Assembly (NCBI GenBank): GCA_040902205.1
Contig: JBBDXR010000035.1
Span: 272 to 64,271, forward strand
Reading direction: 5' to 3'
From: Anaerolineales bacterium
GTDB taxonomy: Bacteria > Chloroflexota > Anaerolineae > Anaerolineales > UBA11579
DNA: 64,000 nt
Shown: positions 1 through 64,000 of the stretch, one piece after another
How positions within the stretch are numbered: position 1 is the first letter of the stretch
Layout: every line of letters begins with the position of its first letter
The notes under the pieces: generated by a model
What the model was told of the DNA's origin: nothing
Database searches by the model: none
What the model saw: the letters and a program-made list of their open reading frames with translations, nothing else
Program-made: the position numbers and the translations under genes

Positions 1-704
<704 letters not shown>

Positions 705-830
705 GGATGGATCGCTCCTTGGGATAGGCGGATTCGGCGACGGATCTCCGTCGCCAGCGATTATAGCTGATGCCTTCCACTCCCCAATTTTGCGCCCTGG
801 GCTGCGACTCCGGCTCTTGTATAGCCTCTG

Positions 831-861
831 GCTACTCTGTATAATCAATTGACAGAGTAGC
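831..861. promoter_or_regulatory. Perfect 10-bp inverted repeat (GCTACTCTGT-N11-ACAGAGTAGC) in the divergent mutase/ATPase intergenic region
   Basis: Arms at 831-840 and 852-861 read directly; TATAAT (839-844) and TTGACA (849-854) hexamers overlap it. Confidence 0.5.
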
Positions 862-997
862 TGCAGCTCTCCGCTGTTGGCGCACAGGGGAACATCGCCG
901 CCAACGCCCCTCATCTTCGCCCGATAGCCCTATCGAACCTGATTTGCTGAGCTAAACATCCCAGCCACGTTGCCTGGGATCGGCGAGGAGAGAATTC

Positions 998-3634
998 ATG
1001 CCTAAACCTAAAAAACCCACCACGGTCGTGGTTACCGGGGACTTTACCGCCAACTGGTATCTGGCCAAAGTACGCCAATCCGACAGCGTGGTGGTGGGCG
1101 GCCGCGCCGATAAGGTGACGCGGGCCTGCTGGCAGCGTGGCAGCAGCGCCCTGCTGGCCGACATCATCGAGACGATTGCGGCCGAATTGCAGCAAGGCGG
1201 CCATGCGCCGTTCTCCATCCTGCAGACCGCCGCGCCGCGCGGGCAGTTGGAGGCTTCCACCTCCGGCGCCCGCTTCGACCAGTCCTACACGATCTGGTCG
1301 CTGTTCAAATACGGTGAAAAACCACCGCTAGACAAAGAGAAGGCAGCCTGGCGCATCAAAGAATTCCTGGGCCTGGATCGGGTGGCAAACACGGGACCGG
1401 AGTGGCAAAAAGTGATCGACGATACAGCCGATGCGAATCTGGTCATTCTGGATGATGGCGACCAGGGATTTCGCGACCGGCCGGAGCTGTGGCCTCTGGC
1501 CATTAAGACTGGAGCGACAAACCGGCCCTGGATCCTGCTTAGGATCTCGGGCACCGTGGCTCAAGGCCCTCTGTGGGATCACCTGCACGGGGAATTTGCC
1601 GACCGCCTAATCGTGGTCACCAGCGCGGATGACTTGCGGCTGACCGAGGTGCAGATCAGCCGGGAGCTATCCTGGGAACGCACCTCCCAGGATCTGTTCT
1701 GGGAACTCGTCCACAATCCGCGCATCAATGCGCTGTCAAGTTGTGCGCATGTCATCGTCCTCTTCGGCGAGGCCGGCGCGGTCTTGCTGTCACGCGAAAA
1801 GAATTCATCGACCTGCTTGCTCTACTTCGATCCTAAAGTGATCGAGGGGATGTGGGAACAAAACTATCCGGGCGGCATGATCGGTTATACAACCTGCCTC
1901 ACAGCCGGGATCTCACGCCAGCTGATGATGTCTCCGGCCAGCCCGGATATCGGCCAAGGGGTTCAGTCGGGATTGACTGCTTTGCGCGCCCTTCACATGG
2001 AAGGTTATGGGGAACGAGGCGCAAGCACCTCGGAAGTCCAACTCCGCTTCCCAATTGGACTCATTGCATCCACATTGGCGAAAGGCGAAAAGCCCTTCGC
2101 GGTGGCCGAAGTTCAGGACCCATTGCGCTTCATCAAGCAACCGGAGAATGGCAGCGAGAAACCCCTGACCGAGGGCGTTTGGACGATCCTGCAGGACCGC
2201 TACAAGGAGAACCTCGAGCGGGTGGCCGAGCAAATCGTCCTGGAAGGGCCGGAGGTTTCTTTGCCGGATGTCCCCCTGGGTCAATTCGGCAACCTGCTCA
2301 CCGTCGATCGCGATGAGATCGAAAGCTTCCGCTGCCTTCGCTCCCTGGTGAGCGAATACCATCGGCTTGGGCAGCAAAAGCGCCCACTTTCTATCGCCGT
2401 TTTCGGCTCGCCCGGCTCGGGCAAATCCTTCGGCATCATCGAGGTGACCAATTCCGTGCTGCCGGGGCAGGTGGAGATCCGCGCGTTCAATCTGTCCCAA
2501 TTCAATTCCACCGAAGACCTGTTGGCGGCGTTCCACCAGGTCCGGGATATCGCGCTGGGCGGGAAGATCCCCCTTGTCTTCTGGGATGAATTCGATACCA
2601 CCTTCGAAGAGATGCCCCTGGGTTGGCTGCGCCACTTCCTGGTCCCCATGCAAGATGGCCGTTTCCAGGAAGGCCAGATCAACCACCCACTGGGCCGCTG
2701 CATTTTTGTGTTTGCCGGAGGGACGTGCGGCAGTATGGCTTCCTTTGGAGGCGGGTTCAATCAGGATGCCTTCCGTGCGGCAAAAGGGCCTGACTTCGTC
2801 AGCCGTCTTAAGGGCTACGTCAATATCCTGGGACCCAATCCGGTGGACTGCGGCGAGGATAAACCCACCCACGACCCTTACTATCTGATCCGCCGGGCCA
2901 TTCTCTTGCGGCAGATAATGAAGCGCAATGCGCCGCAACTGTTCGAAAGAAGCAACGGGAAAGACCAACTGAATATCGACCGGGGCGTGCTGCGCGCCTT
3001 GCTGCATACCCGCGAGTACCGGCACGGCGTGCGCTCCATTGAATCGATCATCGCCATGAGCCAGCTGGCAGGCAAAAGTGTTTTCGCCCGTTCCAGCTTG
3101 CCGGCCGAGTCACAGTTGGACCTGCACGTGGATGGGCTGGACTTCCTGGCCTTGGTGCGGCAGATCGAATTGGACGGCGCGGTCCTCGAGAACCTGGCCG
3201 AGGCGGCCCACGAAATCTATCGCAAGGGGGTGACGGGGCGCCACCAGAAAACAGATACCGCGGTGCTGGCTTATGCGGATTTGCCAGAGGAGTCCAAGGA
3301 ACAAAACCGCAGGAACATCCGCGATATCCCCCTCAAATTGGCTCGAGCAGGCTACGCCATGATCCCGGCACGCAGCAACGAACGGCCCTTCAACTTCCCC
3401 GGGGTTGCACTGGAGATGCTCTCCCAAGCGGAGCATGAACGTTGGATGCGCGCCAAGCTGGCAGACGGCTGGATCCACGCGGCAGAATCCAGCAGGGAAA
3501 AGAAGGAGAACCGCGGCCTGCTGCCTTGGGACCAGCTCCCAGAAGATGAAAAGGAAAAGGAACGGGACATGGTACGCGGTATACCGGTAATTCTGGCGCG
3601 GGCGGGATACGCAATCGTGAAATCGCACGGGTAG
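998..3634 (+). CDS. 878-aa P-loop (AAA+-like) ATPase with an N-terminal degenerate ribokinase/RfaE-like domain and C-terminal tandem RyR-type repeats
   Basis: Walker A GSPGSGKS, Walker B FWDEFD. C-terminus LAEAAHE...YADLPEESKEQNR and LSQAEHERWMRAKLADGW...LLPWDQLPEDEKEKER matches the RyR repeat pattern. GAGGAG RBS. Confidence 0.85.
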   Translation: MPKPKKPTTVVVTGDFTANWYLAKVRQSDSVVVGGRADKVTRACWQRGSSALLADIIETIAAELQQGGHAPFSILQTAAPRGQLEASTSGARFDQSYTIWSLFKYGEKPPLDKEKAAWRIKEFLGLDRVANTGPEWQKVIDDTADANLVILDDGDQGFRDRPELWPLAIKTGATNRPWILLRISGTVAQGPLWDHLHGEFADRLIVVTSADDLRLTEVQISRELSWERTSQDLFWELVHNPRINALSSCAHVIVLFGEAGAVLLSREKNSSTCLLYFDPKVIEGMWEQNYPGGMIGYTTCLTAGISRQLMMSPASPDIGQGVQSGLTALRALHMEGYGERGASTSEVQLRFPIGLIASTLAKGEKPFAVAEVQDPLRFIKQPENGSEKPLTEGVWTILQDRYKENLERVAEQIVLEGPEVSLPDVPLGQFGNLLTVDRDEIESFRCLRSLVSEYHRLGQQKRPLSIAVFGSPGSGKSFGIIEVTNSVLPGQVEIRAFNLSQFNSTEDLLAAFHQVRDIALGGKIPLVFWDEFDTTFEEMPLGWLRHFLVPMQDGRFQEGQINHPLGRCIFVFAGGTCGSMASFGGGFNQDAFRAAKGPDFVSRLKGYVNILGPNPVDCGEDKPTHDPYYLIRRAILLRQIMKRNAPQLFERSNGKDQLNIDRGVLRALLHTREYRHGVRSIESIIAMSQLAGKSVFARSSLPAESQLDLHVDGLDFLALVRQIELDGAVLENLAEAAHEIYRKGVTGRHQKTDTAVLAYADLPEESKEQNRRNIRDIPLKLARAGYAMIPARSNERPFNFPGVALEMLSQAEHERWMRAKLADGWIHAAESSREKKENRGLLPWDQLPEDEKEKERDMVRGIPVILARAGYAIVKSHG

Positions 3635-3680
3635 GTCTGCCGGCCGGAAAGGGATCAGAGACGACTTGACCTCGTTGGGG

Positions 3681-3923
3681 ATGACCGGGCCGGGGTACGG
3701 GCCTAACCTCGTTAGCGCCACACAGAGCGAGCGGGGATTGGAGGTGCGCTGCCCTGCGTGCCAACATCAATTCGCCATTGGCAGGGAAAGCCTGGGCAAA
3801 GAGGTCGATTGCCCTCAAACGTATCAACTTAGGGCTTACGGCGGCGAAAAAGGGCTGATGCGCTGCGGGGCGAGATTGAAGGTCAGCCCTTGTGTGAAGG
3901 CCGCCGGCTTAACCGCCCTCTAG
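3681..3923 (+). CDS. Possible small zinc-ribbon protein
   Basis: CPAC...CPQ...CG motifs; fills the gap between two same-strand genes. Start is uncertain. Confidence 0.35.
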   Translation: MTGPGYGPNLVSATQSERGLEVRCPACQHQFAIGRESLGKEVDCPQTYQLRAYGGEKGLMRCGARLKVSPCVKAAGLTAL

Positions 3924-3929
3924 GGGTTC

Positions 3930-4556
3930 ATGGGCCTCGATTACAGCTATCTACTCTATTTCAAACGCGAGCGGCTCTGGGACGCGCTGCAGGGGCTGGC
4001 CGGCTTCACCAGGCCCAGCAAAAAGCAGACCGTAGTGGTCTTTCCCGATCACATTCTGCTGCTGCCTTTGGAGCCCTGGTATTCGGAGCACAGGATGGTG
4101 AAGTTCGATGCGCCGCAATTCCCGTTCACGATCAGCATCTATTTCCAGGAGGATGAGGCCATTAGGGAATACGTGATGCGCAACTTCCGTGAGCACTACG
4201 AAGAGATGTCCAAGGAGAGCCCGCTAGGGTTCCCCATCGGCATCATTTACTTGACGGTCTACCGTGATCTGCAGGCGTTCAACAAGGATTTCGATAACAC
4301 CGACTTGGTGTTGATGGAATTCGGTACGACCGGTACGCGCATGAGTCTGCTTTTCGCCGAATCCAGGTCCATCCGGAAGCGGTTCGAAGGACTATTGGAG
4401 GCGCACCAGGGGGTTTATGGAATCCTCAATTTGGAGGGACCGGCGAGATTGATCTGGTGCAGCGGGCACAGGGTGGATTACGAGTTGCCCGACGCGTTCA
4501 TGAAGCCCGAAGAAATCGGCAGCTACTTACTCCAGGCTTCATCCCCGCGGAGGTAA
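3930..4556 (+). CDS. Hypothetical protein (208 aa)
   Basis: Long ORF in operon-like spacing with the downstream glycosylase; no motif recognised. Confidence 0.75.
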   Translation: MGLDYSYLLYFKRERLWDALQGLAGFTRPSKKQTVVVFPDHILLLPLEPWYSEHRMVKFDAPQFPFTISIYFQEDEAIREYVMRNFREHYEEMSKESPLGFPIGIIYLTVYRDLQAFNKDFDNTDLVLMEFGTTGTRMSLLFAESRSIRKRFEGLLEAHQGVYGILNLEGPARLIWCSGHRVDYELPDAFMKPEEIGSYLLQASSPRR

Positions 4557-4562
4557 AGAGAG

Positions 4563-5393
4563 ATGTTCGAATTACCGGAGTATCAGGTTCTGGTCCGCCA
4601 AATAAACGCTACCCTGGCGGGGAAGATTATCCGGCAGGCAGCGCTAAGCAATGTGACCCACAAGTTCGTCTGGCATAACCTGACGAGCAATGAATTCGGG
4701 CAGCTTTGCAAAGGGAAAAAGATCGGGAAGGCGAACGCACGCGGCCGCTGGTTGACCGTCCCGGTTGAGCCGGGATATGTGCTGGTGGTGGGTGAATGTG
4801 GAGGCAAGCTCGTCTACCAGGAGCAGGCAACCAAGCGGCCATCCAAATTTCACCTGCTTATCGAATTCGAGGATGGATCTTTCCTGTTTGGCGTAACGCA
4901 GATGTGGGGCGCCTACGACCTCTATCCGAAGGGTGAAGAAAAAAAACGCAAATACATCAAAGACATGCGCCCGACCCCGCTGGATAGGGCTTTCACGTTT
5001 AAATACTTCGGCGACTTGATGATTGAGGTCGCCGCTGAAAAGCGAACGAGCGCCAAGGGTCTGTTGACCCAGGCGCAATGGGTGCCTGGGCTGGGGAACG
5101 CGATCGCGCAGGACATCCTGTTCAAAGCTTGTCTGCACCCGCGGCACAATATAGCGAGCTTGGGAGCAAAACAGAAACGGGAGTTATACGATGCCATATT
5201 GGCCACCGTAAACGAGGTGATCAAGAAGGGTGGACGCTACGACGAATACGACCTGTTTGGCCAGCCTGGGCAATACGTCCGTCTCATGGATAAGCGGGCG
5301 GTGGGCCGCCCCTGCCCGCAGTGCGGCGCCAAGGTGGAGAAAATCGCCTACTTGGGCGGCGCATGTTATTTTTGCCCCCACTGCCAGGTTTAA
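4563..5393 (+). CDS. Fpg/Nei-family DNA glycosylase-like protein
   Basis: N-terminal xELPE motif (MFELPEY), H2TH region GLGNAIAQDILFKACLHP, C-terminal zinc finger CPQC...CPHC. Confidence 0.88.
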   Translation: MFELPEYQVLVRQINATLAGKIIRQAALSNVTHKFVWHNLTSNEFGQLCKGKKIGKANARGRWLTVPVEPGYVLVVGECGGKLVYQEQATKRPSKFHLLIEFEDGSFLFGVTQMWGAYDLYPKGEEKKRKYIKDMRPTPLDRAFTFKYFGDLMIEVAAEKRTSAKGLLTQAQWVPGLGNAIAQDILFKACLHPRHNIASLGAKQKRELYDAILATVNEVIKKGGRYDEYDLFGQPGQYVRLMDKRAVGRPCPQCGAKVEKIAYLGGACYFCPHCQV

Positions 5394-5421
5394 CTGGCGT
5401 GATAAAATCGCGTTTGCATAC

Positions 5422-5494
5422 GCTCTCATCGTCTAGTGGCCTAGGACGTGGCCCTCTCAAGGCCAAAACCGGGGTTCGACTCCCCGTGGGAGCA
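5422..5494 (+). tRNA. tRNA-Glu (anticodon CTC)
   Basis: Acceptor stem GCTCTCA/TGGGAGC, D-arm TAGTGGCCTAGGA, anticodon arm TGGCC-CTCTCAA-GGCCA, T-loop GGTTCGACTCC. CCA is not encoded. Confidence 0.96.
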
Positions 5495-5497
5495 TAC

Positions 5498-5534
5498 GCA
5501 AAAGAGGCGGAAAAGCAGAGGCTGCCTCTTTTGC
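5498..5534 (+). terminator. Hairpin/terminator after tRNA-Glu
   Basis: GCAAAAGAGGC ... GCCTCTTTTGC inverted repeat immediately 3' of the tRNA. Confidence 0.55.
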
Positions 5535-5596
5535 TATTGGAGTTGCTAGTCCGCTGCGCGGACAAATGCAACTCAGTCAAAGCCGGTGGTTTTTTT

Positions 5597-5818
5597 GTGG
5601 GCACGCTCAACGAGTTCGTCCAGGCCCGCATACCTCTACGCAACACGGACCAATTCACTCTCATGGCCGGCCTGTATCCGTATGTGGAGCCGAACTTCGG
5701 CCAGTCCTGGGGAATCTTTGCAGTCGGGGCGCTGATCGGCGCCTTGCCGGCGGGGATCATTTACACCCGGCTACAAGATTACATCGTGAGCGGTCTGACT
5801 TAAGGAGCGGTGAACGGT
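5597..5818 (+). pseudogene. C-terminal remnant of a MalG-type sugar ABC permease
   Basis: GTLNEFVQARIPLRNTDQFTLMAGLY...[36 protein letters not shown] resembles the MalG C-terminus (Q.Y.V.GLT.GAVKG). It has an in-frame TAA at 5801-5803 and no N-terminal half. Confidence 0.8.
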
Positions 5819-5866
5819 TCGTTGTGTAATTGCTTCTTTCTATATCCATAGAAACCCCGAGGCCAA

Positions 5867-7504
5867 ATGCAAGACAACATTTTTGGAACGCTGATCACTG
5901 ATGAACTCCAGCTTCTTCATCACCGTTCGCACCACAGCGGATTGCAGCACAACTATGAGATCACCCCGCAGCGTCCAATCCCCGGCCGGCCCGTATCCTT
6001 ATTTGCCACTGTAGGACCCGAGTTGGACGCTGAAGAGGTGATTTGCTATTACACGCTGGATGGAAGCCAACCCACCGATTCCCTGAATAGCATTGGTTCG
6101 GTTGTGCGCATGATTAAATTGACACAGATTAGTGTGGATTGGGACACGCTCAAATGGGGTTATGTAGAGACGTGGCGGGGGGAGATTCCGGCGCAACCAG
6201 AAGGCACCTTTGTGCGATACCGCATCGTCTCTACGAAAGGCGGCCAGAATACTGCAGTTGCCGATTGGCCCGACCCCAAGTATCGCCAGGAAATGGCCAC
6301 GCGAGCTCATTTTAGTGGTCTTCCTTCGCCCGCCATTGTTCCCACGGACCCGATGATAGGAAAGACATTCGCGTACCACGTCAACCGCTATCGGGTTCCT
6401 CAGTGGGCTCAGGAAGCCGTCATTTACCAAATCTTTGCGGATCGCTTCCATCCCGGTGAAGGACGGGAATGGACTCAAACGACCAATCTGAGAGATTTTT
6501 GTGGCGGCACTCTTTGGGGAATCCGCGATAGGTTAGATTACGTGCAGGAACTGGGCGCCACAGCCATTTGGTTGAGCCCTACCTGGCCCAGCACCAGCTA
6601 CCATGGTTATGACATCACCGATTACAAAGCGGTGAGCCAGCGCTTGGGCGGGATGGAGGCGATGAAAGCATTGGTGAAAGAGGCTCATGCGCGCGGGGTC
6701 AAAATCCTGCTGGACTTGGTAGCCAACCACACCTCTAGCGAGCACCCCTATTTCCGGGAAGCTTATGAAAAAGTTGACAGCCCTTATCGGAAGCATTTTC
6801 TCTTCGACCAATCCGAAATCGGGTATCGCACTTTCTTTGGAGTACGCAGCATGCCGCAAGTCAACCTCAGCAATGAAGCCGCCCGCAAATGGATGATCGA
6901 TATCGCCCGCTTTTGGCTTGACGACTTTGGGGTAGATGGCTTCCGGCTTGACCATGCCAATGGTCCCGGTCCTGAATTCTGGGCAGAGTTCCAACTGGCC
7001 TGCAAGCAGGTCAACTCGCAAAGCTTTTGTTTCGGCGAGGTGGTTGAGCCGCCGAGCGATTACAAGCGTTACGCCGGCCGCGTGGACGGATTGCTGGATT
7101 TTGGCTTCAACGACTCCATCCGCCGAGCCTATGGCTACGGTAGCACGACCAAGGAAGCGTTTGACCTGTTCCTGAAGAGGCACCTGGAATTCTTTGCCGA
7201 TTCCGGATTACTGTTGCCCACTTTTATCGATAATCACGATCTAGTCCGGTTTCTCCATATTGCAGGTGAGGACAAATCGAAATTGCGGGCGGCAGCGGAG
7301 TTGCAGTTTGCACTGCCGGGTCCGCCTATCGTATATTATGGAACCGAAGTGGGCATGACCGAACGAATGGTGGAAGATCAGAGTGACCAACTGGTGGGTT
7401 GCCGCGCTCCTATGGTCTGGAATGAGGAACAGGATCAAGAATTGTTTGCCTTCTACCAGTCACTGATCGCGGCTCGACGAGAGGCTAAGCCTTGGCTGCA
7501 ATGA
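5867..7504 (+). CDS. GH13 alpha-amylase family (neopullulanase/cyclomaltodextrinase-like)
   Basis: Conserved regions DLVANH, GFRLDHA, GEVV, FIDNHD; YQIFADRF; YYGTEVGM. Confidence 0.93.
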   Translation: MQDNIFGTLITDELQLLHHRSHHSGLQHNYEITPQRPIPGRPVSLFATVGPELDAEEVICYYTLDGSQPTDSLNSIGSVVRMIKLTQISVDWDTLKWGYVETWRGEIPAQPEGTFVRYRIVSTKGGQNTAVADWPDPKYRQEMATRAHFSGLPSPAIVPTDPMIGKTFAYHVNRYRVPQWAQEAVIYQIFADRFHPGEGREWTQTTNLRDFCGGTLWGIRDRLDYVQELGATAIWLSPTWPSTSYHGYDITDYKAVSQRLGGMEAMKALVKEAHARGVKILLDLVANHTSSEHPYFREAYEKVDSPYRKHFLFDQSEIGYRTFFGVRSMPQVNLSNEAARKWMIDIARFWLDDFGVDGFRLDHANGPGPEFWAEFQLACKQVNSQSFCFGEVVEPPSDYKRYAGRVDGLLDFGFNDSIRRAYGYGSTTKEAFDLFLKRHLEFFADSGLLLPTFIDNHDLVRFLHIAGEDKSKLRAAAELQFALPGPPIVYYGTEVGMTERMVEDQSDQLVGCRAPMVWNEEQDQELFAFYQSLIAARREAKPWLQ

Positions 7505-7545
7505 AAACCATCGCTGGAATGCGAAAATCCTAACGAAAGGCGCGT

Positions 7546-8541
7546 GTGGCTAATAACATTCTATTTATCGGCGGCACCGGCATCATCAGTTCGGCGGTAT
7601 CGCCGCTGGTTGTGGCGCGCGGCGATAACCTGTTCGTTCTGAACCGCGGCATTTCGCCGCGCGGCCAGCCCGCTGGGGCGCGCCTGGTTCAGGCGGACAT
7701 CCGCACGGACCCGGGAGCGCTGGCCAAAGCCATCGCCCAGCACAAGATCGACGTGGTGGTGGATTGGATCGCTTTCGTCCCCGAACAGGTGCAGGGCGAT
7801 ATCGATGCCTGCCTGGGCAGGGTGAAGCAATACGTCTTCATAAGCTCGGCGTCCGCGTACCAGAAGCCGATCCGCAAGCTGCCCATCACGGAAGAAACGC
7901 CACTGGAGAACCCGTTCTGGGAGTATTCGCGCAATAAGGCCAAGTGCGAGCAGTTGCTGATGGAGGCTTACAGGAAGCAGGGCTTCCCGGTCACCATCGT
8001 GCGGCCCTCGCATACCTACGACAAGACCCTGTTCCCGTTCCATGGCGGCTATACAGTGGTCGACCGCATGCGTAAAGGGAAGCCAGTCATCGTCCATGGC
8101 GATGGCACCTCCCTGTGGGTAATGACCCACCACCAGGATTTTGCCGTCGGGTTTACCGGCTTGTTGGGCAACCCGGCTGCCGTTGGCGAAATCTTCCACA
8201 TTACATCGGATGAGCTGCTGACCTGGAACGCAATCTTCGGGATGATCGCCGAGGCTGCCGGCGCCGAACTGCATGCCATCCACGTCCCTTCTGAGCTCAT
8301 CGCCAAATACGATGCGGACTGGGGCGCCAGCTTGCTGGGCGACAAAGCCCACAGCGTGATCTTCGACAATTCCAAGATCAAGCGCGTGGTGCCCGAATTC
8401 AACCCGCGCATCCCCTTTGCGGAAGGGGTCCGCGAGGTGATGGCCTGGGTGGATGGAAATCCGGCGGCGCAATTGGTTGATGAAAAGGCCAACGCCTTGT
8501 ACGATAAAATCATCATCGATTTCGGATCGCTGGGCAAGTAG
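7546..8541 (+). CDS. NAD-dependent epimerase/dehydratase (extended SDR)
   Basis: IGGTGIIS Rossmann motif, FISSASAY, YSRNK, IVRPSHTY. Confidence 0.9.
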   Translation: MANNILFIGGTGIISSAVSPLVVARGDNLFVLNRGISPRGQPAGARLVQADIRTDPGALAKAIAQHKIDVVVDWIAFVPEQVQGDIDACLGRVKQYVFISSASAYQKPIRKLPITEETPLENPFWEYSRNKAKCEQLLMEAYRKQGFPVTIVRPSHTYDKTLFPFHGGYTVVDRMRKGKPVIVHGDGTSLWVMTHHQDFAVGFTGLLGNPAAVGEIFHITSDELLTWNAIFGMIAEAAGAELHAIHVPSELIAKYDADWGASLLGDKAHSVIFDNSKIKRVVPEFNPRIPFAEGVREVMAWVDGNPAAQLVDEKANALYDKIIIDFGSLGK

Positions 8542-8544
8542 ACC

Positions 8545-9528
8545 ATGACAGAAGTTTACAACTGGGGTTTCGTAGGGTCGGGTTGGATGGCGCGAGCCAT
8601 GGCGGCCGACCTGGCGGCGGTGCCTGGCTGCGTAGTGCACAGCGTGGTGGCGCGCACCGCGGAGTCCGCGGCCGCGTTCGGGCGGGACTTCAAAGTGCGG
8701 CGTTATGCCGCGCTGGACGAAATGCTCGCCGATGACGGCGTCGATATTGTTTACGTCAACTCCCCCAATCATGTGCATTACCCGCAAGTGCGCCAGGCGT
8801 TGGAAGCCGGCAAGTCGGTGCTGTGCGAGAAGCCCTTCACGCTGAACGCCGCGCAACTGGCCGAGCTGATCGAACTGGCTCGGGCCAAGGGGCTGTTCCT
8901 GATGGAGGCCATGTGGGTGCGTTACCTGCCAGCGGTCGCCCGGTTGCGGCAAGTGCTGGCCGAGAAGGCGATTGGCGACCTGCAGTGGATGCAGGCTAGC
9001 TTCCATTCCAATCCGCCCAAAGTCGCCAACAACCGTTTCTATGATCTGGCCATGGGAGGTGGGGCGCTGATGGACCTGGGCATCTACCCGATCTCGTTCG
9101 CTTCATTGATCTTCGGCAGCGCGCCGCAGCGTATCCAGAGCAGCGTGACCCTTGCGGAAACTGGGGTGGATGAACGCTTCGCGGCGATCTTTGATTATGC
9201 CGGCGGCGGGCAGGCCAGCATTTCGGCCGGGTTCAGCGGGTACTTCGAAGACGAGATCGTACTATTGGGCAGCGAGGGCAAGGTGCGCGTGCCGCGCTCC
9301 GGCGGTTGGAAGATGAACCGGCTGGTCATCGAGCGCAAAGGTGAGGTGGAGGATCTGCAATTGCCGGTTGATGGCCGAGGCTACGGCTATCAGGCTTCCG
9401 AGGTGGTGCGCTGTCTGGAAGCGAGCCTCCTCGAAAGCCCGGTGATGCCGTTGGACGAGTCGCTGGCGATCATGAAGACGCTGGATGATCTTCGAGCGCA
9501 ATGGGGCGTGGAGTTTCCGGGGGAGTAG
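8545..9528 (+). CDS. Gfo/Idh/MocA family oxidoreductase
   Basis: WGFVGSGWMA, VLCEKPF, GGGALMDLGIYP. Confidence 0.92.
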   Translation: MTEVYNWGFVGSGWMARAMAADLAAVPGCVVHSVVARTAESAAAFGRDFKVRRYAALDEMLADDGVDIVYVNSPNHVHYPQVRQALEAGKSVLCEKPFTLNAAQLAELIELARAKGLFLMEAMWVRYLPAVARLRQVLAEKAIGDLQWMQASFHSNPPKVANNRFYDLAMGGGALMDLGIYPISFASLIFGSAPQRIQSSVTLAETGVDERFAAIFDYAGGGQASISAGFSGYFEDEIVLLGSEGKVRVPRSGGWKMNRLVIERKGEVEDLQLPVDGRGYGYQASEVVRCLEASLLESPVMPLDESLAIMKTLDDLRAQWGVEFPGE

Positions 9529-10258
9529 CGGCGGCTCGAGGCGTGGACAGCGCCCGGGAAAATGGCAGGCGGGGGTTGACCAGGATGCGATAGAGCGCCA
9601 GAAACAGAAGGCTTGAACCCGCGTACCAGTACATGCCTACGGCCCACGGGGAGGCGGAATCCGTGCCGCTGGTTACGCCATGGGCCAGGGCCAACCCGAA
9701 CGCTGCAAAACTCACGAAGTGCAGGAGCCGCCAGGTGCGTCCACCGATGCGCTGGCGCACATAAAAGCTAAAGACAACAAGGGCCCACAAATAGATGCCT
9801 AGCTGGCCCAAGCCCACCCACGTGGGCTTATAGCCGCGGCTGGCGAAGGGCACCAGGATCTGTCCCAGCGAGTAGGCGATGTAGTGATCGCCCAGGAGGA
9901 TCACGGCATGGAATACGGCGAAAGCCAGGCCCAGCAAACTCGTATATTGATGTAGATCGAAGGCGGCCGGCCCGCCCGGCCACAGGCGCGCCAGCTTGTT
10001 GCTTATGGTGAGGCCGAGCGCCATGGAGAACCATAGCATCGCAAAGGAAACCAGCGCGCTGCCGCGCGAAAGATACCAGAAGACCTTAGGCGATTCCCCT
10101 TGCACAGAGGCGGCCAGGCCCGGCACCCAGGCGGGCAAGAGCACCGCAGCCATGAAGGCTCCCATGGCCGTGGCAAGCAGCAGGAGCACCAGGGTCCGGC
10201 CCGTCATTACGGGCACGGCCTGGTCAATATCAATGAGCTGGTTCTTTTCTAATTCCAT
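9470..10258 (-). CDS. Ferric-reductase-like (MsrQ-type) transmembrane haem protein
   Basis: About 6 TM segments; WYLSRGSA, conserved His in DLHQY, FHAV, LLHFV, LAHG; TSGTD loop. Confidence 0.85.
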   Translation of the reverse strand: MELEKNQLIDIDQAVPVMTGRTLVLLLLATAMGAFMAAVLLPAWVPGLAASVQGESPKVFWYLSRGSALVSFAMLWFSMALGLTISNKLARLWPGGPAAFDLHQYTSLLGLAFAVFHAVILLGDHYIAYSLGQILVPFASRGYKPTWVGLGQLGIYLWALVVFSFYVRQRIGGRTWRLLHFVSFAAFGLALAHGVTSGTDSASPWAVGMYWYAGSSLLFLALYRILVNPRLPFSRALSTPRAAATPPETPRPIALEDHPASS

Positions 10259-11178
10259 GTTCTTGCCTTCATGTATTTTTCGAAAACTGATGTGGAGGTG
10301 ACAGAGCCATGTTCAGGTACGATCAGGCCAGCACAATCCACGCGTTGCTCAAGCCATTCGAGACCGGCGTCCACCCCCAGGATGAGGACCGTCTTGGCGG
10401 CCATCTCTGCTTCCATCACGGTTGGGGCGATCACGGTAGCCGTGAGGACACCAGTTTCGGCCGGAAGGCCGCTACGTGGATCGATGATGTGATGCTGTAC
10501 GCGGCCATTGAGCTGCCATTGCCGCCTGTCGCGCCCAGAGGTGGCGATACCGCCGCGTCCAAGTTCAATGGTGTGCAAGGTGGCGCTATCGCGCGGGTCC
10601 TTGACATCGATGAGCCAGCCCTGGGATTCGCCGGTGGGGATATCTACGGCGATATCCCCGCCAGCGTCGACCATGACGGCGCCTAAAGGCGAAAGCCGCT
10701 TGGCCGTTTGGTGGGCGGCCCAACCTTTGGCGACTCCACCCAGATCAATACGTGCCCCTTCAAGGAGGGTAATAGTGCGGGAAATTGGGTCCGTGCGAAT
10801 TGTTTCTGCGGGTGGCGGCTCCAAGCTGAATTCAGTGAAGGCGTTGAACTGGATCTTCGCCATCTCCTTAAAACTGGAAACATAACCGGCGTACTCTAAC
10901 GCCGGAAGGATAGCGGGTGAAACCAGGCCTTGGCTTTGGCGGGCATTCTCGAGGGCGAGATGCACAACTTCCCAAAGGTCCATGCTCGCTGAGAATGGGG
11001 CGCCATTGCTCTGGTTGAGCCGGCTAAGTTCACTGTCGGAGCGGAAGCGGCTGAAGACCTGTTCCCATCCCTCGAACCAGCCGGGGACCCTTGAGAGTTG
11101 CGCGCCAACAGTGGCCTCGTCGTTATCGACGGCGACCAATACTTCTGTGCCCATGGCGCGGAATTCAAATCGGTGCAT
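10249..11178 (-). CDS. apbE: FAD:protein FMN transferase
   Basis: FRAMGT, FSRFRSDSELSRLN, IDLGGVAKGW, DAGGD, IATSG, HHIIDPRSG. Confidence 0.93.
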   Translation of the reverse strand: MHRFEFRAMGTEVLVAVDNDEATVGAQLSRVPGWFEGWEQVFSRFRSDSELSRLNQSNGAPFSASMDLWEVVHLALENARQSQGLVSPAILPALEYAGYVSSFKEMAKIQFNAFTEFSLEPPPAETIRTDPISRTITLLEGARIDLGGVAKGWAAHQTAKRLSPLGAVMVDAGGDIAVDIPTGESQGWLIDVKDPRDSATLHTIELGRGGIATSGRDRRQWQLNGRVQHHIIDPRSGLPAETGVLTATVIAPTVMEAEMAAKTVLILGVDAGLEWLEQRVDCAGLIVPEHGSVTSTSVFEKYMKARTWN

Positions 11179-11181
11179 GGC

Positions 11182-11565
11182 CTAGGAGGAGCCGCTGCTG
11201 GTTGCGGGTCCCGAGGAGCGGTTCCCTTGCACCACCACCGGGCCGTTGCTCCGGCGGGAGGTCGGCTGCGGCTGGCTGACAGTCCGCAGGCCCTCAGTGG
11301 AGACTGGAGTTGCAGCGGGGCCGGTTGGCTCGGGACCAGTGGGCAGGTTCAACGAGATCAGGGTGGGCAAAGGCGGCAAGGCGATTGAATAAGCCACTGA
11401 CGGGGCGGTGGCTGCCGCAGCTAGGTCCGCCTGTTTGGCGACACGATCCACGTTGGCGAACAAAGACCAGAAGGCGATCGTGGCGGCTATCGATCCGCTG
11501 CCGATCAGAAGTTTGATCCCTTCCAGGTCGAACGGGTGCTTCTTAATTGCAGGTTGATTAGGCAT
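11182..11565 (-). CDS. Small membrane-anchored Pro/Ser/Thr-rich protein ending in TSSGSS
   Basis: ATG at 11565 with GGAG RBS; one TM segment (LLIGSGSIAATIAFWSLFA); lies within the PepSY-apbE operon. Confidence 0.75.
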   Translation of the reverse strand: MPNQPAIKKHPFDLEGIKLLIGSGSIAATIAFWSLFANVDRVAKQADLAAAATAPSVAYSIALPPLPTLISLNLPTGPEPTGPAATPVSTEGLRTVSQPQPTSRRSNGPVVVQGNRSSGPATSSGSS

Positions 11566-11594
11566 GTGGGCTCCGGCTGGCGGAATGTGCCAGC

Positions 11595-12329
11595 TCAATC
11601 ATCATCGGACTCGTCCTCGTGGTCGTCGTCGCGGTCCTCGTGGCTGTCCTCTGCGCCGGAACCTGTCGCCGCTAACCGCACGAGCAGGATCTGGCCGTAT
11701 TGGTCGACGAACACGGCGTCACTGTTGGAGAATTTGACCCGGTACACGTTTAAGCCATACAGCTGAACCGTCTCCACTTTGAAAACGTCGCTGCGGCCCA
11801 TATAGCCGGCGGCAATTTGAGCGGCCTGTTCAGCCGTGATGGGGCTTGGTTCAAGGTTGATGGTGCCGTTGAACAGCAAGTCCCCGCTGGTGGCATCGAT
11901 GTAGATGTTGCCGATATCGAAGGGTACTTCATAGGCCACAATCCCCTCGTAGTTCACCAGCTGGGCTTCGCCCTGTAGCTGGGCCCCGCTCAAAGCGGAG
12001 CCAAGGGCTATCTGCACGGCTCCCTCCGGGGAGATCGTGGTGGCCACCGGTTCTTCCTGACCGGATTGCGCATTAGCCTCGGCAGCCGCCAGGGCCACCT
12101 GGGCTTGCGCCAGTTGCTGATTCGCCTGGTCGATCAATTGGGTATATGCCACCTCGCGTTCGGAGATCAACTGGGCCATGTCCGGGCTAATCGTTCCCTC
12201 AACCGCCGGGGCGGCCTGGCTGCCAACCGGGCTGGCAACAGGCGAAGTAGCGGCGAACACGGTGGCCACGGCAAAAAGCGAGAAGACGGTGAGAACTAAG
12301 GCGATCCATAAGGCAGGTTTATGTAGCAT
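11595..12329 (-). CDS. Secreted PepSY-domain protein with acidic/His C-terminal tail
   Basis: Signal peptide; two PepSY-like units (ISPEGAVQIAL...YEVPF...IDATSG; ITAEQAAQIAA...YRVKF...VDQYG); tail EDSHEDRDDDHEDESDDD. Confidence 0.85.
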   Translation of the reverse strand: MLHKPALWIALVLTVFSLFAVATVFAATSPVASPVGSQAAPAVEGTISPDMAQLISEREVAYTQLIDQANQQLAQAQVALAAAEANAQSGQEEPVATTISPEGAVQIALGSALSGAQLQGEAQLVNYEGIVAYEVPFDIGNIYIDATSGDLLFNGTINLEPSPITAEQAAQIAAGYMGRSDVFKVETVQLYGLNVYRVKFSNSDAVFVDQYGQILLVRLAATGSGAEDSHEDRDDDHEDESDDD

Positions 12330-12375
12330 GAGAAGCTCCTTTGCTTTATACGGCGTCTAGCTTAGCTGCCAGGTA

Positions 12376-12423
12376 TGAGAAAAGTCTGGGAAAGCGCTGC
12401 CAGTTCTCCAATTGTTTTCCAAT
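12376..12423. promoter_or_regulatory. Candidate OmpR-family binding sites (11-bp-period direct repeats) in the divergent promoter
   Basis: TGAGAAAAGTC/TGGGAAAGCGC (12376-12397) and TTCTCCAAT/TTTTCCAAT (12404-12423), each with an 11-bp period. Confidence 0.4.
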
Positions 12424-12484
12424 GGATTGGGCTTACACTTAACCCACAAGAGCCCGCCTTGAATCCACTTTATGGTGACAGACA

Positions 12485-13168
12485 GTGCGCGTTTTGGTCA
12501 TTGAGGATGATAGGCGCCTTGCCAAGCTAATCGCCCAGGTATTTTCGGAGGAGCACTTTGCCGTCGATTTAGCCCACGATGGGGACGTGGGCCTAGAACT
12601 TGCTTTGCGCGGCGTGCATGACGTGGTTGTCGTGGATTGGATGCTGCCAAAACGAGATGGCCCGGCCATTTGCCGGGCTATGCGCGAAGCCAGGCTGAAG
12701 ACCGGCATCCTCATGTTAACGGCACGCGGGCAGCTGGAAGATCGCGTGGCAGGCCTGGAGACCGGCGCGGATGACTACCTGGTGAAGCCGTTCGCCTTCG
12801 ATGAGTTGCTCGCCCGGGTACGCGCCCTGGGGCGCCGAGTGGCCGGATCGCAGAGCGATGTGAAGGAATTGCGCGTCGGCTCTTTGGTTATGGATCTTTT
12901 TTCCCATCGGGCGCGTCGCAAGGAAATATCCCTCGAACTTAGCAAAACGGAATGGGCGCTGCTGGAATACCTGATGCGCCACCCTGGCCAGGTGCTTACC
13001 CATCAAAATATCCTGGACTACGTATGGTCCGATGAAAAAGCGGTTCAAAGCAGCATGGTGGCGGTGTACATCTCGTATTTGAGGAACAGGCTCAGCGTCG
13101 CTGGCATGCGCGATCCCATCGAGACCGTGCACGCCATCGGATACCGCTTGGTGGCTGACTATGCTTAG
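12485..13168 (+). CDS. OmpR/PhoB-family response regulator
   Basis: VIEDD, VVVDWMLP (phospho-acceptor Asp), LMLTA, GADDYLVKPF, winged-helix C-terminus ETVHAIGY. Confidence 0.95.
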   Translation: MRVLVIEDDRRLAKLIAQVFSEEHFAVDLAHDGDVGLELALRGVHDVVVVDWMLPKRDGPAICRAMREARLKTGILMLTARGQLEDRVAGLETGADDYLVKPFAFDELLARVRALGRRVAGSQSDVKELRVGSLVMDLFSHRARRKEISLELSKTEWALLEYLMRHPGQVLTHQNILDYVWSDEKAVQSSMVAVYISYLRNRLSVAGMRDPIETVHAIGYRLVADYA

Positions 13169-14537
13169 GACCCTTCACTGGAAATTGACGTTAACCTTCC
13201 TGGGAGCCACCTTGTTGCTCTTGCTCCTGGTTGGGGGGAGCGCTTACACCGGTCTGCGCAGCTATCTAGAACGCCGCGTCGACCTGGACCTGAACCACTC
13301 CATGACCACCCAGTTCCAGCTCTTCGGGTTTTCCTTGCCGCCGGAGTTGGCCCAGTCTGAGCTGGAATGGCGCGAAGATCAGGGCGCTGCTATCAGTAGT
13401 TTTGTCGGCGGAGCCCTCCCTGTGGGTGAGGAGGCAGAGGAGGGAGAGGAGGGAGAAGGCGAAGGGGCTACCCATGAACAGCATGAACTGCTAGAGAATG
13501 CTTATGCATCGGATCTCGCCTTGATTTTTGTGCTCCCTTTGGATCGGGATGGCAACCTTCTATTTAATCCAAATCCCTATACCCTTCCGATGCAGCCGGA
13601 TAAAGCGGGCAGCGCGGCTGCGCTGGAGACAGGAAATGATCTGCGTTCTGTTAATTTACCTAATGGGCAACGCGTTCGTCTGTTGAGCTACCGCACCAGC
13701 CCGGGCGGGCAACCTGCTTTACTGCAAGTGGGCAGATTATTGGCTGAGCAGGACCGAGTCCTTGGACAGTTGTCCGCCAGCTTTGGGCTGATCGGCGCTT
13801 TAGTGTTGGCCCTGGCCGGCGTTGGAAGCTGGTGGCTGGCCGCCCGAACCCTGCGTCCGGCCCAACAGGCCTGGGACCAGCAGCAGACTTTCGTGGCCAA
13901 CGCCAGCCACGAATTACGCACGCCGCTGACCTTGATGCGCGCCAGCGCCGAGGTCGCCCTGCGCGGCGAGCGGGGCTCCAAGCAGACCGAACTCCTGAAC
14001 GACGTGTTGAAGGAGGCCGATTACATGGGCCTCTTGGTGGAGGATCTTCTCCTGTTATCCCGCTTGGACGGGGGCCGCTTGCATCTTGATATGGAGTCGA
14101 TCGCGGTAAGCGGATTCTTGCAGGAGCTGAAAGCGCAGGCCGGGAAGTTGGCTGGCGGGAGCCAGGTGAACGTACGGGAGGGTGAGGGGGTGATCCGTGG
14201 AGATCGCGCCCGGCTTCGTCAGGTCTTATTGATCCTTTTGGACAACGCGCTGAAGCATAACCCTGCGGGGACGCGAGTAGATGTGTGGTCTCAAAGGGTG
14301 AACGGGAAAATTGAGATCGCGGTAAAGGATGAAGGCCAGGGTATTCCCGCCGAACACCTCGACCACATTTTCGAACGTTTCTACCAGATAGGCGCGGAGA
14401 CGGGCGTAACTCATAGCCATGGCTTAGGCTTATCGATCGCCAAGGGGCTCGTCGACTTGCATAAGGGCGCGCTTCGCGTGGAGAGCAAAAAGGGTCAGGG
14501 ATCTCAGTTCACTGTTTCGCTTCCCGGCGAGGCCTAG
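13161..14537 (+). CDS. Sensor histidine kinase
   Basis: Two TM segments, H-box FVANASHELRTPL, N-box LLDNALKH, G1 DEGQGIP, F-box IFERFY, G2 GLGLSIAK. Confidence 0.95.
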   Translation: MLRTLHWKLTLTFLGATLLLLLLVGGSAYTGLRSYLERRVDLDLNHSMTTQFQLFGFSLPPELAQSELEWREDQGAAISSFVGGALPVGEEAEEGEEGEGEGATHEQHELLENAYASDLALIFVLPLDRDGNLLFNPNPYTLPMQPDKAGSAAALETGNDLRSVNLPNGQRVRLLSYRTSPGGQPALLQVGRLLAEQDRVLGQLSASFGLIGALVLALAGVGSWWLAARTLRPAQQAWDQQQTFVANASHELRTPLTLMRASAEVALRGERGSKQTELLNDVLKEADYMGLLVEDLLLLSRLDGGRLHLDMESIAVSGFLQELKAQAGKLAGGSQVNVREGEGVIRGDRARLRQVLLILLDNALKHNPAGTRVDVWSQRVNGKIEIAVKDEGQGIPAEHLDHIFERFYQIGAETGVTHSHGLGLSIAKGLVDLHKGALRVESKKGQGSQFTVSLPGEA

Positions 14538-14605
14538 CCCGCTGGCGCGCAGTGGGTATTGAATTAGAATTGCGACTTATTCCTCGCGGCCGATCGGCAA
14601 ATCGA

Positions 14606-15151
14606 ATGACAGAAGACTATTCCATCGACGGACCGAATTCCTGGCTCTCGCCCAAACTCGAGACCCGCATCGATAAGACCATCGAGGGCCGCGGCATGTT
14701 CGCCGCCAAACCCATCAAGGCCGATGAGCTGCTGGTGCTGTGGGGCGGGGATGTGGTGGAGCGCGCCCAATGGGAGAAGCTGGCTGAACACCAGAAGCGC
14801 CAGAGTGCCCAGGCGGAAGAGAACCTCTACCTGGTTTCCAGCAAGCCGGGACCGGGCGACTGGATCAATCACTCGTGCGACCCCAACGCCGGCCTGGAGG
14901 GCCAGATCGCCGTCGTAGCCATGCGCGACATTGCTCCGGGCGAAGAAGTGACTATCGACTACGCCATGTGCGATGGCGATCCCGACGATTCGTTCGAATG
15001 CCTGTGCGGCTCGCCGCGCTGCCGGCACATCGTCACCGGCAACGATTGGCAGCTGCCGGAGCTGCAGCGGCGCTATGCGGGTCATTTCTCGCCCTTTCTC
15101 GAGAGGCGCATCCGGCGCCTGGCTGGCCCTACTAAGGAGACAACATGCTGA
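14606..15151 (+). CDS. SET-domain protein-lysine methyltransferase with post-SET
   Basis: GRGMFA, INHSCDPN, GEEVTIDY, post-SET CLCGSPRCR. ATG at 14606 preferred over GTG at 14552. Confidence 0.9.
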   Translation: MTEDYSIDGPNSWLSPKLETRIDKTIEGRGMFAAKPIKADELLVLWGGDVVERAQWEKLAEHQKRQSAQAEENLYLVSSKPGPGDWINHSCDPNAGLEGQIAVVAMRDIAPGEEVTIDYAMCDGDPDDSFECLCGSPRCRHIVTGNDWQLPELQRRYAGHFSPFLERRIRRLAGPTKETTC

Positions 15152-15510
15152 GGGAATTCCGCGAATTCGCCGTGCGGGGTAACGCCATCGACCTGGCCGT
15201 CGGCCTGGTTATCGGGGCGGCGTTCACCTCAGTGGTCAATACCCTGGTGAACGGCATCCTCATGCCGCCCATCGGCCTGATCTTTGGCGGGGCTGATTTC
15301 CAGGACCTATTCCTGGTGCTTAAGCCGGGTGCCGTGCCTGGCCCCTACGCCGGCCTGCAGGCCGCGCAGGAGGCCGGGGCGGTGACGCTCAATTATGGGC
15401 AATTGGGCACGGCCATCATCAATTTCGTCATTGTAGCCTTTGCCATGTTTCTCGTAATCAAGGCCCTCAATCGCCTAAATAGGTCCGCCCCGGTCAACGC
15501 CAAGAGCTAG
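15145..15510 (+). CDS. mscL: Large-conductance mechanosensitive channel
   Basis: MLREFREFAVRGNAIDLAVGLVIGAAF...LNYGQLGTAIINF; AAGGAG RBS. Confidence 0.96.
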   Translation: MLREFREFAVRGNAIDLAVGLVIGAAFTSVVNTLVNGILMPPIGLIFGGADFQDLFLVLKPGAVPGPYAGLQAAQEAGAVTLNYGQLGTAIINFVIVAFAMFLVIKALNRLNRSAPVNAKS

Positions 15511-15571
15511 CTGGCTGGTACCCTTGGGGGAGGACGGGGTTAACCCCCTTCCGCTATAATCTTCTACTCTC

Positions 15572-16036
15572 ATGAAAGATCCTCGAAGCGCGCCATTCTC
15601 GGGAACTAATCATATGCTGCCGGATCCCAAGGCGGCTCTTAGCCGTCCAGGGCAGGGGATGCTTGAATTCGCTATCATCCTCCCCTTGTTACTGGTGATT
15701 TTGGCGGCGATTGCGGACTTGGGCATCATGTATCTCACGGCCCAAACGATCCAGCACGCCAGTCGTGAAGGCGCCCGATTTGCCGTAAAGCTGGGCGATT
15801 TGAGTGAGGATGATGCGCGGGTAAGTGATTACGTGGAAGCCCAGATCCCCGACATCGATTTATATTCCAGTTTCAATAGCATCACCACCGCGTTCCCCGG
15901 TTGCGATTTGGCCGATGAGGTTACAGTAACCGTTGCCGGTGAATACAACTTCCTTGCCCTCAATTTGATCGGGCTGGAGAGTATCCCATTAAGTTTGTCG
16001 ACCACCATGCGTTATGAATCGTGCGGGTTTGAATGA
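15572..16036 (+). CDS. TadE-like minor pilin (pseudopilin)
   Basis: GQGMLEFAIILPLL ... ASREGAR prepilin/TadE motif; start may be 15614. Confidence 0.88.
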   Translation: MKDPRSAPFSGTNHMLPDPKAALSRPGQGMLEFAIILPLLLVILAAIADLGIMYLTAQTIQHASREGARFAVKLGDLSEDDARVSDYVEAQIPDIDLYSSFNSITTAFPGCDLADEVTVTVAGEYNFLALNLIGLESIPLSLSTTMRYESCGFE

Positions 16037-17388
16037 TGAAATCTAAAATTTGCAGGCTAATGAATCGAGCCAGACAGCGAGAGCAGGGCCAGGTGATGGT
16101 TCTGTTGATCGTGGTCTCGGTTGTCCTCTTTGCGGCTGCCGTGATCGCCATTGATCTTGGCACCTACGTCTGGGAGCGGCAAGAACTGGAAATTGCCGTG
16201 GATGCAGCCGCCCTAGCCGGCGGGTTGGAACTGCCCGAAAGTGGAGCAGCGGCTCGCAGTTCGGCTCTTGAGTATATCGGTCTTAACGACCCAGATGTGG
16301 ATCTGGCCGATGTGACCACCACCTTCCGCTGTCTGGTTGGCGACCGCGATGATAATGGCTCTCCCGATGCCAGCGACGTCCCTGCCGTCTGCAATCCTGG
16401 GGCCGGCGCATCCTGGACTTGCTCCGACAGGCTGTGCGTTAGCCAGTGTGATCCCTTTACCGGCTCCAACCGCTGCAACGTCATAGACGTGGATGCCACA
16501 AAGGAGGTTTCGCTCACCTTCACGCAATTGCTCGGCTTTCCCCCTGTCGAGATTACGGCCAGCCGCAATGGCGCCTGCAAGGGTTTTTGCGGCACCGCGC
16601 CTACCTCGCCCCTCGATGTCGTAATCGTGATCGATCGCTCCGGTTCCATGTCCAGCTCTGAATTGACGGATGCCAAGAACGGCGCTTTGGCCGTGCTTGA
16701 AATCTTCGATCCTCAATACCAGCATGTCGCCCTGGCCGTGCTGGGGACAGGCAACCCCTCGGATGTTTGTGAGCAGATCGAACCAGATCATGGAGGAGAC
16801 TGGCTCATCGTGCCGCTGAGCGATGATTACAAGAATGCGGATGGCACGTTGAATAGCAGTAGCGACCTGGTTTCCATAATTCAATGCATCGGCACCTCGT
16901 CCCAGGGCACCAACCTGGGCAGCCCACTATCTGATTCCTTTTACAACCGGGCGGATGCCTTGGAGGAATTGCTGAATTCCGGTCAGGAGGGCGCGACACA
17001 GGGAATCATCTTGTTCAGCGATGGCGCGGCGAATGAGCCGGACCCTATGGCCGGGGATGATAACCCTTGCCAATATGCCTATGATCGCGCCGCCGTGGTG
17101 AAAGGTAATGATATCGAGGTCTTTACGATCGGCTATGGGGTACAGAGCGAGTACTGCGACGACGATAGTGGCGCCTATAATTACGAACGCGTGACCGAGC
17201 TCTTGGCCAATATGGCCACGGATTCGGCCGATGACCAGGGGCACTGCGCCAACGCTGCCAGCATTGCGGCTGAAAACGGCGATGGCGACCATTTCCTGTG
17301 CCAGGCCGAAGGTGGAGATCTGGATTTCGTGTTCGTTACGGCGGCCAGCGCCCTGGCGCCCGGCGTACGGTTAATAGGCGCGCCCTGA
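16033..17388 (+). CDS. TadG-like minor pilin with a vWA domain
   Basis: GQVMVLL...AIDLG...AVDAAALAGG Tad N-terminus; MIDAS DRSGS, GTN, SDG; many Cys residues. Confidence 0.88.
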   Translation: MMKSKICRLMNRARQREQGQVMVLLIVVSVVLFAAAVIAIDLGTYVWERQELEIAVDAAALAGGLELPESGAAARSSALEYIGLNDPDVDLADVTTTFRCLVGDRDDNGSPDASDVPAVCNPGAGASWTCSDRLCVSQCDPFTGSNRCNVIDVDATKEVSLTFTQLLGFPPVEITASRNGACKGFCGTAPTSPLDVVIVIDRSGSMSSSELTDAKNGALAVLEIFDPQYQHVALAVLGTGNPSDVCEQIEPDHGGDWLIVPLSDDYKNADGTLNSSSDLVSIIQCIGTSSQGTNLGSPLSDSFYNRADALEELLNSGQEGATQGIILFSDGAANEPDPMAGDDNPCQYAYDRAAVVKGNDIEVFTIGYGVQSEYCDDDSGAYNYERVTELLANMATDSADDQGHCANAASIAAENGDGDHFLCQAEGGDLDFVFVTAASALAPGVRLIGAP

Positions 17389-17396
17389 TCCCCAAC

Positions 17397-18854
17397 GTGA
17401 AACGAGCGTTTAGCTCCTTCCGGCGTCTGCAGCAGCCACCCAGCGGGCAAGGCGTGGTGGAATTCGCCTTGGTGATTCCCCTGCTGATCGCGCTGTTCTT
17501 TGCCATTCTGGAATTGGGTTTTTACATGATGACCAATCTAACGGTCCAGAACGCGGTGCGCGAGGGCGCTCGCATGGCTTCCACCCTGATCGATCTGGAA
17601 GATGATGATCCCCGTGTGCTCACCTTTGTAGAAGACCTGATCCCCAATGATGGCCCCTTCGCCGGCTTTGTGGGCGGCACCACTAATACCGGGGTCGCGG
17701 ACTGCGAAGCGAACGACCTGGTTACAGTGACAGTATCGGGTGAATATAATTTCGTAGCCCTCAATTCTCTCGGTCTGAATGGGTTTGAAGTGGAATACGA
17801 GCAAACTACGCGCTATGAGCTATGCGGTATTTTCCCGGTGAGCAATACCGCCGTGCCTGAAGCGCCAACCTCTGCGGTGACTGACACGCCCGGCCCGACA
17901 GGCACGCCCACGAACACGCTTACGCCTTCGCCTAGCCCCACGCGCACGCCTACCGGCGTCACCGTCACGTTTACCGCCACGAATACAGCTATCGGCGCCA
18001 TTGCAGCACCGGTGTGGATCGGCGGCACCTATTATCCGTCGGGTGGGGACTGCAATAACCTTACTCTCAATTGGGACTCGAACAACACCTGGGCGACGAA
18101 CCCCGGTTTCGGTCCCAGCACTTACACACGCTACGTGAATGGTATTTCTTACGGCACCCAGTCTGCGAACTATCCCAACACAGTAACCTGGAATTCTGGG
18201 ATCGATGTGCTCAACGGCCAGACCATCGTATTCGAATGGGTCGCCAATTTTTCGGGCGGGTTGACCTCCATGCCCCTGTGGAAGTCCTGGCGCTGCAGCA
18301 ACGGCAGCATGGATCCGCAATCCACGCCTACGCCAACTTCCGCGCCCACTCAAACATACACGCCTTCGCTGACGCGCACGCCAACGCACACGAATACAGC
18401 CACCATCACGTTCACGCCGTCTATCACACGCACGCCATCCACCACCCCGACGCGTACGCTCACCCCGACAGTAACGCGCACGCCAACGCGGACTAACACG
18501 CCATCCAGCACACCGACGGTCGGCCCTCCTGTGGCTCCGGTGTTCGTGGATGTTGATTGGACCCCATCCGGGTGGAGCTGCCTTAATTTGAGCCTCACCT
18601 GGGATGCGAACAACACCTGGGCCACCTACCCAGGCTTCGGCCCGCATGATTATGACCGCTGGAGGAACGGGGCCTATCAGGGTCAACAGACCGCTAACTA
18701 CCCGAACAACGTGACCTGGAGTTCGACGTTCGATCTTTCGCACAACGGCACCGTGCTTTACGAGATTGAAGCCAATTTCACAGGTGTGCCAAACTCGCAA
18801 CCGCTGGTGAAAGAATTCCTGTGCAGATATGGCAGTCTCATTACTGTCCAGTAG
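17397..18854 (+). CDS. TadE-like pilin fused to Thr/Pro linkers and two copies of an unrecognised approx. 85-aa domain
   Basis: GQGVVEFALVIPLL...AVREGAR; PT/TPT-rich linkers; internal repeat C.NL.L.WD.NNTWAT.PGFGP...ANYPN.VTW...ANF...PL.K...C. GTG at 17397 is the likely start. Confidence 0.88.
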   Translation: MKRAFSSFRRLQQPPSGQGVVEFALVIPLLIALFFAILELGFYMMTNLTVQNAVREGARMASTLIDLEDDDPRVLTFVEDLIPNDGPFAGFVGGTTNTGVADCEANDLVTVTVSGEYNFVALNSLGLNGFEVEYEQTTRYELCGIFPVSNTAVPEAPTSAVTDTPGPTGTPTNTLTPSPSPTRTPTGVTVTFTATNTAIGAIAAPVWIGGTYYPSGGDCNNLTLNWDSNNTWATNPGFGPSTYTRYVNGISYGTQSANYPNTVTWNSGIDVLNGQTIVFEWVANFSGGLTSMPLWKSWRCSNGSMDPQSTPTPTSAPTQTYTPSLTRTPTHTNTATITFTPSITRTPSTTPTRTLTPTVTRTPTRTNTPSSTPTVGPPVAPVFVDVDWTPSGWSCLNLSLTWDANNTWATYPGFGPHDYDRWRNGAYQGQQTANYPNNVTWSSTFDLSHNGTVLYEIEANFTGVPNSQPLVKEFLCRYGSLITVQ

Positions 18855-19147
18855 ATATGGCTCAAGACCGGGCTCAGGCCTACACAGTAGAGGCGCGGCC
18901 AAAAAATGACTGAGGTGGCGATCACCTTCTTGCTGTTAGCGCTGCTGCCTCTCCCGGCTCTCGCTCTGGGGCGCGCCTTTTCTCCCTACATCGCCGTGCG
19001 TGAAGTCGGCGGCAGCCTGCGGAGGGCGGTTAGCTACGATTTTCAATTGACAACACCGATAGTCGGTTCTATCATTGGCCCATACCATTTCCCCCTTTCG
19101 CTGAAGGCCAGTTGCACCACACTGCGGCCGGAATGCTGAACGGACTT

Positions 19148-19741
19148 ATGGCTAAGCCGAAGATCGTCTACCGAATCGCCTTATTTGCGCTCCCCATTTT
19201 GCTGTTGGCGGTATGGGCCGTTCCCGCCTTTGCCTTCCAGGACGAACCACCCATTCGCAAGGAGCAACACCTGGAGCTGAATCAGGACTACGAAGTGATC
19301 ATCGGCAACGGCGGCGTCTTCATTGATGATGCGCAGTACATCGATAGCACGCTGGTGGTGAAAGCCGAGCAGCCGCTCACGAAATTCGGCTTCCATTGGC
19401 ACCAATTTACCCAGCGCACGCTCGACATCCGCATCTACGATAAGACCGGCGACCAGTTCAAATGGGTATACGGTCTGGTGCGCGTGTACTTCAATTTGGA
19501 CAAGTTCCAATACGATAAATGGATCGACGAAGAAGCCAACATGAGCATCTGGTACTTCGATGAGCTGGGTGGGGGCTGGCGCAAGTGCGTGACGCACTGG
19601 GAGGCTGTGCCTGGCCTGGCCAAGGGCCGGCTGTGGTGCGTGGTGCGTTACTACACGCGCTATGGCCTCGCTTGGACGCAGCCAACCTTGCTGATGAAAG
19701 CGATCAAGCTGGGCACGATCACGGTGACTCCGACGCCGTAA
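19148..19741 (+). CDS. Secreted hypothetical protein
   Basis: Signal peptide (IALFALPILLLAVWAVPAFA); start could be 19112-19148. Confidence 0.75.
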   Translation: MAKPKIVYRIALFALPILLLAVWAVPAFAFQDEPPIRKEQHLELNQDYEVIIGNGGVFIDDAQYIDSTLVVKAEQPLTKFGFHWHQFTQRTLDIRIYDKTGDQFKWVYGLVRVYFNLDKFQYDKWIDEEANMSIWYFDELGGGWRKCVTHWEAVPGLAKGRLWCVVRYYTRYGLAWTQPTLLMKAIKLGTITVTPTP

Positions 19742-19748
19742 AAACCGA

Positions 19749-19968
19749 TGTCATTCCGAGCGGGTCTTTGAGCCACACCCAGGGGAAAAGATGGACCAGC
19801 GAGGAATCCACAGGTTCAACTCTTCCAATGTCACTCGTTCTTGCTGCGTTTGTTGGCTGATACCACTATGCAAAAGTGGATGCACCAGAGAGATTTGATC
19901 CTGAGGATTCTTCGGCTATCTAGATTACCAATTCGGGTGTAATCCTAGGCTGCCGCCTCAGAATGACA
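19749..19968. repeat. Approx. 220-bp composite palindromic repeat element (REP/MITE-like)
   Basis: Left arm TGTCATTCCGAGCG...GCGAGGAATC (19749-19808); right arm GATTCTTCG...CTCAGAATGACA (19906-19968). The terminal inverted repeats match at 11/12 positions. Confidence 0.75.
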
Positions 19969-19984
19969 CAAAACACAACAAGAA

Positions 19985-20009
19985 AACGGGGCGGCATTGC
20001 CGCCCCGTT
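19985..20009 (-). terminator. Intrinsic terminator of pepF
   Basis: AACGGGGCGGCA-T-TGCCGCCCCGTT hairpin followed on the minus strand by TTTCTTGTT. Confidence 0.75.
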
Positions 20010-20033
20010 CGTATTTTGTGAGGACAAACGAGC

Positions 20034-21959
20034 CTAGAGTTTTGCGTACTGATCCACGCGCTTGCCAACCACATTAAGGCTATCGGCCCAAAACTTCTTT
20101 TCGCGGATATTGATGTCGAAGCGGGCGGCCAGGGTGGCGGCGTCTCCCAGACCTGTGCTGCCCAGCAGGTTGCGGTAGTCGGTGGTGAATTCTTTGCCGC
20201 GCTGCTGGTAGATGGCATACAGGCCAGTGCCGAACAACAAGCCGAAGGCGTACGGGTAATTGTAGAACGAGAGGTCCGTTCTGTAGTAATGCGGCTTCCA
20301 GGTCCACATGTACTTATGAAGGTATTGCGGATCTAAGCCCTCGCCATAAGTCTGCTTCTGCGCGTCCTCCATGATTGCGCAGAAATCATCAGCCGAGAGT
20401 TCGGCCTTGGCGCGGCGCTCGAAGACTTCCTTCTCGAAGATGAAGCGCGAGGCGATGTCCACGATGACCTGCGAGGAGTTCTGCAGATCGTTCTCCAGGA
20501 TGGCCAGCTGTTCTGCCTTGGAGTTGGCCAGTTTCAGCGAAGCCTCGGTGACGATCGTCTCGCACATGATGGAGGCGGTCTCGGCCAAAGTCAAGGAAGT
20601 GATGGCCTGCAGGAAAGTCTTGCCGACCAGGCACCAGTTATGGTAGGCGTGCCCTAGCTCGTGCGCAACGGTTCCCAATTGTTCGAGCGAGCCGTTGAAG
20701 TTGGCCAGGATGCGCGACTCGTCCACGCCGGGCACTTCCATGCAGAAGGCGCCGCCGCTTTTACCATCACGCATTTCTGCGTCAATCCAGCTATTGTCGA
20801 AAGCCCGTTTGGCCAGGTCGTGCAGATCCTCCGAGAAGGTGCCGAACTGCTCCAGGATGAAGTCGCGCGTCTGCTCGAACGTGTAGACCGTGTCGGTCTT
20901 ACCCATGGGAGCAAATACGTCGTACCAAGGGAGCTGCTTCTTGCCGAGCTTCTTGGCCTTGGCCTGGTAATAGCGCCGGAACATCGGGAAGGAGTCGTGG
21001 ATGGCTTCCATGAGCGCGTCCAGGGTCTGGCGGTCGATGCGCGCCGTGTCGATGGAGGCATGCAGCGCGTCCTTGCGGCCGCGGCGCTTGTCAATCGTAT
21101 TGGTTTCTCCCTTTACTCCATTCAGGGCTGCCGCGTAAGTCTCTTTATTCTTCTCCCAAACTTCCAGTTCGGCCTCGTAGCCGCGCTTGCGCGTATCGCC
21201 ATCGGAGTGGTTGCGCAGGTTGATGAGGGCCGGCATAGGCATCCTTAGCTTTTTGCCGTCCACCGCGATCTCGGCGCTGAGTTGCGAAGTGACGGTGTTC
21301 TGCAGCTTGCTCCACGCATTGGCGCCACTCAGGGTGAGGTCAGCGGCCAGGTCTTCCTCGCCTGCGCTCATCAAGTATTGGGATTGCTCGTGAGTCTCCT
21401 TCAGGTAGAAGGCGTGGTCCTCCAGCGTTCCCGGCTTGGCGATCAGCTCGACCAACTGGCTCCCCATCGTGCCGACCCAGGCGCGGATCGCCGCCTCGTG
21501 CTTGCGCAAGCGCACTCCATGCTGTTCGAGTTCCGACTCGATGCGGCGTGCCTCCGTATTGAAAGAATCCGTGCTGGTGAAGGAATACGAATAGGCATTC
21601 AGAGTGAAGTAAAGGCGCAAGACCGCGTTGCGTTTGTCCAGGAGGTCGGTGAGTACTCGGGCCAGCTCGTCCATGCTGGTTTGCGCCGGGCCGGCTTCGT
21701 TCTTCTGGATCTTGTGCCTCTGCAGGAAGGAGTCGATCTCATCCAATTGCATCTTCAGGTCCTGGACTGCGGCCTCGAACTGGTCGCTGTTCAGGCCGGG
21801 ATAGACATTGCTCAGGTCCCAGCGCGGCACATTGCCAAGGTTCTTGGCTTGTACCTTGGCTGGTTTCACTGCTTTAGCTGCATTCTTGGCAGGCTTAATT
21901 CTGACCTTTTTGGCAGCCTTGGCTGGTTTGCTGGCTTTCTTGCTCTTCGTCTTGGCCAT
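20034..21959 (-). CDS. pepF: M3B oligoendopeptidase F with a Lys/Ala-rich N-terminal extension
   Basis: PRWDLSNVY, GKSGGAFC, HELGHAYH zinc motif, LAETAS, FYNYPYAFG. Confidence 0.94.
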   Translation of the reverse strand: MAKTKSKKASKPAKAAKKVRIKPAKNAAKAVKPAKVQAKNLGNVPRWDLSNVYPGLNSDQFEAAVQDLKMQLDEIDSFLQRHKIQKNEAGPAQTSMDELARVLTDLLDKRNAVLRLYFTLNAYSYSFTSTDSFNTEARRIESELEQHGVRLRKHEAAIRAWVGTMGSQLVELIAKPGTLEDHAFYLKETHEQSQYLMSAGEEDLAADLTLSGANAWSKLQNTVTSQLSAEIAVDGKKLRMPMPALINLRNHSDGDTRKRGYEAELEVWEKNKETYAAALNGVKGETNTIDKRRGRKDALHASIDTARIDRQTLDALMEAIHDSFPMFRRYYQAKAKKLGKKQLPWYDVFAPMGKTDTVYTFEQTRDFILEQFGTFSEDLHDLAKRAFDNSWIDAEMRDGKSGGAFCMEVPGVDESRILANFNGSLEQLGTVAHELGHAYHNWCLVGKTFLQAITSLTLAETASIMCETIVTEASLKLANSKAEQLAILENDLQNSSQVIVDIASRFIFEKEVFERRAKAELSADDFCAIMEDAQKQTYGEGLDPQYLHKYMWTWKPHYYRTDLSFYNYPYAFGLLFGTGLYAIYQQRGKEFTTDYRNLLGSTGLGDAATLAARFDINIREKKFWADSLNVVGKRVDQYAKL

Positions 21960-22014
21960 TGTCGTCCTTCTAGGGGAATGAGATTAGATGGTGGATTGTG
22001 ACACGAATACGAGC

Positions 22015-22317
22015 CTAGATCTGGGGAGCAGCGAGCCTCTTTTCAAGGATATAGGCTGCGGTGAAGGCCGCCCAATCGCCAGGGCTGCCTGCTGCCTTGA
22101 AGGCTTTGGAACTCTGATCGAGGGCTTCGGACAGCTCGTCCACGTCCGGTTGGCTGCCCAGCAAACCGGCGAGCCCGCTATCCAGCAGATACTCGGCATA
22201 CCACGCTGCCCATTGCTCGTCGCGTTCGCCGCCCAGTTCCACGCTTTCGAAATCGTGGTGGGTAGCCTGGGCGCGGCGCAACAGGCCGGCAAGCTTGTCT
22301 TGGACCAGATCAGCCAT
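22015..22317 (-). CDS. Hypothetical protein (100 aa)
   Basis: Compact ORF with a plausible helical sequence (DEQWAAWYAEYLL); no family recognised. Confidence 0.65.
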   Translation of the reverse strand: MADLVQDKLAGLLRRAQATHHDFESVELGGERDEQWAAWYAEYLLDSGLAGLLGSQPDVDELSEALDQSSKAFKAAGSPGDWAAFTAAYILEKRLAAPQI

Positions 22318-22344
22318 CCACGATTATTGTAACAGAGGGGTGGG

Positions 22345-23484
22345 TTACCCAATTAATCGTAGTCCATCGACCCCAAAACTCCAGCCCCTTGCTGGACGTG
22401 TTGGCTCCCAAGGCAAAGCCATAACCATGGATTTGGCCAGGATTAAAAGGAGCGGACCCCCCCGGAACCCAGGGAGCCGGGCTGACTTCGTCCCAGCGGA
22501 TCGAAATAGCACCCAGTAATCAACGCTTATTTCGCTAGTTGTGAAGAACGCGGCAAGCACCGATTCGCTGCCGCTATCGAACCGGAGGGTAACTTCCTCA
22601 CCGGCTCGACCGGCGCGGTACCAGAAAGTGATGCCCTGCGCGGCGCTCCAGTCCTGAGAATCGAGCGGGCGGGCCCAATATCCCCATTCTTGTAAGGCAA
22701 GCTGCCACCGGATGTACAAGGAGCTTCCCCCTTCCACGAATAGAGCGGAATCCACGTCAAAGGTAACAGCCGAGCCATCGCTGGTCACCCCTTCGAAAGT
22801 ACCCGGCGCATTGCCATCAATCGTGGCGATTCCGTCCTTTGGGAGTACAGGTTGACCATATGCATACGCATCCTCTATGGCTTCTCCTTCACGATCCCTT
22901 CCAACCAGCCGGCGACCTGCAGGTAGCCCACTTCGGGACCCGTGAGTTCACCCAGATTCATGGGCTCGGAGACTTTGCACGCACGCGGTGGAGCTCCGTA
23001 GAAAGTCTGATAAGCAAGGGTGCTGCCAGTGCTGGCCCCGATCAGACGTACCGCTATTCGAAAACGGTAGCGAGTGATGCCGCTGCCGGATAAAAACTCA
23101 CAGAGCTCAATTGCCTCTTTCTTTATTGGTCCAACGCAGGCCACCAACTGGGCATTCTCCAGATTGAGTGGACGCCACTCATCGTTGATCCGATCATCCC
23201 AGGAGCTATGCTCTCCGGGTGGATGGAGGATAACAATGGGGTGGATGCCGCTGCCCGCGTAAGCGGCCGCGCCTTCGATGGGCGTGGCCTCTGTCCAGAT
23301 CTCGCCGCCTCCCTCGTCTCTGCCAAGGCACGCGGGAGCCAGGATCAGCCGAACATGGTCAAGCGTAACGGGGCTCTGCGGAGCCTTGACCAGGTGTGGC
23401 ACCCGCAGATGGAGCAGAGCAGGCGAGAAGGGAGACGCTGAGCAGCAAGACAAGAAAAGCATGAAGCGGCCTAAGCATGGGCAT
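22345..23484 (-). pseudogene. Frameshifted lipoprotein: 4-Cys paralogue #4 fused to a CBM11-like carbohydrate-binding domain
   Basis: The lipoprotein signal (MPMLRPLHAFLVLLLSVSLLAC, ATG 23484) is in a different frame from the core domain (22875-23350). After a 1-nt slip near 22890 the frame continues IVEGEAIEDAYAYG...DWSAAQGITFWY...; two more slips (about 22505 and 22372) restore SIRWDEVSPAPW...FNPGQIHGYGF...EFWVDGLRL. Confidence 0.72.
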
Positions 23485-23491
23485 AAGGATC

Positions 23492-24073
23492 CTAAGGTTG
23501 GGCTGGAACTGCCTGGCCCTCCACGTATTCGCTAAGCCAGCCTTCAATGTCCCGGTAGGATGGCCGGGTTCCATAGAGGATCCTGGTTTCGTTTTCCTCA
23601 CTGCTTCGGCATTGGCGTGCATTTGCGCCCTGGAATCTTTGGCTGGCCACTTCTCGCCCGGTGCGCGCCTCCAGGATGCGAGCGAGGAGATCGGCACGGT
23701 AACGCGTGATATTAGGCCCGGTAATGAACTCGCACTCTTCAAGGATAGTGTCCTGCCACTCGAGGCAAACCACCAATTGCGCTTCCTGCGCTGAAACGGG
23801 GAGCCAGTTTTCGGGTATGTGATTGCTCCACCCGGATATCTCACCTTCTATTGAAGCAAGCACAATGGGATGAGGACCGGATCCATCGTAAGCCGCTGAC
23901 CCCGGGCTGCTTCCGCCGGCGCATACGGGCGCCAGGGCGGAGTAAAGATTCTGACGTGGATCGGATGGCCCTGTTGAGCTGGTCGCACATGAGACAGCGA
24001 AGAGCAGGATAGCCGCCGAGGGTCGCAGCCAGCCAGACAACTTTGAGGATGAACTGGGGAGCTGGATGCTCAT
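23492..24073 (-). CDS. Lipoprotein, unrecognised 4-Cys family, paralogue #3
   Basis: Lipobox-like FAVSC; shared motif HP..W..IPE.W.P...QLVVC...EEC...I.RY...EARTG...F.G..R.C...E...WL. Confidence 0.82.
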   Translation of the reverse strand: MSIQLPSSSSKLSGWLRPSAAILLFAVSCATSSTGPSDPRQNLYSALAPVCAGGSSPGSAAYDGSGPHPIVLASIEGEISGWSNHIPENWLPVSAQEAQLVVCLEWQDTILEECEFITGPNITRYRADLLARILEARTGREVASQRFQGANARQCRSSEENETRILYGTRPSYRDIEGWLSEYVEGQAVPAQP

Positions 24074-24318
24074 CAACACCTCCCGGCACGACCAAAGAAG
24101 CGGCAAACGCGCCAAACCGCGGCCCGGCTGGCGTATCTTAGGTAACTATATGTCTATAGAGAAGTAATACTCAGTGGATAATGTCCCTGGCGAACAAGGA
24201 CATTTGTCCAGTCAGGCTTGGCTCGCTCTGTTTATCGAGCAAACCCCCTGTTAGGTCGGATCCGAACGACAAGAGTTCCCCATAGCGGGTTGTAGGCTCC
24301 TGCCGTATTGCTGCGCGA

Positions 24319-24876
24319 TCACTTTCGGGATTGTCCATCCAACTGGTATCGTATATACACTGACAGCCAACCCCACACTACTCCAGGGTCTACATGCTTC
24401 CCGGTGAGTTCGGTCACGCTGATGGCTTCGCTGTGACCACAATGACGTGGCTCGGATCCTATAAAGAAATTCCCACCAATCGGGAACCCGCTGCGGGCCT
24501 CCACAACATTCACTATCACTCGGTATTGGTAACGGATAATGCTCGGGCCGCCATAATAGTTACATTCCTCAATATTCTGTTTAAGTTCCGAGATGCAAGC
24601 CACTAGCTGCAGATCGTCGATTTCCTTCGGATACCACTCTTCGGGAATTGAAATGTTCAGGGGATGATTCTCGCCGGTTGGGTAGACAAGAATGTAGGGA
24701 TGAATCCCGCCCACTAAAGGAGCCGCCTGGTCCATTCCCTCACCTGTGGCCCGGCATATGCGGGAAAGCTCGGCCTGAGGGAATTGCGTGCGTGAAGAAC
24801 AGGAGGCTAAAGCGGCCGAGCAAGCGAGAATTACCATCCCGATAACAACTCGATGTGGCAATGTAGGTTTCCGCAT
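24319..24876 (-). CDS. Lipoprotein, unrecognised 4-Cys family, paralogue #2
   Basis: Lipobox LASC; same conserved motif set. Confidence 0.82.
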   Translation of the reverse strand: MRKPTLPHRVVIGMVILACSAALASCSSRTQFPQAELSRICRATGEGMDQAAPLVGGIHPYILVYPTGENHPLNISIPEEWYPKEIDDLQLVACISELKQNIEECNYYGGPSIIRYQYRVIVNVVEARSGFPIGGNFFIGSEPRHCGHSEAISVTELTGKHVDPGVVWGWLSVYIRYQLDGQSRK

Positions 24877-24896
24877 AGGTGGACCTCCGCGAAAGG

Positions 24897-25466
24897 CTAT
24901 TGCTGCTTTTCAGCGCTTGGGTAAACGAAAGAAGCGAGCCAATCCTTGATTTGAGGGAACGTGATCACCCGGCCGAACAGGGCCGTTAAGTTCGCTGGCT
25001 CGGTAAGTCCGCACTCTCTCGGTTCCGATCCTTGGAACACGCGCTCAGCTACCAGACGCCCCGATTGGGCTTCGATGATCTGAGCGCTGAGGTCGTATCG
25101 ATATCGGGCAATACTCCCTCCTCCCGTATACGAACAGGTTTGGATCATCACTTCGGAGCTTTCGAGGCAAGCCACCAGCTCCACCTGATCGGCGTCAGCT
25201 GGCTGCCATTCCGCAGGCATTTCGAGATTCCAGGGATGGGAGGCTCCCGAAGCATCCTCCAGAAAGATGGGATGGATCTCGGATCCCGCAAAGGCAGCCG
25301 CGGCCGGGTAAGCTTTTCCCTGGCAAACGCGATTTAGTTCCCGCTCAAGGGCGAGATTTTTCTGATAAGCGGCTCGACTACCGGGTATCTGGGTAAGTGC
25401 CCAAAGGAATAAAGCCACGCCGGGAACGCAAAAAGCGATAAGCGTCCACTTGCATCCCTTTGACAT
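24897..25466 (-). CDS. Membrane-anchored protein, unrecognised 4-Cys family, paralogue #1
   Basis: N-terminal TM/signal segment; same conserved motif set. Confidence 0.82.
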   Translation of the reverse strand: MSKGCKWTLIAFCVPGVALFLWALTQIPGSRAAYQKNLALERELNRVCQGKAYPAAAAFAGSEIHPIFLEDASGASHPWNLEMPAEWQPADADQVELVACLESSEVMIQTCSYTGGGSIARYRYDLSAQIIEAQSGRLVAERVFQGSEPRECGLTEPANLTALFGRVITFPQIKDWLASFVYPSAEKQQ

Positions 25467-25545
25467 AACCCCAATATAGAGATTACTTGCTGCAATTACT
25501 TAGTGGTCTATGTCCTCGACTGATGAGGTCATTTGTCCAGACCAG

Positions 25546-26739
25546 CTAATTACGCGCCATCAGTGCGGTGAAGTCCCTGCCTGTGGGCTGCTGGAAGACG
25601 CGCAATTCGAACTCCTGCGCAGTAGCCAGCAGGTGGTCGAAGATGCTGGCTTGGATAGCCTCATATTCTTCCCAAACGGTGGTGCTGGTGAAGGCGTAGA
25701 TCTCCAGCGGCAGGCCGCTGGGGCCGGGGTCCAGTTGGCGTACCATTACGGTCATGTCCTTGCGAATGTCGGGGCGGCTGTTGAGGTAGGCGACCACATA
25801 GGCCGTGAAGGCGCCGACATTGGTGAGCCGCGGCTTGGCCGGCGCGGTGGCAACCGGCTCGCCGCCTTTAGGCTCCCAACCGCGCTGCTCGATGTAGTCC
25901 TTGAGCAATGGCTTTTCTTTCAGCTTTTCCAGGTCTTCCTGGCTGCAAAAGCGGATGGTCTGGATGTCGATAAAGATGGAGCGCTTGATACGCCGCCCGC
26001 CAGATTGGCTCATGCCGCGCCAATTCTTGTAGGACACTTCCATCAGCTTGTGGGTGGGGATGACGGTGAAGGTCATGTCGAAATTTTGGATCTTGATGGT
26101 GTGCAGCGACATGTTGGTCACATCGCCATCCGCGTTGAAGCTGGGCACTTCGATCCAGTCGCCTTCCTTCACCAGATCGTTGGCCGCGATCTGCACACTG
26201 GCGACCAGCGAGAGAATGGTGTCCTGGAAGACGAGCAGTAAAACCGCGGTGAGCGCGCCCAGCCCGCTTAACAGCAGCACCGGCGATTCATCGGTGAATA
26301 GCGATACGCTAAGAATGACGCCGACGGCAATGAACAGGATCTTGACAAGGTCGAGGTACCCCTGGATGGCCACGCCGGAATACATAGTGCGGCTCTCGTA
26401 GATGAGGTTGAAGGCATTGAGCAACGAGTTGACAGTAAAGATGGATAGCCAAAGGATCAGGAATAGCAACCCTTTGCTCAGGATGATTTCAATGTCGGGC
26501 CAAAAATACGAGAAGTAGTAAATAATGAGCAGCGGGGCCAAGGTTGCCAGGCGGTAGGGACGCAGGTGCTTGACCAGGATGTCGTCCCATTGGTTGCGCG
26601 TGCGCGTGGTCAGATAGATCAGGCCGCGGGCCACGAAGAAGCGGGCGACCAGGTAGGCCAGCAGCGCGGCCGCCGAAACCGCCAGGGCGGCATTCTCGGC
26701 GCTGCTTTGCAGCCAGGCGATGAACGCGTCGAAGTTCAT
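25546..26739 (-). CDS. MscS-family mechanosensitive channel (YbdG-like)
   Basis: LSGLGALTAVLLLVFQDTILSLVAS, GDWIE.P...ADGDV, NWRGMSQSGGRRIKRS, LPLEIYAF. Confidence 0.93.
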   Translation of the reverse strand: MNFDAFIAWLQSSAENAALAVSAAALLAYLVARFFVARGLIYLTTRTRNQWDDILVKHLRPYRLATLAPLLIIYYFSYFWPDIEIILSKGLLFLILWLSIFTVNSLLNAFNLIYESRTMYSGVAIQGYLDLVKILFIAVGVILSVSLFTDESPVLLLSGLGALTAVLLLVFQDTILSLVASVQIAANDLVKEGDWIEVPSFNADGDVTNMSLHTIKIQNFDMTFTVIPTHKLMEVSYKNWRGMSQSGGRRIKRSIFIDIQTIRFCSQEDLEKLKEKPLLKDYIEQRGWEPKGGEPVATAPAKPRLTNVGAFTAYVVAYLNSRPDIRKDMTVMVRQLDPGPSGLPLEIYAFTSTTVWEEYEAIQASIFDHLLATAQEFELRVFQQPTGRDFTALMARN

Positions 26740-27374
26740 GACTTTTTGACCGGGATCTGCGGCGGCAGCCGTTTCATTTCGAAGATGTCGTTTATGTGCG
26801 CGTAACCGTAACCGGATAAGCGCCCCACGGGTTGCAGAGCGCGGATGTCGATCTTGTAATCGGGCAACATCACTTCATCCGCCACGCGCAAGTGCACGAT
26901 CTCGCCGATGACGATCCAGCCGGAGCCGGGCTCCCCGTCGCCGATATCTACGATCTGGCGCAGCTCGCACTCGAAATTCACGGGACTTTCGGCCACGCGA
27001 GGCGGCCGTACGTTGACCGAAGGCGCCGCTGTGACACCGGCAAATTCGAATTCATTCATCTCGGCCGGCAATTCGGTGGCGGTCTTGTTCATGGCCTCGG
27101 CGGTGGCTTCGGTGACGATGTTGATGACATACTCGCCGGTGGCGCGAATATTATTCAAGGTGTCCTTGCTGGCGCCATCCAGACCGCGCACACCGGGGCA
27201 GAAGAGCAGGGTGGGTGGACGGGTACAAACGGCGTTGAAGAAGGAGAAAGGCGCCAGATTCGGCTGGCCTTTATCGTTCAGAGTGGAGACCCAGGCAATT
27301 GGCCTGGGCACCACGGTGCCCAAGAGGATGCGGTTCAGGTCTCGGCCTGCGATTTCGGCGGGGTTGATTTCCAT
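26736..27374 (-). CDS. Flavin reductase-like (FMN-binding split barrel) protein
   Basis: VVPRPIAWVST...NLAPFSFFN...KDTLNNI...PPRVAESPVNFEC. ATG at 27374 preferred. Confidence 0.92.
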   Translation of the reverse strand: MEINPAEIAGRDLNRILLGTVVPRPIAWVSTLNDKGQPNLAPFSFFNAVCTRPPTLLFCPGVRGLDGASKDTLNNIRATGEYVINIVTEATAEAMNKTATELPAEMNEFEFAGVTAAPSVNVRPPRVAESPVNFECELRQIVDIGDGEPGSGWIVIGEIVHLRVADEVMLPDYKIDIRALQPVGRLSGYGYAHINDIFEMKRLPPQIPVKKS

Positions 27375-27384
27375 GCAAAGGCGC

Positions 27385-28575
27385 CTAGCCGGCCGTGAAA
27401 AAGCTTCCTTCGCCTTCGTTGTCCAGCCAGGTGTCCTGGTAGCCGGGCTTCTCCAGCTCCAGAGCATCTGCGGTGAGGTGTAGCGGGTAAAAGGTGTCCA
27501 CCATCACCGCCAGCTCGTCGGTGCGCTTCTTGCCAATGGAGGCCTCGGTGGCGCCGGGTTGGGGGCCGTGCGGCAGGCCGAAGGGATGCAAAGTGATGTC
27601 GCAACGGTCGATGCTCTTGCGCGACATAAAGTTGCCTTCCGCGTAATAGATCACTTCATCGGACTGCACATTCGAGTGGTTGTAAGGCGCCGGAATGGCG
27701 TCCGGGTGGTAATCGTAAAGGCGCGGCACGAAAGAGCACAGCACGAAGTTGCGGCCCTCGAAAGTTTGGTGCGTTGGCGGGGGCAGGTGCAGGGCACCGG
27801 TGCGCGGCTCGAAGTCGTGGATGCTGAAGATCCATGGATATAGGAAGCCGTCCCAGCCCACCACATCGTGCGGATGGTGATCCAGCACATGCCGGCTAAT
27901 AGTGTCGCGCACTTTCACGCGCACCTCGAACTCGCCCTGGTCGGTGTGCGTGTCGAGCTGGCGCGGCACGCGGATGTCGCGTTCGGTGTATGGGGCATGC
28001 TCCAGCAGTTGGCCGTACTCGTTGCGGTAGCGGCGTGGCGGCTCAATGTGCGAAGGCGTCTCGACCACGAAGAAGCGCGCTTCCCTGCCGGAGAGCTCCA
28101 GCTTCCATGTGACGCCGAAGGGGATAACCAAATAGTCGCCTTCTTTGAATTCGAGAACGCCAAACTGGCTGCGCAGCACGCCGCTGCCCTCGTGCGTGTA
28201 CCAGCATTCGTAGGCCTGCGCGTTGCGATAAAAGTATTCCATGCTCTTGGTGGGGCGGCTGAGGCCCAGGGTCACGTCGTTATTGCCCATCAGGATGCGG
28301 CGGGCGGATACGGCATCGCCCCCCGCGGGAATCTCGGCCGTCTTGAAGGCGCGATGGCGGATGGCGCCGAAATCCACGTAGGCCGGCTTGGCCTCGCCCA
28401 GCAGCTCGACCTTCTTGATGCGCGGCGGCAGGAAGTGGTGATAGAGCAGCGACTGGATCCCGGAGAATCCTTCCAGCCCCATAACTTCTTCGCGGTATAG
28501 GCCGCCGCCATTGGGTTTCTTGAATTGGGTATGGCGTTTCTTGGGAAGTTGACCCAGGGAATGATAGAAGGGCAT
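27385..28575 (-). CDS. hmgA: Homogentisate 1,2-dioxygenase
   Basis: MPFYHSLGQLPKKRHTQF, HPHDVVGWDG, HLPPPTHQTF, CSFVPR, PYNHSN..SDEV.YY, LHP.G.PHGPQPG. Confidence 0.95.
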   Translation of the reverse strand: MPFYHSLGQLPKKRHTQFKKPNGGGLYREEVMGLEGFSGIQSLLYHHFLPPRIKKVELLGEAKPAYVDFGAIRHRAFKTAEIPAGGDAVSARRILMGNNDVTLGLSRPTKSMEYFYRNAQAYECWYTHEGSGVLRSQFGVLEFKEGDYLVIPFGVTWKLELSGREARFFVVETPSHIEPPRRYRNEYGQLLEHAPYTERDIRVPRQLDTHTDQGEFEVRVKVRDTISRHVLDHHPHDVVGWDGFLYPWIFSIHDFEPRTGALHLPPPTHQTFEGRNFVLCSFVPRLYDYHPDAIPAPYNHSNVQSDEVIYYAEGNFMSRKSIDRCDITLHPFGLPHGPQPGATEASIGKKRTDELAVMVDTFYPLHLTADALELEKPGYQDTWLDNEGEGSFFTAG

Positions 28576-28590
28576 GGGCGAAATCCTTTC

Positions 28591-28621
28591 AGCTGTAAGC
28601 TATAGGCTCTAAGCTTTAAGC
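28591..28621. repeat. 7-bp tandem repeat array (RGCTNTA), 3' flank of the four-helix-bundle gene
   Basis: AGCTGTA AGCTATA GGCTCTA AGCTTTA AGC; contains the gene's TAG stop. Confidence 0.8.
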
Positions 28622-28962
28622 TTGCCGATAAGGGCAGCTAGCATCTTCTTGACTTGATCAACTTCAGATTGCAGATTCTTAAAAACGATACTATCTATGT
28701 ATTCTAATTCATGCGCCAGAAGAATTTGGTAGTCGAGTTCGGCCGCCGAACCTAATGCAATGTAAAGGAATCTGCTAAATTGTGCATCTGTAGACTGCAC
28801 ACAACCCTCGGCTATGTTTGTTGGGATCGAAGACGAAGATCGGCGAATTTGGTTTGTCAATCCATACACTTCGGTCTTTGGGAACCCTTTGGTAGATTTG
28901 TAGATTTGTAGAGTTAGCTGGTGCGCTTTTTGCCAAACTTTTAATTGCTTGAAGTCTTGCAT
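28609..28962 (-). CDS. Four helix bundle protein (23S rRNA intervening-sequence-protein-like family)
   Basis: MQDFKQLKVWQKAH...FP..E.YGLT.QIRRS..SIP.NIAEG...RFL.IA.GS..E; AT-rich relative to its neighbours. Confidence 0.94.
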   Translation of the reverse strand: MQDFKQLKVWQKAHQLTLQIYKSTKGFPKTEVYGLTNQIRRSSSSIPTNIAEGCVQSTDAQFSRFLYIALGSAAELDYQILLAHELEYIDSIVFKNLQSEVDQVKKMLAALIGKLKA

Positions 28963-28973
28963 TTTTCTGCTTT

Positions 28974-29005
28974 GCTTATAGCCTAAAGCTTAGAGCTTAA
29001 TGCTA
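28974..29005. repeat. 7-bp tandem repeat array, 5' flank of the four-helix-bundle gene, inverted relative to 28591-28621
   Basis: GCTTATA GCCTAAA GCTTAGA GCTTAAT GCTA; contains the fahA TAG stop. Confidence 0.8.
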
Positions 29006-29911
29006 TGCCACTCTGTTCTTCAGCTCTCCTATCCCCTCTATCTCCACCTCAACCAGGTCCCCCGTCTTTAACCACGGGCCCTCGCCTTTGGTGATCTCAA
29101 GCAGGCACCCGGTACCCACAGTCCCCGAGCCAATTACATCGCCGGCCAGCAGGGTTACGCCCTCCGAGGCGCGGGCGATCATCTGCGCAAAAGTGTAGTG
29201 GATATCGCTCCAATTGCCGCGCGAGCGTTCCTCTCCATTGACCCGCGCCACCATGGCCGCCTCGTAGACGCCTGCGCGCCCCGTGGCTCTCTTCGCCAGC
29301 TCTTCCTGTGTCACGATCCAGGGACCCAGGCTGGTGGCGAAGTCCTTGCCCTTGGCCGGCCCCAGGCCCACCTTCATTTCTTTGCGTTGCACATCGCGCG
29401 CCGACCAATCGTTCATGATGGTGAAGCCGAAGATGTGATCGAGCGCTTTGTCGGCGGGAATGTCGCGGCCCGGCCGGCCAATAATGGCGGCTACTTCGAG
29501 CTCGTAGTCCATCGCTTGCGTAAACGCGGGTATGGCCACGTCTTCATTGGGGCCGTGGATGGTGTGGGGGTTGGTGAAATAAAAGACCGGGAACTCGTAC
29601 CACTCCTGGGGAACTTCGCGGCCGCGATTCTTGTTGGCCGTCTTCACATGGGTCTCGAAGGCGTAGAAGTCCCGCAGGGTGGGGGGATTCTGCAGCGGCG
29701 CTTTCAGCGTCACCTGGTCCAGCGGCCAGACGTTCTGCGTGCTGCGCGCCAGCATTTCGGCGACCAGCCAAATCTCCGGCCCCGCCTGGATCAGCGAGAG
29801 CATATCGGTGGGCAGGTCGCCGCGGGCCAGCGAAACCACGCGGTCCTCGGCGATCAGCGCACCCAGCCGCGGGCGTTCTTCTCCTGGGGCTACGAAGGTC
29901 AGATAGCGCAT
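29003..29911 (-). CDS. fahA: Fumarylacetoacetate hydrolase family protein
   Basis: LRDFYAFE.H, PVFYF.N, DYELE, NDWSARD.Q, GPAKGKDFA, GDVIGSGT. Confidence 0.93.
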   Translation of the reverse strand: MRYLTFVAPGEERPRLGALIAEDRVVSLARGDLPTDMLSLIQAGPEIWLVAEMLARSTQNVWPLDQVTLKAPLQNPPTLRDFYAFETHVKTANKNRGREVPQEWYEFPVFYFTNPHTIHGPNEDVAIPAFTQAMDYELEVAAIIGRPGRDIPADKALDHIFGFTIMNDWSARDVQRKEMKVGLGPAKGKDFATSLGPWIVTQEELAKRATGRAGVYEAAMVARVNGEERSRGNWSDIHYTFAQMIARASEGVTLLAGDVIGSGTVGTGCLLEITKGEGPWLKTGDLVEVEIEGIGELKNRVA

Positions 29912-29919
29912 GAGGGAGC

Positions 29920-31065
29920 TTAGCCGCCGTAGGGGTCCAGATTGCCGCGGCGGTCTTGTTCCATTTCCAGCGCTTCGAAGAGCGCCTTGAAGTTGCCCTT
30001 GCCGAAGCCCCGGCTGCCGTGGCGTTGGATCACTTCTATAAAGGAAGTGGGCCGGTCCTGGATGGGGCGCGAGAAGATCTGCAACAGGTAGCCTTCGTCG
30101 TCCCGGTCCACCAGGATGCCCAGTTCGTTGATCTTGTCCAACGGCTCCTTGACCACATCCCCCACGCGCTCCGGCAGCATCTCATAATAGGCATCCGGCA
30201 CGCGCAGGAACTCGATGCCGTTAGCCTTCAGCTTGGAGACCGTCTCGATGATGTCGCCGGTGGCCATGGCGATATGCTGCACGCCTGGAGTAAGGTAGTA
30301 GTCCAGGTACTCCTCGATCTGGCTCTTCTTCTTGCCGTCAGCCGGTTCGTTGATGGGAAACTTGATGCGCCCGTTGCCGTTCTCCATGACCTTAGACATC
30401 AGCGCCGAGTACTCGGTACTGATGTCCTTGTCGTCGAAATGCAGGAGCTGGCGGAAGCCCATGACGCGGTGGTAGAAGTTCACCCAGTGGTTCATCTTGC
30501 CGAGCTGTACATTGCCCACGATGTGGTCAACGGACGCCAGGCCCGCCGAGTCGGCTTCGAGGTCCAGAGCGTGATAGCCGGGCGCGAACGGCCCCTTGTA
30601 CGCGCTGCGGTCCACGAAGACATGCAATACTTCGCCATACGTGTGTATGGCGGAAGTGCGCAGGATCCCGAATTCATCCTTCTCTTCGCGGGGCCCCCAG
30701 GCGCTCTGGCCGCCGCGGGACGTGGTGGCCTTGTAAGCTTCGACCACATCCTTCACCTGGATGGCGATAACTTTGACGCCATCGCCGTGGGTCAAATGGT
30801 GGCCGGCGATCTCGTGCGAAGGCCCATAGGGCGCCGAAACGACGAAGCGGATCTTGCCGGATTCGAGGACATAGGAGGCGAACTCACGGTTGCCGGTCTC
30901 GAGGCCGGAATAGGCCACGGGTTTGAAGCCAAAGCCCTTCCACCACCAGTACATGGCTTGCTTGGCGTTGCCTACATAAAAATGTAGGTGGTCGACGGCT
31001 TGGATCTGCAAGAAATCGCCCTCTTCGGTCATCGGGCGGGTTTCGGGTTGTTTCACGTGGGCCAT
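29920..31065 (-). CDS. hppD: 4-hydroxyphenylpyruvate dioxygenase
   Basis: DHIVGNV, PINEP...SQIEEY, GVQHIA, GYLLQIF, FIEVIQR, GFGKGNFKALFEA. Confidence 0.97.
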   Translation of the reverse strand: MAHVKQPETRPMTEEGDFLQIQAVDHLHFYVGNAKQAMYWWWKGFGFKPVAYSGLETGNREFASYVLESGKIRFVVSAPYGPSHEIAGHHLTHGDGVKVIAIQVKDVVEAYKATTSRGGQSAWGPREEKDEFGILRTSAIHTYGEVLHVFVDRSAYKGPFAPGYHALDLEADSAGLASVDHIVGNVQLGKMNHWVNFYHRVMGFRQLLHFDDKDISTEYSALMSKVMENGNGRIKFPINEPADGKKKSQIEEYLDYYLTPGVQHIAMATGDIIETVSKLKANGIEFLRVPDAYYEMLPERVGDVVKEPLDKINELGILVDRDDEGYLLQIFSRPIQDRPTSFIEVIQRHGSRGFGKGNFKALFEALEMEQDRRGNLDPYGG

Positions 31066-31208
31066 AGGCGAACCTCCGGGTAGCTGCTAGCGATCAGCTT
31101 AAATGATTATAGTCCGTGAATAATGGTTGCTGACCGGTCAATTCGTCGATTGGCCAATTCGGCCCATCGCAGTTCTGCTTTCCCGCATGCTAGAATCCCA
31201 AGCCGACC

Positions 31209-32630
31209 ATGACACGCCCAAGGCTCACCCGCTTTCGTGTCTGCTTGGCCTTCCTTGGCCTCTTCGCTCTTCTGGCCGCGTGTTCACCGATCCAACCTGA
31301 TTCTGCCCTGCCCAAGATCAGCCCCTATGCGATCGAGCCGGTCTTCCAGGAGTTTTTCGCCTTCCTGGGCGGCGAAGAGCGGCTGGGTGGGGCCCTCACA
31401 CCCGTCATTCTCGAGGGCAACACCCAGAAGCAGTATGTCGAGAACGCGCTGATGGTCTACAACCCCGAGTTGCCGCCCAGTGAACAATATTCCTTGGCGC
31501 CGCTTGGTGAGCAATTAGGTGTGTGGGATCAGCCGGTTGCCGATACCAACTTGGATGGCGTGCTGGTTGTCGACGGCTATATCGTCTACGAAGGGTTCGT
31601 GCCTTTGTACGAGGAGTTGGGCAGCCGCCGCTACGTAGGCCGGCCGCTCACCGGCGTGCGTTACGCGGCGGAGCACAATCGCGTCGAGCAATATTTCCAG
31701 AACCTCGGCTTCTTTATGAACCTGGACGAGCCCGGCGTCGTGCGTTTGATGGCCTACGGCAGCCTGGCCTGCGGCGAGATCTGCAATACGCCCGCGGCCA
31801 ACCCGGCCGCCATCATCCAGATCGAGCTGCCTTATGGCGAGCCCTTCGTCGGCACCGTCTCTCGCCTGGGTGATGGTTTTGTGGGCCGCCGCTTGGCTGG
31901 GCCCTATCAGGCCGAGGATGGCAGCCTGGAAGTCATCTACGAGAACCTGGTGCTGTATGCCAACGCGGACCAGTCGCAAACGGCGGCGGCGCGGCCCATC
32001 ATGGCGTTAATGGGCATATCCCCAGAGCCCTTGGTGACCCAGTTGGATAGCCCGGTCATCATGTTCTATGGCATCGACGGCGCACTTGGCTATAACGTGC
32101 CGTTATTCTTCAGCGATTACGTCGCCCAGCACGGCGGCTTCGAACTCTTTGGCCAGCCGATCTCAGAGATAAAGATGCAGGCGGATGGCAGCGCGGCGCA
32201 ATGCTTTGCGAACCTCTGCCTGCGTTATGAAAACGGAAGCGTGGCGCCGCTGCCTATGGGGGCCGAATACAAAGCCCGCGTCTTCGACCAACCGGCCGTG
32301 CAACCCGTTGCCCCCGCGGGCGATATCCGCATTCAGGTCTGGGAAGATCACTCGCAGATCAGTTCCTCTGAGCAGCAGGTGATCCACGCCAGCTTATACG
32401 CCGGCACCCAGTTGCTTTCCGGCCTTCAACCCTATTTGGAGATCAGCCTGCCGTCTGGGGCCACTAGCATCTACCAGTTCCCGCCCAGCGATGCCAGCGG
32501 ACAAACGCAACTTACGTTGCCGTTCATTCAGGGACAGAACGGGACGCTGGTGCCGTATAAGGTTTGCCTTGAGGGCTTCGGCGCTGTGCAGGTCTGCGCC
32601 AGCGAGTCCTACATGATCTGGGGGAATTGA
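31209..32630 (+). CDS. Lipoprotein with internal repeats (G.P(L/I)(T/S)...QYF pattern) and a C-terminal beta-rich domain
   Basis: Lipobox LAAC; four similar units, e.g. LGGALTP..QYVEN, VGRPLTG..QYFQN, FGQPISE..QCFAN. Confidence 0.8.
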   Translation: MTRPRLTRFRVCLAFLGLFALLAACSPIQPDSALPKISPYAIEPVFQEFFAFLGGEERLGGALTPVILEGNTQKQYVENALMVYNPELPPSEQYSLAPLGEQLGVWDQPVADTNLDGVLVVDGYIVYEGFVPLYEELGSRRYVGRPLTGVRYAAEHNRVEQYFQNLGFFMNLDEPGVVRLMAYGSLACGEICNTPAANPAAIIQIELPYGEPFVGTVSRLGDGFVGRRLAGPYQAEDGSLEVIYENLVLYANADQSQTAAARPIMALMGISPEPLVTQLDSPVIMFYGIDGALGYNVPLFFSDYVAQHGGFELFGQPISEIKMQADGSAAQCFANLCLRYENGSVAPLPMGAEYKARVFDQPAVQPVAPAGDIRIQVWEDHSQISSSEQQVIHASLYAGTQLLSGLQPYLEISLPSGATSIYQFPPSDASGQTQLTLPFIQGQNGTLVPYKVCLEGFGAVQVCASESYMIWGN

Positions 32631-32639
32631 CACCGCACC

Positions 32640-32698
32640 TGTCATTCCGAGCGGGTAGTAATGCACCGCCCGATTTCGGAATAGACTAGCGAGAAATC
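32640..32698. repeat. Solo left arm of the repeat element at 19749-19968
   Basis: TGTCATTCCGAGCGGGT is a 17-bp exact match to 19749-19765; ends GCGAGAAATC. Confidence 0.7.
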
Positions 32699-32772
32699 CC
32701 CACGATCAGGTCTTCCGAATTACATTGAACTTCGGCGCGTTTCCTGGATGATTCTAGGTAAAGAGTCCGATC

Positions 32773-33558
32773 TCAATCAACCATGGCGAAAAGCAGAATC
32801 CCGGCCGCCACCGATAGATTTAGTGAATTAACCTTGCCCGACATTGGGATTCGCACGACTTGATCGCAGATGGAGAGTTGTTCTTTCGACAACCCATCTC
32901 TTTCGCTGCCAAGATACAGTACCGCTGGCCTTTGAGCCGCCATCTGGCGGAATTTGCTTCCGCTATCTGGAGAAGTCCCGATAGTATGTACTTTGTGCTG
33001 GGCATCCCAACTTCCAAATTCCGCAAAACTGCAATGCATGATCGGGTGGCAGAAATGCGCGCCCAATCCCGCGCGCACCGCGGTGGGATGGTAAGGATCA
33101 ACGCCCCCGTCCACCAGGATGAGCGCCTCGCCGCCCACGGCATCCAACGTGCGTAGAATGCTGCCCAGGTTGCCGGGGTCGGCAGGCTCCTGCAGCGCAA
33201 CAGAGATGGAGTTCGCGCTTGGAGCATATGCTGCGATTGCCGTAAGCCGCTGCTGAGCCACCGCCAGGGTGCCATGCGGATTCTCCTTGCTACCCAGTGA
33301 TTCAAAAATACCTCGGGTGGTCTGGAAGCAGGGAATTCCCGCTTGCGTGATGCGTCCGATCAGTTCTTTGGAAAAGGGAGTACTCAGCAGCTCGTCAGCA
33401 TAGACCACGAATTCGATCGAGGCTTTTTGGTCAAGAGCCAGACCTATATGGAAAGTGCCTTCAACGACGAAAAGGCCTGTTTCTTGCCGTTCTTTGCGCT
33501 GGCGCAGAGAACGGATCAGTTGGATGCGCGGATTGCGCTGGCTCGTGATGGATTCCAC
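32773..33558 (-). CDS. TrmH/SpoU family RNA methyltransferase
   Basis: ITSQRNPRI, DPGNLGSILRT, LGSERDGL, IPMSGKVNSLNLSVAAGI. Confidence 0.94.
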   Translation of the reverse strand: MESITSQRNPRIQLIRSLRQRKERQETGLFVVEGTFHIGLALDQKASIEFVVYADELLSTPFSKELIGRITQAGIPCFQTTRGIFESLGSKENPHGTLAVAQQRLTAIAAYAPSANSISVALQEPADPGNLGSILRTLDAVGGEALILVDGGVDPYHPTAVRAGLGAHFCHPIMHCSFAEFGSWDAQHKVHTIGTSPDSGSKFRQMAAQRPAVLYLGSERDGLSKEQLSICDQVVRIPMSGKVNSLNLSVAAGILLFAMVD

Positions 33559-33626
33559 AAGACCATTATAGGGGGCGAAGCCCTGCAGGGTTAGAATTAA
33601 CGACCGGTGGAAGAAAGGTGGTTGGA

Positions 33627-34025
33627 ATGTCCAATGAGCATGTAGTCACACTAATGAACAAGTATATGGACCTGAAGGCGCAGCTGGCCTCCATGGAAGC
33701 CGACAAGGAAAAACTGATCGATGAGGCGATGCCGAAAGAAGTTCGCCAAAGGATTGCCGAGATCGAGGATGAATTCGCCGGCAAGAACGAGAAAGCGCAG
33801 AAAGACTTGGGCGAATTGGAAGAGGCAGTTAAGATCGGCGTTGTAGGTCTGAAGCAGACCCTGGCGGTGAAAGGCCTCAAGGCCTCCTATCACCCCGGAC
33901 GGGTCACCTGGGATGCCAAGGGCTTGGAGGGAGTGGTCAAGGGTCATCCGGATCTTGCGCCCATTCTCCTCCCCCTCAAGAAACAGGGCAACGATTACGC
34001 ATCCTTTCGCTTCGATGAGAAATAA
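33627..34025 (+). CDS. Hypothetical coiled-coil protein
   Basis: Long helical N-terminus followed by KASYHPGRVTWD; own -10-like TAGAAT upstream. Start 33618 or 33627. Confidence 0.7.
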   Translation: MSNEHVVTLMNKYMDLKAQLASMEADKEKLIDEAMPKEVRQRIAEIEDEFAGKNEKAQKDLGELEEAVKIGVVGLKQTLAVKGLKASYHPGRVTWDAKGLEGVVKGHPDLAPILLPLKKQGNDYASFRFDEK

Positions 34026-34086
34026 GCCCGGGCAGTCTCGCCTTTCCTGATAGTTCCTGATAGGGGTCATGCGCCTTAATTAAGGC

Positions 34087-35388
34087 ATGACCGCAAGCTT
34101 TCCTCGGGATTCCGCCCGGATACCCGGTTTCTATAACTTGCCTCTGGCCCAACGCCAGGCGCGCCTGCGCGCCCTGGGCCTGGGCGCGGCCGAGGTGGCC
34201 GCCTTCGCTACCGGCGGCCTGACCGCCGAGTCCGCCGACCACATGATCGAAAACGTGGTCGGCACTTTCAACCTGCCGCTCGGCATCACCCTGAACTTCG
34301 TGGTCAATGGCCGCGAGGTGCTGATTCCGATGGTCATCGAAGAACCCTCAGTGGTGGCAGGTGCCTCTTTCATGGCCAAGTTGGCACGGCCGGGCGGCGG
34401 CTTCCGCGCTTCCGCCGATGCGCCCGAAATGATCGGCCAGATGCAATTGCTGGACGTGACCGATTTGGACAAGGCGGCCGCCGCCATCGAGAAGGCCAAA
34501 GCTCAATTGTTGGCCGAGGCCACCGGGATCGACCCCGTGCTGCAAAAGCTAGGCGGCGGACCGCGCGACCTTGAAGTTCGACGCATTGAAGAATCGCCTA
34601 TCGGTCCGTTCCTGGTCTTGCATCTGATCTACGACGTGCGCGACGCCATGGGCGCCAACGCGGTCAACACCGCCTGCGAACGCCTGGCGCCGAAGATCGA
34701 AGCGCTCACCGGTGGGCGCGTGCATTTGCGCATCTTGAGCAACCTGGCCGACCGGCGCTTGGCGCGCGCCGATTGCACCATCAACCTGAACGAACTTGCC
34801 TTCGGCGAGTTCAGCGCCGAAGCGGTACGTGATGGCATCATCGAGGCTTGGGCATTCGCCGCGGCTGACCCGTATCGCGCGGCCACCCACAACAAAGGCA
34901 TCATGAACGGCGTGGACGCGGTGGTCATCGCCACGGGCAACGACTGGCGCGCTGTGGAAGCCGGAGCCCACGCATTTGCATCGCGCTCCGGCCGCTACAC
35001 CTCTCTAAGCACCTGGAGTAAGGATACGGATGGCAACCTGGTTGGCGCTCTCGAGATGCCGATGGCGGTTGGCATTGTGGGCGGCGCCATCAAGGTTCAT
35101 CCCGCGGCCCAGGCTGCCCTTAAATTGATGGGCGTGAGCACTGCCGCCGACCTGGCGCAGATCATCGTTTCAGTCGGGCTAGCGCAGAACCTGGCAGCCC
35201 TGCGCGCCCTGGCCACCGAAGGCATCCAGCGCGGCCATATGAGCTTGCACGCCCGGCAAGTAGCCATCGCCGCCGGTGCTAAGGGCGCCGCGATCGATAA
35301 GCTGGCTGGCCAGCTGGTGAAAGAAAAGACCGTGCGCGTTGACCGCGCCGAGCAAATCTTGAAGGATTGGACCAATGGTAACCACTGA
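34087..35388 (+). CDS. mvaA: HMG-CoA reductase, class II
   Basis: [42 protein letters not shown]. Confidence 0.96.
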
Positions 35389-36460
35389 TCACGACCACGA
35401 ACACGCCCGTGTGCTAAAACCCGAGAATCCGGTCGGCATCGTGGGCTACGGCGCCTACGTGCCGCGCTATCGTTTGCCGGCGCGCGAAGTGGCGCGCATC
35501 TGGATGGACGGCACTGGCGGCCTGCCCATCGAGGAGAAGTCAGTGCCGGGGCTGGATGAGGACGTGGCCACCATGTCCATCGAGGCGGCGCGCAATGCGC
35601 TGGCCCGCGCCCAGATCAACCCGCGCGACTTGCGCGCCGTGTGGGTCGGCTCTGAGTCGCACCCGTATGCGGTCAAGCCCACCTCCACCATCGTGGCCGA
35701 AGCCATCGGCGCGGTGCCCAGCACGCAGGCCGCCGATTGGGAGTTCGCCTGCAAGGCGGGCACCGAGGCTATGGTGGCGGCCATGGGCTTCGTGGGTTCC
35801 AAGATGGCGCGCTACGCGCTGGCCATCGGCATGGACACTGCCCAGGGCCGCCCGGGCGACGCGCTGGAATACACCGCCGGGGCGGGCGGCGCCGCCTTCA
35901 TCATTGGCCCTGGAGCGGAGTCGCTGGCGGAGATCGAAAGCTCCTATTCGTTCGTTACTGACACGCCGGATTTCTGGCGCCGCCAGTATGCCAAGTATCC
36001 CGAGCACGGCCAGCGCTTCACCGGCGAGCCCGCCTATTTCAAGCACATCACCTCAGCCGGCGAGGCCATGTTCGAAGCCACCGGCACCAGGCCGGAAGAT
36101 TACGCTTACGCCGTCTTCCACCAACCCAACACCAAGTTCCCTCAACGCGCCGGCGCCATCCTGGGCTTCAAGCCGGAGCAGATGGCGACTGGCTTGCTGG
36201 TGCCGCGCATCGGCAACACCTACTCCGGCGCCGCCATCATTGGCCTCACCGCCATCCTGGATGTCGCCAAACCCGGCGAGCGCATCATGATGGTCTCCTT
36301 CGGCTCCGGCGCCGGGTCGGACGCCATGGTGTTGCGCGTCACGGACAAGATCGCCGGCAAGCCGGAGCTGGCCACCCAGACCGAAGAGTACATTGCCCGC
36401 CGCACGGAGATCGATTACGCCGAGTATGTGCGCATGCGAGGAAAGCTGACAATGAAGTAA
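35375..36460 (+). CDS. mvaS: HMG-CoA synthase, archaeal type
   Basis: [18 protein letters not shown] (catalytic Cys), FHQPN (catalytic His), [16 protein letters not shown]. Confidence 0.95.
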
Positions 36461-36494
36461 CTAGTAAGTAGTAATTACTATTTACTAATTACTG
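36456..36494. repeat. Back-to-back inverted 7-bp arrays (AGTAANT x3 / TTACTAN x3) between mvaS and the thiolase gene
   Basis: AGTAACT AGTAAGT AGTAATT ACTATTT ACTAATT ACTG; the mvaS TAA stop lies inside the first unit. Confidence 0.75.
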
Positions 36495-36510
36495 AACAGA
36501 TGAGGATCAC

Positions 36511-37671
36511 ATGACAAATGTAGTTATTGCTGGTATCGGCCAAACGCCCGTCAATGAACACTGGGAGATCTCGCTGCGCGAGCTGGCTTTCCAGGCCATG
36601 GAGGCCGCCATGCAGGATGCAGGCGGCTTGCGGCCCAATGCGCTTTACGTCGGCAACATGTTGGCTAGCGCCCTTTCACACCAGGCGCATCTTGGCGCCA
36701 TGCTGGCCGATTTCGCCGGCCTCACCGGCATCGAAGCCGCCACCATCGAGGCCGCCGGCGCCTCGGCAGCCATGGCGCTGCGCGTTGGTTATCTCGCCGT
36801 GGCCTCCGGCCTGGTAGACGCCGCCATGGTGCTGGGCGTCGAGAAGCTCAGCGACCAAGTACCCGCCCAGGTGGAGAGCGCCCTGGCCATGGGCAGCGAC
36901 ACAGATTACGAAGCCGAACAGGGGCTCACGCTCACCGCGCAAGCGGCCATGCTCGCCCAACGCTACATGCACGAATTCAAGGTTCCGGACCACGCCCTCG
37001 GCGGCTTCCCGCTCACCGCGCACGCCAATGGTGCCCACAATCCCAATGCCATGTTCCGCAAGGTGGTTAAGCCGGAGACCTACGCCAAGGCCGGCATGGT
37101 CAGCGCTCCGCTGAACATGTTCGATGTGGCTCCGAACGCAGACGGCGCGGCAGCGCTGCTGCTCACCCGCGCTGACCTGCTGCCACCGAAGTTTCCAAAT
37201 CCCCTGGTGGAGATCATTGGCTCCAGCGCGGCGACCGATACCTTGGCGCTGCACGACCGGCCCGATCCGCTTACCTTCAATGCGGCCAGATTATCCATCG
37301 AGCGCGCTTGCGCCCAGGCCGGGATCCTTCCCAAGGACGCGGATTTCTTCGAACTCTTCGATGCTTTCTCCATTTATGGTGCGCTTTCTATGGAAGCGGC
37401 CGGCTTCTCGCCAAAGGGCGAGGGCTGGAAGTGGGCGCAAAATGGCGCAATCAAGCTGGACGGTGAAATGCCCATCGCTACCCTTGGCGGCCTCAAGGCG
37501 CGCGGCTTCCCTGGCGGCGCCACCGGCGCCTACCAGGCCGTCGAAGCCGTGATCCAGTTGCGCGGTCAGGCGGGGGAAGCCCAGGTGAAGGGTGCAAAGA
37601 CCGCCCTGGTGCAAAGCCTGGGCGGCCCGGCCTCCACGGCGGTCACACACGTGTTGAGAACAATCAATTAG
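36511..37671 (+). CDS. Archaeal-type thiolase-fold protein lacking the canonical catalytic residues
   Basis: Thiolase pattern throughout (VVIAGIGQTP, LGVEKLSD, ADGAAA, GGLKARG.P.GATG), but EAAGASA, LFDAFS and RGFPGG replace EAACASG, HD.F and GHP. Confidence 0.9.
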   Translation: MTNVVIAGIGQTPVNEHWEISLRELAFQAMEAAMQDAGGLRPNALYVGNMLASALSHQAHLGAMLADFAGLTGIEAATIEAAGASAAMALRVGYLAVASGLVDAAMVLGVEKLSDQVPAQVESALAMGSDTDYEAEQGLTLTAQAAMLAQRYMHEFKVPDHALGGFPLTAHANGAHNPNAMFRKVVKPETYAKAGMVSAPLNMFDVAPNADGAAALLLTRADLLPPKFPNPLVEIIGSSAATDTLALHDRPDPLTFNAARLSIERACAQAGILPKDADFFELFDAFSIYGALSMEAAGFSPKGEGWKWAQNGAIKLDGEMPIATLGGLKARGFPGGATGAYQAVEAVIQLRGQAGEAQVKGAKTALVQSLGGPASTAVTHVLRTIN

Positions 37672-37699
37672 ATCGCGCTTTTTCATTACAATCCAGGAG

Positions 37700-39174
37700 A
37701 TGCAGAAGGATCAAATCCCATTCTGGGCAGGGTTAATTTCCTTGGCGGTCCTCGGTGTGATTGCGGTGGCCGTGGTGACGCGTTGGGGAGTTGGCCTCTT
37801 TGACCTGGACTCCTTCAACTACCTCGCATCGGCACGTAGCCTGGCTGTCGGGAACGGCTTGCAGGTGCCCGTCAGTCCTACCTCGCTTCGCCCGATGCTT
37901 TATTTCGCTCCTCTGCTTCCTGCCGTACTCTCTGTTTTTGAATTGGCTGGTGTCGATGCGATGGATGGCGCCCGCTGGTTCAACGCGGCCTTGTTTGGAG
38001 TGAACCTGCTGCTTTTTTCGGCCATTGCTTACGGTTTTTCGCGTTCCAAGGTCATCGCCCTGGCTGCTGCGTTCCTTTTTCTGTTCTCAGCGGATTTACT
38101 GGTAGCTCACTCTTGGGCGCTAAGTGAACCGTTGCTAATAACCTTCATGTTGGCCAGCCTTCTTGCCTTTCATATATGGGTGAAAAGAAGAGAATTCGTC
38201 TGGGTTTTGGTGTTGTGGGTCTGCGTCGCCTTGGCTGTGCTGACCAAGTTCGTGGCCGGAGCCTTAGTGCCTGTTTTTGTGCTTCTATTTTGGTCGACCA
38301 ATCTCTCTCGGCGAGACAAGCTCGTCTACTCAATGGGGACTTTGCTATCCGGTTTGATTCCATTTTTGTTTTGGTCATTGAGGAGTTATTTGTTATCGGC
38401 TTCGTTCCATGGTTTCAGTTTTGGCTATGTTCCCCTCGGACGAGGTAATCTGATTAGCGCGTTTTTACATTCTTTACGTGGGTTGTTCCCGAAGGCTGGC
38501 TATTCGGGCGCGAAACGCTATTTCTTGTTTTGGCCGTTTTGTGGGCCACCGGCGCGGGGGTTTATCTGGTGAATGGGATGAGAAAACTGGGATCTACCGC
38601 GTTGACGGTGCCTATCTTTGCCATCCTCCTTTTTGCTTCTTATATGGTCCTGGTCGTCTTCGCCAAGACCATGTTCGATCATGGTATCGGCCTCCAGGAC
38701 CGCATGCTTATCCCGCTATTCCCATTCCTACTGCTCGCGGTGGTTTTTATTGCCCATCGGCTATCAATAGAGGATCAGCGAGGAAAACTGCTAGCCATCG
38801 CAATTGTCGGCTATTTGGCCATTGTTTCCGTTATCGGCTCATTATCCACCTTGCCAACTGTGTACGAAGAAGGGTTGGGCTGGAATGCGCGCAACATCGT
38901 TACTTCACCGGCGATTGCGGAACTAAAGGTCATTGCCTCCTCTCCTGAGAATGTTCTGTTTAGCAACGAGACTTACGGAATGTACTTCCATACAAAACGG
39001 GTGGGTTATAACCTGAATAGCTTCCCACCAGCCGAGACTGCAGATCCCGTATATTTGGTCTTATTCAAGGTCCAACGCAACGATCCGCATCCCTTGCCCG
39101 CCAGATACACGGATGAGCTGAAGTTGATCATTGAGGATAATGTCCTCTCTATCTACTTGTTTATTCCTAAGTAG
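37700..39174 (+). pseudogene. ArnT/PMT (GT-C, GT39-like) membrane glycosyltransferase split by a frameshift
   Basis: DSFNYLASARSLAVG, FAPLLP, SEPL, LTKF motifs. ORFs 37700-38572 and 38530-39174 join if one T is added to the T5 run at 38462-38466 (AFFTFFTWVVPEGWLF). Confidence 0.8.
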
Positions 39175-39201
39175 TCTGATAGATACCGGGGAATACTGAA
39201 T

Positions 39202-39351
39202 CCACCGGGGTGCCTACCAGGCCGTCGAAGCTGTGCTCCAGCTGCGTGGCCAGGCGGGCGAGGCCAGGTGAAGGGTGCAAAGACCGCCCTGGTGCAAAGC
39301 CTGGGCGGCCCGGCCTCGACGGCTGTGACGCATGTGCTGCGCGTGACCTAG
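39202..39351 (+). pseudogene. Second, divergent copy of the thiolase 3' end (direct repeat of 37520-37671)
   Basis: Encodes ...AYQAVEAVLQLRGQAG/QVKGAKTALVQSLGGPASTAVTHVLRVT*. 54 bp are identical (39264-39317 = 37581-37634); synonymous changes and small indels elsewhere. Confidence 0.92.
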
Positions 39352-39450
39352 GTCATCTGTCACGTGAACTAATAGTCGAACAGCCCTATTTTCCCAACGG
39401 TGAACGCATAGGCTATCCAAGTTGACTTTCGTAAACCATTGGGAGGAAGT

Positions 39451-40143
39451 ATGGAAAAGCAGGTTTCGGTTAATAAGATCCCGCGCCCCTACACGTTATT
39501 AGTAATTCTTGTATTACTCGTATTCTGTTTCCTTTTTTTGCTCACAGATAACACCTACTACCGTTTTGCCAGTTCGATATTTCCTGTAATCGACAATTCC
39601 TCATGGTTGGCAACTCTGTGGGGCTTGTTCTCGCGACTGCACTTGTTATTGATCATTATTCCCCTTGTGGTTTGGCGGCCAAGATTATTCGGATTCCAAA
39701 TTGGGAAGATCTATCGACATTGGCGCACGCTGCTTGTGTTCCTGATATTGAATTGCGGCATCGTTGCCGCGTATTTCTTGATTACTGGAAGTTCCTCCCC
39801 TTACAGTGGGAACCAATGGTTTTTTAGCGAAGTCGTCACTGTCCCCATAGTCGAAGAGATTTTTTGGCGCGGATTGGTTTTTGCAGCCTTGTTGGCTATT
39901 TTTCGAAGAATGTACGATGAAAACGCCAGCGCACATCTTTCGGTATGGTCCAGTGGAGTCGCCTTTGGGCTTTTACATGCGGGGAATGCCTTGGCGGGAG
40001 TCCCTTTGGCTTTCGTCGCCATACAGACGCTTAGCGCAGTAATTTGGGGTGTGCTTTACGGGTATGCTCGCGCGAAAACCGATAGCATTTATCCTGCCAT
40101 GTTTTTGCATGCGGCCATGAATTTGGTAGTTGTCCTGTTCTAG
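39451..40143 (+). CDS. CPBP (Abi/CAAX-like) intramembrane metalloprotease
   Basis: PIVEEIFWRG, FGLLH, HAAMN motifs; GGAGG RBS; low GC. Confidence 0.9.
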   Translation: MEKQVSVNKIPRPYTLLVILVLLVFCFLFLLTDNTYYRFASSIFPVIDNSSWLATLWGLFSRLHLLLIIIPLVVWRPRLFGFQIGKIYRHWRTLLVFLILNCGIVAAYFLITGSSSPYSGNQWFFSEVVTVPIVEEIFWRGLVFAALLAIFRRMYDENASAHLSVWSSGVAFGLLHAGNALAGVPLAFVAIQTLSAVIWGVLYGYARAKTDSIYPAMFLHAAMNLVVVLF

Positions 40144-40221
40144 TAGATTAATAATACTAACCAGACCTGATAGCTTTTGATAGTCTCCGCCGATTAAAGT
40201 CTAGGCTGATAAGGAGCAGCC

Positions 40222-40629
40222 GTGGATATCCCGCGCCATTGGAGACTAAACAAGCAGCGCTACGCCCTGGTGGGTGAAGTCTGTGAGCAGTGCAATGCCA
40301 AGCTCTTCCCGCCCCGTGACATCTGCCCGGAATGCGGCGAGGAAGCCAAGACCTTGTTCCAGTTCAGCGGCAAGGGCGAGGTGTATTCCTACACCACCGT
40401 CTACGAAGCGCCCGAAGGTTATGCCGAACAGGCGCCATACACACTGGCCATGGTCAAGTTGAGCGAAGGCCCCTTGGTCACCGCTCAGCTCACCGACCTC
40501 GGCGCCCAGAAGCCGGCCATCGGTATGCCCGTCGAGATGGTCACCCGTTTGCTGCGCTCCGCCACCGACGAGCGCGGCATGCTAATCTACGGGTACAAGT
40601 TCCGGCCAGCGGTAGCGCAAGCCGCGTAG
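40222..40629 (+). CDS. DUF35-type Zn-ribbon/OB-fold protein (thiolase/HMGS scaffold family)
   Basis: CEQC...CPEC, GKGEVYSYT, PY.LAMVKL.EGP.VTAQLTD, IGMPVE.V.R, YGYKFRP. Confidence 0.92.
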   Translation: MDIPRHWRLNKQRYALVGEVCEQCNAKLFPPRDICPECGEEAKTLFQFSGKGEVYSYTTVYEAPEGYAEQAPYTLAMVKLSEGPLVTAQLTDLGAQKPAIGMPVEMVTRLLRSATDERGMLIYGYKFRPAVAQAA

Positions 40630-40717
40630 GCATTACTTATTCAGAACCAAAATTGCCCCCTTCCATGGGCAATTTTGCTTTAAGCGGCAGAGTGCCAACC
40701 TGGGCTAAAATGCAATC

Positions 40718-41075
40718 GTGCTCCGCATCGGCTCTATCGTATTTCGTGTCAAAGACCTTAAGCGGCAGGAGGAATTCTGGATGGCAGCCCTCGGTTACGT
40801 GCCGCGCGAGCAAACACGGAATTATGATTTCATCGTGTTGTCTCCAAGAGATGGCGAAGGCCCGAACATATCGCTCGACCAGCATCATTCCTCGGACAAT
40901 ATTCCCCCGCGCATCCATCTAGACCTGTACACGGAGGATCAAGCGGGCGAAGTTGCTCGCCTTAAGGCGCTAGGCGCCACCGAAGTGCACTGGTCCAAGC
41001 GGCCAACGGGATGCTGATTACTTCATCATGGCCGACCCGGAAGGTAATCGCTTCTGTGTGGTGGACGCAAGCTAG
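40718..41075 (+). pseudogene. VOC/glyoxalase-family gene with a +1 frameshift
   Basis: IGSIVFRVKDL..FW..ALGY, RIHLDLY, RLKALGA. Removing one G at 41008-41010 gives the expected C-terminus DADYFIMADPEGNRFCVVDAS*. Confidence 0.8.
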
Positions 41076-41208
41076 GGAGCCAGCCCGAAAATAGATAGAG
41101 CACCGAGCCCATTGGGACTCTAATGTCTGCTGATTGGGTTTTGCCGTAGAATATAGCCTTACGATTTAGTCAGGCGGGATTCGCCAGAATCCGCCGATAG
41201 GAGAGACC

Positions 41209-42453
41209 ATGGTCTCTTTTCGCCAGAAGGCCTTTGGCCGACGCTTAACCAGCCTTATTTCTTCAGTCCTGATCTGCTCCATTTTGCTGGCTGCCATGCC
41301 GGCTGGTGTCGCCTTTGCCGGTGAGTGTGATGGCACGGCTGGAGATGATGACGGTATTTCAAACCCTGCTGTGGTTTGCTCCGCCGATCCCGCTACTCCG
41401 GATGCCGATGTTGGCTTGGACTTTGGTAATGACACTTATGTTCAGGATACCGGTGTCACCTCGGATTCTGTCGGCGGCGACGCTTTGGATGATGGCACTA
41501 GCAACACCGGCGACGGCGGAGCTGACAACATTACGATCAATGGCACCGTGACTGGCTGCGTCGATGGCGACAACACGGATGGAGATGGTGGCAACGATGT
41601 AATAACAGTCAATGGGACCGTGGTTTGCAGCGTCAATGGCGACTATGCGAGTGGTTCCGGCGGCGACGATTCCATAACCATAAACGGGGAAGTCGGCGGC
41701 ATCATTGGCGACTATGCAGGCGATGATGGCGGGGACGACCAGATCAGGGTCAATTCCGGCGGCTTGGTCGGCATCGGGATCCTCGGGGACGGCATTCTGG
41801 GTTTCGGCAACGGCGGGAATGACACGATCGTTATCTTGGGCGACGTCCTTGGATCGGTCAGTGGAGATGATACAACTTTCGGTGATGGCGGCGATGATGC
41901 TATTTTCGTTTATGGATCTGTCGCGGGTGACATCTATGGCGACGATGCAGGCGGCGCGGGTGGTAACGACTCAGTTACTCTGGGAGCGGGTGCCATCGTC
42001 GGAGGGCTCATCGATGGCGAGGATGGGTACGACACGCTCACTTTCGAATTCCTGGCACAGAGCCAACTATTGGGCTTAGACCCGGTTGGCGGAGCGTTTA
42101 CCTACCAGGGACAAACTTACACGTGGGCCAACTTTGAAGAACTGATCGGTCTGTTTGAGGAACTCGGCGTCAGTTTCCGCGTGGTCTATTCGAATGGATC
42201 GTTGCGCGCAGTCGACCAGCTCTTTGGCATTTCCGTGTTCGCCGAGCACGGGCGCATCGCCTTCATTTCATTCGATTCGCTGGACATGGCTGTCGGCGGC
42301 TCGCGAACCTACAACACACCGAACAGCGCGGGCTGGTATGTCACCGTCACCAATCTGGGCGCCAACCCCAACAACTCCAGCAATGACCTCTTCCAGGTGA
42401 CCATCTTCGACGCCGCCGGCGGGCAGCAGGGGCGGTTCACCTTTTCGAATTAG
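41209..42453 (+). CDS. Secreted Gly/Asp-rich protein with about 7 RTX-like/beta-helix repeats
   Basis: Signal peptide ending AFA; repeats GG(A/N/D)D.I.(I/V).G.V.G.(V/I).GD. Confidence 0.82.
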   Translation: MVSFRQKAFGRRLTSLISSVLICSILLAAMPAGVAFAGECDGTAGDDDGISNPAVVCSADPATPDADVGLDFGNDTYVQDTGVTSDSVGGDALDDGTSNTGDGGADNITINGTVTGCVDGDNTDGDGGNDVITVNGTVVCSVNGDYASGSGGDDSITINGEVGGIIGDYAGDDGGDDQIRVNSGGLVGIGILGDGILGFGNGGNDTIVILGDVLGSVSGDDTTFGDGGDDAIFVYGSVAGDIYGDDAGGAGGNDSVTLGAGAIVGGLIDGEDGYDTLTFEFLAQSQLLGLDPVGGAFTYQGQTYTWANFEELIGLFEELGVSFRVVYSNGSLRAVDQLFGISVFAEHGRIAFISFDSLDMAVGGSRTYNTPNSAGWYVTVTNLGANPNNSSNDLFQVTIFDAAGGQQGRFTFSN

Positions 42454-42476
42454 AGGGCTGTCCATACTGCTCTTTT

Positions 42477-42500
42477 GTGAGGGCGGGTCTTGGACCCGCC
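42477..42500 (+). repeat. REP-like palindrome (GTGA-GGGCGGGTC-TTG-GACCCGCC)
   Basis: Same stem as 43242-43290. Confidence 0.6.
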
Positions 42501-42571
42501 TTTTGTATTCATCTCGAGCATCGCTTGACGCTCGATTCTCCGTATGCTAGTATCGCGCGGCTACCTCCGCC

Positions 42572-43204
42572 ATGCGAAAATCAATCTCCGTCCTCCTTGC
42601 CTGCACCGCGCTGCTCCTGGGGGCCTGCACGCGCTCGGCCACCGGTTCCTCGCTGCCCACGGCTACTGAAGACCCGCTATCTTCGCTGTTCAACACCATC
42701 GCCACCCAAACAGCCCTGGCCGCCGGCGCCAAGGATCCTGATCTCGCTCCCACTTTGCCCAGCGCCACCTCGCTTTTCGGGGCCACCGCCACCATTGCTC
42801 CCTCAGCCACCAAGATTGCGACAGCCACCACCACGCCCGCGCCTATCACTGAATTCGATGTTCCCAGCAGCTACACGCTGCACCAAGGGGAGCACCCTTA
42901 CTGCCTGGCGCGCCGCTTCAATATTGACCCCTCTGCCATCCTGGCTGCCAACAATCTGACCGAGAGTGAGGCCGGCAATTTGAGCGTGGGCGCCACCCTG
43001 GCCATTCCGGTAGCCGAAGTGGGCAGCTTTGGCTCTGATCGAGCATTGCGCGCTCATCCCGCCACCTACACTGCAGGCAGCAACGATACCTTCTACAGTA
43101 TCGCTTGCGCTTTCGGTGACGTGTGGCCCGAGAATATCGCCGAGGCCAATGGCATGGATGTGGACGACGCCCTGCAGGCCGGCCAGACGCTGCACATCCC
43201 TTAA
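42572..43204 (+). CDS. Lipoprotein with two LysM domains
   Basis: Lipobox LGAC; YTLHQGEHPYCLARRFNI...LAANNL and YTAGSNDTFYSIA..F...IAEANGM. Confidence 0.88.
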   Translation: MRKSISVLLACTALLLGACTRSATGSSLPTATEDPLSSLFNTIATQTALAAGAKDPDLAPTLPSATSLFGATATIAPSATKIATATTTPAPITEFDVPSSYTLHQGEHPYCLARRFNIDPSAILAANNLTESEAGNLSVGATLAIPVAEVGSFGSDRALRAHPATYTAGSNDTFYSIACAFGDVWPENIAEANGMDVDDALQAGQTLHIP

Positions 43205-43241
43205 CTCCACTTGTCAAATTCCGAGCAGCCGCGCAGCAAAT

Positions 43242-43290
43242 GTAGGGGCGGGTCTAAGCCGGCCCTCGAGCGAAGCGAAGGGACCCGCCC
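43242..43290 (+). repeat. GTAG-type REP with an internal insertion
   Basis: GTAG-GGGCGGGTC-(TAAGCCGGCCCTCGAGCGAAGCGAAGG)-GACCCGCCC. Confidence 0.7.
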
Positions 43291-43299
43291 GCGACGTCC

Positions 43300-43836
43300 A
43301 TGACCTTCCGCACCCTCTCCACTGAACTCGTCTACCGCGCCCGCGTCTTCGACGTGCGCCGTGACGAAGTCCAGTACCCCAACGGTCATCAGACGACCTA
43401 CGAGATCGTCGTGCATAGCGGCGCGGTGGCCATGGTGCCCGTGGATACGGATGACCGTATCCTCTTCGTGCGCCAGTACCGGCACACCACCGGCAAGCGC
43501 ATCTTGGAGATTCCTGCCGGCACCCTGAACAAGGGTGAAGACCCAGCCGCCTGCGCCCAGCGCGAACTGCGCGAAGAGATCGGCATGGCGCCGGGCAAGC
43601 TCACAAAGCTGGCGGAATTCTTCCTGGCGCCTGGGTACTCCACCGAGCGTGTGCACGTCTACCTGGCCCGGGACCTAAGCCCTGAAAGCCTGCCGCAGGA
43701 TGAGGACGAAGACCTCGAAGTCGAGCCGCTCTCCATGGAGGAGGCCTTTGCCGCCATTCGCCGCGGTGAGATCGAGGAGGCCAAGACCATGTTAGGGCTC
43801 TTCCTGGCGCGCGAGGTCCTACGAAACGGGAGGTAG
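43300..43836 (+). CDS. NUDIX hydrolase (ADP-ribose pyrophosphatase-like)
   Basis: VRQYRH, LEIPAGTLNKGEDPAACAQRELREEIG, APGYSTE. Confidence 0.93.
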   Translation: MTFRTLSTELVYRARVFDVRRDEVQYPNGHQTTYEIVVHSGAVAMVPVDTDDRILFVRQYRHTTGKRILEIPAGTLNKGEDPAACAQRELREEIGMAPGKLTKLAEFFLAPGYSTERVHVYLARDLSPESLPQDEDEDLEVEPLSMEEAFAAIRRGEIEEAKTMLGLFLAREVLRNGR

Positions 43837-44042
43837 CACTCCTCTTGTCTTCCGACTGGATTTCCGCTATAATTCGACTTGAATTTTCCCCGGACTTTTG
43901 CCAGCATTTGAGCAGCCTATAAGAACGCACCACTAGATAACACCTGCCTAAGGCAAACCTGCCTGAGGTAAGCTGCCCAGGGATACGGCAGCCGTTCAGC
44001 ACGTTTCCCACAACCCTATCGTTCCAACTAAAGAGAATCCCC

Positions 44043-45317
44043 ATGGACATACTAGCCCTAGAAAAAAATACCCTGGCTGACCTGCGCAAACACGCCAGGG
44101 AGCTCGGCGTCGAACGCTTCGCGCGCATGAAGAAGGAAGACCTGCTGGTCCAGATCCGGCGTGTCGAAGCGGCCAAGAATGGCCGCGAAGTGCGCGGCGG
44201 CATCCTCGAGATCATGAATGAGGGCGTTGGCTTTCTGCGCTCCGATCATTACCAGGGCGGTCCGGACGATGTGTATGTGTCTCAGACCCAGGTGCGCCGC
44301 TACGGATTGCGCAACGGGGACCTGATTATCGGCGAAGCGCGCCCCCCGCGCGAATCTGAAAAGCATTTCGGATTGGTGAAGGTTGAGACCGTCAACGGCA
44401 TCGATCCTGAACAAGCCCGCAACCGGCCGCGCTTCGAGAATCTAACTCCCATCTTCCCCGAACAGCGTTTTGACCTGGAGACGGATAAACGCGGCCTCGC
44501 CATGCGCATGATCAACCTGGTAGCCCCGGTGGGCCGCGGCCAGCGTGGTCTCATTGTTTCCCCGCCCAAAGCGGGCAAAACCACCATCCTCAAGGATATG
44601 GCCAACTCGATCTCCACGAATTACAAGGATGTGCATCTCATGGTGGCGCTCATCGGTGAACGCCCTGAAGAAGTAACCGACATGGACCGATCGGTAGACG
44701 CCGAGGTGATCTCCTCCACGTTCGATGAACCCGTCACCTCCCACGTGCGCGCCGCTGAAATGGTGATCGAGCGCGCCAAACGCCTCGTGGAGATCGGCCA
44801 CGACGTCGTCGTGTTGATGGACTCGATCACCCGCCTGGCGCGCGCCTACAACTTGGTCGTCACGCCGTCGGGGCGCACGCTCTCCGGCGGCATCGATCCT
44901 TCGGCGCTCTATCCGCCCAAGCGTTTCTTCGGCGCCGCCCGCAAGATCGAAGAAGGCGGCTCACTGACCATCATGGCCACGTGCCTGGTGGACACCGGCT
45001 CCCGCATGGATGACGTGGTCTACGAGGAATTCAAAGGCACCGGTAACCTGGAATTGCACCTTTCGCGCAAGCTGCAAGAGCGCCGCATCTTCCCCGCCAT
45101 CGACATCGAACGCTCCTCCACCCGTCGCGAAGAAATGCTGCTCGGGCCGGACATCACCCAATACGTTTGGCTGATGCGCCGCATGTACAGCACCATGATT
45201 GCAGAGCCTCCGCATGGCGCCGGCATGGATATGGCCACTGCCTTTGAAGCCATGCTTCAACGCATGGCAAAAACCGACAGCAACCAGGAATTCCTGGAAA
45301 GCCTAAAAGACGCTTAA
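44043..45317 (+). CDS. rho: Transcription termination factor Rho
   Basis: GFLRS, DVYVSQTQVRRYGLRNGD, APVGRGQRGLIVSPPKAGKTT, MDSITRLARAYN, YEEFKGTGN. Confidence 0.98.
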   Translation: MDILALEKNTLADLRKHARELGVERFARMKKEDLLVQIRRVEAAKNGREVRGGILEIMNEGVGFLRSDHYQGGPDDVYVSQTQVRRYGLRNGDLIIGEARPPRESEKHFGLVKVETVNGIDPEQARNRPRFENLTPIFPEQRFDLETDKRGLAMRMINLVAPVGRGQRGLIVSPPKAGKTTILKDMANSISTNYKDVHLMVALIGERPEEVTDMDRSVDAEVISSTFDEPVTSHVRAAEMVIERAKRLVEIGHDVVVLMDSITRLARAYNLVVTPSGRTLSGGIDPSALYPPKRFFGAARKIEEGGSLTIMATCLVDTGSRMDDVVYEEFKGTGNLELHLSRKLQERRIFPAIDIERSSTRREEMLLGPDITQYVWLMRRMYSTMIAEPPHGAGMDMATAFEAMLQRMAKTDSNQEFLESLKDA

Positions 45318-45339
45318 CCTTGTCTCCCCGGTGATCCAC

Positions 45340-46359
45340 ATGTCCTTGTCCGGGCTGGCTGCATTCATGTTTGGTTGGAAAAAGCAGGCTTGGCGCTTAG
45401 CATGCGCAAGCCTGTTTTTTGCTTTCATCGCCGGCTGTGCCCAACCCGCGTCTACATTCATGCCATTGCCTACGGCGCTCCTCGCGGCCGAATCCACATC
45501 CACTGCCGCAGCTCCCACGGCTACGCTGGCTGCAGAAACCACCGGCGCGCCGCTAAGCTACTTGGTGCAGGATGGGGACACGGTCAGCAGCATCGCCGCC
45601 CAATTTGGTCTGCAGCCGGAAACTGTGCTGTGGGCAAATTACGGCCAGCTATTCGACAACCCCGACCTGCTGTTCCCTGGCATGCAACTGCTTATCCTTC
45701 CCGCGGATGGCATTAACCATCAGGTAGGGGGAACTGACACCGTGGATAACATCGCCGCCTTCTTCGCCGCTGATTCCCAGGCCATCATCGATTGGCCGGG
45801 AAACCGGATCGACGCCAACAACCCCGTAATCTTCGCGGGCCAATGGCTCCTTGTACCCGGCGGCCAACGCTTCCTTCGGCGCCGGCTGATGCCGAACCTG
45901 CCGGCCTATGCGATGGCCGTCTCATCCCAGGAATACGGCAGCGGCGCCTGCCCGCAGAACGCGGCCCAGCAGCCCCTCGGCGACGGAGATTATGGCTGGC
46001 CGGTGTTGTCGCACGAAGTGGCCGGGGAGGCTTTTTGGAGCGCTCATCCCGGTGTGGACCTGGCTGTGGAAATCGGAGAAGACGTGCGCGCCGCAGATGC
46101 CGGCCTGGTGGTGTATTCGGGTTGGACCAACGAGAACCTGGGCTATGGCTATCTGGTGATGCTCGATCATGGAAATGGCGATTTCTCCTTGTATGGCGGC
46201 TTGAGCGCCGCCACAGTCCTGTGTGGCCACACCGTCAATGCGGGCGACCCGATCGGGCCGGGAGGCGCCATTGGGCACCCGGCCGGTTCCTTCGTCCACT
46301 TCGAAATCAGGCGCGGGGAAGAATACCTGGACCCGCTTGAGTTGTTGGACGGCAGCTAG
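45340..46359 (+). CDS. LysM + M23 peptidase lipoprotein
   Basis: IAGC lipobox-like; YLVQDGDTVSSIAAQFGL LysM; HPGVD, GYGYLVMLDH, VHFEIR. The usual HxH is altered (YGGL). Confidence 0.88.
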   Translation: MSLSGLAAFMFGWKKQAWRLACASLFFAFIAGCAQPASTFMPLPTALLAAESTSTAAAPTATLAAETTGAPLSYLVQDGDTVSSIAAQFGLQPETVLWANYGQLFDNPDLLFPGMQLLILPADGINHQVGGTDTVDNIAAFFAADSQAIIDWPGNRIDANNPVIFAGQWLLVPGGQRFLRRRLMPNLPAYAMAVSSQEYGSGACPQNAAQQPLGDGDYGWPVLSHEVAGEAFWSAHPGVDLAVEIGEDVRAADAGLVVYSGWTNENLGYGYLVMLDHGNGDFSLYGGLSAATVLCGHTVNAGDPIGPGGAIGHPAGSFVHFEIRRGEEYLDPLELLDGS

Positions 46360-46484
46360 TCAACAGCTGCCGGGTAACCCAGGGGCTTGCATAGTCACGG
46401 GTTCCGATATTTGTTGGCTAGTTCATTACGGTTTTGCGCTTACACCGCGCACATTTTGGCCTATTCCTTGCACTATCTGGAGTC

Positions 46485-47492
46485 ATGGGCGCCATCATCC
46501 CCTCTATCGTTTACAAGTCCCAATACGACGCGGATGCGGATGAATTCCGCAATGACTGCGGCCCTGCCTGCCTGGCCATGCTCCTACATGCCTTTGGCAT
46601 CAACGCCTCGACCAATGCCGTCTATCGCAAGACCGGCGCCTTGCCCAACCGCTATGTCACCGTATCCCAACTCATGCGCACGGCTCTGAGCTACGGCGTG
46701 GGGCTGGACTACTTCCATAGTTGGACTATCGAGCAGTTGCTGGACGCCATCAAGAAGGGCAAAGGCGTCATTGCCCTGGTCCATTACGGGGCGTGGTCGC
46801 AGCTTAATCCGGGAATCTCCACACAGAACACTTTCGAAGGCCCGCACTTCGTGGTAGTGGTCGGGGCCGATGAGGACAAGATCTATGTGAACGATCCTCT
46901 GTGGAAGGAAGCCCGCCGCACCCAAGGCTTCCGCAAAAGCTGGACGCACGCCCAATTCCGCGAGGCGTGGAGCGGCAATCACCAGGACGGTAACCGGGAT
47001 TGCTCCGGCATCATCACCCAGCAAAGCTTGCCCACGGCCCCATACGGCAGCGGCGTTTGGTCGCCTGCGGCAGAATTCAAACTGGACGCGCAGACCGTCA
47101 GCCGCATCCGCGCCTGGGTGCATTTCCAGCATGCTCCCCAGCCTGCGCTGGGAAACCCCGCCACCCTGAACGCCTACCTGACGGTCATGGGCGCCTGGGG
47201 CAACCAGATGGCTAGGCATACGGTGGCGGAAGGCGATGACCTGCGCCTCCTGGCCTGGCACTATTATGGCGACCCTTCCAAGTGGCAGGTCATATTGGCC
47301 TTCAATGGCCTGAACTCCGGCGACGGCATCTCCGAAGGTGACGTGCTACTGATCCCGCAGCCGCTGGAAAGCCCGCTGCCCATACCGGAAGACCGGCGGC
47401 CTAACGGTGGCACCGCCGGGCTCTTCGCGCAATTGCAAAAAGAAAACCTCAAGAGATACGACGCAAATCGTCAGCCGGCCGGGAACTTTTAA
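46485..47492 (+). CDS. C39-like peptidase + C-terminal LysM protein
   Basis: SQ...NDCGPACLAM (Cys), PHFVVVVG (His), VNDP (Asp); HTVAEGDDLRLLAWHYYGDPSKWQVI LysM. ATG at 46485 with GGAG RBS. Confidence 0.87.
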   Translation: MGAIIPSIVYKSQYDADADEFRNDCGPACLAMLLHAFGINASTNAVYRKTGALPNRYVTVSQLMRTALSYGVGLDYFHSWTIEQLLDAIKKGKGVIALVHYGAWSQLNPGISTQNTFEGPHFVVVVGADEDKIYVNDPLWKEARRTQGFRKSWTHAQFREAWSGNHQDGNRDCSGIITQQSLPTAPYGSGVWSPAAEFKLDAQTVSRIRAWVHFQHAPQPALGNPATLNAYLTVMGAWGNQMARHTVAEGDDLRLLAWHYYGDPSKWQVILAFNGLNSGDGISEGDVLLIPQPLESPLPIPEDRRPNGGTAGLFAQLQKENLKRYDANRQPAGNF

Positions 47493-47557
47493 TGTCATAA
47501 TACGTTTAGATATCGAAGCAGGTGTTAGCCTGCTAACTTGTCGAAATGGAGAACTTT

Positions 47558-48280
47558 ATGTTGAAGAAAAGCGTGATTCTTGTCGTACTCGCCACCTTCC
47601 TGCTGGCTGGTTGCAGCGGGGCCTCGGTGGCCTCGTCGGGGGCTTACTCGGCCGGGCTTTCCGTGAATGGGGTGGGCGAGGTTTCCCTGCCTCCCGATGT
47701 GGCCTATGTAACCATCGGCGTGCACACGGAGGCGACTGATGTTTCCGGTGCCGTGTCGCAAAATGCCGACCAGGTAGCCTCCGTCATGGCGGCTTTGGCT
47801 GGCATGGGCGTGGCCCAAGAGGATATGCAGACCTCGAACTTCAGCCTGTACACCGGGCAATCTTATGATCAGTTTACCGGCCAACCCACGGGTCCGCTTT
47901 ACACCGTGGATAACACGGTCAACGTGACCGTGCGCAATCTGGGGAACATGGGCAATCTGTTGGATGGCGCCATCTCCGCCGGGGCCAACTCGATCTGGGG
48001 TGTGCAATTCGATCTGGATGACAAGACTGAAGAGCAGGCTCAGGCCCGCGACTTGGCCGTCGCCGATGCCAAGGCTGAGGCTGAAGCCTTGGCTGCAGCC
48101 GCCGGCGTCACGCTTGGCGAGATCCAGAGCATCTCCTACACCAGCGATAGCTACAATTACTACCCGCAGTACGGATTGGGTGGCGGCGGTGGCGATATGG
48201 GTGGCGGGGCGGCAACGAGCATCGTTCCCGGCCTGATCACCGTGAGCGCACAGGTTTACATTACCTATACCCTTCCATAA
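47558..48280 (+). CDS. SIMPL (DUF541) domain lipoprotein
   Basis: LAGC lipobox; V.G.GEV..PD.A...GV; AV.DAKA.AE.LA.A.GVTLG; PG...VSAQV.ITY. Confidence 0.9.
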   Translation: MLKKSVILVVLATFLLAGCSGASVASSGAYSAGLSVNGVGEVSLPPDVAYVTIGVHTEATDVSGAVSQNADQVASVMAALAGMGVAQEDMQTSNFSLYTGQSYDQFTGQPTGPLYTVDNTVNVTVRNLGNMGNLLDGAISAGANSIWGVQFDLDDKTEEQAQARDLAVADAKAEAEALAAAAGVTLGEIQSISYTSDSYNYYPQYGLGGGGGDMGGGAATSIVPGLITVSAQVYITYTLP

Positions 48281-48294
48281 CCCTGACGATTAAC

Positions 48295-48325
48295 AAAAGA
48301 ACCCCGCCAGGCGCGGGGTTCTTTT
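48295..48325 (+). terminator. Bidirectional intrinsic terminator
   Basis: AAAAGAACCCCGC-CAG-GCGCGGGGTTCTTTT. Confidence 0.8.
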
Positions 48326-48362
48326 GCTTAACACTCCGCAATAAACGATGCAAAACCTAAGA

Positions 48363-48386
48363 TATCTGCAATTGTGGTTGCAGATA
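48363..48386. promoter_or_regulatory. Candidate operator upstream of chrA
   Basis: Perfect TATCTGCAA-N6-TTGCAGATA in an AT-rich promoter region. Confidence 0.5.
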
Positions 48387-48417
48387 ACGATTATCGAAAA
48401 TCTGCTATATTACCGCG

Positions 48418-49533
<1,116 letters not shown>

Positions 49534-49540
49534 TGCGGGA

Positions 49541-50836
49541 TTAAGGGGCTTGCGTACTGGTAGGTTCTGGGCTCGGCGTGACCGTTGGTGTAGGCGTGGG
49601 GCTGGGCGTCAGGGCCGCGTCGGCCGTAGCCGTTAGAATGCCCGGGTCGATCGTAGGCGTGGGGCTCACGGTGGGGGTGGCCGCGCCCTGTCGAGTGAAC
49701 ACAATATTCACCACTTCGCCATAGATGCCCAGGATACCCAGGTCCAGCTCGTTGAGGAATCCACGCAGGGCGGATCCGTTGCCGCTAAGCAGCGTGATCT
49801 GCGTGGCAGCTGCGAACGTGTAGGTTTCCCCGGGCACGGTGCGGCCTTCGAATTCTACGTTGCCGTCGACCGTAATGCGCATCCAGGTGCGTTGCATTGA
49901 AATGAGGCGTAACGAAACGCCGCTCAGATTTCCCACCTGGATCGTGGCTTCCCCTAGTAAGCCCGGCGTTGCACTTTCCTGCTCAAGCAAATTGATCGAG
50001 CCCGGGGTGCCGGGGACACTGGTCTCCGAACCGCCGGACGGCTGTTGCGTGGCAAGCAGCAAGTTGGCCAACGGAGGTGGGGTGGGTTGCGGGGTTTCGC
50101 CGGCGCGCGTTGCGGCGATGCGCCCAATACTCCACACGACAAAAATGAGCAGCAACAGGCCGGTCATCCCGCCGAATAGTAGATCGCGCGACAGCAGGGG
50201 AGAGAGCCAGGCCGGCAGCCGAAATACCATTTTGGGCTGTGTCCTCTTTTTCGCCGGGGTCTCGGCCCGTTTGGCCTCGAAACGTTCCTGCAATCCCCCG
50301 GCGTAGCGCAGCAACAGCTCTTCGCCTGGCAGCCCGAGGAAATCTGCGTAATTGCTTAACAAGCCGCGGGCCTGGGTAGGGGAGGGAAAGCTGTCGAATT
50401 CGCCGCGTTCCAGACGGCTCAATTGGTGTTCAGCAATGCGCGTGCCGGCTTCCGCTTCGGGCAAAGTCAGCTGTAAGCTCTCCCTCCGCTGGCGTAGTTC
50501 CGCGCCGATCGCCGCGAAGGTGGCGGCGTTCGCCTCGACCTTGCTGGGCTGAGAGCCGGCGGCTATGGTCGGTGCGCCCTCCAAGGGCTTTTCCCCATCA
50601 GCCGGCTTGGGCTTGAGCAGCCCAAGCAGTTCGCTAGCGTCGAGGTTCAGGAATTCGGCATAGGTGCGTAGGAAGCCGCGCACTTGGGCGGGCGAAGGCA
50701 GCAGGCCGAATTCGCCTTCCTCCAACGCCAGCAGGTAGTGGCTGCGGATGCGCGTGGCCCGCGCGGCCTCAGCCAGCTCCAGCTTGCGCTGTTCGCGAGC
50801 CTCTCGTAAGCGTTGGCCTACTTCTCTGGCGCTCAT
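49541..50836 (-). CDS. rodZ: RodZ-like protein: two tandem HTH domains, a TM segment and a DUF4115-like domain
   Basis: GQRLREARE...VRGFLRTYAEFL and GAELRQRRE...RGLLSNYADFL; TWMRITVDG, GNGSAL. Confidence 0.82.
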   Translation of the reverse strand: MSAREVGQRLREAREQRKLELAEAARATRIRSHYLLALEEGEFGLLPSPAQVRGFLRTYAEFLNLDASELLGLLKPKPADGEKPLEGAPTIAAGSQPSKVEANAATFAAIGAELRQRRESLQLTLPEAEAGTRIAEHQLSRLERGEFDSFPSPTQARGLLSNYADFLGLPGEELLLRYAGGLQERFEAKRAETPAKKRTQPKMVFRLPAWLSPLLSRDLLFGGMTGLLLLIFVVWSIGRIAATRAGETPQPTPPPLANLLLATQQPSGGSETSVPGTPGSINLLEQESATPGLLGEATIQVGNLSGVSLRLISMQRTWMRITVDGNVEFEGRTVPGETYTFAAATQITLLSGNGSALRGFLNELDLGILGIYGEVVNIVFTRQGAATPTVSPTPTIDPGILTATADAALTPSPTPTPTVTPSPEPTSTQAP

Positions 50837-50924
50837 CTTGGGAAATAAATCAGCCTGCAGCTAGGGTGCGCAGCAGGCTGAACGAAATCGGCGATGGATG
50901 GCTCGCCTGCGCGGCACCCCTCGC

Positions 50925-51527
50925 TTAGCTACTCGCAGGTTCAACTTCCTCGGCTGGCGTAGGCTTTCCCTTTTCCTCGGCCGGCGCGGCGGGCTTTTCC
51001 TCCGCGGGTGCCGCCGGGGCTTGGGCGGCCTCAGCTGCGGCTGCCAATTTCTCCGCAGCAACTTTATAGTTCTCGGGGTTTTCGCCCTCGCGATAGACCA
51101 CGATCTCAAATTGCGGGATGATGTCCATCGTCAGGCGCACCGCGGCTTTGTGCAAGCCCAGCAACCGCAAGGGTTGCGAATGCACCTGGCGTTTGTCCAG
51201 TTTCAAGCCGATCTTCTCATTGAGTTGGTCAACGATCATTTGGGTGGTAACGGAGCCGTACAGCTTGCCGGTTTCGCCGGCGCGGGCCGGGAACAGCAAC
51301 TGGACACCCGTGAACTTCTCCGCCACTTGGCTCATTTCAGCGTTTAGTGTGACGCGGAGTTTGTCCGCCTCGGCGGTGATGCGCTCGACTTGCAGAACCG
51401 CGCCTTTGGTGGCGGGCACGGCCAGCCCCTGGGGGATCAGGAAATTGCGGCCATAACCGCTGGCCACTTTTTTGACCTGGCCGGCTCGGCCGAGTTTGTA
51501 AATGTCTTCCAGCAGCAAAACTTGCAT
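50925..51527 (-). CDS. rplI: 50S ribosomal protein L9 with an Ala/Pro/Glu C-terminal tail
   Basis: MQVLLLEDIYKLGRAGQVKKVASGYGRNFLIPQGLA...GKLYGSVT; true ATG at 51527. Confidence 0.96.
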   Translation of the reverse strand: MQVLLLEDIYKLGRAGQVKKVASGYGRNFLIPQGLAVPATKGAVLQVERITAEADKLRVTLNAEMSQVAEKFTGVQLLFPARAGETGKLYGSVTTQMIVDQLNEKIGLKLDKRQVHSQPLRLLGLHKAAVRLTMDIIPQFEIVVYREGENPENYKVAAEKLAAAAEAAQAPAAPAEEKPAAPAEEKGKPTPAEEVEPASS

Positions 51528-51618
51528 CGAATTCCTCGCTCTCAATTCAGCACGGGCTTGCCCGTACAAAGCAGACAGCATTCTACCAAACGGGGCAGGG
51601 TGCGTCAACGAACGATGA

Positions 51619-52788
51619 TTACGGGGTAGGGGAGGGCGTGGCGGTGGCCACCAGGTTTTGCAACAGCCAACCATCCCGGTCCAGCGCCGGGATATAGACA
51701 TGCAGCCAAAGCTGGCCGCCGGCTTCGCGGGCAGGCTCGGGCAGGATATGCACAATGGTCCCATTGAGCACCGTGGTGAAGGCTTGCCCCGCGGGTTCCT
51801 CGCGCACGAAGGCGCCGCTGCCGTCCTCCACATCAATGATCGCTACGATCGGGGATGGCGTCGGGGTTAGCGTCTGCGTAGGTGTCGGCTGCTGCGTCGG
51901 CGTCGTGGTGCCGGTGCGGCTCGGTGTAGGTGTAAGACTTGGCGTGGCTGTCCAGGTCGCCGTGGGGGTGCGGCTGGGTGTGAGCGTCGCCAGCCCCAAA
52001 TGGGCGCCGAAGACCGCTCCTGCGCCGGTGAAGCCGATAAAGGCCAATAGGCCGATCATCAGCACGGCCGCGCCGATGGAATAGCCGAACACCGTTGGCG
52101 GCCGGAAACCCGCGGCCACCAGCGTTGCCGCCGCGCTGAAAACGGCCGTGGCCAGGTGAATGCCAAATATGACTAAGCCGGCTGGCCAGAGATGCGGCAG
52201 GCCGCTGCCCAGGCCGAAGGCGGCCGCGGCCAACGGAGTGAACAACCCATACGAAAGCGCCAAACTGGGGACCTCCGCGTTCTGCTCGCGGATCAGCGTC
52301 CCGGTGGTCAGGACGCCGGCGATAGCCAGGGTGATCAGCGCCACCCAATAGAATTGCGCGTGCAAGTAAACGAGAGTTAGCGCGCGGGGGCTGGCGCTGG
52401 CCGCCAATCCCGCCAGCCATCCGGCCGCAAAAACCATGGCGCCGGCCAGCAGCAACCCCACCAAGCTGCGCCCAAAATGGCGCGGCGACCCCAGCGAAAC
52501 GCCCAGCGCCGCGCCAACCGCCGGCGCCATCAGCGGCGCAATGAGCGCGCCGAGGATGAGCAAGTATGGGGAATCGAAAAGGAAACCAAGGCCGAGGACC
52601 GCGCCTGAAAACAGCGCGTACAAAAAGAAATCGACGTTGGAAGCCGCGCGGCTCACTACTTGTTCCAGCGCCTGGCTGCGTTCGTCCACGCTTAATGGGC
52701 CGAAGAGGCTGCGCTCGGCGTGTCTGCGCCGTGCCGCGGGAAGCTGCGGGTCGTCGTCCGGTAAGGTGTCTGGTGGTGTCAGATTCAT
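51619..52788 (-). CDS. DUF389-family membrane protein with a Thr/Pro linker and C-terminal SH3-like domain
   Basis: ILGALIAPLM.P..G..LG; TPT repeats; GAFVREEP...WL.V...GW. Confidence 0.8.
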   Translation of the reverse strand: MNLTPPDTLPDDDPQLPAARRRHAERSLFGPLSVDERSQALEQVVSRAASNVDFFLYALFSGAVLGLGFLFDSPYLLILGALIAPLMAPAVGAALGVSLGSPRHFGRSLVGLLLAGAMVFAAGWLAGLAASASPRALTLVYLHAQFYWVALITLAIAGVLTTGTLIREQNAEVPSLALSYGLFTPLAAAAFGLGSGLPHLWPAGLVIFGIHLATAVFSAAATLVAAGFRPPTVFGYSIGAAVLMIGLLAFIGFTGAGAVFGAHLGLATLTPSRTPTATWTATPSLTPTPSRTGTTTPTQQPTPTQTLTPTPSPIVAIIDVEDGSGAFVREEPAGQAFTTVLNGTIVHILPEPAREAGGQLWLHVYIPALDRDGWLLQNLVATATPSPTP

Positions 52789-52860
52789 GTTGAGTTGATG
52801 GAGGTGTGTGCTTACGCGGTATTATACAGGCAGGCCTTAAACAATATTCGCTATTCACAT

Positions 52861-53826
52861 ATGAGAAGCAAACGCGCACTTCTGCCCGCCCTCCTACTCC
52901 TGGCTCTTTTCGCCGCAGCCTGCGGAGGAACACAACCTACACCGTCCCTGGCCCTGCCCTCACCATCGCCCGGCCCGACAGCGGCTTCGCCGCTTCTCGT
53001 TCTCGTAGCGCCACCCCAGGCCGATGCCGCCCTGACCGCCGCGGCCGCTGAACTTGCTTCGGCCTATGCCGCCAATCACCAGCTGCGTTTCGAGCAGCGC
53101 CAACTGCTGGATCCGTCTCAACTGCCCGCGGGTCTGGCCAAGCTGATCCTGCTAGCGCCGGATCCTGGGGTCGCAGGCCTCTCCTCCGTCGCGCCGAATG
53201 TACCGATCGTCACCGTTGGCTTTTCCCCCGAGGGGCAACTAGCAAATGTCATAGCCATTGGATTAGGCGACCTGCAGCCCGAAGCCGCCTTTATCGCCGG
53301 CTACGCCGCTGCTTTAAGTGCGGATGATTGGCGCGCCGGCATGCTTTATACGGCGGCTAGCGCGCACCTGGCGGACGACTTCATTGCTGGGGCCGAGTAC
53401 TTCTGCGGCGCCTGCAATCCGCTGGCGCCCCCCACGGCCGATTACCCACAGGCCGTCCAGGCCGGAGACCCAGCCAATTGGCAGGCGGCCGCCGACCAAC
53501 TGCTGGCGAACCAGATCCATGTGGTGTACCTCTCCCCCGAATTGGAAACCAGTGGCGCGGGTCAATACCTGGCAAGCTTCGGGATCCAGCTGATCGGGAG
53601 CGGTACCCCGCCTGCGGACTTGGCGGTCAACTGGCTTACCAGCATTTCCGCTGACCCCGTAGCGGCGTTGGCCACGCAATTGGAACCGGCTTTGGACGGA
53701 GCTCCTGCCGCGCAAGACTCCTCTTTAGTGCTGACCAATACCATTATCAGTACCGCGCGATTGGCATTCATTCAAAGGGTTATCGATGACCTGATGGCCG
53801 GTTATATCTTGTTGCCTTCGGATTAG
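52861..53826 (+). CDS. Divergent BMP-family-like lipoprotein
   Basis: Lipobox FAAAC; EAAFIAGYAAA resembles the BMP FLAG..A motif; directly upstream of a canonical BMP gene. Confidence 0.7.
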   Translation: MRSKRALLPALLLLALFAAACGGTQPTPSLALPSPSPGPTAASPLLVLVAPPQADAALTAAAAELASAYAANHQLRFEQRQLLDPSQLPAGLAKLILLAPDPGVAGLSSVAPNVPIVTVGFSPEGQLANVIAIGLGDLQPEAAFIAGYAAALSADDWRAGMLYTAASAHLADDFIAGAEYFCGACNPLAPPTADYPQAVQAGDPANWQAAADQLLANQIHVVYLSPELETSGAGQYLASFGIQLIGSGTPPADLAVNWLTSISADPVAALATQLEPALDGAPAAQDSSLVLTNTIISTARLAFIQRVIDDLMAGYILLPSD

Positions 53827-53973
53827 TTCAGGATAAGCTCGTCTAGACCATTTTGCTAGCCTTCTTGATTTGTCAAGCCCTTCATGTTAGACTGCTTGAA
53901 CCCTACATTGGGCGCAAGCCCTTTCTATTGTGGCTGTGCGCCCAACCCTAACCCCTCAGGAGGAAGAAAAGAA

Positions 53974-55140
53974 ATGAGCAAGAAACTGTTTTTGTTGCTC
54001 GCCCTGCTAGTGGTGTCCTCGCTGGTGCTTTCGGCCTGCGGACCGGCAGCCACCACGCAGGCGCCAGCACCGCAGGAGCCGACCGCGGCGCCTGCGGAAC
54101 CCACAGAGGCGCCCCCGGCAGCTCCCGCTGAATGCGCCTACAAGATCGGTTTCATTACCGATGTGGGCAAGCTCAGAGACCAGAGCTTCAATGAAGCGGG
54201 CTGGAACGGCGTCGTGGCCGCAGCCGAAGAATTGGGCTTGGGCGAAGATTGCTACAACTACATCGAAACAGCCGACAGCGCTGACTATACGCCAAACATC
54301 GACTCCTTTATCAGCGAAGGCTACACCATCATCGTGACCTCCGGGTTCGCTTATGGTGCGGCCACTCACCAGGCGGGTATCGATAACCCTGATATCCTCT
54401 TCATCGGCACCGACCAGACTCAGGTGGACGCCAACTTCGCGCCTGAGTTGCTGCCCAATGTGACCGGCCTGATCTTCCATGAAGACGTTTCGGGCTTTCT
54501 GGCCGGAGCGTTGGCCGGTTTGATGACCGAGAGCAACGTGGTGGGCGGCGTATACGGCTGCCCGTTCATCCCCCCGGTCGCTCGCTTTGAGGTTGGTTAC
54601 TACAACGGGGCCAAGTACGTCAACCCTGATGTCGAGGTGTTGGATATCTATCATCCCGGCTCGCTTGACGTCTGTTTCACCGACCCGGCCTGGGCAGCTG
54701 ACACCGTCACCACCTTGCTTGCACAGGGTGTCGATGTGGTCTTTGGCGCTGGCGGCCTGACTGGCAACGGCGGCCTGATCGCGGCCTGTAATGCAGATGT
54801 TAAAGTCGTTGGTGTGGACGTAGATCAATTCATCAGCCTGCCTGAAGTTGAGGATTGCATCATGTCCAGTGCCATGAAGGACTTGACCCAGAAAGTGACG
54901 GAGTTGGTCATTTCCGCTACGGACGGGACCTTCCCCGGCGGGGAGCTATTCGGCCCTGCTGCGCTGGCGCCCTTCCACAATTTCGAGGATGTGATCCCGC
55001 AGGATGTCAAGGATCAATTGCTGGAGATCAATGCAATGATCCAGGCCGGCGAACTCGATCCGTGCGCTCCGTTTGAAGGCTCCAATGAGAGCACTTTCTG
55101 CACTCCGGTCACGGTGACCAGTAATCCGTACGTTCCCTAA
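53974..55140 (+). CDS. BMP-family nucleoside ABC transporter substrate-binding lipoprotein
   Basis: LSAC lipobox; TDVGKLRDQSFN, GFLAGALAG, GVDVVFGAGG.TG.G, VGVDVDQ, SSAMK. Confidence 0.93.
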   Translation: MSKKLFLLLALLVVSSLVLSACGPAATTQAPAPQEPTAAPAEPTEAPPAAPAECAYKIGFITDVGKLRDQSFNEAGWNGVVAAAEELGLGEDCYNYIETADSADYTPNIDSFISEGYTIIVTSGFAYGAATHQAGIDNPDILFIGTDQTQVDANFAPELLPNVTGLIFHEDVSGFLAGALAGLMTESNVVGGVYGCPFIPPVARFEVGYYNGAKYVNPDVEVLDIYHPGSLDVCFTDPAWAADTVTTLLAQGVDVVFGAGGLTGNGGLIAACNADVKVVGVDVDQFISLPEVEDCIMSSAMKDLTQKVTELVISATDGTFPGGELFGPAALAPFHNFEDVIPQDVKDQLLEINAMIQAGELDPCAPFEGSNESTFCTPVTVTSNPYVP

Positions 55141-55174
55141 ATAAGGGCCTTATGTAGTTGAGTAAGAGATTCTA

Positions 55175-55225
55175 AAATCACTGGAGAGCGGCCATGTAGT
55201 TGGCCGCTCTCCCTGATTTTTTTAT
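55175..55225 (+). terminator. Intra-operonic hairpin/terminator after the substrate-binding protein gene
   Basis: GGAGAGCGGCCA-TGTAGT-TGGCCGCTCTCC followed by a T-rich tract. Confidence 0.75.
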
Positions 55226-55252
55226 GTATGACGCAATCGCAGTCTTGAGCCC

Positions 55253-56377
55253 ATGAATAATTTCTTCGAACGCGCTCGCAAAGTTGGGTCCAATGTGAAT
55301 CTGGGCCAAATGGCGGTCCCTTTGCTGGCCATTATCACCGCCATGCTTATTTCCAGTTTGGTGATCCTCATCTCCGGTGCGGATCCCGTCAAAGCATTTA
55401 GCGCCCTTGCCGAAGGGGCCCTCGGTTCTCAAGTGGCCATTGTCGAGACCTTGATCAAGGCAACTCCGTTCTTGCTGGTCGGCTTGGGCATTGCCGTAGC
55501 TTTCCGCGGGGGTCTGTTCAACATCGGCGTAGAAGGCCAGTTGTTTGTCGGCTCGGCCATAACCGTCATAATTGGATACAGCGTCCAGCTTCCTTTTTTC
55601 CTACATCTGCCCTTGGCCTTGCTCGGCGGAATGATCGGAGGCGCTATTTGGGCTGGCATTCCAGGTTGGCTCAAGGCCCGGTACGGCGCTCACGAAGTGA
55701 TCACCACCATCATGTTCAACTATATGGCCTTGCGCGTGATCAATTGGGCCATTGGTACGGATGGACCCATGCGTGCCCCGCGCACAACAGTGCCCGAAAC
55801 CTCCGCTGTATTTGAAAGCGCTCGTCTTCCTATATTGCTGGCTGACTCGCGCTTGCACGCCGGAGTGCTGATCGCCATCGCCATGGCCTTCGTGGTCTAT
55901 TGGCTGTTATGGAAGACCAAAATAGGTTTCGAGATCCGCACGGTAGGAGCCAATCCACATGCCGCGCGGTATGCCGGCATCAATGTTCCGTTCAATACGG
56001 TGCTCACAATGGCCATCAGCGGCGCCCTGGCGGGATTGGCCGGCGGCATCCAGGTGCTCGGGCTCGCTCCCTATAATTTCACCACCGGATTCAACGTGGG
56101 CCTGGGTTTCGATAGCATCGCCGTGGCCGTGCTGGGTGCCATCCACCCGGTTGGCATCGCCCTTGCTTCGCTGCTCTTCGGCGCCATGGATGCTGGCGCT
56201 CGTTTGATGCAATTGCGTACAAGGGTGCCCGCCGATGTGATCACCATCACCCAGGGGCTCATCCTGGCCTTCGTGGCCGCGGATCAAATTATTCGCGGGC
56301 TCTATCGCATTCGAGTTAAGGCAGCCCATCCGGAAAAGAAGATCAGCCTTAGCGAAACCTGGGGCGGAGGAGATTAA
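55253..56377 (+). CDS. Nucleoside ABC transporter permease 1
   Basis: GLFNIGVEGQ, HEVITTIMFNY, GFEIRTVGANPHAARYAGI, GFDSIAVAVLG. Confidence 0.93.
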   Translation: MNNFFERARKVGSNVNLGQMAVPLLAIITAMLISSLVILISGADPVKAFSALAEGALGSQVAIVETLIKATPFLLVGLGIAVAFRGGLFNIGVEGQLFVGSAITVIIGYSVQLPFFLHLPLALLGGMIGGAIWAGIPGWLKARYGAHEVITTIMFNYMALRVINWAIGTDGPMRAPRTTVPETSAVFESARLPILLADSRLHAGVLIAIAMAFVVYWLLWKTKIGFEIRTVGANPHAARYAGINVPFNTVLTMAISGALAGLAGGIQVLGLAPYNFTTGFNVGLGFDSIAVAVLGAIHPVGIALASLLFGAMDAGARLMQLRTRVPADVITITQGLILAFVAADQIIRGLYRIRVKAAHPEKKISLSETWGGGD

Positions 56378-56380
56378 CTT

Positions 56381-57517
56381 ATGGACCTCTTCTTCTTTGC
56401 CGGTTTAATTAGCTTGGCCCTGATTAAAGCCACACCCATCGCTTTTGGCGCTATGGCCGGGCTCATGTCGGAACGCTCCGGCGTAATTAACATCGCCATC
56501 GAAGGCATGATGCTTATCGGAGCCATGATGTCCTTCTTGGGCTCTGTTCTTTTCGACCAGTGGACCGGAGGTGCCTTTCCGAAGGAAGTGAGCCTGGTTG
56601 CGGGCCTGGTTGTGGCCATGCTAAGCGGTGCACTCATCGCCTTGCTCCATGCCTGGCTTTCCATTCGCTATAAAGTCGACCAGATCATCAGCGGCACGGT
56701 GATCAACTTGCTCGCTTTTGGCATTACCAATTTCACCGCCAATGCCTATATCGATGCGGAGCGGCTCTCGGGTGTGGGTATTTTCCCTCACATCAATATC
56801 CCGCTTCTGTCCGATCTTCCCATTATCGGGGACATCTTCTTCAAACATCAGCCGCTTGTTTACATCATGCTGATCATGGTTGGCGTTCTGCAGTATGCGC
56901 TGTTCCGTACTCGCTGGGGTTTGCGCACCCGCGCGGTCGGCGAGCATCCCCGCGCCGCGGATACGGTGGGCATCAACGTGAATCGTACGCGCTACATCAA
57001 CGTCGTCATCGGCGGCGCGTTGGCTGGGATGGGCGGAGCCTTCCTGGTACTGGAGAGCGTTGGGCGCTTCCAGAAACTGATGACCACCGGGCGCGGTTTT
57101 ATCGCATTGGCGGCCTTGATTTTTGGCAAGTGGACCTCGGTTGGCGCTTTGGGGTCGGCGCTCTTGTTTGGTTTCGCCGAAGCCCTAGGTGTCCGCCTGC
57201 AACTTGGGGATATCAATGAACTGGAGGCCTTAGCCTTTTTAATCGGCATTGGGATCAGCTTACTCGCCTTGGTCTGGGTTGTTATTAAGTTGATCAAGCG
57301 TTCACGGGATAAACGCCCCGTGCCTTTGATCGCTATCGCCGGGGGTGCCGGTCTCTTGTTCATCGTGCTGGCCTTGACTGTGGATTTTCCCAACATTCAG
57401 ATCCCTATTCAGTTCCTGGGCCTGCTGCCTTACTTTGCCACTGTGCTTGTCCTGGCCGGCTTTGTGGGCCGCGCAGTCGCTCCGGCCGCGGTGGGCAAGC
57501 CCTACGAGAGGGGCTAG
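56381..57517 (+). CDS. Nucleoside ABC transporter permease 2
   Basis: SERSGVINIAIEGMML, GLRTRAVGEHPRAADTVGINV, GRGFIALAALIFGKW. Confidence 0.93.
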   Translation: MDLFFFAGLISLALIKATPIAFGAMAGLMSERSGVINIAIEGMMLIGAMMSFLGSVLFDQWTGGAFPKEVSLVAGLVVAMLSGALIALLHAWLSIRYKVDQIISGTVINLLAFGITNFTANAYIDAERLSGVGIFPHINIPLLSDLPIIGDIFFKHQPLVYIMLIMVGVLQYALFRTRWGLRTRAVGEHPRAADTVGINVNRTRYINVVIGGALAGMGGAFLVLESVGRFQKLMTTGRGFIALAALIFGKWTSVGALGSALLFGFAEALGVRLQLGDINELEALAFLIGIGISLLALVWVVIKLIKRSRDKRPVPLIAIAGGAGLLFIVLALTVDFPNIQIPIQFLGLLPYFATVLVLAGFVGRAVAPAAVGKPYERG

Positions 57518-57518
57518 C

Positions 57519-59081
57519 ATGGCCCAGCCGATCATTCGACTTGCGGGAATTAGTAAGAACTTCCCTGGCGTTTTAGCCAACGACAAGGTTGACTTTGAGT
57601 TGGCTCAAGGCGAGATCCATGCCTTGCTGGGAGAAAACGGCGCTGGCAAAACGACCTTGATGAACGTTGTCTATGGCCTCTATAAACCGGATGAAGGCAA
57701 GATCTTTATCAAAGGCGTAGAAAGCGAGATCGAGAGTCCCAAGCAGGCCTTGGCTCTCGGCATCGGTATGGTCCACCAGCATTTTATGCTGGTTCCGGTC
57801 ATGACCGTGACCGAGAACTTGATGCTGGGCAATGAGAGGACTCGGGGACCGAATCTGGGTCCCTTATCAACGCTGAACAACCAGCAAGTGGCCAAGGATA
57901 TTAAGGCGCTCGGTGACCAGTATGGATTGACTATTCACCCGAATGCCTATGTACACGACCTGTCCGTAGGGGAGCAGCAGCGTGTCGAGATCGTCAAAGC
58001 CCTCTACCGCGGCGCGGAAGTATTGATTCTGGATGAGCCGACTGCCGTGCTGACCCCGCAAGAAGCTGATGACCTCTTTGTGATCCTGAGGACCTTGGTG
58101 GCGGATGGGAAATCCATCATCTTCATTTCCCACAAGCTAAGGGAAGTATTGAAAATTGCGGACCGCATCACAGTGATGCGCGACGGGGGCGTGGTCGGCG
58201 AAAGAGAACCCTCCAAGACGAACGAGAACGAACTGGCCGCCATGATGGTGGGCCGTGAGGTGATCCTCCAGGTCAACAAGGGCGAGGCCAAGCCGGACCA
58301 AATTGTGCTGCAGGTGAGCGATCTCAAGGTCGATAATGACTTGGATCAGGCCGCTGTTGACGGGGTAAGCTTCGAAGTGCGCGGCGGCGAAATCCTGGGA
58401 GTGGCTGGTGTGCAGGGTAATGGCCAGACGGAGTTGGTCGAGGCGTTGACCGGCCTGCGCCCGACCGAAGGCGGCAGCATACTGCTTTTGGGTCAGCAGG
58501 TTGCAGGGGCGACCCCGCGGCGCATCACAGAATTGAGCACCGCCCACATCCCGGAGGATCGGCAGCAAGACGGATTGGTGCTTGCCTTTCCGGTAAGCGA
58601 CAACTTGGTGTTGAATACCTATTACAAGCCCCCATTTTCCAAAGGCCTGGTGATGCAGCAAGGCGCTATCATGAAAGCTGCCCAGGAACGGATCGAGAAG
58701 TTCGACATCCGTACCCCCAGCGCCACCACCCTGGTGGGTACGCTTTCAGGCGGCAATCAGCAAAAAGTGATTGTGGCCCGCGAGCTTTCTCGCGAGGTTA
58801 AGCTGGTCATCGCCTCCCAGCCCACGCGCGGCCTGGATGTGGGCTCCATCGAATACATCCACAAGCGCCTCATTGAAAGCCGCGACGCTGGCGCCGGCGT
58901 GCTCTTGGTCTCCTCCGAGTTGGATGAAATCATGCAGCTTTCGGACCGTATCGCCGTTATCTACCAAGGCAAGGTCGTGGACATCCTGGACGCCAAATCC
59001 ACCAACAAGCGCGAAGTCGGTTTGTTGATGGCCGGCGTTGCCGCCAAGCAGAAGGCGGCGAAAAAACAAGCGGCCGGGTAA
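57519..59081 (+). CDS. Nucleoside/sugar ABC transporter ATP-binding protein (double ABC)
   Basis: GENGAGKTT, LSVGEQQRVE, LDEPTAVL, LSGGNQQK, QPTRGLDVG; ATG at 57519. Confidence 0.95.
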   Translation: MAQPIIRLAGISKNFPGVLANDKVDFELAQGEIHALLGENGAGKTTLMNVVYGLYKPDEGKIFIKGVESEIESPKQALALGIGMVHQHFMLVPVMTVTENLMLGNERTRGPNLGPLSTLNNQQVAKDIKALGDQYGLTIHPNAYVHDLSVGEQQRVEIVKALYRGAEVLILDEPTAVLTPQEADDLFVILRTLVADGKSIIFISHKLREVLKIADRITVMRDGGVVGEREPSKTNENELAAMMVGREVILQVNKGEAKPDQIVLQVSDLKVDNDLDQAAVDGVSFEVRGGEILGVAGVQGNGQTELVEALTGLRPTEGGSILLLGQQVAGATPRRITELSTAHIPEDRQQDGLVLAFPVSDNLVLNTYYKPPFSKGLVMQQGAIMKAAQERIEKFDIRTPSATTLVGTLSGGNQQKVIVARELSREVKLVIASQPTRGLDVGSIEYIHKRLIESRDAGAGVLLVSSELDEIMQLSDRIAVIYQGKVVDILDAKSTNKREVGLLMAGVAAKQKAAKKQAAG

Positions 59082-59135
59082 TCCCCCGATTCGGGCTTTC
59101 CCGAGCAGGCCGTCGCATCACTCCCTCCGGTAATT

Positions 59136-59163
59136 AATATACAAGACGATTGTCTTGTATATT
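59136..59163. promoter_or_regulatory. Perfect 12-bp inverted repeat upstream of nirK
   Basis: AATATACAAGAC-GATT-GTCTTGTATATT. Confidence 0.6.
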
Positions 59164-59257
59164 CAGGTCAAATGTCATTTGGGAGGCGTATCATGCTCCC
59201 TTAGACTTGTCCAAATTTCGCTTCTGATTCGTCAGAAGAACACAAAGAGGTGAATCC

Positions 59258-60709
59258 ATGAAGAAGATGTTCCCCGTCCTGGCGGTCGTGGTCGTATTAG
59301 CCCTGACCACGCTAGCCTGCATAGAATCTACCGATCTTTCCAAGCTTCAACCGACCGTAGACGCGCTTTCTACCCGCGTGGATGCGCTCGATGGCGGCGC
59401 GCCTGCCGAGCAGCCCTCCGACATTGGCGCGGACCTGGGGCCGGCCGATGTTGAATTTACGCTGATCACGTCCGGCGATGGCCATAGCTTGGTCTTCAAG
59501 GGGGTCGGCGGCGACATCGATGGGTTGATCAATCCAACCCTGGTGGTCGATCCGGGAGCTGTCGTGCAGATCACCTTGATCAACGGTCAAGCCACAGAAC
59601 ACGACCTGGTCATCGATGAGTTCTCGGTCGCCTCCGGCTCTGTCGTTCAACTTAACGAAGAACGGGTGGTTACCTTTGTCGCAGATCAAGAAGGGACCTT
59701 CGCCTACTACTGCAATATCCCTGGGCACCGCGCCGCTGGCATGGAAGGCAAGCTGCAAGTAGGCGAAGCCAGCCAGGCGGCCGCTGGCGCCTCCGTTATC
59801 AAGAATCCCGCCGACCTGCCGGGTCCGATCGGAGACCGCGCCCCGCAGCTTGTGCAAGTAGAGCTGACCGCCCATGAAGTGGAAGGGCAGTTGGCCAACG
59901 GTGCCACTTACCCCTATTTCACTTTCAACGGTTCAGTTCCCGGTCCCTTCATTCGCGCTCGCCTGGGCGATACGGTGGAGATGACCCTGAACAATGAGAC
60001 CGACAGCGCTTTCACCCATTCCATCGACCTGCACGCCGTCAATGGACCTGGAGGCGGCGCGGTTTACATGCAAGTCCCGGCTGGCGAGACTCGCGTGTTT
60101 ACCTTCCAGGCGTTGAACCCCGGCATCTACGTGTACCATTGCGCAACCCCCAGCGTTCCGCACCACATCGCCAGCGGCATGTACGGGCTCATTCTGATCG
60201 AGCCGGAGGGCGGCCTTCCTCCCGTGGATCGCGAGTTTTACGTGATGCAAGGCGAGATCTACACGGCAGAGGACTTCGGCAGCAGCGGTTTGCTTACCTT
60301 CAGCCCTGAAAAGATGGCGGACGAAGCCCCTGAATACTTTGTGTTCAATGGCGCTGCCGGCGCCTTGGCTTCCGAAGGGAACATGCTCGAGGCTTCCGTT
60401 GGCGAGACCGTTCGCATCTACTTTGGGGTCGGTGGCCCGAACTTCACCTCCTCCTTCCACGTCATCGGCGAGATCTTCGATCGCGTCTATCCTTTCGGGT
60501 CGCTTACCAGCACGCCGATTACTGACGTCCAAACCATTTCCGTGCCGCCCGGCGGCGCATGGATTGTGGAGTTCACCGTGGATGTGCCCGGTGACTACAT
60601 CTTGGTGGATCACGCCCTTAGCCGGCTGGAACGTGGCCTAGTCGGTATTCTGCATGTGGAAGGCCCCGCCAATCCTGACGTCTTCCATGAGGGCTCAGCC
60701 ACCGAATAG
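59258..60709 (+). CDS. nirK: Copper nitrite reductase, lipoprotein with an extra N-terminal cupredoxin domain
   Basis: LTTLAC lipobox; extra T1Cu site (HD...YYCNIPGHRAAGM); core HSIDLH, YHCATPSVPHHIASGMYG, SSFHVIGEIFD, VDH. Confidence 0.95.
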   Translation: MKKMFPVLAVVVVLALTTLACIESTDLSKLQPTVDALSTRVDALDGGAPAEQPSDIGADLGPADVEFTLITSGDGHSLVFKGVGGDIDGLINPTLVVDPGAVVQITLINGQATEHDLVIDEFSVASGSVVQLNEERVVTFVADQEGTFAYYCNIPGHRAAGMEGKLQVGEASQAAAGASVIKNPADLPGPIGDRAPQLVQVELTAHEVEGQLANGATYPYFTFNGSVPGPFIRARLGDTVEMTLNNETDSAFTHSIDLHAVNGPGGGAVYMQVPAGETRVFTFQALNPGIYVYHCATPSVPHHIASGMYGLILIEPEGGLPPVDREFYVMQGEIYTAEDFGSSGLLTFSPEKMADEAPEYFVFNGAAGALASEGNMLEASVGETVRIYFGVGGPNFTSSFHVIGEIFDRVYPFGSLTSTPITDVQTISVPPGGAWIVEFTVDVPGDYILVDHALSRLERGLVGILHVEGPANPDVFHEGSATE

Positions 60710-60725
60710 CACCTTCTCGAATATC

Positions 60726-60765
60726 AAAAAAAGCGGAAAGGTTACCCCTTTCCGCTTTTGTTTTG
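60726..60765 (+). terminator. Intrinsic terminator after nirK
   Basis: AAAAGCGGAAAGG-TTACC-CCTTTCCGCTTTTGTTTT. Confidence 0.8.
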
Positions 60766-60808
60766 CCGGTTCGCAGCGCGGCCTTTATAATCGCATGACG
60801 GAGGATTT

Positions 60809-61162
60809 ATGCGCATCGTCCTTAAGCTGGAAGAGGCGGCCATGTTCGCCTTCGGGCTTTTTCTGTTGATGGGATTTCATCTCCCTTGGTGGCTGCTGTT
60901 GCCGCTGTTCTTCGCTCCCGATCTAGGCGCCTTGGGTTATCTGGCCGGCCCCAGGGTAGGGGCCGCCACTTACAACACCTTGCACTATAAGGGAATCGCT
61001 TTGGCGTTGCTTGGGCTGGGGTTAATTTTCCATCAACCCATTTTTCAGATCGCCGGTCTGCTCATGTTTTCCCATTCCAGCTTCGATCGCGTTTTGGGTT
61101 TTGGATTGAAGTTCGCCGATTCGTTTCAGAACACCCACCTGGGCAAGATCGGCAAGTCTTAG
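60809..61162 (+). CDS. DUF4260-family membrane protein
   Basis: LFFAPDL..LGYLAGPRVGA..YN..H, DR.LGFGLK...F..THLG. Confidence 0.88.
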   Translation: MRIVLKLEEAAMFAFGLFLLMGFHLPWWLLLPLFFAPDLGALGYLAGPRVGAATYNTLHYKGIALALLGLGLIFHQPIFQIAGLLMFSHSSFDRVLGFGLKFADSFQNTHLGKIGKS

Positions 61163-61171
61163 GAGACCATC

Positions 61172-62821
61172 ATTATTACGTTCAGTCTGGACCGGGTTAC
61201 GGTCTCTTACAACGCCCAGCCGATATTCAAAGACCTTTCCTGGGATATTCACCGCGATCGCTGCGTAGGCCTCGTGGGTCCCAACGGAGCGGGCAAGAGC
61301 ACGCTGCTGAAGCTGATCGCCGGCGAGCTGAAGAGCGAGAGTGGCTTTGCCAACCCGCGCGGCCGGGTCAGCATCGGCCAGTTGCACCAGGAACCGCGCC
61401 TGACCATGCAGCGCACCGTGTTGCAGGAAACGCTGACAGCTTCGGAGCTCATCCCCGAATTGCAGCGCAGTCTGACGCGTGTCGAAGCCGAAATGGGCCA
61501 GCCGGAGGTTTACTCGAACGACAAGCGCTTGACCCGCAAGATCGAGGAGCAGGCTCGCCTCCTCGAGGACTACACCCAGGCCGGCGGCCCGGGCTACGAA
61601 GGCCAGGTGCGCGCCACCTTGCTGAACCTGGGCTTTGAGGAGCATGAGCTGGGGCTGCCGGTGTCGGCCTTGAGCGGCGGCCAGAAGAAGCTGGTGGGCC
61701 TGGCCAAGCTTCTGGTCACCCGCCCCGATCTGCTCCTGCTCGATGAGCCGGATAACCATCTGGACCTGGCCGGCAAAGAATTCCTGGAGAATTACATCCG
61801 TGCTTACAAGGGCGGCGTGGTCATCGTGTCGCACGACCGCTATCTGCTCGACGTGGTTGCCGATGAGATCGCCGAATTGGAGGACGGCCGCTTGACTGTT
61901 TATCCCGGCAACTATTCGGAATATGCCGCTGAAAAAGAGGCCCGCCTTCACCAGCAGCAGCACCAGTTCAAGGTGCAGCAGCACGAGATTCATCGCCTGG
62001 AGCAATCGGCCAAACGTCTGCTCATCTGGGGCCGTTCTCACGACAACGAGAAGCTGATCCGCCGCGCGAAGTCCATGATGAAGCGTATCGAACGCATGGA
62101 CAAGGTCGAGAAGCCTGTGGCCGAACGCCGCGGCATGGGGCTGCAGCTCTCCGGATGGCGCGGCAGCAACAAGGTGCTGGAAGTGACCGCATTGCGCAAG
62201 GGCTTCGACAACGAAGCCAGCCGCAGCGAGGTGCTGAACCAGATTGACTTGACCTTATGGCACAGGGAACGCGTTGGTCTCGTCGGACCCAATGGGGCCG
62301 GCAAGTCGTTGTTGTTCCGCTTGCTGCTGGGAAGCGAACAAGCCGATGGCGGTGAAATCAAGATCGGCCCCAGCATCCGCGTGGCGTATTACGCCCAGGA
62401 GCACGAGACGCTGGATGGCGCTCAATCGCTTATCGATGTGGTGCGCCGTGCCGGTCGCCTCAACGAACCTAATGCGGTTAAGCTGCTAAGTAAGTTCCTC
62501 TTCGGCTACCAACAGATGCGCAATCGGGTGGACACGCTTTCGGGCGGCGAGCGCAGCCGCCTGCAGCTGATCCTCATCATGCTGACCGGCGCCAATTTCC
62601 TGTTGCTGGATGAGCCGACCAACAATCTGGATATCCGCTCGGCGGAAGTGCTCGAGGGCGCCCTGGAGGATTTCGAAGGCAGCGCGCTGGTGATCTCGCA
62701 TGACCGCTATTTCCTGGACCGCGTAGCCACGCGCATCGTGGAACTTGAAGGCGGCCGGCTCACGGATTATCCCGGCGGCTATAGCGATTACCAGGCTGCC
62801 AAGGCCCGACTGGAGCTCTAG
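61172..62821 (+). CDS. ABC-F family ATPase, probably with a non-AUG start
   Basis: GPNGAGKST, LSGGQKK, LLLDEPDNHLD, YPGNYS.Y, second ABC GPNGAGKS/LSGGERSR/LDEPTNNLD. The frame extends upstream of GTG 61274 to ATC/ATT/ATT at 61169-61177 behind AGGAG. Confidence 0.92.
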   Translation: MITFSLDRVTVSYNAQPIFKDLSWDIHRDRCVGLVGPNGAGKSTLLKLIAGELKSESGFANPRGRVSIGQLHQEPRLTMQRTVLQETLTASELIPELQRSLTRVEAEMGQPEVYSNDKRLTRKIEEQARLLEDYTQAGGPGYEGQVRATLLNLGFEEHELGLPVSALSGGQKKLVGLAKLLVTRPDLLLLDEPDNHLDLAGKEFLENYIRAYKGGVVIVSHDRYLLDVVADEIAELEDGRLTVYPGNYSEYAAEKEARLHQQQHQFKVQQHEIHRLEQSAKRLLIWGRSHDNEKLIRRAKSMMKRIERMDKVEKPVAERRGMGLQLSGWRGSNKVLEVTALRKGFDNEASRSEVLNQIDLTLWHRERVGLVGPNGAGKSLLFRLLLGSEQADGGEIKIGPSIRVAYYAQEHETLDGAQSLIDVVRRAGRLNEPNAVKLLSKFLFGYQQMRNRVDTLSGGERSRLQLILIMLTGANFLLLDEPTNNLDIRSAEVLEGALEDFEGSALVISHDRYFLDRVATRIVELEGGRLTDYPGGYSDYQAAKARLEL

Positions 62822-62822
62822 G

Positions 62823-64000
62823 CTAGTTGAGGGGCAGGGGTTCTTCTGCGGCCGTAGGACCGGCTGTCTGGCGACCCAGGTGAATGAAGGCGCGCAGCTC
62901 CGGCCAGATAAAAGGCAGGGCCGCCGCCACCCCAACGACCAACGCAGCCAGGGCGGCCAGGACAGGGGAAAGGGGAGCCCAACGCAAGAGGGCGAATGCC
63001 AGGGCTGACCCGATGGCCGTCCCCGCTGCAACGCGCAGCAGAGTGTCTCGGCTGCGCAATACATCAGAGTAGCGCCGCGCCAGAAGCCACAACAGCAGCA
63101 GCGCTTCGGCGGTAAAAGCCAGCGACCCGGCCAGCGCGATTCCCCCGGCACCCATGACGCCCACTAAGCCGACTGCCAGCACAATGTAAGCCAGCGAATT
63201 GAGCGCCGCGGCATATAGCGGAATGACCGCGTTCTGCTGGGCGTAGAACGAGCGCGAGGCGATCTCCAGCAGAGCGTGGCCGGCCAGGCCGGCCAGATAT
63301 AGACGTGTGACGAACACCACCAGATCGACTTGTTCGGGACTGAAGGATGCAAAGGCCGTGGAAACCAATGGAGGCAGGGCGATCGCCAGCAGGAAAGCGC
63401 TTGGGATGGTGAAGGCCAGGATGGCGCGCACCGCGCCGTTCACGCTCTGGGTGAACTTTTCCCCCTCGGCGCGGCTGAAAAATTCGGAGATGCTGGGCAG
63501 CAACGCGATGGCGATAGCCGTGCCCAGCAGCGTTTCCGGCACCTGCATAATGAACCAACCCAGATTGAGTGCCGATATCGATCCTTCCGGAAGGCCGGAG
63601 GCCAGGTTGTCTCGCGCCACGAAATAAATATGGATGAAGAGCATGGTCAGCACGCGCGGTCCGAGTAGCACCAGTACCTTGCGCACGCCGGGGTCGTGCA
63701 GACCCACGATGGGCCGCCAGCGGAAGCCGTAACGTAATAGCCCGGGGACCTGAATGCCCAGGTGCAGGAAGGCGCCGATGATGACGCCGTACACCAGACC
63801 GTGGATGCCCAAGCCGAAATGGGGCAGGGGCAGGGTGATGCCGGCGATCTCCAAAGGGCCTGAGGGCGACAGCACCACCAGCCCAAAGATCTGCCCAATG
63901 TTGTACAAGGCAGGCGCCAGGGCCGGCAGAATGAAATGCTGGTTGGCCTGCAGGCCGGCCATGGCCAGCCCGCTGACGGAGAAGATGACAATGGCGATGA
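62823..64000 (-). CDS. murJ: Lipid II flippase MurJ/MviN; 5' part lies beyond the window
   Basis: PALAPALYNIG, LGWFIMQVPETLLGTAIAIALLP, RSFYAQQN...P; frame is open to the window end. Confidence 0.92.
   Translation of the reverse strand, partial: IAIVIFSVSGLAMAGLQANQHFILPALAPALYNIGQIFGLVVLSPSGPLEIAGITLPLPHFGLGIHGLVYGVIIGAFLHLGIQVPGLLRYGFRWRPIVGLHDPGVRKVLVLLGPRVLTMLFIHIYFVARDNLASGLPEGSISALNLGWFIMQVPETLLGTAIAIALLPSISEFFSRAEGEKFTQSVNGAVRAILAFTIPSAFLLAIALPPLVSTAFASFSPEQVDLVVFVTRLYLAGLAGHALLEIASRSFYAQQNAVIPLYAAALNSLAYIVLAVGLVGVMGAGGIALAGSLAFTAEALLLLWLLARRYSDVLRSRDTLLRVAAGTAIGSALAFALLRWAPLSPVLAALAALVVGVAAALPFIWPELRAFIHLGRQTAGPTAAEEPLPLN

Follow-up and report, generated by a model that had tools for sequence, protein, structure and literature searches.

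A tandem cluster of three intact genes and one pseudogene for a widespread, uncurated four-cysteine domain in an Anaerolineales bacterium

Four consecutive genes in an Anaerolineales bacterium encode diverged versions of a protein with four conserved cysteines, and the locus raises the question of what this protein is and what the cluster does for the cell. We analyzed a window of 64,000 nucleotides (the whole stretch of DNA under study), in which the four open reading frames, PAR1 to PAR4, lie in a row on the minus strand at 22875-23462, 23492-24115, 24319-24876 and 24897-25466. They align over the full length of the domain, with 29 invariant columns that include the four cysteines, and pairwise BLASTP among them gave 30 to 41% identity and 80 to 110 bits. 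These values bear out the tandem array of diverged paralogues reported in the preliminary description. The 2.46-Mb genome contains these four family copies only. Upstream of the array is an MscS-like gene; downstream are a small gene and then an M3 peptidase gene. The features of the site are as follows.

25497 to 25547, minus strand: upstream element, copy 1, in the interval from the MscS-like stop codon to the PAR4 start
24897 to 25466, minus strand: PAR4, intact, 189 amino acids, N-terminal hydrophobic membrane anchor without a lipobox, one four-cysteine domain
24319 to 24876, minus strand: PAR3, intact lipoprotein of 185 amino acids, lipobox L-A-S-C26, one four-cysteine domain
24168 to 24218, minus strand: upstream element, copy 2, within the 203 bp that separate PAR3 from PAR2
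23492 to 24115, minus strand: PAR2, intact open reading frame of 207 amino acids, lipobox A-V-S-C, one four-cysteine domain
22345 to 23484, minus strand: PAR1, pseudogene with signal, four-cysteine domain and CBM11-like remnant, at least four frameshifts

PAR4 matched the family profile at 2.1e-90, and the conserved cysteines of PAR3 are at positions 41, 94, 105 and 146. The start codon of PAR2 is probably M15, at coordinate 24073. The array had been taken to span 22345-25466; the four paralogues occupy 22875-25466, and the remainder (22345-22874) is the CBM11-like tail of PAR1. It had also been described as a low-GC block, which holds for GC3 (0.54 to 0.65 in the array versus 0.70 to 0.81 in the flanking genes) and, for overall GC, is clearly true of PAR3 and PAR4 only.

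The array consists of three intact genes and one pseudogene, since the signal of PAR1 is out of frame and the gene has to change frame four times or more, near 23360, 22885, 22508 and 22373, to match its intact orthologue. The lipoprotein signal runs from 23484 to about 23362 (MPMLRPLHAFLVLLLSVSLLAC..., with the ATG at 23484 and the lipobox L-L-A-C). Three-frame translation placed the four-cysteine domain (about 23375-22875) in a different frame from the signal. The CBM11-like remnant (about 22890-22345) occupies two more frames, and its last residues are back in the earlier one. Consequently, the 147-amino-acid open reading frame at 22345-22788 is a piece of this remnant and no fifth paralogue. 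The intact orthologue, L023_401 (P0087), is a 401-amino-acid protein on a related metagenome contig, and its residues 17-57, 61-220, 217-345 and 347-391 match PAR1 in collinear pieces. The remnant is 56% identical to the tail of L023_401, and a further family member, P0041, aligns to it across a frame change. Against CBM_11 (PF03425; cut-off 27 bits), the remnant scored 20.7 bits (19.2 in the genome scan) and L023_401 19.3 bits, while two relatives carry the module above the cut-off directly C-terminal of the four-cysteine domain (P0041, 57.6 bits; L028_358, 32.3 bits). The frameshifts are concentrated in one gene with intact neighbours, which argues against an assembly error but is not proof.

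We compared the domain, which is about 140 amino acids long, with curated collections. None of the four copies had a relevant match in Pfam, NCBIfam, PADLOC or PHROGs, even at E ≤ 1, and the family profile retrieved nothing from PDB sequences at E ≤ 10. When 90 long family members were compared with Pfam, the matches fell on fused partner domains only and none on the four-cysteine domain. A full-text literature search returned no paper on such a family. The initial failure to assign the proteins to a family is borne out by the curated collections. In public genomes and metagenomes, the profile search recommended in the preliminary description recovered 3,535 clusters (50% identity) at E ≤ 1e-3 and 2,117 at E ≤ 1e-10; a narrower-alignment search for related loci yielded two named ones, one from Anaerolineaceae and one from Dehalococcoidia. 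The domain occurs in uncultured Chloroflexota and Myxococcota and probably in other phyla, and most genomes that carry the family have a single copy. It forms an uncurated extracytoplasmic family that is widespread in environmental bacteria. The motif first seen in the four genes is the same as the set of columns conserved across the family: C41, H59-P60, W81-x-P83, L91-V92-A93-C94, E103-x-C105, G110, R115-Y116, A127-x-T129-G130, G140, P143-R144-x-C146, E150, G159 and W170-L171.

The preliminary description had also called these surface proteins, three with lipoprotein signals and one with a transmembrane anchor. Taking as criterion the lipobox [LVI][ASTVI][GAS]-C, or PROSITE's less strict version of it, together with the presence of the pathway in the genome, we found lipoboxes in PAR3 (LASC), PAR2 (AVSC, PROSITE-type only) and the signal of PAR1 (LLAC), whereas the hydrophobic anchor of PAR4 is not cleaved. 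The genome encodes one Lgt (184 bits), and proteins with these lipoboxes are predicted to be lipidated by the Lgt/Lsp route. It also contains four VKOR genes and three DsbA-like genes, and the organism should therefore be able to make both disulfides and lipoproteins. Across 20 architectures, the domain lies C-terminal to a lipoprotein signal, to one transmembrane helix, or to three or five such helices. Pentapeptide repeats were found in 15 of the 90 long members, and in the fusions that begin with a lipoprotein signal (P0127, P0144 and P0153) no transmembrane helix lies between the repeats and the domain. In every case, the topology places the domain on the outer side of the cytoplasmic membrane, tethered by lipid or by a transmembrane segment, in line with the surface location originally suggested. 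Conserved cysteine pairs, an outside topology and VKOR/DsbA-like genes are thus all present, as in an extracytoplasmic disulfide domain, with the bonds themselves predicted. The domain is often fused to binding modules, pentapeptide repeats and beta-propellers among them; other matches in the long members were SH3_3, Flg_new_2, WD40, CBM_11 and SGL.

The structure prediction recommended at the outset produced a very confident model. AlphaFold gave PAR3 a pLDDT of 91.7 over its full length, and of 95.5 for residues 30-180 with a pTM of 0.86. The predicted fold is a compact alpha/beta unit that opens with a helix and a short strand, continues with a long beta-hairpin and two more strands, and ends in a C-terminal helix. 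Foldseek searches of the PDB and BFVD with two AlphaFold models found no neighbour at E ≤ 0.001 (best E 0.02, TM at most 0.34), and hence no significant structural neighbour of known function, solved or viral.

We tentatively propose, and give slightly less than an even chance to, a function in binding or scaffolding: the domain would be a membrane-tethered module without catalytic activity that works close to the membrane at the cell surface, encoded here by an old cluster that gains and loses copies. Single-domain copies would bind a ligand or partner in the cell envelope or the environment. Longer members would use it to keep their C-terminal modules, such as SH3, beta-propellers and CBM11-like glycan binders, at the surface of the cell. 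Binding may involve a conserved set of residues, W81, E103 and R115 (predicted cross-strand neighbours), Y107, T129 and H59, most of which may simply be structural. We infer binding or scaffolding from architecture only; ligand-binding modules were among the options raised earlier, and this is the option favoured by how often the domain is fused to binding modules. A bolder version, which we consider rather unlikely, is that the domain represents a new fold class and that its clusters are gain-and-loss repertoires of specific binders, either receptors for glycans of the envelope or the environment, or orphan immunity proteins against secreted effectors that target the envelope. If true, these proteins would form a new family with a role in recognition or protection at the surface.

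We examined the history of the site by comparing array content between relatives. In the nearest genomes of the same genus, the MscS-like, small and M3 genes are adjacent, with zero copies and no remnant of the array. At the same site, L023 has three copies, L027 one, and the window four, one of them decayed; the comparison thus showed that both copy number (0, 1, 3 or 4) and gene integrity vary. PAR1, PAR2 and PAR3 have orthologues in L023, with tree supports of 100/96, 100/100 and 98/92. That of PAR2 is a 331-amino-acid gene (60% identity) with a C-terminal domain of about 150 amino acids that PAR2 lacks, and that of PAR3 is a 172-amino-acid gene. PAR4 falls in one clade with P0155, P0062 and the copy in L027, the last of which directly follows an MscS gene. 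The four window copies do not group as one clade, and a search for nucleotide similarity or gene-conversion traces between them found none; recent duplication and gene conversion were therefore ruled out. Since relatives have 0, 1 or 3 copies and three of the window copies have orthologues, the paralogues are old members of a cluster that gains and loses genes, and not the product of fast diversification within one genome. On the same grounds, the diversifying repertoire envisaged in the preliminary description, which implies rapid diversification within the genome, finds no support in the form given there. The dN of orthologue pairs was 0.38 to 0.61, compared to 0.146 for the M3 gene, which means that the copies change about 3 to 4 times faster than a neighbouring housekeeping enzyme at amino-acid-altering sites. 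Positive selection was considered and set aside, as dS is saturated and dN/dS uninformative.

Several of these observations would also fit an array of orphan immunity proteins or inhibitors, in which each tethered copy neutralizes a different secreted, envelope-targeting effector or hydrolase of competitors, in the manner of the periplasmic immunity lipoproteins of other bacteria. The copies are tandem, divergent and outward-facing, their number differs among close relatives, one is decaying, codon usage is atypical, and they evolve faster than their neighbours. However, no toxin, effector or secretion gene lies beside any of nine family sites on eight contigs (the window and eight others), and no copy matched PADLOC or a Pfam immunity family. 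The single copy of most family-bearing genomes also speaks against such an array, as does the frequent placement of the domain in long multidomain surface proteins (CBM, SH3, propeller, pentapeptide), which is unusual for immunity proteins. We therefore regard this explanation as decidedly unlikely. Apart from the MscS and M3 synteny of the window lineage, the nine sites have no neighbours in common, and they yielded no candidate ligand or partner for the domain.

A repeated element upstream of the genes bears on a second alternative. The element is about 51 nucleotides long, with the core CTGGACAAATG.CC...GGACAT..CCACT.AGTA; its two copies in the window form direct-repeat family D1 (71% identity), and a third lies 5′ of the first paralogue in L023. 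It had no match in Rfam and no significant RNA fold (z-scores of -0.8 to -1.6), and it is for these reasons more likely a promoter or operator than an RNA element. A search for a sigma-70 consensus promoter found none. The element could regulate the PAR4-PAR3 and PAR2-PAR1 pairs separately, as might be expected of variable surface antigens or receptors that face phages or predators and are switched or replaced to escape recognition. Surface location and the variation in copy number and integrity between relatives agree with this. Nevertheless, because the copies have no nucleotide similarity, they offer no substrate for recombination or gene conversion. We found no invertible or repeat-based switch, no recombination machinery beside the nine sites on eight contigs, and no match in phage protein or fold libraries, and a relative carries old orthologues of the copies. 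Variable antigens are accordingly very unlikely.

The pattern of residue conservation bears on a third alternative, an enzyme or redox protein with Cys, His or Glu residues in its active site, which might act on the envelope through thiol-disulfide chemistry or hydrolysis. The four cysteines are highly conserved alongside His59, Glu103, Arg115 and Tyr107. All four are present in 152 of 179 domains, and C105 and C146 are each retained in about 98%. Both C41 and C94 are missing from 12 sequences, where chance would account for about 2, and hydrophobic residues take their places. Joint loss and hydrophobic replacement are what is expected of a structural disulfide, and we read this pair accordingly. 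In the reading proposed above, two disulfides would brace the domain, a dispensable Cys41-Cys94 and a core Cys105-Cys146. No CxxC or other known catalytic motif was found in the domain, His59 is conserved in only 81% (and so missing from about 19% of members), and the best-kept polar residues include the predicted cross-strand pair E103/R115, for which reasons we favor a non-catalytic domain. Moreover, neither sequence nor fold resembles any enzyme, and a catalytic role is very improbable. Least probable of all are accessory subunits that modulate, or sense through, the MscS-like channel encoded directly upstream. In the window and L027, a member comes immediately after an MscS-type gene and has its orientation, and the L023 members are near such genes, but common ancestry makes these three sites a single observation. 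No MscS gene is near any of six other family sites, and the MscS-like gene persists in close relatives that have no family copy.

With thousands of clusters, no Pfam, NCBIfam or PDB entry and a confident fold, the domain is a candidate new family and a target for structure determination; it is a clean candidate because it has no database entry and yet a very confident fold without a solved neighbour. The Anaerolineae are poorly studied, and few of their surface proteins can be recognized, this one among them; in several relatives it is connected to glycan-binding modules. Anaerolineae are abundant fermenters in sludge and sediment, and the identity of the ligand would shed light on their interactions with polymers, neighbours or phages. 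The site itself, with 0, 1, 3 or 4 copies and one of them decaying, is a small natural experiment in the turnover of a surface-protein repertoire.

Three known systems invite comparison. The first is a group of small lipid-anchored envelope proteins with helices on an antiparallel sheet (LptE, FlgT, HpaA, GNA1162 and CsgG type), which recurred as weak Foldseek matches; most of them serve as binders, plugs or scaffolds and are not catalytic. None of these matches reaches significance (best E 0.02, TM 0.13 to 0.34, 9 to 19% identity, no Pfam match), LptE entries reached only TM 0.22 to 0.27 and E 0.07 to 0.6 against the model with a pLDDT of 95.5, where a TM above 0.5 would have counted as significant similarity, and we rejected membership in the LptE/FlgT/HpaA type. 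The host, moreover, presumably lacks the LPS and outer-membrane machinery that such proteins serve. The second is CBM11 (PF03425): P0041 and L028_358 pass its cut-off and the PAR1 remnant aligns to both, whereas the module sits here on a lipoprotein and not on a glycoside hydrolase. The third is the lpl tandem lipoproteins (DUF576) of Staphylococcus aureus, diverged surface lipoprotein paralogues arranged head to tail at one site. Like lpl, the present cluster has several membrane-tethered paralogues at one site, copy numbers that vary in relatives, and pseudogenes. It is unrelated to lpl in sequence (no Pfam match) and has a different fold and a Chloroflexota host, and its copies are old, with orthologues in a relative, in contrast to the recent expansions of lpl.

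We examined four consecutive minus-strand genes, PAR1 to PAR4, which the preliminary description had taken to be related paralogues. They lie between an M3 peptidase gene and an MscS-like gene, as follows.

20034-21959, minus strand: M3 oligoendopeptidase gene (TIGR02290 match, 589 bits), bounding the array
22875-23462, minus strand: PAR1 open reading frame
23492-24115, minus strand: PAR2 open reading frame
24319-24876, minus strand: PAR3 open reading frame
24897-25466, minus strand: PAR4 open reading frame
25546-26739, minus strand: MscS-like gene, bounding the array on the other side

Alignment of the whole extracytoplasmic part of PAR1 to PAR4 revealed 29 invariant columns, 4 of them cysteine, and pairwise BLASTP matches scored 80-110 bits at 30-41% identity. 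This similarity is far beyond chance; the motif alignment is significant, and the proposed paralogy was upheld. Across the genome (2.46 Mb, 38 contigs, 92% complete), a profile of the four copies matched exactly their four sites. The anchors were as had been described: a lipobox in PAR3 (LASC), PAR2 (AVSC) and PAR1 (LLAC), and a hydrophobic anchor without a lipobox in PAR4. The array had been drawn from 22345, which is too far, as 22345-22788 contains no paralogue and gives a weak CBM_11 match (20.7 bits). GC3 is 0.54-0.65 in the array versus 0.70-0.81 in flanking genes. Between the array and the M3 gene lies a small gene (22015-22317, minus strand; 100 residues, no family match), which several relatives retain between the array, or the MscS-like gene, and M3 (45-61% identity in L014, L015, L018 and L023). 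The first ~45 codons of the M3 gene (20034-21959, minus strand) encode a Lys/Ala/Pro-rich, histone-H1-like N-terminal tail (MAKTKSKKASKPAKAAKKVRIKPAKNAAKAVKPAKVQAKN), also present in the L017 and L023 orthologues and outside the TIGR02290 model, whose match begins at residue 46.

The family had been called unrecognised, and database searches bore this out. Neither Pfam nor NCBIfam matched any of the four 4-Cys domains, PADLOC and PHROGs had no match for PAR1 to PAR4, and no PDB sequence was matched by the family profile at E≤10. When 90 longer relatives were scanned with Pfam, matches fell on fused partner domains only, never on the 4-Cys domain. A word-indexed search returned 34 family proteins, all unnamed or "hypothetical." The exhaustive profile search, a step proposed earlier, covered 1.84 billion cluster representatives and detected the family in 3,535 clusters at E≤1e-3, of which 2,117 also passed E≤1e-10. 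The family is large, though uncurated, and sparse across genomes. Named hosts are one uncultured Anaerolineaceae and one uncultured Dehalococcoidia metagenome-assembled genome (MAG) and a Polyangiaceae MAG. Members occur in 3 of the 23 species in the window's genus. Of 401 genomes sampled from the phylum, at least 9 have the family, and in all of these except the window's genome a single copy was found (lower bounds, with up to 8 candidates scored per genome). Three other host genomes carry 1 or 2 copies each.

AlphaFold2 modeled full-length PAR3 with a pLDDT of 91.7 (28-sequence alignment) and its mature domain (residues 30-180; 89 sequences) with a pLDDT of 95.5 and a pTM of 0.86. The model starts with a helix and a short strand, continues through three short helices into a long beta-hairpin (91-105 and 113-126), and ends with two more strands and a C-terminal helix. 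Among 350,542 PDB chains, Foldseek found nothing at E≤0.001, and a BFVD fold search found nothing. The top Foldseek matches, FlgT, HpaA, LptE, GNA1162 and CsgG, are small alpha/beta-sandwich envelope lipoproteins that the domain resembles weakly; membership among them was rejected at TM 0.13-0.34 and E 0.02-0.5. As modeled, the 4-Cys domain is without a solved structural relative among the chains searched.

Conservation was measured over 179 domain sequences in PAR3 numbering. W81, L91, V92, C105, R115, C146 and G159 are kept in at least 95%; C41, C94, A51, Y107, G110, A127, T129, G130, P143, G45 and G140 in about 87-92%; and H59 (81%) and E103 (70%) are less conserved. E103 and R115 should be cross-strand neighbors in the modeled hairpin, and the conserved positions seem for the most part to be structural. 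Of the 179 domains, 152 have all four cysteines. Loss of C105 or C146 is very rare, and C41 and C94 are replaced jointly in 12 sequences, against about 2 expected if losses were independent, a contrast inflated by kinship among the sequences. From this joint loss we infer C41-C94 and C105-C146 disulfides. The window's genome encodes four VKOR-domain proteins, three DsbA-like proteins and one Lgt and is therefore able to make extracytoplasmic disulfides and lipoproteins.

The median extension is 59 residues before the domain and 4 after it. In 20 architectures checked, it is preceded by a lipoprotein signal, a single transmembrane helix, or three or five such helices. Moreover, pentapeptide fusions with a lipoprotein signal (P0127, P0144 and P0153) have no transmembrane helix between the repeats and the domain. 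Together, these predicted topologies place the domain consistently outside the membrane. Pentapeptide repeats are the partner in 15 of the 90 longer relatives; others are SH3_3, Flg_new_2, WD40 and other beta-propellers, CBM_11 and a 3-keto-disaccharide-hydrolase-like (DUF1080-type) domain. Some Polyangiaceae proteins carry two 4-Cys copies. An extra Cys-containing C-terminal domain of ~150 residues (…VSVYCGY.GESP…WRWGA…CEI.VE; no Pfam match) occurs in the PAR2 orthologue (L023 5045-6040) and several relatives (P0006, P0035 and P0036) and is absent from the window's PAR2.

The pairing of the 4-Cys domain with CBM11 recurs in P0041, L023_401, L028_358 and the PAR1 locus. Three-frame translation of PAR1 revealed a canonical lipoprotein signal (MPMLRPLHAFLVLLLSVSLLAC...) starting at 23484 and stopping near 23362, the 4-Cys domain in a different frame up to a stop at 22875, and, 3′ of it, CBM11-like sequence in two further frames, the last residues returning to an earlier frame. 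All pieces are collinear with L023_401 (P0087; L023 6001-7206), a 401-residue protein of a related metagenome contig, at its residues 17-57, 61-220, 217-345 and 347-391, which identifies PAR1 as a probable pseudogene of a lipoprotein joining the two domains. At least four frameshifts fall within 1.14 kb; PAR2 to PAR4 and the genes on either side are intact, a contrast that favors true decay over assembly noise.

As had been suggested, we compared array content among relatives, and it differs. Among genomes of the same genus, the nearest ones that share this layout (G022, G008 and G010) have the MscS-like, small and M3 genes directly adjacent, with no trace of the family between them. In L023, whose M3 peptidase is 80% identical, three family genes occupy exactly this site, immediately upstream of the small and M3 genes: a 331-residue gene 60% identical to PAR2, the 401-residue gene 52% identical to PAR1 (56% between its tail and the CBM remnant), and a 172-residue gene 45% identical to PAR3. 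A single copy directly follows the MscS gene in another contig, L027. Two MscS-family genes (654 and 912 residues) and an unannotated 278-residue membrane protein precede the L023 array (L023 1-4798), and downstream of M3 there is an MscL gene, so that mechanosensitive-channel genes cluster around the site there. In a maximum-likelihood tree of 41 domains, each of PAR1, PAR2 and PAR3 groups with its L023 counterpart (supports 100/96, 100/100 and 98/92), and the PAR4 clade includes the L027 copy. PAR1 to PAR4 never form a clade in the trees, and no nucleotide-level similarity was found among them. These orthologous pairs and the divergence among paralogues indicate an old cluster that has been inherited, rearranged and differentially lost. 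The window and L023 differ in gene order; in the window, PAR1 is decaying and PAR2 is without the C-terminal domain of its orthologue. The dN to orthologues is 0.38-0.61 versus 0.146 for the M3 peptidase; dS is saturated, so these data are uninformative on positive selection. An Anaerolineaceae MAG has a tandem pair of its own, independent of this cluster and set among other genes.

Two related elements of ~51 nt precede genes of the array.

24168-24218, minus strand: upstream element preceding PAR2
25497-25547, minus strand: upstream element preceding PAR4

Their core is CTGGACAAATG.CC...GGACAT..CCACT.AGTA (71% identity between the window copies), and they contain the palindrome GGACA-N2-TGTCC. 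A related copy lies near L023 4894, ~150 nt before the first paralogue of that contig. The element has no Rfam match and no significant RNA fold and is therefore probably a shared promoter or operator, in which case PAR4-PAR3 and PAR2-PAR1 would be two separately regulated units.

The structural and evolutionary description of the array and family is well supported; the function of the proteins we infer. Our leading interpretation, held with slightly less than even confidence, is a non-catalytic binding or scaffold module at the cell surface. Disulfides would brace the domain and the anchor would tether it to the membrane, where it may act alone or as the membrane-proximal base below glycan-binding or other interaction modules. 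Next in likelihood, though doubtful, is an orphan immunity or inhibitor array. Tandem divergent copies and copy turnover fit such an array, but multi-domain fusions do not, and effectors are missing: no toxin, secretion-system or recombinase gene lies beside any of nine sites on eight contigs. Two further alternatives are equally improbable. One is a variable antigen set facing phages or predators. The other is an enzyme or redox protein; the 4-Cys domain contains no CxxC motif and no other catalytic signature. Least probable is an MscS accessory subunit; common neighbors at the nine sites are limited to lineage-specific MscS and M3 synteny.

So far there is no sign of a surprising mechanism. 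Clusters of paralogous surface lipoproteins that vary in copy number are an already known kind of biology. The domain family itself is uncurated and without a solved structural relative, and it is a solid lead for a new domain-family entry and for structure determination.

Follow-up and report, generated by a model that had tools for sequence, protein, structure and literature searches.

The 'four helix bundle protein' family (PF05635) is very large and structures have been solved, but to our knowledge its function has not been known since the discovery of the family in rRNA intervening sequences (IVS) in the 1990s. The function of Avd, the accessory protein of diversity-generating retroelements (DGRs), rests on binding to nucleic acid and to a partner enzyme. 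PF05635 proteins resemble Avd (PMC10053308). In Coxiella burnetii, the S23p IVS holds a PF05635-family gene inside an RNase III-processed 23S rRNA stem with tandem heptamers (PMC4990558). Heptamer arrays have also been described without a gene: the GGGNATC arrays of Xanthomonas and Nostoc show a preference for four units, are located between co-directional genes and sometimes form inverted pairs (PMC4692102). Armed cassettes in operons, with a four-helix-bundle gene between heptamer arrays, were not found described in the literature searched.

The cassette between fahA and hmgA

The window, i.e. the whole stretch of DNA analysed here, comprises 64,000 nucleotides from an Anaerolineales bacterium. 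It contains a cassette of this kind within a tyrosine-breakdown operon with the gene order hppD, fahA, 117-aa ORF, hmgA-like. The relevant features are as follows.

31080..31106, minus strand: short array remnant TTTAAGCTGATCGCTAGCAGCTACC, between a TATAAT box and the ribosome-binding site of hppD
31065..29920, minus strand: hppD (ORF call)
29911..29003, minus strand: fahA (FAA hydrolase), upstream host gene (ORF and family match)
28974..29005, minus strand: 5' arm, about 4.4 units, TAAGCTN on the transcript (Tandem Repeats Finder and inverted-repeat search)
28962..28609, minus strand: four-helix-bundle gene, 117 aa, PF05635/TIGR02436, homologue of XCC0516
28586..28623, minus strand: 3' arm, about 5.4 units, NAGCTTA on the transcript (Tandem Repeats Finder and inverted-repeat search)
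28584..28589, minus strand: Shine-Dalgarno sequence AAAGGA of the hmgA-like gene, directly 3' of the 3' arm
28575..27385, minus strand: hmgA-like dioxygenase gene, downstream host gene
36456..36493, plus strand: gene-less inverted heptamer hairpin, AGTAAnT (three units) and AnTTACT (three units)

The initial annotation had described an AT-rich 117-aa gene between fahA and hmgA, flanked by inverted 7-bp tandem arrays that share a 13-bp perfect match, with the stop codons of fahA and of the inserted gene at the arrays and the hmgA ribosome-binding site behind the 3' array. All of this was confirmed. The G+C content of the gene is 41% compared with 61% in the flanks (ranges 0.37–0.46 across the insert and 0.57–0.72 in the flanks). 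Tandem Repeats Finder detected period-7 arrays at 28586–28623 (5.4 copies) and 28974–29004 (4.4 copies), which are inverted relative to each other, form arms of 27–31 nt around the ORF and are 85% complementary over 27 nt, with mismatches at every seventh base. The 13-mer TAAAGCTTAGAGC is located at 28984 on the plus strand and recurs as its reverse complement at 28606; by chance, about 1e-5 matches of this kind would be expected between two windows of 40 nt. The stop codon of fahA (TAG, 29005–29003) adjoins the first unit of the 5' arm, the stop codon of the cassette gene (28611–28609) is contained in the 3' array and the Shine-Dalgarno sequence of hmgA (AAAGGA, 28589–28584) follows this array with no gap. 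The cassette fills, in sense orientation, the gap from the fahA stop codon to the hmgA ribosome-binding site. Neither a promoter nor a terminator was found inside the cassette on the transcribed strand, and we infer that it is transcribed by read-through from the host operon. Since the cassette stretch is identical in a 29-kb contig of an independent Logan metagenome assembly, it is not an assembly artefact.

At positions 28609–28623 of the window, the 3' array codes for the C-terminal tail KLKA of the 117-aa protein plus its stop codon. Array-coded tails, either KKLKA[DE]R or KLKA with the stop codon included, are present in the 3' arms of the subfamily to which the window's gene belongs (L125–L203). 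A unit length of 7, not divisible by 3, brings a stop triplet of the unit into the reading frame within three units, whichever frame is used.

The 117-aa ORF scored 138.5 bits with PF05635 (cut-off 33.8; E 1.1e-40) and 134 bits with TIGR02436 (cut-off 24; E 2.2e-39) and is thus a member of both families. Its nearest solved homologue is XCC0516 (PDB 2GSC; E 6e-21), which was deposited with five chains as a pentamer. In ten close pairs of relatives, dN/dS ranged from 0.03 to 0.13 with dS up to 1–1.6; judged by these ratios, the cassette protein is functional and strong purifying selection maintains it. No recombinase or nuclease domain was found at the cassette and no copies of the family were found in phages. 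Membership in a defence system was rejected, since the cassette protein matched no family among the PADLOC anti-phage defence models at E ≤ 0.01.

Comparison with 23S rRNA IVSs (Leptospira; Coxiella, PMC4990558) revealed extensive similarities. The genes belong to the same family and are placed in the loop of a long stem, tandem heptamers are present (in the IVS in its 5' part), the IVS is transcribed within a host RNA, as the window cassette probably is, and is seen as a selfish insert. In the window, the terminal inverted repeats close a stem: in the minimum-free-energy RNA fold the arms pair over 17 bp and enclose the gene. On the other hand, the IVS is inserted into an rRNA helix, whereas the window cassette is situated at the boundary of two genes, fahA and the hmgA-like gene, of a protein-coding operon. 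Unlike those of the Coxiella IVS, its arrays are inverted and occur on both sides, and its ORF is under strong purifying selection while that of Coxiella is decaying and probably not translated (PMC4990558). The 23S rRNA IVS is excised by RNase III without re-ligation; for the window element, such cutting would be a prediction. The STRR and GGGNATC repeats (PMC4692102) have in common with the cassette the 7-nt unit, the number of about four units and the location near stop and start codons between co-directional genes. However, the repeats of PMC4692102 come without a gene family and were explained by G-quadruplex formation, whereas the unit type of the cassettes is tied to the protein lineage. 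The likeness to integron cassettes is functional only and consists of a promoter-less single gene, foldable imperfect inverted repeats, use of an outside promoter and exchange between relatives. In contrast to integron cassettes, the repeats are tandem heptamers on both sides and the insertions are scattered over many operon junctions instead of being arrayed.

Turnover of cassettes within the genus

The source assembly (G000; 2.46 Mb, 59% G+C) encodes six PF05635 genes, all of low G+C content (0.41–0.49), whose proteins are 31–37% identical to each other in pairwise comparisons. All six are placed between a stop codon and the ribosome-binding site of the next gene, and all six are flanked by inverted heptamer arrays with a unit differing per copy (TAAGCTN, TAGTTGN, CCAACGT, TTGGTCA, TTAATCN and GATTTNN). 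One of these units, TTGGTCA, is presumably identical to the cyanobacterial STRR2. The features by which MITEs and classical transposons are recognized, target-site duplications and near-identical genomic copies, were not seen for the cassette.

In the 23 genomes of the genus we found 69 family matches, ranging from 0 to 11 per genome, at about 10 recurrent and 13 single junctions; most of the intact genes are armed. Genes were considered armed when an arm had at least three units, with neighbouring units identical in at least 5 of 7 bases. By this definition, both sides were armed in 32/56 genus genes, 58/73 scorable cross-phylum genes and 43/61 metagenome genes, and the resulting range of 57–79% refers to one genus and two subfamilies. 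A random window reaches three units in 1.75% of cases per side. The number of units per arm was most often four (range 3–5).

The fahA–hmgA junction was resolved in 19 genomes. Intact cassettes filled 11 of them, while two contained a broken gene (one frameshifted, one truncated), two a scar that keeps a helix-4 coding piece together with remnants of the 3' arm, and four were empty, with a short gap only. The junction is also empty in outgroups from another genus and another family. Three protein lineages fill this site: A with TAAGC arms, to which the window's cassette belongs, B with TCAGC arms and C with TTAGC arms. Lineage A groups with the TAAGC cassettes of Ignavibacteriota and Promineifilaceae and not with lineage B of its own genus, lineage B groups with the TCAGC cassettes of Anaerolineaceae, and lineage C is sister to the cassette upstream of hppD in two genomes.

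Sister species, defined on an rpoB tree by branches of 0.01–0.035, differed at this junction. Lineage A was opposed to a broken B (G019 and G021; branches 0.035), a scar to A (G016 and G018; branches 0.015 and 0.010) and a broken A to C (G017 and G003; branches 0.021). In alignments of sister species, the flanks were 95–100% identical and the cassettes 40–65%. On the right, identity resumes at the ribosome-binding site or the ATG of hmgA; the left border is located 25–75 nt inside the 3' end of fahA, and this tail of fahA is replaced along with the cassette. The same pattern of alleles in sister species was observed at a second junction, which holds another copy of the source genome (C33:232007). 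No target-site duplication was seen at the borders of filled and empty sites.

In-place divergence was rejected as the origin of the three fahA–hmgA alleles, since they cluster with cassettes from other phyla and differ between sister species; the process is allele replacement. As the breakpoints are located in conserved coding blocks of the flanking genes, homologous recombination between members of the genus is the simplest route, and ordinary recombination of this kind may suffice for the turnover, with no activity on the part of the element. Spread within the genus would proceed by homologous recombination in the flanking genes. Gene and arms form one unit of inheritance and exchange, and among sister species a cassette allele can be exchanged for another, broken, reduced to a scar or hairpin, or missing. 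The idea of a mobile cassette put forward in the initial annotation is borne out by the unrelated alleles with sharp borders at the same site in sister species. The flanks of other family members (heptamer arms in 6/6 genes of the source genome and in 57–79% of the three samples) and the orthologous operons, which do not always keep the gene (4 empty, 2 scars), are in line with it.

Unit type and protein lineage across phyla

A first scan of species genomes, queried with aligned sequences of lineages A, B and C, yielded 80 loci that were 50–63% identical, i.e. as similar as the genus alleles are to each other. Relatives with a T[ACT]AG[CT]NN unit were present in at least 12 phyla. The hosts belong to Chloroflexota, Ignavibacteriota, Bacteroidota, Planctomycetota, Acidobacteriota, Nitrospirota, Cyanobacteriota, Verrucomicrobiota, Poribacteria, Desulfobacterota/Myxococcota, Pseudomonadota, KSB1 and SAR324. 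Nearly all cross-phylum loci have T[ACT]AG[CT]NN 5' of the gene and the complementary unit 3' of it. Both neighbours were co-directional with the cassette gene in 45 loci, and the opposite direction was found in 5. Copies were also carried by 26 plasmids, mostly cyanobacterial, 13 of which are conjugative.

On the protein tree, the unit label required 22 changes compared with 40.2 after shuffling (0/200 shuffles as low). Unit similarity rose steadily with protein identity (r = 0.54 for pairs with less than 65% identity; 0/300 permutations as high). In a second subfamily, recovered by scanning metagenomes with the clade of the TTAATC copy, the units belong to another family, xGTYYxx. The same core is retained by the units past the stop codon, which are non-coding, and by the likewise non-coding 5' arm, and a coding constraint on the 3' arm was therefore judged unlikely to be the cause of unit conservation. 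Synonymous sites are saturated already at 90% protein identity (dS 1–1.6); the survival of the unit core at 50–60% identity thus implies selection on the unit sequence. These comparisons clearly indicate that selection acts on the unit core and that the core is lineage-specific, following the protein across phyla. Part of the covariation of unit and protein could be due to joint inheritance rather than recognition.

The arm mismatches of 50 distinct pairs comprised 38 of the G–U type and 33 of the A–C type, an absence of asymmetry that provides no indication of wobble-tolerant selection acting on the sense RNA. Together with the conserved identity of the unit core, mismatches without a G–U bias point to sequence-specific recognition, a reading not put forward in the initial annotation, and not to pairing alone. 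We lean slightly towards a model in which the protein, as a homopentamer, would bind its own arrays, typically four to five units per arm, with either RNA or DNA as the target. The TRAP protein of B. subtilis, whose ring of identical subunits binds tandem RNA repeats, one short repeat for each subunit, provides an analogy only. For the cassette, five subunits would face four to five units; the fold is unrelated.

Several loci of other layout were also recorded. On plasmid pPg_01 of Pseudanabaena galeata, a cassette (L205, 960–1670) is located between the CRISPR-Cas genes cas6 and cas4, with 17 units of AAAGCTA upstream and nine units of AAAGCCA downstream, array sizes that indicate large slippage expansions. 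The plasmid copy of Nostoc PCC 7120 has a 3' array only and transposases on its flanks. Seven Anaerolineales loci (L126, L127, L137, L146, L147, L163 and L177) show a three-array layout in the order complete TCAGC/GCTGA hairpin, GCTTATAAT, gene and one GCTGA array. In these loci, GCTTATAAT is located about 8 nt before the ATG of the cassette and might represent a promoter of the cassette itself, with a leaderless start. The downstream GMC-oxidoreductase-like gene has its start codon within the last GCTGA array (ATGGCTGATTGC...).

Gene-less arrays, transcripts and competing explanations

Most of the 59 period-7 arrays of the source genome have no gene. Single, unpaired arrays are common and several gene-less hairpins keep an SD-ATG-like loop. 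In the window, the hairpin at 36456–36493 overlaps the TAA stop codon of the ORF 35375..36460 and is placed just before the ribosome-binding site of the ORF 36511..37671, so that it follows the positional logic of the cassette without a gene. At the position of the array remnant at 31080–31106, two genomes of the genus (G001 and G009) hold a complete TTAGC-type cassette; the 5' UTR of hppD is thus a second cassette site of the same operon. At two junctions occupied in relatives by cassettes with other units, the source genome has TTAATC-type gene-less hairpins, and for many of its gene-less arrays it encodes no protein with a matching unit. A further site of the source genome, C33:123862–124190, precedes a gene beginning with MANTREIR (probably ATP synthase gamma) and comprises about 300 nt with a diverged second copy of the first codons of this gene (ATGGCTAACACCCGCGAAATTCG). 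Relatives have GACAG-type cassettes there, and the site looks like a displaced gene start.

The number of arrays varied widely within the genus, with 0 to 179 pattern matches per genome for the AGTGA type and 0 to 25 for the GACAG type. Among genomes of 2.3 Mb, some had 80–180 AGTGA-type matches and others none (G002, G016, G005, G018 and G003 versus G011, G010, G019 and G020). A single protein type behind the abundant AGTGA arrays was rejected, since no one clade fits their distribution. G011, which is located inside an array-rich clade, has no four-helix-bundle gene and 4 AGTGA-type matches, compared with about 100 in its nearest relatives. At orthologous sites it is without the arrays of G016, or the hairpins are decayed or different. 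A 56-nt array of seven TATCAGC units directly after a TATAAT box in G016 (L290; C1:1105371-1105426) is missing at the collinear site of G011. The three genomes without a family gene have the lowest or near-lowest array sums (0, 6 and 6). Across the genus, the number of family genes correlated with array counts (rho 0.57, p 0.005; uncorrected for phylogeny and completeness).

RNA runs holding the window stretch were not found; the stretch was present in DNA metagenomes only. The cassette of a relative from Anaerolineae UTCFX1 (L128) occurs in many metatranscriptomes, and its contigs run unbroken through the cassette gene, the 3' arm and the downstream gene, with one RNA contig also spanning the 5' arm. 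The cassette of this relative is co-transcribed with its downstream gene. No joints skipping the cassette were found in these metatranscriptome contigs, which are assembled contigs and not reads. In two runs (X7 and X9), the contig covering the upstream gene's end and the 5' arm (L128, 1005–1229) had about half the depth of its neighbours, and contigs ended at the same places in several runs. The drop in depth could be due to strain variants of the arm region or to RNA processing.

We consider it about 60% probable that the window contains a horizontally exchanged, self-contained cassette, composed of a promoter-less PF05635 gene and lineage-matched inverted heptamer arrays, which is read through from the operon. 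A more tentative part of this model, to which we give somewhat less than an even chance, is drawn by analogy with the 23S rRNA IVS: the arms would pair in the transcript, keep the insert harmless to the operon and perhaps allow an RNase III-type excision. The initial annotation had likewise suggested a processable mRNA element looped out by its arms, for which pairing over 17–27 bp is possible.

A purely RNA-structural element of the IVS kind, in which an RNase III-cut stem would free the cassette mRNA and split the operon transcript while the protein is unrelated to the repeats, is unlikely. The Coxiella 23S rRNA with a gene of the same family in an RNase III-processed heptamer stem (PMC4990558) speaks for such an element, as do the 17-bp pairing in the minimum-free-energy fold and the sense orientation of the cassettes in operons. 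However, the stems are interrupted every 7 nt, the mismatches show no G–U bias and, in different phyla, the unit core keeps its sequence along with the protein lineage beyond what complementarity demands, also in the non-coding units past the stop codon. Moreover, unpaired single arrays are common and the RNA contigs of the UTCFX1 relative run through the 3' arm. Even less likely are STRR-like genomic repeats born independently by slippage, with the four-helix-bundle genes as passengers in pre-existing hairpins. Host features should follow the host, whereas the unit follows the protein lineage over at least 12 phyla. Furthermore, the gene pieces in scars imply that at least some gene-less sites are derived from cassettes, and the three genomes without a family gene are poor in arrays. 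These points have to be set against the mostly gene-less 59 arrays of the source genome, the spread of AGTGA-type matches from 0 to 179 in the genus, the published gene-free arrays with a preference for four units between co-directional genes (PMC4692102) and the 17-unit expansion on the Pseudanabaena plasmid.

The proteins might alternatively be repeat-binding regulators that benefit the host by controlling expression between neighbouring operon genes, with gene-less arrays as targets, autoregulatory arms and alleles resulting from diversifying selection instead of selfish spread. This would agree with the purifying selection on the protein, the exact placement of arrays between a stop codon and the next ribosome-binding site, the extra TTAATC, CCAACGT and GATTT arrays in a genome that encodes these protein types and the uncorrected correlation of gene and array numbers. 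Nevertheless, we regard it as improbable, because the genes are often broken, deleted or missing in close relatives (0 to 11 per genome), the most abundant array types of the source genome have no matching gene, and neither the cross-phylum distribution with plasmid copies nor the low G+C content of the genes fits such a role. The chance that the protein is an Avd-type accessory protein of a DGR is negligible. It shares with Avd (PDB 4DWL; NF033474) a homologous pentameric four-helix-bundle fold and has weak matches to Avd models (NF033474, 23.9 bits; bAvd, 21 bits; PHROG Avd family, 7e-9), but the first is far below the equivalog cut-off of 80 bits. In contrast to Avd, the protein is encoded between inverted heptamer arms of its own; neither a template nor a variable repeat was found near the window cassette. 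A reverse transcriptase (PF00078) was absent from 22/23 genomes of the genus, the source genome among them; the cassette protein is therefore no working DGR Avd, and retro-mobility via a resident enzyme was rejected as well.

Beyond the preferred reading of an exchanged cassette, the four-helix-bundle proteins and heptamer arrays might constitute one bacteria-wide genetic system, a proposal that we regard as possible but rather doubtful. It would combine lineage-specific recognition of the unit, mobility of gene and arms without a transposase in transcribed junctions, and creation or maintenance of gene-less arrays by the proteins. The junctions settled would be operon gaps, 5' UTRs, cas loci and rRNA helices. 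A lineage losing all four-helix-bundle genes would also lose its arrays, which is what G011 looks like. If true, such a system would account for the hitherto unexplained surplus of heptamer repeats in bacterial genomes as well as for what the IVS protein family does.

New here are the tie between a protein lineage and its own 7-base repeat and the movement and replacement of gene and repeats as a unit in operons. Both findings make the question of PF05635 function testable at the bench, and they offer an explanation for the excess of heptamer repeats reported in bacterial genomes. A type of gene cassette that is able to sit between tightly packed genes is also of interest for operon engineering.

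Follow-up and report, generated by a model that had tools for sequence, protein, structure and literature searches.

The thiolase-like gene in the mevalonate operon of this Anaerolineales bacterium has lost its catalytic triad and is under strong purifying selection. The order of the operon is conserved, the partner genes are intact, canonical thiolases are present in the genome, and MEP markers are absent. We therefore consider it likely that the thiolase chemistry was lost and that the protein was kept as a non-catalytic structural subunit, needed by the archaeal-type HMG-CoA synthase (HMGS) encoded beside it.

The gene lies on the plus strand (36511..37671) of the window, the 64,000-nt stretch of DNA that was analysed. 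It is a stop-free open reading frame of 386 amino acids containing the motifs IEAAGASA, ELFDAFS and RGFPGGATG. HMMER alignment with solved archaeal thiolases matched the protein from end to end (residues 1-384; E = 2.5e-97 for P. furiosus 7YVY and 2.7e-61 for the M. thermolithotrophicus complex thiolase, 6ESQ/6ET9), and placed Gly83 opposite the nucleophilic Cys (ieaaCasG), Phe283 opposite the His of the HDxF motif (evHDaF/evHDcF) and Phe333 opposite the His of GHP/GHA. The three substituted motifs from which the original prediction had argued are thus present, and fall on the Cys, His and His of the solved enzymes; every catalytic residue expected of an archaeal-type thiolase (nucleophilic Cys, HDxF His and GHx His) is replaced. 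The AF2 model (pLDDT 87.8, pTM 0.90) showed a confident and complete thiolase fold, with the exception of loops 54-57 and 116-138, and Foldseek superposed it on 7YVY and 6ET9 with TM scores of 0.90-0.93. The protein scored below the cut-offs of two NCBIfam equivalogs, at 366 bits against 420 for NF004720 and 311.7 bits against 600 for NF053570. Given the full-length homology and the thiolase fold, the best explanation is that the gene is derived from one for an archaeal-type acetoacetyl-CoA thiolase, the corresponding subunit of the HMGS/thiolase/DUF35 complex. Judged by its sequence, homologous to active enzymes and devoid of their essential residues, the protein is a putative pseudoenzyme.

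The neighbouring genes, all on the plus strand, have kept the features of working proteins. Upstream is a class II HMG-CoA reductase (HMGR; 34087..35388, 433 aa; PF00368, 363 bits; TIGR00532, 410 bits against a cut-off of 260) with the class II motifs VIEEPS, THNKGI, GNDWRA and QRGHMSLH, and its 3' end overlaps the start of HMGS by 14 nt. HMGS itself is of the short archaeal type (35375..36460, 361 aa; TIGR00748 HMG_CoA_syn_Arc, 533 bits against 353), with an intact catalytic tetrad, E94/C126/H249/N281. The DUF35 scaffold protein (40222..40629, 135 aa; PF12172 and PF01796) combines a rubredoxin-like zinc ribbon bearing four Cys with an OB fold. HMGS-, thiolase- and DUF35-family genes are therefore clustered, as is typical of the tripartite complex. 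The original prediction was right to describe an archaeal-type module in a bacterium with intact HMGS catalytic residues, and right that the window holds no second thiolase (none was found in its 64,000 nt), yet such a module is standard throughout the class Anaerolineae, most members of which retain an active-type Cys-His-His thiolase.

It had also been stated that a DUF35 gene follows. This gene is indeed downstream, but not directly, as a 2.55-kb insertion on which the original prediction was silent separates it from the thiolase-like gene. The insertion contains two genes that stand outside the module. One is a PMT-like membrane glycosyltransferase (PF02366; 37700..39174, plus strand), present as two overlapping reading frames (37700-38572 and 38530-39174), across which the GC content dips to 0.495; this gene, likewise split, occupies the same spot in two relatives (L019 and L034), and the nearest relative (L015) lacks it and has a gap of 62 bp. 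The other is a CPBP/Rce1-like intramembrane protease (39439..40143, plus strand; PF02517, E = 1.1e-17), for which no match was found in any of 80 related loci. Between them is an insertion scar (39206..39345, plus strand, 140 bp), in which the final ~47 codons of the thiolase-like gene are duplicated with a frameshift; it contains one in-frame TGA, is 78-87% identical to amino acids 338-384 of the thiolase-like protein, and aligns as DNA to 37520-37671. Since the operon is split in this manner, tight co-translation is not essential.

Conservation across the order was examined in 81 Anaerolineales orthologues spanning 63-92% identity. Gly was present at the Cys site in 81/81, and stop codons in none; substitutions common to all orthologues cannot be attributed to chance or error. 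The two His sites were variable (H26/F26/Y21/C7/D1 for HDxF and N48/F27/Y5/D1 for GHP), as expected for release from catalytic constraint. By the NG86 method, dN/dS of the thiolase-like gene was 0.080, compared with 0.057 for HMGS, 0.048 for DUF35 and 0.108 for HMGR, indicating purifying selection, with no sign of the neutral evolution that would speak against a conserved pseudoenzyme. Pairwise dN/dS between live and dead lineages suffered from saturated dS, and hence we quote only the ratio normalised to HMGS; HMGS-normalised dN was ~1.5 in Cys-less lineages compared with 1.1 in those that have the Cys, which amounts to no more than modest relaxation. The order HMGR-HMGS-THL-DUF35 was retained by almost every one of 80 genomes, and both the HMGS E-C-H-N tetrad (72/72 orthologues) and the four zinc-ligand Cys of DUF35 (70/70) were invariant. 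The drifting sites, together with the low dN/dS and the invariance of operon and partner residues, support that part of the original prediction which saw a conserved pseudoenzyme serving as a scaffold.

The genome, which is 92% complete, encodes mevalonate kinase and isopentenyl phosphate kinase but neither IspH nor Dxr. HMG-CoA synthesis is therefore needed, and the mevalonate route is apparently the only isoprenoid route of the cell. The genome also encodes two intact canonical type-II thiolases (TIGR01930) on contigs C11 and C25, both carrying the Cys, NEAF/NEAY, GHP and CxG motifs, and a 3-hydroxybutyryl-CoA dehydrogenase lies ~0.5 kb downstream of the C25 enzyme. Matches to the sequence came from DNA metagenomes of sediment and soil, and from no RNA runs.

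Lack of the nucleophilic Cys does not prevent a thiolase-fold protein from being a genuine enzyme. The steroid side-chain aldolases Ltp2-ChsH2(DUF35) and Sal-Shy(DUF35) (6OK1, 9MYR; PMC12329534) pair a Cys-less thiolase fold with a DUF35 domain, and carry a conserved catalytic Tyr in YDHF (Ltp2) or YDCY (Sal). By analogy with these aldolases and TbSLP, the subunit described here could have been neofunctionalised to catalyse another reaction (retro-aldol, decarboxylase or CoA-ester chemistry) that feeds or regulates HMG-CoA synthesis. Tyr is found at the HDxF His position in 21 of the 81 orthologues (ELYDAF), the Cys site is occupied by Gly throughout the order, and purifying selection equals in strength that on a working enzyme. 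However, the window protein has Phe and not Tyr, and a position that varies among H, F, Y, C and D in orthologues provides no conserved catalytic base; aldolase-like Tyr chemistry was rejected on these grounds. The DUF35-hydratase fusion and steroid-catabolic setting of the aldolases are missing as well, with no hydratase, steroid or polyketide genes in the gene context. When alignment columns of 68 live and 105 dead operon copies were compared, 94 were identically conserved in both groups and 13 were relaxed in dead copies, among them both the His and the Phe of HDxF, the position following GHP and several within or next to loop 116-142. In no column had a different residue become conserved, and the three weakly dead-specific columns (A84, S99, A124) are neither polar nor catalytic. 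Independent Cys-less lineages carry G, D, S, A, E or T at the Cys site, which speaks against convergent new chemistry. Former His sites that drift without new conserved residues point to a pseudoenzyme and not to a new enzyme, and we regard neofunctionalisation as unlikely.

The original prediction had offered another option, in which the protein, itself inactive, pairs with an active thiolase encoded elsewhere to form a heteromeric enzyme; a heterodimer with such a paralogue would sit within the complex. Within the order, three genomes (G035, G077 and G114) do carry an additional stand-alone archaeal-type paralogue with Cys-His-His, of ~47% identity, but this is not adjacent to HMGS or DUF35. 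In the genome studied here, the two canonical thiolases belong to the distant type-II subfamily, and a whole-genome protein search with the thiolase-like protein recovered only itself and its own 3' fragment, with no second archaeal/SCP2-type thiolase at E <= 1e-3. A heteromer with an archaeal-type paralogue was rejected accordingly, and we consider the heteromeric arrangement very improbable. Even less credible is a functionless relic, that is, a recently inactivated thiolase en route to loss or a product of sequencing or assembly errors. The DUF35 gene has been split off by the insertion, and in one relative (G055) the copy is frameshifted, which may be either an assembly error or a sign that the subunit can be lost. 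Set against this are the same losses in every stop-free orthologue and the low dN/dS, which already refute a relic. Moreover, the Cys-less clade is old and large (40/40 rows, support 96), and its C-terminal motif pattern is matched by 544 species-level genomes.

The reading of a retained structural subunit agrees with what is known of related systems. [quoted passage not shown] According to the account of Vogeli 2018 given by Liao et al. 2026 (PMC12960953), expression of the single archaeal subunits gives an HMGS without activity and a thiolase that is insoluble. In the archaeal complex the mutation H284A abolishes HMG-CoA formation (PMC12960953). Unlike its archaeal counterpart, the present subunit has none of Cys85, His284 and the GHx His, falls short, with 312 bits, of the 600-bit cut-off set for the NCBIfam equivalog that was built on the archaeal enzyme, and belongs to a bacterial host in which HMGR is fused into the same operon. 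Without these residues it would not synthesise acetoacetyl-CoA, and the complex could not couple or channel two reactions. The variant channelling complex of the original prediction is therefore not supported, as, with the thiolase active site gone, no intermediate would be left for channelling.

Among individual structures, the closest is the P. furiosus thiolase PFC_04095 (7YVY; 44% identity, TM 0.90-0.94), which, unlike the window protein, has the full Cys-His-His set. A Cys-less family member has already been crystallised, since archaeal ST0096 of Sulfolobus tokodaii (4YZO) has Ser at the nucleophilic position (vdntSgsgg); it differs in keeping both His and is only 25-26% identical, and a literature search gave no function or paper for it. 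Bacterial descendants of the same tripartite complex are PhlACB of Pseudomonas, MucABC of Streptococcus and PfACAT/HMGS-DUF35 of P. fluorescens (Liao et al., Nat Commun 2026, PMC12960953). In these systems one dead thiolase-superfamily subunit is still needed for assembly and activity; in PhlACB and MucABC it is the HMGS-like subunit that is dead, and the live thiolase-like subunit depends on it (PMC12960953). The roles are reversed here: there the HMGS-like subunit lacks E-C-H-N and the thiolase-like one keeps its Cys, whereas in the present operon HMGS is intact and the thiolase dead. The module thus has neither hallmark of the PhlC/MucB Friedel-Crafts acyltransferases (Cys kept, HMGS-like partner without E-C-H-N; PMC12960953), and in contrast to those systems, which left the mevalonate pathway, it still serves that pathway.

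We propose the following mechanism for the retained subunit. Co-conservation of all three genes suggests that the thiolase-like protein would still assemble physically with the DUF35 protein and HMGS. This assembly may keep HMGS soluble and catalytically competent, and the thiolase-like subunit would probably contribute its half of a shared CoA-binding chamber. Acetoacetyl-CoA would no longer be made in the complex; with no thiolase active site it must come from solution, presumably from a free canonical thiolase, the most plausible source being the C25 enzyme adjoining the 3-hydroxybutyryl-CoA dehydrogenase. HMGS would then use acetoacetyl-CoA and acetyl-CoA for the condensation to HMG-CoA, from which the class II reductase would form mevalonate.

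Our literature search gave no description of a Cys-less thiolase in a mevalonate operon of Chloroflexi/Anaerolineae; the mirror case, a dead HMGS with a live thiolase, was published in 2026 (PMC12960953). Either catalytic subunit of this ancient HMGS/thiolase/DUF35 machine can, it appears, die and still be retained. The gene is labelled 'acetyl-CoA C-acetyltransferase' or 'thiolase domain-containing protein' in hundreds of Chloroflexota genomes, and metabolic reconstructions that use it as the first enzyme of the mevalonate pathway would be wrong for these organisms. With a natural dead variant, the reason why archaeal-type HMGS needs its partners becomes directly testable, and should the shape of the thiolase be all that HMGS requires, it would be possible to rebuild the complex with chosen free thiolases.

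The relationship between the operon copy and canonical thiolases was surveyed class-wide in 113 Anaerolineae genomes. Thirty combined a Cys-less operon copy with a canonical thiolase, and a single one (86% complete) had a Cys-less copy and no canonical thiolase; a Cys-His-His copy accompanied a canonical thiolase in 59 and occurred without one in 23. Genomes without a canonical thiolase had thus retained Cys-His-His in 23 of 24 cases (Fisher p = 0.004). With only ~3-4 independent losses of the Cys, and with a phylogenetically paired test that had no power (p = 1, 2-4 usable pairs), this association between Cys loss and canonical thiolase presence is suggestive only. More tentatively, it is possible that archaeal-type HMGS is structurally 'addicted' to its thiolase partner, such that a free canonical thiolase, by removing the need to make acetoacetyl-CoA in the complex, allows the active site to decay but the protein itself cannot be lost. 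The Cys-less subunit might then be a substrate-presenting pseudoenzyme, one that still binds CoA and passes free acetoacetyl-CoA on to HMGS. Such subunits would have originated no fewer than 3-4 times in Anaerolineae and no fewer than 6-10 times in the family as a whole, archaeal lineages probably among them. As regards the Cys site itself, the Gly is invariant within the order despite the drifting His sites, and is not obviously needed by a pure scaffold; packing at the strand-turn-helix 'elbow' is a possible reason.

The mevalonate operon of the window encodes, on the forward strand, a class II HMG-CoA reductase (HMGR, 34087-35388), a short archaeal-type HMG-CoA synthase (HMGS, 35375-36460; TIGR00748, 533 bits, above the cut-off of 353) whose reading frame overlaps that of HMGR by 14 nt, a thiolase-fold protein of 386 amino acids (36511-37671) and, beyond a 2.55-kb insertion (37672-40221), a DUF35 protein (40222-40629). 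The window sequence occurs only in DNA metagenomes, and annotated homologues of the thiolase-like protein came from Anaerolineales/Chloroflexota MAGs. Its top structure matches in HMMER were 7YVY, a thiolase from P. furiosus (E 2.5e-97), and the thiolase subunit in 6ESQ/6ET9, the M. thermolithotrophicus complex of thiolase, HMGS and DUF35 (E 2.7e-61). HMMER alignments with solved thiolases placed Gly83 at the nucleophilic Cys, Phe283 at the HDxF His and Phe333 at the GHP/GHA His, bearing out the original prediction of a thiolase with all three catalytic residues replaced. The AlphaFold2 model was confident (pLDDT 87.8, pTM 0.90) and matched 7YVY and 6ESQ/6ET9 with TM 0.90-0.93; the protein scored below both NCBIfam family cut-offs (312 vs 600; 366 vs 420). 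Since the HDxF mutation H284A stops the archaeal complex from forming HMG-CoA (Liao et al., Nat Commun 2026, PMC12960953), Phe283 by itself would inactivate the window protein. Sulfolobus tokodaii 'thiolase-like protein ST0096' (PDB 4YZO), for which no published function was found, aligned with Ser at the nucleophilic Cys site and both His kept, and appears to be a solved Cys-less member of the family.

Conservation was assessed in 80 orthologous loci (63-92% identity) of species-level genomes of Anaerolineae. The order HMGR-HMGS-thiolase-like-DUF35 was kept in nearly all of them and, with the window included, none of the 81 thiolase-like genes contained a stop codon and all 81 proteins had Gly at the Cys site. 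The partner proteins showed no variation in the E-C-H-N tetrad of HMGS (72/72) or in the four Cys zinc ligands of DUF35 (70/70). Nei-Gojobori dN/dS in 15 close genomes was 0.080 for the thiolase-like gene, compared with 0.057 for HMGS, 0.048 for DUF35 and 0.108 for HMGR; the gene is thus not evolving neutrally, and the pseudoenzyme is conserved, as had been proposed. The absence of stops, the uniform Gly, the low dN/dS and the retained operon order all argue against a functionless relic. Relaxation in Cys-less lineages seems modest, with non-synonymous change normalised to HMGS of ~1.5-fold against 1.1-fold in Cys-bearing lineages, a rough estimate because dS is partly saturated. Among ~200 copies examined, the sole candidate pseudogene was an operon copy in genome G055 (locus L217, 190-1336) that has Ser in place of the Cys and is disrupted around codon 140 by a frameshift of 1 nt, which may be an assembly error.

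Loss of catalysis could reflect either decay or a change of chemistry. At the former His sites the 81 proteins drift (HDxF His: H26/F26/Y21/C7/D1; GHP His: N48/F27/Y5/D1). A representative search over 1.84 billion proteins indicated that Cys was lost at least 6-10 times across the wider family, with G, D, S, E, A, N, Q, T or P in its place. These varied replacements and drifting His sites fit decay of the catalytic site, and not a convergent new enzyme. In a column-wise comparison of 68 Cys-His-His with 105 Cys-less operon copies, we found 94 columns with the same residue at least 90% conserved in both sets and 13 conserved only in the live set, among them the position following GHP and both the His and the Phe of HDxF; several of the 13 fall in or beside loop 116-142, and confidence in the model is lowest at residues 116-138 of this loop. 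No column had switched to a new conserved residue, and only three, all non-polar, were specific to the dead set. An aldolase resembling Ltp2/Sal, in which the catalytic Tyr lies in YDxF (PMC12329534), is a misfit, as the window protein has Phe at the Tyr position and the site varies among orthologues. Several Anaerolineae families have a separate clade of paralogues outside the operon (L207, L208, L210, L211, L214, L215 and L216) that carries Thr at the nucleophile position and retains both His.

We then considered the supply of acetoacetyl-CoA. IspH and Dxr were not found in the window's genome (2.46 Mb, 92% complete), and mevalonate kinase adjoins an archaeal-type isopentenyl phosphate kinase, so that the mevalonate pathway is apparently the only isoprenoid route of the cell. 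Both kinase genes lie in a second mevalonate-pathway cluster (contig C2, 49673-52281) with a UbiA-type prenyltransferase-like gene, labelled by eye from its N-terminal sequence; taken with the missing IspH and Dxr, the cluster suggests use of the alternative (isopentenyl-phosphate) mevalonate route. Searching this 92% complete genome with the thiolase-like protein revealed no second archaeal/SCP2-type thiolase, which leaves unsupported the suggestion that the protein serves as the inactive partner in a heteromeric thiolase. A PF00108 search found two canonical thiolases (contigs C11 and C25), both passing TIGR01930 with Cys, NEAF/NEAY, GHP and CxG motifs all present; a 3-hydroxybutyryl-CoA dehydrogenase gene lies ~0.5 kb downstream of the C25 gene. 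Genes of the homogentisate pathway lie directly upstream of the operon on the opposite strand (29920-31065 and upstream), encoding homogentisate dioxygenase, 4-hydroxyphenylpyruvate dioxygenase and fumarylacetoacetate hydrolase. The last of these enzymes releases acetoacetate, which might add to the supply of acetoacetyl-CoA; the genes stay beside the operon even in relatives 69% identical (L011, 1-4030; L012, 1-3497), and this may be mere synteny.

Across the class, a canonical thiolase was absent from 24 of 121 genomes, and the operon thiolase was Cys-His-His in 23 of these, the sole exception being a genome 86% complete. Operon thiolases were typed in 113 genomes: a canonical thiolase was present with 30 Cys-less copies and absent with 1, and present with 59 Cys-His-His copies and absent with 23 (Fisher p 0.004, with few independent Cys losses). 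The tree placed the window protein inside an all-Cys-less clade (40/40 rows, support 96) and indicated at least three independent Cys losses among operon copies, so few that a phylogenetically paired test is powerless. The pattern agrees with, and does not prove, the idea that loss of the Cys requires the presence of another thiolase. Three genomes of the same order (G035, G077 and G114; L199, L200 and L201) combine a Cys-less operon copy with a stand-alone Cys-His-His archaeal-type paralogue (~47% identity) that lacks neighbouring HMGS and DUF35 genes and is absent from the window's genome; in G114 its neighbours are acyltransferase-like genes. An Anaerolineae-type operon on a contig labelled 'Bacteroidota bacterium' (L085, JBLMZU010000399.1) has a G-H-F copy nesting among Anaerolineales sequences in the tree, and this MAG was probably misbinned or mislabelled.

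Why would a dead subunit be kept? The part of PMC12960953 that cites Vogeli et al. 2018 describes the isolated archaeal thiolase as insoluble and the isolated HMGS as inactive, and the complex as having a fused CoA-binding chamber where HMGS meets the thiolase. In PhlACB and MucABC, bacterial derivatives of the complex, the live thiolase-like subunit still needs a dead HMGS-like subunit (PMC12960953). The window presents the mirror case, HMGS being live and the thiolase dead, of which we found no description in the searchable literature. Conservation, selection and intact partners support the proposed scaffold, and the thiolase-like protein is quite probably a conserved pseudoenzyme acting in this way. 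Channelling, also part of the original prediction, cannot apply because there is no thiolase active site.

The gap between the thiolase-like and DUF35 genes is 60-200 bp in most relatives. In the window's close relatives it measures 300-4734 bp, or 62-4734 bp with the shortest gap counted in, a variation that marks the spacer as an insertion hot spot. In the window, the spacer contains a PMT-like glycosyltransferase of lower GC content, split over two overlapping ORFs, as well as a CPBP protease and, at 39206-39345, a 140-bp frameshifted duplicate of the 3' end of the thiolase gene. DUF35 is intact and strongly selected despite the 2.55 kb inserted before it, and the glycosyltransferase is split identically in relatives L019 and L034.

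Follow-up and report, generated by a model that had tools for sequence, protein, structure and literature searches.

The mevalonate cluster of an uncultured member of the Chloroflexota carries two different thiolase 3' ends, one in use and one displaced, on either side of a glycosyltransferase gene. From sequence comparison we interpret this arrangement as probably a 3'-end displacement scar, produced by host recombination at a hotspot free of mobile elements and present in the genome as it was assembled. Two alternative versions of one slot would here have been joined head to tail, version 1 consisting of thiolase end A, a glycosyltransferase (GT) gene and the start of the spacer that precedes the DUF35 gene, and version 2 of thiolase end B, a CPBP protease gene, the spacer and DUF35 itself. 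Such a union would involve a single illegitimate joint, between positions 39201 and 39202, cutting allele B at about codon 339, together with one homologous interaction in the conserved thiolase 3' end, of which a 54-nucleotide identical block would be the trace; only host recombination functions and DNA of a diverged relative would be needed, with no recombinase coded in or near the slot. Behind the stop of the GT gene lie 27 nucleotides similar to the native spacer that precedes DUF35, suggesting that the GT-bearing piece once ran on into DUF35.

Organization of the thl locus

Coordinates refer to the window, the whole stretch of 64,000 nucleotides that was analysed. The features of the locus are as follows.

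34048..34063, + strand: TGATAGTTCCTGATAG, a direct-repeat motif lying about 24 nt before the start of HMG-CoA reductase (motif search)
34087-35388, + strand: HMG-CoA reductase (Pfam PF00368, PF08541 and PF01154, jointly for reductase and synthase)
35375-36460, + strand: HMG-CoA synthase (mevalonate cluster; the reductase-synthase order is kept in relatives)
36511..37671, + strand: thl, archaeal-type thiolase, intact, 386 aa, ending in VTHVLRTIN-stop (Pfam Thiolase_C_1, Thiolase_N)
37520..37671, + strand: copy A, the in-use thl 3' end (repeat search, pairwise alignment)
37581..37634, + strand: 54-nt block of copy A, identical to the block of copy B
37700..39174, + strand: GT-C (PMT-like, ArnT-like) glycosyltransferase gene, split in two frames, 37700-38572 and 38530-39174 (Pfam PF02366, PF13231)
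39175..39201, + strand: partial second copy of the native pre-DUF35 spacer (TCTGATAGATACCGGGGAATACTGAAT), up to the illegitimate joint (compared with the spacers of G008, G010, L129 and L130)
39202..39351, + strand: copy B, displaced thl 3'-end fragment from about codon 339 to the stop, ending in VLRVT-stop (repeat search, pairwise alignment)
39264..39317, + strand: 54-nt identical block of copy B
39451..40143, + strand: CPBP / Rce1-like intramembrane protease gene, low G+C, the second slot cargo (Pfam PF02517)
40168..40183, + strand: TGATAGCTTTTGATAG, a motif of the native spacer that lies about 40 nt before DUF35 and marks the right-hand limit of the slot (order-wide conservation)
40222..40629, + strand: DUF35 (ChsH2-like zinc-ribbon and OB-fold) gene, GTG start, the conserved right flank (Pfam PF01796, PF12172)

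The slot is flanked by conserved core genes whose order is unchanged in relatives, with thl orthologues at 83-92% amino-acid identity in 20 species of the genus and DUF35 at 91-95% across the genus. A conserved TGATAG-N4-TGAKAG element precedes both DUF35 and the HMG-CoA reductase gene (two matches in the window, none expected in shuffles), and because these genes share it the slot seems to mark the border between two transcription units under common regulation, where insertions are tolerated. An earlier note on this DNA had placed the slot within an essential operon; it lies instead between the thl stop and TGATAG-N4-TGAKAG, at this apparent boundary. The element does not form a canonical -35/-10 pair, a sigma-70 promoter and terminator scan gave nothing above shuffle level, and an Rfam scan of 33000-41500 returned no match. 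Neither an integrase nor a transposase is present among the ORFs in 33000-43000 or in the syntenic loci of relatives, and the absence of any recombinase among slot or neighbouring ORFs bears out the earlier description of the insertion as integrase-free.

The two copies of the thiolase 3' end

Repeat search and pairwise alignment recovered the direct repeats of about 150 bp that had been reported to flank the GT-C gene: copies A and B are about 88% identical, their start-to-start distance is 1683-1684 nt, and no further copy occurs elsewhere in the genome, a 38-contig MAG. The central 54 bp are exactly identical, as had been stated. Left of this core there are 8 differences in 54 nt and two indels in copy B, one of 2 nt in a GGGG run beside the joint and one of 1 nt in a CCC run at the core edge; right of it, 6 differences in 22 nt are followed by divergent tails, VLRTIN-stop in copy A and VLRVT-stop in copy B. 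Both the indels and the tails agree with the earlier account. The core flanks of the two copies differ by 15-27%, with nearly every change synonymous, and their tails show no relationship.

Up to VTHVLR, 13 of the 14 differing codons are synonymous, the sole exception being an Ile/Leu replacement. The claim that the flanks differ mostly synonymously is thereby upheld, as is the proposal that the copies come from two diverged relatives. It follows from this pattern that copy B is the end of a different, once-working thiolase allele and not a decayed local duplicate, A and B having diverged inside working genes of separate lineages and B having been fragmented only recently. With the two indels in its left part copy B is not translatable as thiolase; these indels, both in homopolymer runs, could be sequencing errors.

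The identical block is longer than chance would provide. Under random placement of the 14 differences, an uninterrupted match of at least 53 nt has P = 0.005, and P = 0.004 once sites are weighted by their between-species variability. The core is at least 5 nt different from each of 24 relatives, meaning that the derived bases there (GGT GCA) are common to A and B. On these statistics the 54-nt core is a mark of recombination, and we presume that the block was the site of homologous exchange or gene conversion.

The glycosyltransferase gene

The gene between the copies matches Pfam PMT/PMT_2 (PF02366 at 38.9 bits against a cut-off of 22.7), and its G+C is about 0.46-0.53 compared with 0.60-0.70 in the operon. 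The earlier identification of a low-GC GT-C gene is therefore sound, but it overlooked a 1-nt frameshift at the T run 38462-38466 that splits the gene and that we located against the intact 498-aa protein of G008. This frameshift at a homopolymer run could be a sequencing error. Intact homologues are 494-499 aa long and carry PF02366 or PF13231.

The GTs of the slot form a single clade with mutual identities of 46-58%, and each member with visible neighbours sits in the thl-DUF35 slot. Among 5.8 billion proteins searched, the nearest GT has 58% amino-acid identity, and no recent GT donor was found among the sampled lineages. A clade that is confined to the slot and has diverged to this extent suggests that the GT may be an old slot resident; the CPBP gene and the thiolase fragment would then be the later arrival, and what had been described as capture of the GT would possibly be the reverse.

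Variation of the slot among relatives

The suspicion that this is a variable slot was well founded: a survey of 20 related species and of metagenome contigs, covering about 30 loci, found at least nine different cargo sets between thl and DUF35 within the genus, as well as empty sites, and no integrase. The slot is empty, measuring 50-52 nt, in G004 (the closest relative, thl 92% identical in amino acids) and in G015, and 67 nt separate the two genes in an outgroup genus; empty gaps, of about 50-65 nt, are also the rule in most other genera, although outside the genus lengths of 70-310 nt predominate. Cargo of the peptidase and DinB types comprises a DinB-like gene, a DinB-like gene with an M24 peptidase, a 260-aa protein with both, and M24 alone. 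Other types are a GmrSD-like nuclease, an 87-aa protein, the GT, the CPBP protease, a second GT-C with a membrane protein, and non-coding fills. The Pfam matches of slot ORFs are to PMT, Rce1-like, DinB (weak), M24, or GmrSD_N and HNH, or there are none, and phage, integrase and transposase genes are absent from them. The borders of the cargo vary from genome to genome.

Both of the arrangements that are joined in the window occur separately elsewhere. The order thl-GT-spacer-DUF35 is found alone in G008, G010, L129 and L130, and thl-GT in L131, a contig that ends inside the GT; thl-CPBP-spacer-DUF35 is found alone in L133, with a CPBP homologue at 70% identity. The GT lacks flanking repeats in five other lineages, and the term cassette, in the sense of a self-contained mobile unit, does not fit it.

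Remnants of a thl end are present in 3 of the 28 occupied slots, those of the genome of the window (G000), G002 and L129, the latter two being independent. The remnant in G000 runs from about codon 339 to the stop and that in G002 comprises the last 26 codons, while L129 retains two pieces, about 80-68 and 44-33 codons before the stop, with the end missing. In G002 the spacer/DUF35 border is the exact point at which identity to the sister species jumps from about 80% to 90-96%, consistent with a piece joined by homologous crossover at one end and illegitimately at the other. In a plain comparison of identities, the nearest neighbour changes along thl, and G019 rather than G004 is the nearer relative for the downstream glyoxalase gene. 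As judged from the survey, the thl-DUF35 gap in this genus is a hypervariable slot and probably a hotspot of gene exchange that operates without a mobile element.

A comparison of each half of A and B with 24 relatives, together with sliding identity along thl, gave no signal separating host from donor, because no relative comes closer than 10% DNA divergence. Public sequence searches returned no near-identical donor or pre-insertion strain, exact look-up of the thiolase, DUF35 and HMGS proteins returned no record, and an exact search of JGI metagenome contigs with the G000-specific core (34 nt) gave 0 matches. Exact look-up of CPBP yielded only a 965-nt Logan contig, L132 (SRR27977660), which is identical to the window, starts exactly at the first B-specific 31-mer (39288), and breaks at the core end and at the DUF35 GTG start. 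This contig fits the repeat but does not phase A against B, and since it ends on branch points, related genomes are presumably co-resident in the sample.

Recombination routes and alternative explanations

Three routes fit the structure: a circle with one crossover, and homology-facilitated illegitimate recombination (HFIR) anchored on either side and then followed by gene conversion. In the former, a small circle containing a thiolase 3' piece and cargo would have entered by a single crossover in the core, and the older end with its cargo would have been pushed downstream. The earlier note had advanced this circle, and it may still be named the single most likely route, at somewhat less than an even chance, but it is only one of the three that fit. 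By the other means, a linear fragment would have been taken in by HFIR, with a short gene conversion between the copies afterwards, and we consider this about equally likely overall. A reciprocal crossover alone does not give 54 identical nucleotides, a prior match of donor and host or heteroduplex repair being required, and every route needs an extra assumption to account for the identity. Recombination between the 54-nt cores would precisely remove the GT and leave an intact hybrid thiolase gene, as had been anticipated in the proposal of a reverse reaction.

The polarity of the event could be reversed, such that the GT is the old resident and the newcomer is a linear thl-CPBP-DUF35 fragment, its left end lying in the thiolase 3' end, that entered by HFIR with its homologous anchor on the spacer/DUF35 side and its illegitimate joint 27 nt behind the GT, the 54-nt identity arising later by gene conversion. 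The slot-only GT clade with its 46-58% mutual identity is what an old resident should present, the thl-CPBP-DUF35 allele exists in L133, and G002 has the corresponding geometry, with the right crossover at the spacer/DUF35 border and a thiolase remnant at the left of the more divergent block; HFIR is, moreover, experimentally established (PMC3240628, PMC5361080). What makes this polarity doubtful is the separate gene conversion required for an exact core with shared derived bases, which between 150-nt repeats that are 12% diverged would start from a conserved block of only 27 nt, and the empty slot of the closest relative G004, which leaves residency of the GT in the lineage unsupported. We think it very unlikely that the structure is an artefact of assembly or strain mixture, in which a chromosome with a hybrid thiolase end and CPBP and a separate molecule with the GT were both threaded through the 54-mer. 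The sequence at 39201/39202, where the GT 3' flank meets the thiolase fragment, shares no k-mer with anything else and thus must exist in a real molecule; a repeat of 54 nt is short enough for 150-nt reads to span, so that standard assemblers phase a repeat of this kind; analogous remnants are present in two other genomes from other studies; and no alternative contig with a thiolase end is found in the genome. In favour of an artefact are the facts that the genome is a 38-contig MAG, that the length of the exact repeat, 54 nt, is what k-1 would be if the assembler used k = 55, that the breaks of L132 at the core end and the DUF35 GTG start are branch points pointing to related co-resident genomes, and that public assemblies of SRR27977660 yielded no large high-identity GT fragment.

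A site-specific cassette, with the 54-nt core as an att-like site, a recombinase coded elsewhere, and the GT as a mobilisable unit that regenerates the thiolase end, would explain an identical core between diverged arms and a target 3' end restored as at tRNA-gene or guaA islands. It is nonetheless highly improbable, given that no recombinase lies in or near the slot, that the GT lacks flanking repeats in five other lineages, that the three remnants (G000, G002, L129) differ in their thiolase start and end positions, that cargo borders are genome-specific, and that the core amounts to no more than the best-conserved part of the gene end with 26 nt added. An integron or att-site cassette was accordingly rejected, the recombinase being absent and the ends not conserved. 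Scarcely credible is a local tandem duplication of the thiolase end with the GT, followed by decay of the downstream copy: microhomology-driven tandem duplications are common and copy B has two indels, but an unconstrained copy would gather mostly non-synonymous changes, and of the 14 codon differences 13 are synonymous; the two ends also have different tails and different genes behind them, and arrangements of the A type and the B type are separate in other lineages. Duplication in situ with decay was rejected as contradicted by the synonymous substitution pattern.

Comparison with known systems

A displacement scar at thl would have close counterparts at the rhs loci, for which a route through a circular intermediate has been proposed (Jackson et al. 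2009, PMC2935791), and in the Vibrio T6SS arrays, where displacement of the HFIR type is described (Kirchberger et al. 2017, PMC5361080). In rhs, cdiA and T6SS displacement arrays, as at thl, an intact gene is followed by a dissociated 3' fragment of its own with another tail and other cargo (PMC2935791, PMC5361080); the fragments keep varying conserved lengths, there is no integrase, and the retained homology permits later deletion. The same two routes, a circle with a single crossover or homology-anchored illegitimate recombination, have been proposed for them. Unlike in those arrays, the displaced gene is a housekeeping mevalonate-pathway thiolase in place of a polymorphic toxin, the variable tip spans no more than 2-7 codons, the cargo consists of accessory metabolic, envelope or defence genes where the arrays have immunity genes, and there is one displaced fragment instead of an array. 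Neither a toxin tip nor an immunity gene is found in the window at this site, the cargo being a GT-C glycosyltransferase and a CPBP protease and the gene a thiolase.

Hotspots free of mobile elements are known in which recombination within the core genes on either side is the driving force (Oliveira et al. 2017, PMC5635113). They share with the thl slot a variable content between two core genes and the lack of mobility genes (PMC5635113); a mosaic identity of the flanking genes, pointing to homologous recombination, may be a further likeness. The model for those hotspots entails clean, scarless double crossovers (PMC5635113), whereas at the thl slot one joint is illegitimate, with the consequence that old and new contents are both kept and a scar remains. 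The comparison at thl is moreover between species of an uncultured Chloroflexota genus, whereas that of Oliveira et al. is between strains of one species (PMC5635113). HFIR during natural transformation (de Vries & Wackernagel 2002; Prudhomme et al. 2002; both cited in PMC5361080; also PMC3240628) resembles the scar in having one homologous anchor and one illegitimate joint and in placing foreign DNA beside a conserved gene without a recombinase. It is known from laboratory selections, and the host here is an organism without known competence. Nor does HFIR alone account for the 54-nt identical core of the thl copies.

Two further kinds of insertion invite comparison. At tRNA-gene and guaA islands, integrative elements regenerate the 3' end of the target gene. 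These islands, like the thl slot, have a duplicated target 3' end and an identical core, and their in-use end comes from the incoming DNA, as may that of thl; at thl, by contrast, there is no integrase, no element ends recur from genome to genome, and the fragments have varying borders. In the insertion with long target duplication reportedly described by Furuta, Abe and Kobayashi in 2010, the repeats are said to be copies of the recipient's own target and identical at birth. In that class, too, a few inserted genes lie between direct repeats that measure about 100 bp or more, and there is no transposase, but the thl copies are two diverged alleles that differ at synonymous sites and in their tails.

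Implications

Displacement scars are already known at bacterial toxin loci, and the thl case is thus instructive rather than new; it opens no new mechanism. If the displacement reading is correct, the case extends C-terminal displacement from toxin loci to a housekeeping gene of the isoprenoid pathway in uncultured Chloroflexota, and would offer a clean example, dated by sequence, of how genes are added beside a conserved gene without obvious mobile elements, leaving a displaced gene end as the scar.

A more speculative reading, which we regard as improbable, is that the thl-DUF35 junction is a standing recombinase-free exchange site, at which the thiolase 3' block and the TGATAG spacer would serve as homology handles, cargo carrying a piece of the gene end would leave as small circles and re-enter relatives, and the core would still be active, such that the GT is gained and lost within the population and surface glycosylation is switched in coupling with the lipid-carrier pathway. 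GT-C enzymes use polyprenyl-phosphate sugars, and for this reason the slot would, if this exchange-site reading were true, tie glycosylation switching to the lipid-carrier pathway.

For annotation, fragments such as copy B should not be called second-thiolase pseudogenes. The survey further delineates a small hotspot, with envelope enzymes and a GmrSD-type defence nuclease among its cargo, making the thl-DUF35 slot a good place to seek strain-specific genes.

The mevalonate gene cluster and the slot behind thl

Annotation of open reading frames and Pfam domains identifies an archaeal-type mevalonate gene cluster in the window, which lies on contig C35 of a 2.46-Mb metagenome-assembled genome of 38 contigs. 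The features of the cluster are as follows.

34087-35388: HMG-CoA reductase gene
35375-36460: HMG-CoA synthase (HMGS) gene
36511-37671: thiolase gene (thl)
37700-38572 and 38530-39174: PMT/ArnT-like GT-C glycosyltransferase gene (GT), in two frames
39202-39351: thl 3'-end fragment, 150 nt
39451-40143: CPBP/Rce1-like protease gene (CPBP)
40222-40629: DUF35 gene

The cluster has a G+C content of 0.60-0.70, compared with 0.46-0.53 for GT and 0.41-0.52 for CPBP, and the thl fragment forms a 0.64 G+C island between these two low-GC genes. The DUF35 start at 40222 is GTG in the window and ATG, at the same codon, in all relatives examined.

The orthologous locus was compared in 20 species of the genus, one outgroup genus, and metagenome contigs. 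Conserved core genes in conserved order flank the slot that separates thl from DUF35, and the thl stop and DUF35 start are separated by 50-52 nt in genomes G004 (the closest relative, with a thl 92% identical in amino acids) and G015, by 67 nt in the outgroup genus, and, in other genera of the order, by 70-310 nt in most cases. Within the genus the slot is usually filled by cargo, and the last 2-7 codons of thl vary along with it.

Cargo of the slot between thl and DUF35
DinB-like 144-aa gene
DinB-like gene and M24 peptidase gene
260-aa protein gene, DinB-like gene and M24 peptidase gene
M24 gene alone, adjoining a relic of the start of the 260-aa gene
Low-GC GmrSD-like nuclease gene (DUF262 and HNH)
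87-aa protein gene
GT
CPBP
Second kind of GT-C gene and membrane protein gene (genome G002)
Several non-coding fills

The many contents, together with the empty-size gap in G004, bear out the variable slot proposed in an earlier note on this sequence; its description of the slot as integrase-free also holds, as no recombinase was found among the slot ORFs of the loci compared and the neighbors are conserved core genes. When tested, the window slot did not qualify as an integrase-borne element, as an integron cassette or as a long target duplication. In genome G022 (locus L025) the slot holds a single low-GC (0.39) gene for a 423-aa GmrSD_N and HNH protein resembling type IV restriction, and the hotspot cargo thus includes defence.

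The slot is invariably bounded on the right by TGATAG-N4-TGA(T/G)AG followed by a ATAGAATTA-like or CTACAGTA-like box, with the TGATAG element 45-65 nt before DUF35; this copy and its box are conserved across the order. Exactly two copies are present in the 64-kb window, where none is expected, one just upstream of the HMG-CoA reductase gene (34048-34063) and one upstream of DUF35 (40168-40183). The element had no match in Rfam and does not correspond to a canonical sigma-70 pair. It probably serves as a shared operator or promoter for a mevalonate regulon. In that case DUF35 would form a transcription unit of its own, placing the slot at a boundary where insertions would do no polar harm. In the slots of genomes G021 (AGCTAAC, AGCTATT, GGCTAAT, AGCTGTT, AGCTATT), G007, G019 and G009 (GCTTAnA / CTGAnnG), the TGATAG spacer is immediately preceded by runs of 7-nt units. 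The 287-nt G009 slot (L029) is otherwise gene-less, and its first 130 nt contain about three tandem copies of a ~45-nt unit (GTCATTGCGAG...AATCCCCAAGCCAAT).

Two thl ends and two alleles

A repeat search and pairwise alignment show that the end of the thl in use (copy A, 37520-37671) and the displaced fragment (copy B, 39202-39351) are ~88% identical and share an exact 54-nt block (A 37581-37634, B 39264-39317), with mostly synonymous differences in the flanks, confirming the earlier note's observation. The left flank of the block has 8 differences over 54 nt and two indels in B, the right flank has 6 differences over 22 nt, and the tails beyond diverge (RTIN* in A, RVT* in B). The identical block is not due to chance: the probability of such a run is 0.005 when the 14 differences are placed at random and 0.004 with sites weighted according to between-species variability, ~43% of which lies within the block. 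Since all 24 relatives compared depart from the block at 5 nt or more, A and B have derived bases in common there.

The key result is that, of the 14 codons that differ, 13 do so synonymously. This excludes local duplication followed by decay and indicates that B diverged from A as the end of a working thiolase in another lineage and was reduced to a fragment only recently. Relative to the intact 498-aa protein of genome G008, the GT frame shifts by one base within a T run (38462-38466), which breaks the gene; this shift and the two indels in B are all located at homopolymer runs and could be sequencing errors. For GT the split may instead be real decay; the homologue in genome G010 is split at another place, and those in G008 and metagenome contigs L129 and L130 are intact.

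Each half of the window slot is found alone elsewhere. A search among 5.8 billion proteins places all close GT homologues in one well-supported clade (100/100), and every one with visible neighbors lies directly behind thl: between thl and DUF35 in G008, G010, L129 and L130, and behind thl in contig L131, which ends inside GT. The slot GTs are 46-58% identical to one another, versus 77-89% for their thiolases, which suggests that GT is an old, fast-evolving occupant; it is not a recent import from any sampled lineage. The best CPBP homologue (70% identical) stands in the order thl-CPBP-spacer-DUF35 in contig L133, and more distant ones are elsewhere in their genomes. Because GT-only and CPBP-only loci exist, and because a 27-nt stretch following the GT stop (39175-39201) is similar to the native spacer in front of DUF35, we interpret the window slot as two alternative alleles in tandem, [thl end A - GT - spacer start] and [thl end B from ~codon 339 - CPBP - spacer - DUF35], with an illegitimate joint at 39201|39202. 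As a separate observation, the first 100 nt of thl (36511-36610) are 75% identical to G004 versus 87% to G020, G017 and L130, and beyond them G004 is the nearest relative, a possible sign of a second recombination breakpoint close to the HMGS-thl intergenic palindrome.

Independent remnants and the route of exchange

A sensitive search detected thl-end remnants in three of 28 occupied slots, those of the window's genome, G002 and L129. The G002 slot (L038/L068) contains the 260-aa gene, a truncated DinB-like gene, a remnant comprising the final 26 codons of a thl of foreign origin, a different GT-C gene (GT2) on the minus strand, a gene for a 284-aa membrane protein, a second, full-length DinB-like gene, and M24; its sister species have thl-260-DinB-M24-DUF35. 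Compared with them, G002 shows 84-97% identity on the left side and ~80% across the second DinB and M24, rising to 90-96% exactly at the spacer/DUF35 border. This pattern points to a single homologous crossover, on the right and precisely at that border, combined with one illegitimate joint. In L129 (JGI 3300019790), positions 3711-4000, between thl and GT, hold a 46-aa zinc-ribbon-like ORF (CxxH...CPHC) as well as a degraded piece of thl that has an internal deletion. The borders differ among all three remnants, which argues against a site-specific enzyme, and a system of this kind acting in trans is very improbable.

That the tandem is an assembly artefact is also unlikely. The 54-nt exact repeat equals k-1 for k = 55, which calls for caution; however, the 39201|39202 junction has no long word in common with anything else and so must exist in a real molecule, and reads of 150 nt would span the core. 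A public Logan contig from SRR27977660, identical to window 39288-40252, starts at exactly the first B-specific 31-mer and ends at the last 31-mer with the GTG start of DUF35; it leaves the repeat unphased, and its ends on branch points indicate that both core continuations and related genomes are present in the sample.

The whole pattern fits a recombination scar for which host functions and the DNA of a diverged relative would be responsible, by any of three routes. In route (a), a small circle with cargo and a 3' piece of thl would enter by one crossover in the core, as also proposed for rhs C-terminal displacement (PMC2935791). In route (b), homology-facilitated illegitimate recombination, a route proposed for Vibrio T6SS arrays (PMC5361080), would be anchored in thl with GT as the newcomer; in route (c) it would be anchored on the DUF35 side, with CPBP and the thl fragment as newcomer and GT as resident. 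Only route (a) places an exchange point within the repeat as part of the event, and it would still require heteroduplex repair to homogenize the core's 26 variable bases; (b) and (c) would require a later short gene conversion. We give route (a) rather less than an even chance, and (b) and (c) jointly a chance somewhat short of even. The earlier note's interpretation, circle integration by single crossover, is thus partly supported, as the likeliest single one of the three routes that fit. Distances to the 24 relatives did not separate host from donor halves of the copies, because all relatives are at least ~10% apart in DNA. Independently of the route taken, a RecA-type exchange between the two 54-nt cores would remove GT, with an intact hybrid thiolase gene as the product, so that the reverse reaction envisaged in the note is plausible as a hypothetical event.

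The displacement pattern is already known in kind, and the window slot is a further member and not a new mechanism. Displaced 3' ends with the same structure and proposed mechanism occur at rhs, cdiA and T6SS loci, although the thl slot is without toxin and immunity content. Variable cargo between core genes is likewise seen in the MGE-free hotspots of Oliveira et al. (PMC5635113); unlike in those hotspots, one joint here is illegitimate, and a scar has therefore been left behind.
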